Positions 1 through 20,000 of a stretch of 20,000 nucleotides of DNA are shown here, one piece after another. The first letter of the stretch is position 1, and every line of letters starts with the position of its first letter. The notes under the pieces are model-generated. The model did not search any database and had not been told where the DNA came from. It worked only from the letters and a program-made list of their open reading frames with translations. The position numbers and the translations under genes were made by a program. The stretch comes from Asterionella formosa (taxonomy: Eukaryota), in contig NKIB01012713.1 in NCBI GenBank assembly GCA_002256025.1, positions 52,443 to 72,442 on the forward strand, read 5' to 3'.

Positions 1-1
1 T

Positions 2-3000
2 GCGCTGGCTCCCCTTCTTGGGCGGTTCTTCTTCGGCCATTTTTTCACTATCCTTTTCTATCGCGGCCTGTCGCTGCTGCTCTTCCCAAACTAATTGATG
101 CCTCGCCAGTTCTTGTAAACAAGAAAAAATGACACGAGCTCCAAAAGAGTATCCTATCAGGCTCACCGGACGGCGCTCCTCACTGTTCAAGAGGCAATTG
201 GCCAATTCGATACCAGCATAATCAGCACGGAATGATATCAACTGGTACGGATCATCAATGACATTTAAACACGTGGCAATAGCGGAGGGAATGTGAACGG
301 CCGCTACGACACCGCCGATAATAGTCTGTTTTGCAAGTTCCTTGGAAACTTGATTGCCGATTTCAAGAAACATTAAATTAACAACACGGCACAGGCGAGA
401 GAGGAGGTCTGTTTCCCAAGTAATTGTGTAGAGCTCACCACCAAACGACGCTTGCCAATCCCACACAATCACGTCGAAGTCTTTCTTGGCAAACTCTTCT
501 CGTGAGTCAATACTTTCTTCTGACTCCTTACTACCCTTAGTATGGGTGCTAGAGTCGTCAATCTCGTCCGGAACTAACTTTTCTGAGACGCTTGCAATGA
601 CATCTGATTGCGAGGTAACTCTATGCTTGATATCCTTGTCATCTTTCTTTTCTTCTCCTTGATCCCCACTAACTTGAACACGTGGAATAATAACCTTGCC
701 ATCGACCTCGAATGTTTCATTACTAGGAAGTGGCGATACTGTCTTTAAATACACAGGTGTCGCATCTGGAATTTTCTCAGTGACAGTCAGCTCACTTTCC
801 GTTGGCCGTCCTTCAAAAGTACCCACATCAGTACGTGCAGGTTTGGGGGCTCCAACTTCGTCTGTTTCTATGCGATTGGATTCGTCCGATGAAATCTTCG
901 TTGGTTCAACAAGGACGCGCGTTGCTGTAACGAGAGTTAAAGGTTCTTGAGTCTCATCTAATTTCAAGTCATGCCTGAGCTTGTTGTCTACAAAATCACT
1001 AGGATCAATTGTGACGACCTCCGGTTGGTGATCATCCAAGAAATCATTCTGTTTTTCTTTATCAACCAATCTTGGCGAGTTTTCATAATTGAATTGCTCC
1101 TTGTTCGTGAGAAGAACCTCGGCAACATTCTCGTCATTGTATGTAAACTGTAATTTTTTGGGTGAAGCTTTGGGACCATCGTTTGGATCAACTTGGACTT
1201 GAATATCTTGCTCATGGGTGGTTTCATGATCAGCGATTGAGACTGAACGATAATTTAAGCCCGAGTTTCCAATTCTAGATGGTTCACGAGTAGGAGAATA
1301 AGCCAACGGGGCATTCATGGCTTCTAGCATAGCGATATCTTCAATTAATTCCAACTGCACAATTTTCGTACTAACAACGTCTTGTTTGTGTTGCTCATCC
1401 ATCACTTCCGTCATGGCTAATAATTCATCAGGTTCAGTACATTCATCAGATTTAGTATTGTCTTTTGGGTCAAGCAGTTCTGGGGCATGCTGTTTCAGCC
1501 ATATATCATCGTTTTCGTCTCCTCCTACGAAGAATTCGTCATTCATTGCTTCCATCTTGCTGAGCATGGAGTTGCTCTCGAAAACTTCACCCAGTCTATT
1601 GCCATGTGGTAAGACATACTCCTTCAAAGAAGCAGCAATTGTCCTTTCCATCTCCAAAGTCACCACTGGCTCTTCGCCCATGGTATCAAAGGGCAACAAG
1701 TGGGAAGGGTCGCATCCATACCGACGCTCTAATCCTTCCCATAAATGCTTTTCCTTCGTTATCTTTGCATTTTCCTTTTCCTTCTTATTCATGGACTTTC
1801 CGTTCTCCTTCGTTGTATCGATCTTGAGCAGTGCGTGACAAAAGTGGATCTTTTCTGGGCCATGCACTGCAAGAAACCTTTGCAATAGGTCCATTTTGTC
1901 TTGATTGGGTGGATCCGTGGGCATGATGCCCCAAGCTCGTTGAAAGTCTAATTTTTCCAAGAGCCATCCAGTCACCGCAACCGTTGCATGCAAGCCTTGA
2001 ATCTGTACTTCCTCAGCATTTCCGGTTTTGTTTTCTTTTCTGATTTTCCATTCAGTCAACATTTCAGTGCGTTTCTTCATTTTGTAAGCTGCCATGCCAC
2101 CACCTGTAACTCCAAACATGGCTGCAAGGGCAGTGGTGGTTGTGAGGGTAGCAAATGCAGCAGATCCAGTTCCGATACCAAACGCCGAAATGGCCGCGAC
2201 CAAAGCTGGAGCTGCCAGACCTCCAGTAATGGCGAAGATACCTCCGACAACTAAACCAACAGATCCAACTGCCAGCGTACGAATCACGAAACGCTTGGTG
2301 CGCCCTTTTCCTGTTATTGTGGGAGGAGATTCTTCTTCGGAAGTTTCAACAAGCGATCTAAAAATGTCCTCAGCGATGCACTTTTCAACATGTTCGAAAC
2401 GTAGTGTCGCTTGCTTGCGTTTCGACATGTGAGGTTCATACAACGTTTGTTGAACTTCCATATCTTCCCCATCGAAATCGCCTTCTTTTGGTATATCTTG
2501 CTTTTTCAAGAAATACCAGTTGCGTGAACCGGCAGTTTGTATATCAGGTTGTTCCGCATAGACTTCTTCCAAGAGTTCGACGCAAACACTCTTGACAACA
2601 CTTCTCAGCCTCGCATCGTAATTGCCTTTTGATAAGAACAAAATATTCGACAGCAGCATAGTGATACACTTGATCGGTTCTTTCACCTGCTCGGTGCTGG
2701 ACAGTGAAGAGTCTTGCAAGTCTTCGACCTCCAACATGAGGCAGGACGAAACCATGGTCATCAATTCGTACTTGAGGTACTTCATTTGTCGATCTCGACA
2801 ACCCAATTGTGTGATCCAAGACGTGCCTGCTTCTTCTTTCTTTGCGGCAAAGAATGATGTACGGCGAGTATCTGGCAGCTGCCGTATCCTCAAGACTCGA
2901 GCTGCCACTTGAGCTTTTATTTTTCGATAAAGGAAAAGGCGGTCTGTTTTGAGGGGGAGTTTGAGATCATCGAGTTTGACGGGATTGTCCTCCTCGCCTT

Positions 3001-3052
3001 TCTTTGTAGGAGTAGGAGCTACGACGAAGCCATCCTCCTGAGAGGATGTCAT
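2..3052 (-). CDS. DUF726/TMCO4-like membrane-associated alpha/beta-hydrolase (lipase-like) protein, >1000 aa, 3' end outside the window
   Basis: Manual translation gives one frame from the ATG at 3052 (MTSSQEDGF...) to the window edge, with no stop seen; it is probably absent from the ORF track because no stop codon lies in the window. Family motifs appear in order: GNYDARLR (~2603-2626), a Gly/Ala-rich hydrophobic segment (VGLVVGGIFAITGGLAAPALVAAI...LAAMFGVTGGGMAAYKMKKRT, ~2066-2270), VAVTGWL, YTITWE, and RPVSLIGYSFGARVIFSCL with a GxSxG nucleophile elbow at 140-154. Confidence 0.9.
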   Translation of the reverse strand, partial: MTSSQEDGFVVAPTPTKKGEEDNPVKLDDLKLPLKTDRLFLYRKIKAQVAARVLRIRQLPDTRRTSFFAAKKEEAGTSWITQLGCRDRQMKYLKYELMTMVSSCLMLEVEDLQDSSLSSTEQVKEPIKCITMLLSNILFLSKGNYDARLRSVVKSVCVELLEEVYAEQPDIQTAGSRNWYFLKKQDIPKEGDFDGEDMEVQQTLYEPHMSKRKQATLRFEHVEKCIAEDIFRSLVETSEEESPPTITGKGRTKRFVIRTLAVGSVGLVVGGIFAITGGLAAPALVAAISAFGIGTGSAAFATLTTTTALAAMFGVTGGGMAAYKMKKRTEMLTEWKIRKENKTGNAEEVQIQGLHATVAVTGWLLEKLDFQRAWGIMPTDPPNQDKMDLLQRFLAVHGPEKIHFCHALLKIDTTKENGKSMNKKEKENAKITKEKHLWEGLERRYGCDPSHLLPFDTMGEEPVVTLEMERTIAASLKEYVLPHGNRLGEVFESNSMLSKMEAMNDEFFVGGDENDDIWLKQHAPELLDPKDNTKSDECTEPDELLAMTEVMDEQHKQDVVSTKIVQLELIEDIAMLEAMNAPLAYSPTREPSRIGNSGLNYRSVSIADHETTHEQDIQVQVDPNDGPKASPKKLQFTYNDENVAEVLLTNKEQFNYENSPRLVDKEKQNDFLDDHQPEVVTIDPSDFVDNKLRHDLKLDETQEPLTLVTATRVLVEPTKISSDESNRIETDEVGAPKPARTDVGTFEGRPTESELTVTEKIPDATPVYLKTVSPLPSNETFEVDGKVIIPRVQVSGDQGEEKKDDKDIKHRVTSQSDVIASVSEKLVPDEIDDSSTHTKGSKESEESIDSREEFAKKDFDVIVWDWQASFGGELYTITWETDLLSRLCRVVNLMFLEIGNQVSKELAKQTIIGGVVAAVHIPSAIATCLNVIDDPYQLISFRADYAGIELANCLLNSEERRPVSLIGYSFGARVIFSCLQELARHQLVWEEQQRQAAIEKDSEKMAEEEPPKKGSQR

Positions 3053-3205
3053 TGTCTTATTAATGTGGTCGCTAGGGGATGCTCCTATAATATGGCAAGA
3101 CAACTGAAATCTTTGCAAGGTCAATATAACGACTGAGGTCGGAACAAATGGGGGCAACTGTTTCTATGTAGAAGCAAGGGCTAATCCTATTATAGCAAAC
3201 ATGAA

Positions 3206-4442
3206 TACCGGTATACCGCTACCGGTATGTGTGGAGAATAATGAACAGTGAACTACCTGTACCGGTACCAGTACCTGGTACTCCGAGTACCTGGTACCAG
3301 GTTACAAGGTCGTCCCTAGAGTACTTTCCTGTGAACAAGAATGCCAACGTATGTTCACATAATATATATAGGTATATATGTATGCCAAAGAGCGAAACGA
3401 ACATTGATGACCGTTGCGAAAACGTTTAAATTTATTATATACCGGTATATATGTTTAGACAGAAATTAATAATGTGTAAAGAAATGGAACAATGGTTTGA
3501 AACAGGCAGACCAGTGTGAATTGTGACCTACCGGTACCTAGTAGTACAATTGTAAGTGTATCTACCGGTAGCCGGTAGCGGTACCTGGTCGCTACATTAT
3601 TCTTACTACCTGGCCTACCTGTACGGCCAGGTACCTGGTACCAGGTACAAGTTACCCTGGTATGATAACTGGTTCTTCGTATGATGTGACAAAATTATCG
3701 TGGTGGGGGGTAGCCGGTAAAACGGAGTCGAACATTTTCTTTTATGTTTCGGTCCCAGGAAACCTAGTACCTGGTGGTACCGGTACATCGTCATACATAG
3801 GTACCGGAAGCTAATCGCATGCCTCTTATCCTGCTTATATTCTGATACTACATAAGTAGTGCACCGGGTGTGATAGCTACCGGTATGCACTTACCGGATG
3901 ATTCAGTGTCCTGGCCCCCTCAATGTACAATGCCGTGACTGAATTTGACTAATTTTACTTAGGGGGGGCAGGAAAATGACGAGACTTCCCTTAAAATGGT
4001 CCTACCTAAATTTTATCGGTTCTACTGAATGGAGGACTTTTTTTCTAATTAATGTCCTCGTTTCTTTCTGTGAAAAAAGAAAAGATTATCTAGGCTACGG
4101 AAACAATGAGGTTGATGTCACAATGAATTCTACATATGTCTATGAACCGGCAAATACTTAGCGATGTGACATATCCGCTTGGAAAGAGCTCGTTTCGTGA
4201 AACTTTTTAATTGAGGTCCTGGTACCAGCTACTAATCCTACATACATACATTTGCAGAGGAATAACAATGCAGGAGCTATTATGAATAATAGGAACTCCT
4301 TACCTGGTACCAGTTACCTGGTACTTGGAATTTGAGTACCAGGAGTATAAAACAATCAGCAGCAGGCTGCACAAACGGCGACAACGGACAGTCGGACCTC
4401 GCAGCGTCGTTAAATAATTAATAGTAGGAGTAGCTACCGGTA
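3206..4442. repeat. Intergenic cluster of TACCGGTA / TACCWGGTA palindromic motifs
   Basis: Exact copies start at 3206, 3220, 3260, 3272, 3288, 3440, 3529, 3563, 3632, 3639, 3778, 3878, 4301, 4315 and 4435. An 18-bp perfect palindrome GTACCTGGTACCAGGTAC lies at 3631-3648. Confidence 0.9.
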
Positions 4443-4899
4443 GTGTGCCAAAGGCCCGTTCTTATCATTCTGTCACTGGTCGTCATTGGTGCATCATCTC
4501 CCAAATATGATACAAAAATAGCGGTTTGGTTTTTTTGTGTATCACCAACGGTTTTTTGGTTTGATCACTGGTGTATCATGAGTGTATCACTGATACAGTT
4601 TTTGGACCCCTGACCAATCCTGTATCAGTGATACAGCCATTGATTGCTGTGTATCACATCCATTGGCACTGATAAAATAACTGTAAAAAAGCAAGCACAA
4701 CACTCTTAGATATTACGCAAACTAATTTTTTGTTGCATATATATTCTGTATACACTTACTTTCAGCTTTGTCAGTCAAACAAGAATAAGTAGTCCACTCA
4801 TCTTTATACCTGTCTTCCAACATTGACAATATCTTGATTAATTGGCACAATGAGTAGCAAAGTAGAGGATACAACTGAAACTTCTGATGCTGCCAATAT

Positions 4900-6553
4900 T
4901 CCAATTTCGTAAAAGAGTCAATGCAGTGTAGCTGATGAGGACATCAAAGATATTGTTGAGTCGTCTACTGCTTGTCCAACCAACATTGACGAGATGGATC
5001 TTGTTGAAAAGTGGAAACCTCCAACTGCTGGTACACTTGATGTTGACGAGATGGGTCCATCTGAAAATAAAATACCTCCAACTATTGGTGCACTTCTTGA
5101 CATTGACAAGATGGGTCCACCTGGCTGAAAAGACTTTCCTGGTTGTCTAGCCAACAAGGATGAGCTCATCATCTCGCTCATGGTACCAGATGACTTCATT
5201 CTGGATGAAAGTGGGCTGGAATGGATTCATAAAAAAAGGTATTGACATAAAACACATATCTTTCAGGGTTCTTCAATAAATTTGCGTAAGATTTAAAGTG
5301 TCAGGGTACAGGGATGGCAACTACTAAAAAAAAAGGAAGGAATTCATTATTTACTAAGAAAAGACTGGCTGGTTAGTCAACTATACCCTTCTATGATCAC
5401 GTATAATGAAGTGATCGACATCCACAACAACAACAGCAATGAAGAAGAGAGTCGTGGCAATGTTGATATGGACTCTGATTCACAGAAAGAGAAGACAGAT
5501 GAAGCAAGCAGACGAAGATTCTGACTATCTTCTTCATTCGCATACTAGCAGTGATGACGATGACAAATCATTGCCTCTTCCTCCTCCTGTTGCAAAACAG
5601 GGCACAAATAAGAAAAAGGCTATAGTAGCAAAATCAACTCCTCCAAGCAGTGTCACTTGTGCCAACACATATTTTCGTGTCATCAATTTACACATAAGTG
5701 ATGTGTTGATGCTTGGTCAGCCTCCAACTAGCTATGACTGAACTGGATACAAGGAAATTAAGGCACAAATAAAATTTTGATAGACTGCTCATAACTACAT
5801 TCCTTGATGATGACAATGATGACAGCAAAAATCTTGCCTTATCACAAGATCATTATTGGAAACAAATGGGGATAGGCAGTTGTTACCAAAAGACTTATGA
5901 TGCTCTGTCCTCTGTCGAATTTTCTATGGAAATGGGGTACATTAATGATCATTACCAAATTGAATACAGGAACAAAAAAGCCAGGAAGTCGTGATGACTT
6001 TCTTGACTTTGCTGGAAATGACCTTATATATATTACTACCATTTATGGTTATGCCAAGTTCCTAACCTTCTCAATTTTGCTATTCCATTGCTTTCAAAAT
6101 CATCGTTCCGTGAAAGTACCACTGGCTGACTCTTAATGCTTATCATCGAAGACTGTTGGCTCGAAGAAATGAAAATGTTCATCTACTTCATCTAATCATT
6201 CCCATCATTCCTCTTCTATGGTACAAATGGCAAATGCATTAGAGTGTTTTTGAACGAGTAAATGCAGTGAAACTTCAAGTGCTTCTGTCTTCAGCAGTAC
6301 CAAGACGCGAAAAAGAGATCCTAGATGTTCTGGATCTCTATAAAAGTAGTCTCAAGAATGCTCGGAAGAATTTGGAAGAGTTAAAAAATCATGGTTATGA
6401 TTCCGAAAAATCTGATGTAGTTCAGGCTCAATCAGAAATTAAGATATGCAAGAAAAGTTCAGACTGAAATAGAAAATTAGGAAATGCAAGAAAAAGCGGA
6501 ATCGCTATTTTCACCGACTTTCAGAAGGTGAAACATTTGATTAAATCCAACTA
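4900..6553 (+). pseudogene. Remnant of the Harbinger accessory gene (ORF1 position), frameshifted; boundaries approximate
   Basis: Protein-like fragments are broken by stops and frameshifts (IDEMDLVEKWKPP..., SSDDDDKSLPLPPPVAKQGTNKKK...TYFRVINL, DDFLDFAGNDL/YYYHLWL, and a C-terminal coiled-coil-like KSSLKNARKNLEELK). It lies tail-to-tail with the transposase inside the same termini. Confidence 0.6.
4984..5124 (+). repeat. 57-60-bp coding tandem repeat (~2.4 copies)
   Basis: Units at 4984-5040, 5041-5100 and 5101-5124 encode IDEMDLVEKWKPPTAGTLD / VDEMGPSENKIPPTIGALLD / IDKMGPPG. Confidence 0.8.
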
Positions 6554-6589
6554 ATGAATAAATTATTTATTCGTACAAAATAAATTTAT

Positions 6590-7906
6590 TTATTTTATTT
6601 TTTCCCCTTTTCCTCTCTATATTGACAGGAGATCGTTGCAAGCCCAAGGTTCGCAATCTGGTAAGAATCACATCTCGCATCACAGAGCTTCCAGGAAATA
6701 TACTTAATGGTTCCACAGTTGGTAACTAGCCCCAACCAAGGAGTTACAAGAAACTGACTAGAATTATCTCTGTAAGTCTTTGATTATCAACCATAATCTC
6801 GCTATCAATTATCTTCTCATCAATCACATAATTATGAAGTCGAGCACATGAATCAAAAATGCGTGCAGATGTTTTCAAGCTTGTTTATAGGTTGTTTTTC
6901 AGAACACATCATTTTGTCTGAAGAAGACCAAATTTCATTTCTTTTCTTATCCTCAGCTGTGAAAGGAAAAATTTAAATGTATCCTGTGTTCGATCATCAC
7001 GTTGTGAGCCAACAAAGGGAATGAGCTTACATCAAAAAATGTGTATGCTGCATCGCCAAACAGAAAAAAAAACCTGTATTGAATGCTGCAACTTGATCGA
7101 AAATGGAATTTCGTTCAAAAGCTACTTTTGGTCACTGCATTTTCCTAGTGCAATCACACCAAAAGAAATAAATCGTTAGTCAGATTCACAAACAGCCTAG
7201 ACATTGATTCCATATGTCATGTAGTGACAGAAAAAAAAAACCAGGGTTGTTCCCACTTTCAACTAAAATTGGGCGGTTGATGGTGGCTAGGAAGCCGTCA
7301 ATAGCACCAACACATCTTCTTATTACGCCCTCAGAGTGTTTGCATTCAAAGCTGGAAGCCAATTTGATAAATTTTTATTTTTCTTCTAGAAAAATAAATT
7401 TGATTCTTCGCAGTTGAGTACAGCATCAATGAACAAATCACGACATCAATAAAGTGAAGCAATTCTACAACCTTAGGCATGAAAAATGTCGATGTAACTG
7501 CCACCAGCAAACCAATGCAAACCAATGGCCACCACAATTTCGGGAATTATGGGCTGCTCAGAAGTGCCACATATGAAATAATTCCCTGGAATCTGAATTT
7601 CCAGTACTATGCAGGTGAGCTTTTTAAATGCTCTGTGTGAAATTCTGTATGTCTTCTTGAAAGCAATCTTGTGATTGAGTTTTTCGACATGTGATTGCCA
7701 GGAGATTTTTTCGTGGTGCCACTTGTTCCTTCGTTGTCGTCGTCGTTCAGATGAGTGATGCTGCCGTTTACAGCGTCGCCTTCGTCGTTTGGATGAGTGT
7801 TCTTTTTCCTCTGCTTCCTTAGCTAAATGACAGAAGAAGTATCATGATCAATGCTATCATCATCGCTATCATCAAGTAATTCAAAATAGTCGACGGCATG
7901 ATTCAT
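6590..7906 (-). pseudogene. PIF/Harbinger (HARBI1-like, DDE_Tnp_4) transposase pseudogene
   Basis: ATG at 7906 (MNHAVDYFELLDDSDDDS). Motifs in order: FKKTYRISHRAFKKL, VAIGLHWFAGGSYIDI, CVGAIDG (7294-7314), YGINV*AVC, GDAAY (7043-7057), FFLSQLRIRKEMKFGLL, CARLHNY (6828-6848). There are many in-frame stops and frameshifts. Confidence 0.92.
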
Positions 7907-8186
7907 GCAATAATGTGTTTTTATTATAAAATAGTTTAATTATATTTTATGTTGCAGCTTGATATCAAGACCATCATTTTATTCTGGAGGGATATAGGAC
8001 ACATGATCTTCACCAGCCTTTTGCCGTTGAATATCTATGTTACTCCATGATACAATGTTATCATAAATTAGTGATACAGTGTCACTTTTGGAATGAATGA
8101 AATTCAGATCAAATCGAGTTACCCTTGTTGATACATTTTCAAAAAATTTCTAATTCCGTGATACACGAAAAAAATGATAAGAACAG

Positions 8187-8347
8187 CTTATCATTCTGTC
8201 ATTGGTTGTAATTGGTTTATCGTCTCCGCAATATGATACAAAAATTGGCGGTTTGTATCATTTTTTGTATCACCAACGGCTTTTTTGGTCTGATCACCAG
8301 TGTATCATGGGTGTATCACTGATACAGCTTTTGGACCCCTGACCAAT
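8187..8347 (+). mobile_element. Truncated extra copy of the Harbinger left end
   Basis: Diverged direct repeat of ~4461-4618 (CTTATCATTCTGTCA...GTGTATCACTGATACAG.TTTTGGACCCCTGACCAAT). Confidence 0.85.
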
Positions 8348-8349
8348 GT

Positions 8350-9304
8350 AACACGTTTCAGCAATGGTAACTCGATTTAAAATTAATTTTATTCATTCCA
8401 AATTGACACTTAATCGCTAATTTGTATTACAGTGCATCATGGAGTAACAAGGATCGTTAGGGGTGACAGGACAGCTACAAACATCTAGATATATCTGAGC
8501 AGTTATATGCATATGCGTTGCCTAAATTTAGAAAACCGGAGTATAATAACAAATATCATATCATGCTATGGAGCCTGTTTGTACTTGCAACTGTTACCAG
8601 TACGCTGGTACCAGTTACTGAGAGACCCGTCAACATGTTGTCATCAACATATTGACCATGTTGAAAATCGGCTATTTCTCCATCAAAATGGCAAACGAGT
8701 CGCTGCGCCTTTTTCGGTCTAATATATCATTGTATGAACGATGCAATAGAAAAGTAAATATAGATACCTCTTTAAAATTACATATGAAATTTCGAATCTA
8801 CAATGTAGAAGAGCATTCTTTGTCAATTTATAGGAATGCAAATTGAGCTATTGATTTTTTACCATAACAACTAAATCTGCTATGAATGCTAATACGACTA
8901 TAACAATACTATCATATGACAAAAGTGCTTGCAAAAGTGGTGTGAGGCTACTAGACTTTGAATTATAGATGCCATTAGATCAATTGATTGCACCAGTGGT
9001 GCTTTCATGTTGCTTGTGCTGTGTTGCTGATGTTGATTTTCCATCCACCAAAAAATTACATAGTCGGCGCTGGCATTTTTACAGTTATTTTATCAGTTGC
9101 AATGGACGTGATACACAGCAATCAATGGCTGTTTCACTGATACAGCAGTGGTCAGGGGTCCAAAAACTGTATCAGTGATACACCGGTGATCAGACCAAAA
9201 ACTGTTGGTGATACACAAAGAAAAACCAAACCGCTATTTTTGTATCATATTTCGGAGATAATAGACCAATGACGACCAATGATGATAGAATGATTAGAAC
9301 GCCC
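8350..9304 (-). mobile_element. Inverted, internally deleted non-autonomous derivative of the same Harbinger family
   Basis: ~9070-9304 is a reverse-complement copy of ~4454-4690 (left end). ~8358-8450 is a reverse-complement copy of ~8037-8133 (right subterminal: GGTAACTCGATTT...TTCATTCCAAA.TGACACT...CATGGAGTAACA). Confidence 0.75.
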
Positions 9305-9722
9305 AGTGATACCATTGTGCTACCCACGTAGCAAATTGGTGTGTTGTCTACTTAATCTATCCTAAAATAAGCTGCTTGGCACTACTGGTGCCAGCGATTT
9401 GACGCATTTGTTTTCGCCCCGAGCCAGCGCGAAACCGTCAGGAATTTCTAGATGTCGAATTAACACACACCGGAGGACTCCAAGAATTTCACAAACTTGC
9501 TCTTCCAAAGCTATGTACAGTAGGAGACTTGGTGCCTATGTATGCCTCCGGCAATGGGTCTTTGTGAGGAACACCACCAATAGCTACATAAAAATGGAGA
9601 CTATTTTGATAAATCAGTAAAGAAACTAATACTGGTAGATTAATTAAATAGTAACAAATCAGATTGCACACTGCACATGAAGCTGGAGGTAGATACTGAA
9701 TTAGACAGTGAAGTTTCCCATA

Positions 9723-12700
9723 CTATCTCATGTTCACCATATCCTCAAGCTGTGTCTTCAGTGCTTGCTCTGTCTCGTATTTGGTACGAAAATACTTGAC
9801 TTGCGCAGTCAAGATCACAATCTGTTTCTTCAATGCGACCGTACTCTCTGCCGCTTCTGAATTATCCTCTCTTGCTGCAACCCTATGCTTGTCATAATCT
9901 TCACCATTTGCTCGACTTCCCATCTGAGATAGCACCACTTGTCCTCGTGCTGAATTGCCTGCAACTTCAACCGCTTTGAGAGTCTCTATCAAACCCATTG
10001 CGTGGCTCTCCGAAGAAATTAATTGCTTCTTTGTTCCCTCCAACTCCATTTCAAGCTTAGATGACTTCGTCAGAGACATACTCAACGCTTCCTTCATTTC
10101 ATCCATGGTCTTGATAGCCTTCTCATATTCGGCACGGACAACGTCGAGTTCTGATTTCACGTTGTCTTCTTGGAATAAAAGAGAAATCTCAGTCTTGTCA
10201 GGATCTGTCATTAGTCTTTCTTGATGAGTTTCGTGTGGACAATGGTCACTTTGTCCTATGAGGGCCAAGCGAGTGTTGGCAGCTGCGACTCCTATCTTGG
10301 CATCATTGCATTGTTCCCAAGCCGTCTTGAGTTCCTGTCTGAAACGATTGTTTTGAGCCCGCAGCACAGCGACTTCATTATGGAGGCGCTGATGGCTTTC
10401 CCTTGACGATGCGTCAGTTATTCTGCTATCCTGACATGCAGATTCGTCCATTTGAAGGGATTCCAGTTGACGACTTAAAGCCCTGATGTCGGAATCCTTA
10501 CTGGCAAGTGACTTTTGAAGTCTGGAAACTAACTCATTGCTGCCCTTTTTCGTGTCTTCCAGTTCTAATCGGAGACTCTTGATAATGGTTTCGTGAGAAA
10601 GAACAAGGGCTGTCTGCTTCACAAGTGAAGCCTTCAAATTGTCAACTGCATCAGTATCCCTAAGCTCCCTTTTTTTTAACTCTTGGATGATTAAATTCAA
10701 GCGATTGATCTCGTTTTGCATTGGAGAGCAACGATCATTGACTACAGCATCGTCGATCTGATCTCCTTCACCTTCTTCCACCTTTCGACGTTGGAACTTT
10801 ATCTCTTGCAATTCCAAAGTCAGTTGAGAAACAAGATTTGATTTCTCCCTTATCAGGGCGTCATTAGCCTTCACTCTTGCGGCAAGTATCCCCGTCGCAA
10901 CTGACTCGTGAGCTTGTGTTGGGATTTCAGAAGTCGTTACGATCGTATTATGTCGAGAAATCCATTGACCGGGTGGTGGGCCACCTTCGTCCTTTTCTTC
11001 TTCTATTCGTCTTTTCTTGCTTGCAGGCTTCTTCCTAACTGGAGCCTTTTTAATAGCACGAACTGGTGGAACAAACTTTACCAGTGTATCTGGCCCAGGT
11101 ACCAGGTTCACCTCCTTCTTATTCGAGCATCTAATCTTATCGCTTTTTATCCTTTTGAAGGGAACACAACATAAGACACCGTCGGGTAGACAGCTAGCTA
11201 GTATGGAGAATTCCCCGAGCATCAGGGGCTTCTTAATCGAAGGATTCATTATCAATGCATCAACCCTGCGCTTGACAGATCCAACCAAGGTGCTCAACTC
11301 CGTTTTAGAATGCTCGGTGTAACGCTCAAGAAAATAGGTATAATAAACTTGCGTGAATGCGCCAATCCAATGGTATAAATTTTCTTGATGGCAAGCACCT
11401 TCAGTCGAAAACGCCAAGTCCTGTTTAGTAGGGGTCAGCGGTAACCTTCCATGGAAGTCATCCAAAATAATTGTCAAACCCTGAGCATACATCGTCCCTC
11501 CAGAATCCAAATAGAGTAAACCACGAGCATCAGCGTGCTTTTTGATAAGTCTTCCAGATTTCCTGGAGTGTATAAGAAGCGAAGCCTTCATATTATCTTT
11601 ATGTCGATTAGGGTCAAATCCCAAGTATAGATTATACTCATTGTATTTCTTTGGATTGTACCAATCATCTGCTGTTGTCCACGGATTAATCGGATCAACA
11701 TGGAGTGTAAATCTATGAAGTTCAGCCAGCCGGCGTTCCCAGTATTGAAAGGTGATGGAATGCTCGTTGACACGTACGTCAAAATCGGCGGGAACATGTA
11801 AGTAATGCTGTGGAAGTTCCGACTGAAGGATCTCCACCAATTTGTACGGTCCGTCCTTGCCTCGACAATTGTGTGCAACAACTAGAAAGACATATTGTTC
11901 GCCACCCCATTTGGACAAGTCTTGCAAGTGCTTGAGAACACGCTGTTCTCCGTCAGTTGCGTTTCCGTTTCCGTATTCTGTCATGCAATACCGCAACTCT
12001 TTGTCGCTATTTACCAATGCGGAAAGTTCTTCCGCTATAGTATCCTCGTTTAGCCTATAACTTGGCAAGAAGAGGCTTGTTTGTGTCTGCAAACCTTTGG
12101 CAAGAACTCCAAGGCCGATCTTTTTTCTATTCTTGATGCATACCCAACTCAAATCTGAAATAGCAGCGCATGCTTGCTTTACACCAATACCGTTCTCCCC
12201 AATGGCTTCGACATCATTAATTTTGGAGGAACTGTATGCTTCTAGGACTTTCTGAATATCCTGTGGCCGGTTTCTACAGTTATTCTTGATGCATATTCCA
12301 GTAATTTGATCTCGCTGCATGTCGACATCACCGTAAATGTGGATCTTACCCTTAAAACTGTGTGTGCTCATAGTGGCATCCATAGCATTGTCGATCAAGT
12401 CCAGGAGTGCCAAAAGCCCAGAAGTAAAATTTCGTTCCCATGATTTCCACATCCCAATACCGCACACAATGGACGACCTAGCATCAGAAGTGCTAGGGGG
12501 GAGAATTTCAGCTTGGGATGGAGCGTGATCAGGCACGATTGCCATGCTGGTGTTTCCAACTTGCGGTTCGTGTCTATCTTCCTCGCCGCTGTTGTCGTTG
12601 TCCGCATAAGTAGGCGACATGCCGGGGTGAGCGGTGTCCATTTTTGTGGTGAGGGCGAATAATTCAATGTTAGTAGCTGTTGGGAATGGAAAAGCAGTTC

Positions 12701-12773
12701 CGAGCCACAACAAAAGAAAGGAACAATTCGCCTCGCAAAATAAAGTAAGTGCAAGAAGTACCGGTTTGCACAA
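9723..12773 (-). CDS. MORC-family-like GHKL ATPase/S5-fold protein with long C-terminal coiled coil; probable true start at ATG 12641 (972 aa)
   Basis: 1016-aa uninterrupted ORF. It has a GHKL motif I-like ALLDLIDNAMDA (12375-12410), a G2-box-like IGENGIGVKQ, MORC S5 signatures (LLIHSRKSGRLIK, LPLTPTKQDLAF), a basic NLS-like KKAPVRKKPASKKRR and a heptad-rich C-terminal ~380 aa. ATG 12641 has the context ACAAAAATGG. Confidence 0.85.
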   Translation of the reverse strand: MCKPVLLALTLFCEANCSFLLLWLGTAFPFPTATNIELFALTTKMDTAHPGMSPTYADNDNSGEEDRHEPQVGNTSMAIVPDHAPSQAEILPPSTSDARSSIVCGIGMWKSWERNFTSGLLALLDLIDNAMDATMSTHSFKGKIHIYGDVDMQRDQITGICIKNNCRNRPQDIQKVLEAYSSSKINDVEAIGENGIGVKQACAAISDLSWVCIKNRKKIGLGVLAKGLQTQTSLFLPSYRLNEDTIAEELSALVNSDKELRYCMTEYGNGNATDGEQRVLKHLQDLSKWGGEQYVFLVVAHNCRGKDGPYKLVEILQSELPQHYLHVPADFDVRVNEHSITFQYWERRLAELHRFTLHVDPINPWTTADDWYNPKKYNEYNLYLGFDPNRHKDNMKASLLIHSRKSGRLIKKHADARGLLYLDSGGTMYAQGLTIILDDFHGRLPLTPTKQDLAFSTEGACHQENLYHWIGAFTQVYYTYFLERYTEHSKTELSTLVGSVKRRVDALIMNPSIKKPLMLGEFSILASCLPDGVLCCVPFKRIKSDKIRCSNKKEVNLVPGPDTLVKFVPPVRAIKKAPVRKKPASKKRRIEEEKDEGGPPPGQWISRHNTIVTTSEIPTQAHESVATGILAARVKANDALIREKSNLVSQLTLELQEIKFQRRKVEEGEGDQIDDAVVNDRCSPMQNEINRLNLIIQELKKRELRDTDAVDNLKASLVKQTALVLSHETIIKSLRLELEDTKKGSNELVSRLQKSLASKDSDIRALSRQLESLQMDESACQDSRITDASSRESHQRLHNEVAVLRAQNNRFRQELKTAWEQCNDAKIGVAAANTRLALIGQSDHCPHETHQERLMTDPDKTEISLLFQEDNVKSELDVVRAEYEKAIKTMDEMKEALSMSLTKSSKLEMELEGTKKQLISSESHAMGLIETLKAVEVAGNSARGQVVLSQMGSRANGEDYDKHRVAAREDNSEAAESTVALKKQIVILTAQVKYFRTKYETEQALKTQLEDMVNMR

Positions 12774-12828
12774 TGGTACAAGGGAACCGGTAGCGGCATG
12801 GCGGTATTCTGTATAATTACCTGGTGCA

Positions 12829-12929
12829 TCTGCAAGTTGCGGTCATTTTGCTTAAACAAACGATTTAATACAGGATAAAGAAAGCTAAACGTTTAGTTTC
12901 TCCACAATTACATTACAGCAACTTGCTGG
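12829..12929 (+). mobile_element. ~80-bp MITE family, copy 1 (with ~20-bp internal insertion)
   Basis: TCTGCAAGTTGCGGTCATTTTGCTTAAAC...CAGCAACTTGCTGG followed by TA; homologous to 13205-13282. Confidence 0.75.
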
Positions 12930-13080
12930 TACCAGGGTATCTGGTACTACAGGTACCAGGTGGTATCCTCACGAAGACGATCATAAGTACATCAGACTTG
13001 TTAGGTTTCTACTTACAACCTGGTACCCCGGAGTAACTGGGGTGCTCGGAGTACTTTCGAACCAGGTGCCACACCAGGTT

Positions 13081-13158
13081 CCAGCAAGTTACGGTAATTT
13101 AGCTATCTTTATCCTGTATTAAATTGATTATTTAAGCAAAATGACCGTAACTTTCAGA
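13081..13158 (-). mobile_element. ~80-bp MITE family, copy 2 (inverted)
   Basis: CCAGCAAGTTACGGT...ACCGTAACTTTCAGA; its reverse complement matches copies 1 and 3. Confidence 0.75.
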
Positions 13159-13204
13159 ATCACTGGCATCCGGTAACCGGTAACAAGTAACTACACTGAG
13201 GATA

Positions 13205-13282
13205 CCAGCAAGTTGCGGTCATTTTGCTTAAACTAACATTTTAATCTAGGATAAAGATAGCTAAATCACTGCAACTTGAAGG
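13205..13282 (+). mobile_element. 78-bp MITE, copy 3, flanked by TA (Tc1/mariner-type TSD)
   Basis: TA-CCAGCAAGTTGCGGT...ACTGCAACTTGAAGG-TA: imperfect ~15-bp TIRs, with TA at 13203-13204 and 13283-13284. Confidence 0.8.
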
Positions 13283-13812
13283 TACCCATGGTAACCTCAT
13301 ACCTGGTACAGTACCTGGTACCAGGTAGTATAATGACCACGTACCCTCGTTTGATTTTCTGACGAGGTCGATGAACAGCATTTTCAAGCTCTAGACATAC
13401 TGGTATTTCATATTCATTTATTTTACAATACAAAAGCAATACCGGTCCACTTCAGTTTTACAGAGATCCCAAGAACCAAGAAATGTAGTTCTCATGATAT
13501 CGCCATAGCCAATACACCTGGCAATCCATCCAGCAAGTCACCCGATACCATGTACGTGGTCGGTATGACCAGCGCCAGTAATAGTATCATACATGTGTGC
13601 ATGGAGGGAGGCAGGAAGGTCCGGTAATCAGCGAATTGCGCGCACAATATACTAAAAATTCCACGTAGCAGTTTCAACCTACTTCATTGGACGTCTGTCC
13701 AGCTCACCAATTCCGAAATGATGAAAATCTCAAATTATTTCAATTTATTAGATTACCTGTAACCGTTATAAACTTTCAAACAGAAAAGCGCTGCCACCTT
13801 TCACCACAGAAT

Positions 13813-14330
13813 CGCTGACTACCAACTTCAACTTGCTGACTGCGGACTTCTTGTTGCTAAGTGCTGACTTGATTTGCTGAAAATTTGAAATATTCGCTGA
13901 CTGCTGACTTTGTTTGCTGACTGCTAACTTCAACATGCTGATGTCAAACAAGCTACTTTATACATAGGAAGAGAAGAACTATCAATACCGGTGCACAAAT
14001 CATGTCTGCTTTTCATATTAGAATAACTATGGAAACGCATCATCTTTTTGTTGTTGGGATACTGAAAGCAATGCTTTCTACATTCATACTATACTATTGG
14101 GAGTAACATCAACATACCTGGTACCTGGTACTCCATACATGATTATAAACTGTGAAATCAAAATTGATGCCTAAAAAATTCATTGCTATCTACTTCCTGA
14201 TGTTGCTACCACCATGTACCAGCCAGTACTATCATAAAAATGCTGACTTCAACTTGCTAACTGCTGACTGCTGAATTGATTTGCTGAAAATTTGAAAAGA
14301 TCGCTGACTGCTGACTGTTGACTTCAAGTT
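13813..14330 (+). repeat. Two homologous blocks of TGCTGAC(T) heptamer repeats (~13813-13940 and ~14241-14330)
   Basis: Both blocks share ACTTCAACTTGCT.ACTGC and TTGATTTGCTGAAAATTTGAAA....CGCTGACTGCTGACT. Confidence 0.8.
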
Positions 14331-14676
14331 CATTTTGACAATAAAACGAGTAATGGCTTAACGTCTACGTAAACGACTATTGGAGTGGCGCAAAATTTAG
14401 GGGTTCAACAATTTTTGGGGTGTACCCCTTCCTTTTTCTCGTACGTGAATCGATGAACAGAAAACGAGCAACCTGCAGGCTATGTGTGCTGATTACCAGA
14501 CCTTCCAGGAGTGTTTGGTTTACTTACACACTGGGTACTCGTATGTAGTACTCCCACCAGGTAAACATCCTGGAAGTATCATATACCCGGTATGTGCATT
14601 ACCAACACATCAAATGAAATACCAGCAATAAATAAATAAAACACTAACGCCTTTTATATACCAGGTACCACTTAAA

Positions 14677-14886
14677 AACTGTAAGCCACCATTATTTTAC
14701 TCTATCTTTCGACTGATAATATTTATGTAATTCAACGATCAAAACTTGATGCAAGTACAAAGCTTATGTTAGACAATGCTCTCTGCTATACTATTGAGGA
14801 ATCAGTTTTGATTCTGTGTATCTAGCCATGAAGAAAAAAAATTTCCAAAAATCGCTAATATTATTGCATAGCGGTGGCTTACAGTG
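14677..14886. mobile_element. ~210-bp MITE with (C)ACTGTAAGCCACC TIRs
   Basis: Perfect 13-bp inverted repeat ACTGTAAGCCACC (14678-14690) / GGTGGCTTACAGT (14873-14885) around an AT-rich non-coding interior. The right end reads CACTG on the minus strand. No TSD identified. Confidence 0.65.
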
Positions 14887-15084
14887 CATATATTTTTCTA
14901 CCTGTACAGGTATATATTTTCCCCCCAAACCGTGTTTATTTTTACTCCGTTAATACTACAAAAATTATTTTCTTATTACTTTACGTTTTACACTTTTGCA
15001 GGGCAGCATCATCGTCGGAGAATTCTTCTGATGCATTACATAAATCTCGAGCTTCTTTGCATCCAATTACTGGCTGGCGGAGTC

Positions 15085-15722
15085 TCAAACTTCATCACGG
15101 AATGGTGGATCGGCAGTAGCAGTTGTAGAAAGAGAGGGAATAGCAACAGGAGGAGGTGCAGTAACAACAACCACAGAAATAGGAGGTGTATGGAGAGGAA
15201 ATGGCGGCTGCTGGTCACCACGGTGATTGGTGTCGTCGAATCTTGTAATCAGAGCTTGCCTTGTTTGTGGAACCGGCAAATCACCTGATCGTTTGTACCA
15301 ACGCACCATTAATTTCAATTCTGGCACAAACATCTGTTCTTTTGTTTTGTTCTGTTCCTTCAATGTAAGTACTTTTCCGCGAAGTGTATTGAATTCTTGT
15401 TGCCTTTTTGTTTCTTTTGTACTAATGACAATGTCTGAAATTCGCTTCTGTTCCAGTGTAGCAGCAAGAATATTTGGCCCAAGAAGGGCAAAGGTTTGTG
15501 CAGAGGCCAGTAGTCCTGCTGTTATCCTCTTCTTGTGTCCCTCACTGTGTGAATCCGCTGTCTCCTTTCTCTTTCTAGCTTGGGCCTCCCGGTCGATTCC
15601 ATTTCGCACATCCTCACGTTTGCAAAACTCGTTAATTCTTCCAACAATTGTTCCAGCAAAGCTAGTTTGGAGGTTTAACTCATCAGGAGGGAGAGTGGCA
15701 GTCTCTGTTGGCGCATTGATGT
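15085..15722 (-). pseudogene. C-terminal fragment of a probable pogo-like (DDE_1) transposase
   Basis: Open frame ...PPDELNLQTSFAGTIV...KKRITAGLLAS...ELKLMVRWYKRSGDLPVPQTRQALITRFDDT. It resembles from memory the C-termini of diatom pogo-like transposases. No catalytic domain is present and it is 5'-truncated by the Copia fragment. Confidence 0.5.
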
Positions 15723-15724
15723 CC

Positions 15725-16237
15725 TTAACTGCTAATACAGCAGGCTATCATGGTGCACATGCTGTTCTTCATCATATGAGTCCTGCTCCACCACACGCCA
15801 TTGCTTCATTTTCTCTCACTGGTTTGGCCGTCTCCGCTCAAGGAGTTACTAACACATGTTCTTGCAACAACATTCCCCCGGGATACTGTTGGACGCATGG
15901 TCTTACAAAAAACCATGAACACACTAGCGCCACATGTGCAAACCCTGTCTCGGGCCATCAAAAAACCGCCACACTTGACAAACGCATGGGTGGCAGTGGT
16001 CGCATGTTTAGTGATGGAACTCGACGCAACCGCCCTTCCGCTAGTCTCACCAATGCGGCTATCAACCCCATTCCACCTGCCTGACCAGGAGGGGAGCAAG
16101 TCATGCTATTGGATAATACTAGTAAACCTAGTTTATCTGCTATGCCCAGCCACTTGTCCCCCCATCACGTTAATTGCAGATTCTGGTAGTTCCGGCAACT
16201 ATGCCACCTTGGACCTACATCTACAACGCCGATTACT
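15725..16237 (+). mobile_element. Ty1/Copia (diatom CoDi-like) retrotransposon fragment: gag C-terminus plus start of aspartic protease
   Basis: LTANTAGYHGA...YCWTHGLTKNHEHTSATCANPVSGHQKTATLDKRMGGS (gag zinc-knuckle-type motif), stop TGA at 16082-16084, then LIADSGSSGNY (protease D-S-G motif). No integrase, RT or LTR was seen. Confidence 0.8.
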
Positions 16238-16946
16238 GGTACAGCCGCCACAAAAAAAACGCTAGTCAAATATGATCACCCAAATTAATTATTTGGGTGG
16301 CCCAATATGACGAATTTAGCTACGTACATAATTTAAGGGTATGACATCACAAAAAAATATGATGCATCATACAATATATATGAACGCAGTGAACTAAAAT
16401 AGTTTCGACAACTTCCATAATTATTTTAGAAACCCACATAATTTTTGGGGACAACTGACAATATTTTCTTGCGACATGAAGAAAAATTGGTTCAGTAATA
16501 ATCTCTATAATACGGTACTTTTCTCTACAATTCGCAACATTTCCGTTCACAAATATTCTTCACTCTGTCTACCATTAATTCTGTTAGTTTGCTCCCATTT
16601 TATCTTGACTTTGATCTCATTAATACCTCAAGGTTAAAAATATATATATGCTAGTCAAACAAATAGTTATGTGTAACCAATTTATTTTTTTCAATTTCAT
16701 TCTACAATCGCAAAATCAATCAATTAATCGCTTTGCTATATAGTTTATATTGATACTTTCTATAGAACGTGATTCTCAAACCAATACGACAAGCAATGGA
16801 TGTTCATTCTTGCAGCTGGATGCTGTAACTAATCGCAAGATTGCTTGGCTACTCATAGTACTTGCAGGAATCCCTGTTAGTACTACCGGTAGATCAATTC
16901 ATAGCAAATGAGCCGGCTGCTCATTCTCATTGCTCGGATTGATTGT

Positions 16947-18331
16947 CTTTTGTAGAAAGAGGGAAGAATTTGCAGAGTGAGTTGATGAGAAAAAAAATTA
17001 CGAAGCCATGATTTTGGTTCTGCTGTGCTCCTTACCATGTTCCCCAATGGCCAACCCAGCCCTGATCATATGATTGTCTGCGATCAGTGAACAACAATCG
17101 CAGAGTGAGTTCACGAACAAACAATCGTTACAAAGGCATCATTTTCGTTGTGCTTAGCTACCATGCCGCAGCCTGATTCCCAACAAATCTCTCGCTCAAC
17201 AGATTGATTGTCTGTAGACAAAGAACAGCGTTTGCAGAGTAAGTTCGTGATCAACAAGCAAGTAACAAGCACACAATCAAGCCCTTTTTATAATTCATTA
17301 CAAATAGCAATTCATGCGCTAACAATTCCGAACAAAGACGAAGGAGAATAGGAGAGGAGATCCGCCCACAACAAGCAACAGCAAACAATATCAGCAGAAG
17401 GCAAGAAAACATTGCACTTGCTTACCATGTATATATTCATCCCCTTTGCATCAGAGGAATCATTTCGACAATGCGAAAAACAAATGATTGATAGCCTGCC
17501 TGACACAGAGCACAACACATTTCATTCTTCCCGAGGTTCAACCCTGCCCTGCCAAAAACAGTTTGATTGTCCGTAGGAAAAGAACAAGGTTCACAGAGTA
17601 AGTTCATGACTTGACCACTGTTCCAATTCCAAACGGAACAAGAAAGAGGAAGAACGAAATGGAGGTAGAGGAACTACAACAACAATCAAACATAGTTCAG
17701 AGCACAAGTCGAAGAACACGATGGTGCAGAGCAACAAGAGGAAGAACAACAACAATCTAACACATGACCTGTCTCCATTTTCCAAAAAATTAACTGCTTA
17801 CCATATATTTCTCGAACTTTCAGATGCATCCTTTTTGTACTACTGACAAGGAATAACAAAATAATTGCCTGTCTGTTTCTTCCAGAACCGGCCCGCAACA
17901 GAGTCCTCGTTGCTTTTTTGGAAGTGAAGAACATGATTCACAGAGTAAGATCATAGTAGCTGTTTAAACTCACACAAGACCTTTTTCTATTTCTTAACAA
18001 ACAATGCATATTCAGTTCAAACGGAGGGCAAAGAACAATCAAGAGAAGGGTATACAGCCACAGTAACCACAATGCACAACCAGCCAGCTCCTTGTTTCCA
18101 ACAATAAGATCCAAAGGGATAACAGCAGAAACAACAGATAGCGACAATGTCAATGACAACGACAACAATAAACACACACGACAACAATAAACACAACCAC
18201 AATGCATAATGCATTTTACCACGAAAGTGATAATTTGTTCCTTCACCACGTTCTAGCCAGTAGCTGTTTTCCATTAAAAGAAACCTGGTGCGGACGGTCC
18301 TCCTCCTATACCTTTGCATTGTACTAGCCAT
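16947..18331 (-). pseudogene. Decayed multi-intron gene built from repeated exon-intron modules
   Basis: Intron-like units at 18219-17913, 17801-17571, 17425-17212, 17161-17078 and 17035-16947. They have TG|GTA donors, a shared CTYACTCTG branch-point region and AG| acceptors (mostly AG|ACAATCA; one mutated to GG). Confidence 0.5.
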
Positions 18332-19153
18332 GTGTACATTCTACATAACAAAAAGCTGGTGCGCAGTCTATGCTTTGTCAGTCAGTATACTTTTTGGCGA
18401 GCAATGCAGACCTCACGAAAATCTGACGAACATGGTGAATCGTCACGATTTTCAACGTTGTGATTTGCAAAAGGTTAGTACCAGTAATGCCGCTAGATTG
18501 CACTACATAGGATGTCTGAATTAATTCAACTATTTTTCCCACCTTTTCGGAGCGTCTATAAGCAAAACTACCGCTACAATGAAGACTCCAACAGGAAAAA
18601 TATCTAGCTGTAGCAAATCTATCGAATATACGAGTTTTTTTACACAGAAATAGCTGTTGCATGTATTCGCGTTCATCTGATGATCATGTCATTGTAGTCG
18701 GCCTGAGTAGCAAATAAAAGCTGCAACCAAAGCTATTTCTTTTCGGAAAGGCTACAATTTGTCTACAATGATTATTTTATCAAATGAAATTCGGTTAACA
18801 AATCAAATCCAAAGAAACGTTGGTAGATATGTTTTATATATACTGGCACCCGTAGTTCTATAGAAAAAGGAGTCGCATACCGGTACTATATTAGTGTTCA
18901 TCGAATATCGTTGTAGTCAGTCGAAAATGAGAGGTATTTCCGAGATACTTCAAATAGTAAACAGTCATATCTCTAGCAAGTGGCTGGCCTTAGTGAAAGT
19001 AGCATTGGATGTATAGCTGTGTTAAATCGAATTGAATGAGATAATTTATTTTGTGGTTTTACAAATGATGGATCAAATATCTATATCGGCCGTTGTCTCT
19101 TTCTATTAAACAAATATCGGTACATAATCGCTATTTAATCGTGTTTTATCACC

Positions 19154-20000
19154 ATGAACGACGACGATTGCTGTTTGATATGTGGTAAGGGTCCATTTGT
19201 TTCCCTTCACCGTCATTACGCACATAGCCCCGAATGCGAAACAGCTGCTGAGTTGTTTCGTAAACCAGCAACTGGTCCAGACGACGGTCAGGAAGAATAT
19301 GATGGATTTCATCAATCTCCACCATCACCTGCTGATGACTTTTCGTCGTCATTAAAGAAAAGGGCCAAAATTTGTCATGTTCAAACACTACATTTTGGCG
19401 ATCATACCAATATATATGACACTGATCAAAAAGAAGATGAAGAAAATACAAGCGAAATAGTGGTACAGGATGAAACCAATACTATTCCAGTCCTGAGCAC
19501 CACAGGGATTAGGTTTTCCTCCGCCGATCCTGGTATACCATTCTCAGTTGGCGATGTAATGAAGTCTCGACTGCTTAGTCTTTTGCTCGGCACCCGTTCT
19601 CCTCTTTATATGTATGATCAAATCATGAGTTTCTGCAGCACAGCTCAGGAAGCTGGATTCATTTTTGAATCTTGTCCTCCCAGGAGGACCACTGTTCTGA
19701 AAGAATTTCAAAACCGATTTAACATGAATGATTTAACTCCCCAGGTGAAACAGGCCATATTGCATGATGGAAAACTGATTGATGTTGTATGTTTTGATTT
19801 CATGGCTCAGGTTAAGAATCTCTTGACAAATGACATACTAATGTCACCACAAAATGTGTCATTTGATTTCGTCAATCCGTGTAAAGCACCACAACCCACC
19901 AGTGTCAGATCCGAATTTCACACTGGTACCTGGTGGATAGATGCCCATGAATATTTATGTTCTCAGCCAAATGACTTCCTTGTTCCACTCATGTTCTTTA
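19154..20000 (+). CDS. Plavaka-like (CACTA/CMC-related) transposase, N-terminal 282 aa, running off the window
   Basis: Stop-free frame from ACCATG at 19154. It has an N-terminal Zn-finger-like CLICGKGPFVSLHRHYAHSPEC, then SPLYMYDQIM, VVCFDFMAQVKNLL and SEFHTGTWWIDAH...DFLVPLMFF, matching the Plavaka E-x-x-T-G-x-W-W...P-I-I-L pattern that precedes the first catalytic Asp. Confidence 0.8.
   Translation, partial: MNDDDCCLICGKGPFVSLHRHYAHSPECETAAELFRKPATGPDDGQEEYDGFHQSPPSPADDFSSSLKKRAKICHVQTLHFGDHTNIYDTDQKEDEENTSEIVVQDETNTIPVLSTTGIRFSSADPGIPFSVGDVMKSRLLSLLLGTRSPLYMYDQIMSFCSTAQEAGFIFESCPPRRTTVLKEFQNRFNMNDLTPQVKQAILHDGKLIDVVCFDFMAQVKNLLTNDILMSPQNVSFDFVNPCKAPQPTSVRSEFHTGTWWIDAHEYLCSQPNDFLVPLMFF

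Follow-up and report, generated by a model that had tools for sequence, protein, structure and literature searches.

An outward-pointing array of duplicated spliceosomal-type introns near the left end of a giant Plavaka element

The stretch of DNA analysed here (20,000 nucleotides, hereafter the window) closes with the left arm of a Plavaka element, in which five exon-intron modules lie on the minus strand, divergent from an intronless transposase gene. A metagenome scan for this transposase yielded six loci, two of which (L001 and L002) match positions 16218-20000 of the window at 97% while their flanks differ. This confirmed that the array belongs to the Plavaka element, and since the similarity to L001 and L002 starts at 16218 between different flanks, we place the left end of the element there. 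The array sits 0.7-2.1 kb inside this end and points outward, away from the transposase. The features of the arm, in window positions, are as follows.

16218..16240, plus strand: left end of the element, reading 5'-CATCT (CATTT in L002) and bordered by three different flanks
16786..16946, minus strand: last exon (E6), from the spliced poly(A) contig (L001 674-836); its length is a minimum
16947..17035, minus strand: intron 5, 89 nt, shortened to 86 nt in the spliced allele (joint L001 836 to 924, run X8)
17036..17077, minus strand: exon 5, 42 nt here and 43 nt in the allele that is transcribed; it shares homology with the first part of exon 3
17078..17161, minus strand: intron 4, 84 nt, donor GTAGCT here and canonical GTAAGC in other copies
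17162..17211, minus strand: exon 4, 50 nt, a length indivisible by three in three of three copies
17212..17425, minus strand: predicted intron 3, 214 nt, body homologous to that of intron 1
17426..17570, minus strand: exon 3, 145 nt (138-174 nt in other copies)
17571..17801, minus strand: predicted intron 2, 231 nt, with a GG end in three of three copies
17802..17912, minus strand: exon 2, 111 nt, weakly homologous to exon 3
17913..18219, minus strand: predicted intron 1, 307 nt (288 nt in L001 and L002)
18220..18331, minus strand: exon 1, counted from the ATG as far as donor 1; the transcription start lies further upstream
18833..18840, minus strand: candidate promoter element, TATA-like TATATAAA, read from the sequence
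18645-18774 and 18887-19033, minus strand: two inverted, decayed copies of the right arm's 194-bp tandem repeat, found with nhmmer
19154..20000, plus strand: 5' part (282 codons) of the intronless 950-aa Plavaka transposase, 99% identical to P0001

All coordinates and lengths that the first-pass annotation had given for the five modules match the sequence. On the minus strand the donors lie at 18219, 17801, 17425, 17161 and 17035 and the acceptors at 17913, 17571, 17212, 17078 and 16947, which delimits introns of 307, 231, 214, 84 and 89 nt and internal exons of 111, 145, 50 and 42 nt. The ATG at 18331 indeed opens 37 codons that are in frame with the 111-nt exon when the two are joined; in L001 and L002, an AG 5 nt further upstream would make this second exon 116 nt long. 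Upstream of the ATG, a GT at 18481 and candidate AGs at about 18370 and 18341, all on the minus strand, could delimit a sixth, unrelated intron. Taking as the mark of a U2-type intron a GT donor and an AG acceptor preceded at 20-35 nt by a branch point, we found this arrangement in the array: GT donors are present in five of five introns, AG acceptors in four (GG in intron 2), and the branch motif lies 28-33 nt from the acceptor. Introns 1-3 are strongly T-rich (41-42%), introns 4 and 5 contain only 31-32% T. The GG at acceptor 2, which had already been noted for the window, and the 50-nt exon 4 are common to all three copies (window, L001 and L002) and are thus not private decay of the window copy. 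Altogether the array introns are supported as minus-strand introns of the spliceosomal type, one of which, intron 5, was seen spliced (see below).

Judged by its PF18759 domain, its C(2)C and H(3-4)H motifs and its left terminus, the carrier is a Plavaka (CMCT) element. The transposase P0001 (179 cluster members) matches PF18759 with an E value of 5.7e-14, over the curated cut-off, and contains CREC at 412 and HQQMH at 647, which correspond to C(2)C and H(3-4)H; this criterion is taken from PMC12730594, and the comparison concerns the motifs as such. The PlavakaB elements of fungi likewise have a PF18759 transposase, C(2)C and H(3)H motifs and a 5'-CATC/CAT terminus, but the fifth terminal base differs (CATCA versus CATCT/CATTT here) and, in contrast to PlavakaB, no TET/JBP gene was seen here (PMC12730594). 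Like the giant Plavaka elements of red algae, as described in bioRxiv 10.1101/2025.02.11.637652, L001 combines a transposase, a length of more than 12 kb, further genes and tandem repeats. Its transposase ORF is whole, and the element family is young. Most of the rest of the element can be seen in L001: next to the intronless transposase gene there are a long gene convergent with it, a third gene that is spliced and, at the right, the 194-bp tandem array. Both the window and L001 stop short of the right terminus. The decayed copies of this 194-bp repeat in the left arm (18645..19033; nhmmer E values 5.6e-8 and 1.7e-7) lie between the array and the transposase, in a putative two-way promoter region. 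Within this further part of the element (L001 5877-12916), the convergent gene has a frameshift near 7700-7770, ORFs at 8310-10094, 7685-8773 and 6088-7767 and three internal peptide repeats, and the spliced plus-strand gene (10375-12337) has a counterpart in L005; neither of these cargo genes gave a significant Pfam match. L005 and L006 represent a sister Plavaka family with 47% transposase identity. In L005 the transposase is followed by a 488-codon ORF (3724-5190) with no Pfam match, whose HxD...H pattern we take to resemble that of 2OG-Fe(II) oxygenases. Viral contigs and prokaryote genomes gave no transposase loci, but these collections are ill-suited to such a search and the negative result carries little weight.

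Donors, branch points and pyrimidine tracts are what the five modules still have in common. On the minus strand of the array the branch-point motif is present five times; the plus strand has none, nor does any other part of the 20-kb window. When profiles of the 3' core were built from four introns at a time, each recovered the fifth, with E values of 4.6e-4, 1.4e-12, 1.2e-11, 3.9e-8 and 7.4e-4, the best unrelated site scoring 8e-3. A weak core match at 13348-13386 (E 0.016) lacks intron structure and was rejected. The last 50 nt of the introns are more alike than shuffled sequences in ten of ten pairs (z 2.1-10.2). Preferential conservation at the splice positions, by which an intron array had been set apart from an ordinary decayed minisatellite, is present among the five modules: ungapped identity is 0.70-0.78 around donors and 0.68-1.0 around branch points, compared to 0.14-0.40 in the flanks. 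Part of the core conservation nevertheless reflects recent ancestry, since introns 4 and 5 are similar along their whole length. In further copies, donor 3 is lost in P0199 and reads GC in P0186 and P0194, although these states were taken from translated ORFs and are weak because the T of the GT is the wobble base in the commonest frame. Tandem Repeats Finder did not detect the array, an Rfam search over 16200-19200 returned no RNA family (best E 3), and the predicted folds of introns 4 and 5, the two examined in this way, are as stable as those of shuffled sequences (z 0.45 and -0.28).

Part of the region is contained in ten runs that are recorded as RNA. Of 17 runs listed, four (X1, X2, X8 and X11) were compared with L001 1-12400; the X8 results are those among the matches listed (8 of 15 records). 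In the poly(A) run X8, a 214-nt contig with a depth of 5.3 connects L001 836 with 924, adding a single letter and showing no microhomology. Read on the minus strand, this joint removes intron 5; its donor is exactly the one predicted, and its acceptor lies 3 nt upstream of the prediction. Exon 5 is represented in this contig by 33 aligned letters plus loose-end letters, and the contig extends 6 nt into intron 4, which stays unremoved. The extra C at L001 837 occurs as an allele in X2 and X11, and P0201, an ORF from another copy, reads as a tandem acceptor at the intron-5 joint, with two wobble positions unfixed; the joint is therefore best read as an 86-nt GT-AG intron. It may also stem from a DNA copy without the intron.

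The predicted junctions thus fared unequally: that of intron 5 was borne out by one contig from one of four runs, and for introns 1-4 no splicing was seen in the four runs, which were poorly suited to show it; that X8 lacks cover over exons 1-4 does not speak for absence. X1, X2 and X11 showed no joint at any predicted boundary; X1 has a loose end at L001 1059, at intron 4. X1 covers two presumed introns of the cargo genes unspliced and the whole element evenly, so that it is DNA-like and uninformative on splicing. Six further joints lie off the predicted splice sites; they were read as divergent segments of variant copies and left unused. Over the terminal 250 nt of the element (window 16218-16470, L001 105-359), X8 contains two contigs of depth 366 and 153, one of which runs on into 478 nt of other, flanking sequence; the element end perhaps lies here inside an abundant host transcript. 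Summed contig depth, which is not a measure of copy number, is higher over the outer left arm (window 16218-18500, L001 105-2400) than over the body in X1 (138-477 versus 43-147) and likewise in X11 (12-42 versus 0-13), and at L001 2399 many variant contigs of X1 give way to single long ones. Such an excess may point to a right arm that mirrors the left one, or to short derivatives with the same arm.

Two origins had been considered for the array, tandem amplification of an exon-intron module and a family of introner-like mobile introns. The former was borne out by shared exon and intron bodies. Likeness above chance was found between the bodies of introns 1 and 3 (z 5.0), 4 and 5 (z 5.3) and 2 and 3 (z 2.5), and of exons 3 and 5 (z 4.7) and 2 and 3 (z 2.8), all remaining exon and intron body pairs being at chance level. 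The module has been duplicated in two forms, a long one (introns 1-3) and a short one (introns 4 and 5). Five insertions of a mobile intron into one gene would account for five introns that resemble one another and have a phase context in common, but this origin is highly improbable: the likeness extends into both flanking exon ends and into exon bodies, intron lengths vary 3.6-fold, and neither a terminal inverted repeat nor a duplicated target was seen. A profile search moreover found the 3' core in no other gene of the 20-kb window and in none of the six metagenome loci. Since homology reaches into exons and intron bodies and no copy occurs outside the array in these sequences, we conclude that the introns arose by tandem duplication and not as introners. 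Consistently, similarity beyond the intron is treated as a mark of duplication, and such cases are excluded from introners, in PMC9860276; introners as described there resemble the array in being several similar spliceosomal introns, but they are dispersed and their similarity stops at the intron boundaries, whereas the array introns are adjacent and share exon sequence. Searches of viral contigs and prokaryote genomes gave no match to the core pattern (ill-suited collections of little weight), nor did the sister family, where the DNA upstream in L005 and L006 (only 546 and 780 nt) is too short to tell. The array is thereby a clean natural case of intron gain by duplication of an exon-intron module, one that could be mistaken for introners.

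The peptide repeat that the first-pass annotation had read from the exons turned out to be merely the translation of the 7-nt exon start: the same seven bases open four array exons, and all exons close with a shared (A)TG. A coding accessory gene comparable to TnpA did not stand up either, as exon lengths and frames vary freely between copies and no family match was obtained. What could still be argued is a small protein of the TnpA or ORF0 kind, with exons 1-3 encoding a basic product of 120-140 aa in an active lineage, and this we regard as improbable. In L001 and L002 the 145-nt exon is 147 nt long and open, and exons 1-3 (37 + 37 + 49 codons) join in frame free of stops. A search with the ORF that spans exon 3 returned 21 ORFs, apparently all of them from copies of this arm; in the 13 with both ends visible, the exon measures 138, 145, 145, 147, 147, 147, 149, 152, 153, 168, 168, 174 and 174 nt. 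Nine of these lengths are multiples of three, as a protein would demand, but a search by open frame is biased towards such lengths, seven of the nine copies switch frame internally, and four of the 13 lengths are not multiples of three. In run X1 the 145-nt form predominates, and joining the exons requires the GG acceptor.

Between the window and L001, exons 1-3 differ at 9 of 348 sites and the transposase at 4 of 846; eight of the array differences are non-synonymous and one is synonymous, a weak count given that young transposase copies show a similar ratio and the exons are not separable from the transposase by it. In the diverged copy P0208 (one of nine matches), exon 1 differs at 6 of 18 residues and the pseudo-translated intron at 7 of 40; judged by this copy, exon 1 is diverging faster than the neighbouring intron, which points to an absence of protein-level constraint. 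Single exons and read-through ORFs of the array gave no Pfam match, and their best Atlas scores (0.82 and 0.76) are leads only; homologue searches returned only what appear to be copies of this arm. A conserved protein thus appears unlikely, and a short peptide may be made in one lineage. Because exon lengths and frames drift, acceptor 2 is GG and no family was found, we take the array to be non-coding.

We tentatively interpret the array as an outward spliced non-coding unit whose splicing is kept for a cis role in the left arm of the Plavaka element, a reading that we consider plausible and hold with less than even confidence. Its first part, that the array is a spliced non-coding unit made by duplication, is probable: the array travels with the element, its last intron is spliced in poly(A) RNA, and its frames drift while its splice signals stay. 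Set against this are the extent of the RNA evidence (one of five introns, in one contig from one of four runs) and the share of recent ancestry in the core conservation, with introns 4 and 5 alike throughout. If this identity is granted, a cis-activating role would be slightly the likelier outcome, and action on the shared promoter region is favoured over a neutral relic only narrowly. The transcript would start in a 0.8-kb region that the array has in common with the intronless, divergently oriented transposase gene, and selection would keep the act of transcription and the loading of the spliceosome rather than the product. A run of splice sites could then stabilise outward transcription, and this in turn could keep the arm and the shared promoter active and gene-like. 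The host is probably a freshwater diatom, to judge by the habitats of the runs and by motifs; to our knowledge, no comparable splicing-based cis system is known in diatoms. In mammals, lncRNA splicing and conserved splice sites act in cis, as illustrated by the splice-site deletion in Blustr and by enhancer-linked lncRNAs with conserved splice sites (PMC6884709), and introns protect from HUSH silencing (PMC8770142). That the precedents are all mammalian counts against a cis role, and the GG acceptor 2 in three of three copies and the lost or GC donor 3 in some copies argue against strict selection.

The array could instead be a neutral passenger, a decayed gene built from repeats, once coding or captured, whose residual splicing has no present role. 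This we consider rather unlikely, although much of the detail would suit it: the GG acceptor is fixed, donor 4 is weak and the 50-nt exon is present in three of three copies; indels are frequent, and one unit has another exon after donor 4 (loose end at L001 1044); the RNA support is thin; and exons 1-3 have accumulated differences at a higher rate than the transposase (9/348 versus 4/846, window versus L001). Decay without function fits less well with the survival of donor and branch motifs in five of five modules, at spacings of 84 to 307 nt, while exon and intron interiors are near chance in most pairs, and it sits uneasily with a young element family whose transposase ORF is whole in L001.

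The orientation of the unit towards the terminus would also be expected of an outward cassette that spares the host, in which a promoter and spare splice sites read into flanking host DNA or, in a variant, host read-through transcripts splice past the element. Such a cassette has precedents (bioRxiv 10.1101/2023.06.05.543741 and PMC4859970), and the deep X8 contigs over the first 250 nt, one of them entering the 478-nt flank, are consistent with it. It is nonetheless unlikely, and distinctly more so than a passenger, since the array stops 730 nt inside the terminus, which makes clean removal of the element by splicing impossible; from the terminal 250 nt to the array the depth is down to about 2.5, and the deep terminal contigs are thus probably not continuous with the array; and the contigs carry no strand information. 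Reading the cores on the plus strand, either as 21-nt micro-exons of an inward transcript or as a protein-binding subterminal repeat without splicing, is highly improbable. Three of the five cores do show YAG, 21 nt and GTRAGT, but GTRAGT is simply the branch point in reverse complement, the sole clean joint takes out a minus-strand intron and thereby deletes such a micro-exon, no plus-strand joint was found in the four runs, and the five conserved minus-strand donors would be left unexplained.

Returning to the spliced non-coding unit with a cis role, several known systems share single properties with it. Blustr-type lncRNAs resemble the array in that splice motifs are kept, exons drift and the adjoining gene can be activated in cis; they are mammalian, host-encoded and without tandem copies, and the cis effect shown there would be an extrapolation for the array (PMC6884709). 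The LINE-1 antisense promoter with ORF0, which encodes a 70-aa protein, combines outward transcription from an element end with splice donors (PMC4859970), and Mutator has an outward-reading promoter in its end region (bioRxiv 10.1101/2023.06.05.543741); LINE-1 and Mutator read into host genes, whereas the array keeps five full introns and the last exon inside the element. Among giant algal elements, the red-algal PAG1-3 genes are protein-coding, with domains, and no outward spliced non-coding unit is described in the part of that report considered here (bioRxiv 10.1101/2025.02.11.637652); giant EnSpm elements are described from a brown alga in PMC12477816. Searches of open-access full text turned up no account of a transposon arm with a non-coding intron array built by tandem duplication.

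A wider conjecture, which we regard as unlikely, is that the arms of giant algal Plavaka elements carry duplication-built non-coding intron arrays whose sole product is splicing, a "splicing decoy". If true, such a decoy would be a cis device that disguises the element as a host gene, keeps the transposase promoter active and blunts silencing, and it might have a mirror image in the other arm and recur in further families within this genome. The helpers known so far from giant DNA transposons of algae and fungi are proteins, thought to counter silencing; a non-coding unit that is retained because of its splice sites would differ from them in kind. It would also provide a compact, multi-copy test of whether splicing itself protects or activates a mobile element outside animals. 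Should the array be neutral, it would be no more than a decayed passenger, of an ordinary sort, on an element of known type.

The rest of the window contains further genes and mobile elements. The left flank of the Plavaka element (15740-16217, plus strand), which was cut by the insertion, has no Pfam match; by motif we take it to be a Copia-type gag zinc knuckle and the start of a protease. Next to it, a 219-codon ORF (15085-15744, minus strand), also with no Pfam match, presumably resembles the C-terminal part of a pogo/Tc1-type transposase. Short inverted and direct repeat clusters at 12824-13286 and 13814-14330 are possibly small non-autonomous elements. An intronless ORF of 1039 codons (9723-12842, minus strand), with a long coiled-coil-like tail and a weak match to the GHKL ATPase family PF13589 (E 0.0015, below the cut-off), is in our assumption MORC-like. 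Three related ends of about 120-230 bp (4461-4696, 8187-8348 and 9069-9282) occur in both orientations with at most 91% identity over 122 nt, and decayed ORF pieces between them (7473-7841) resemble, as we presume, a Harbinger-type transposase; together these ends and ORFs are nested DNA transposon remnants. At the left edge of the window (2-3163, minus strand) lies a DUF726 gene (E 3.3e-39), probably an ordinary host gene.
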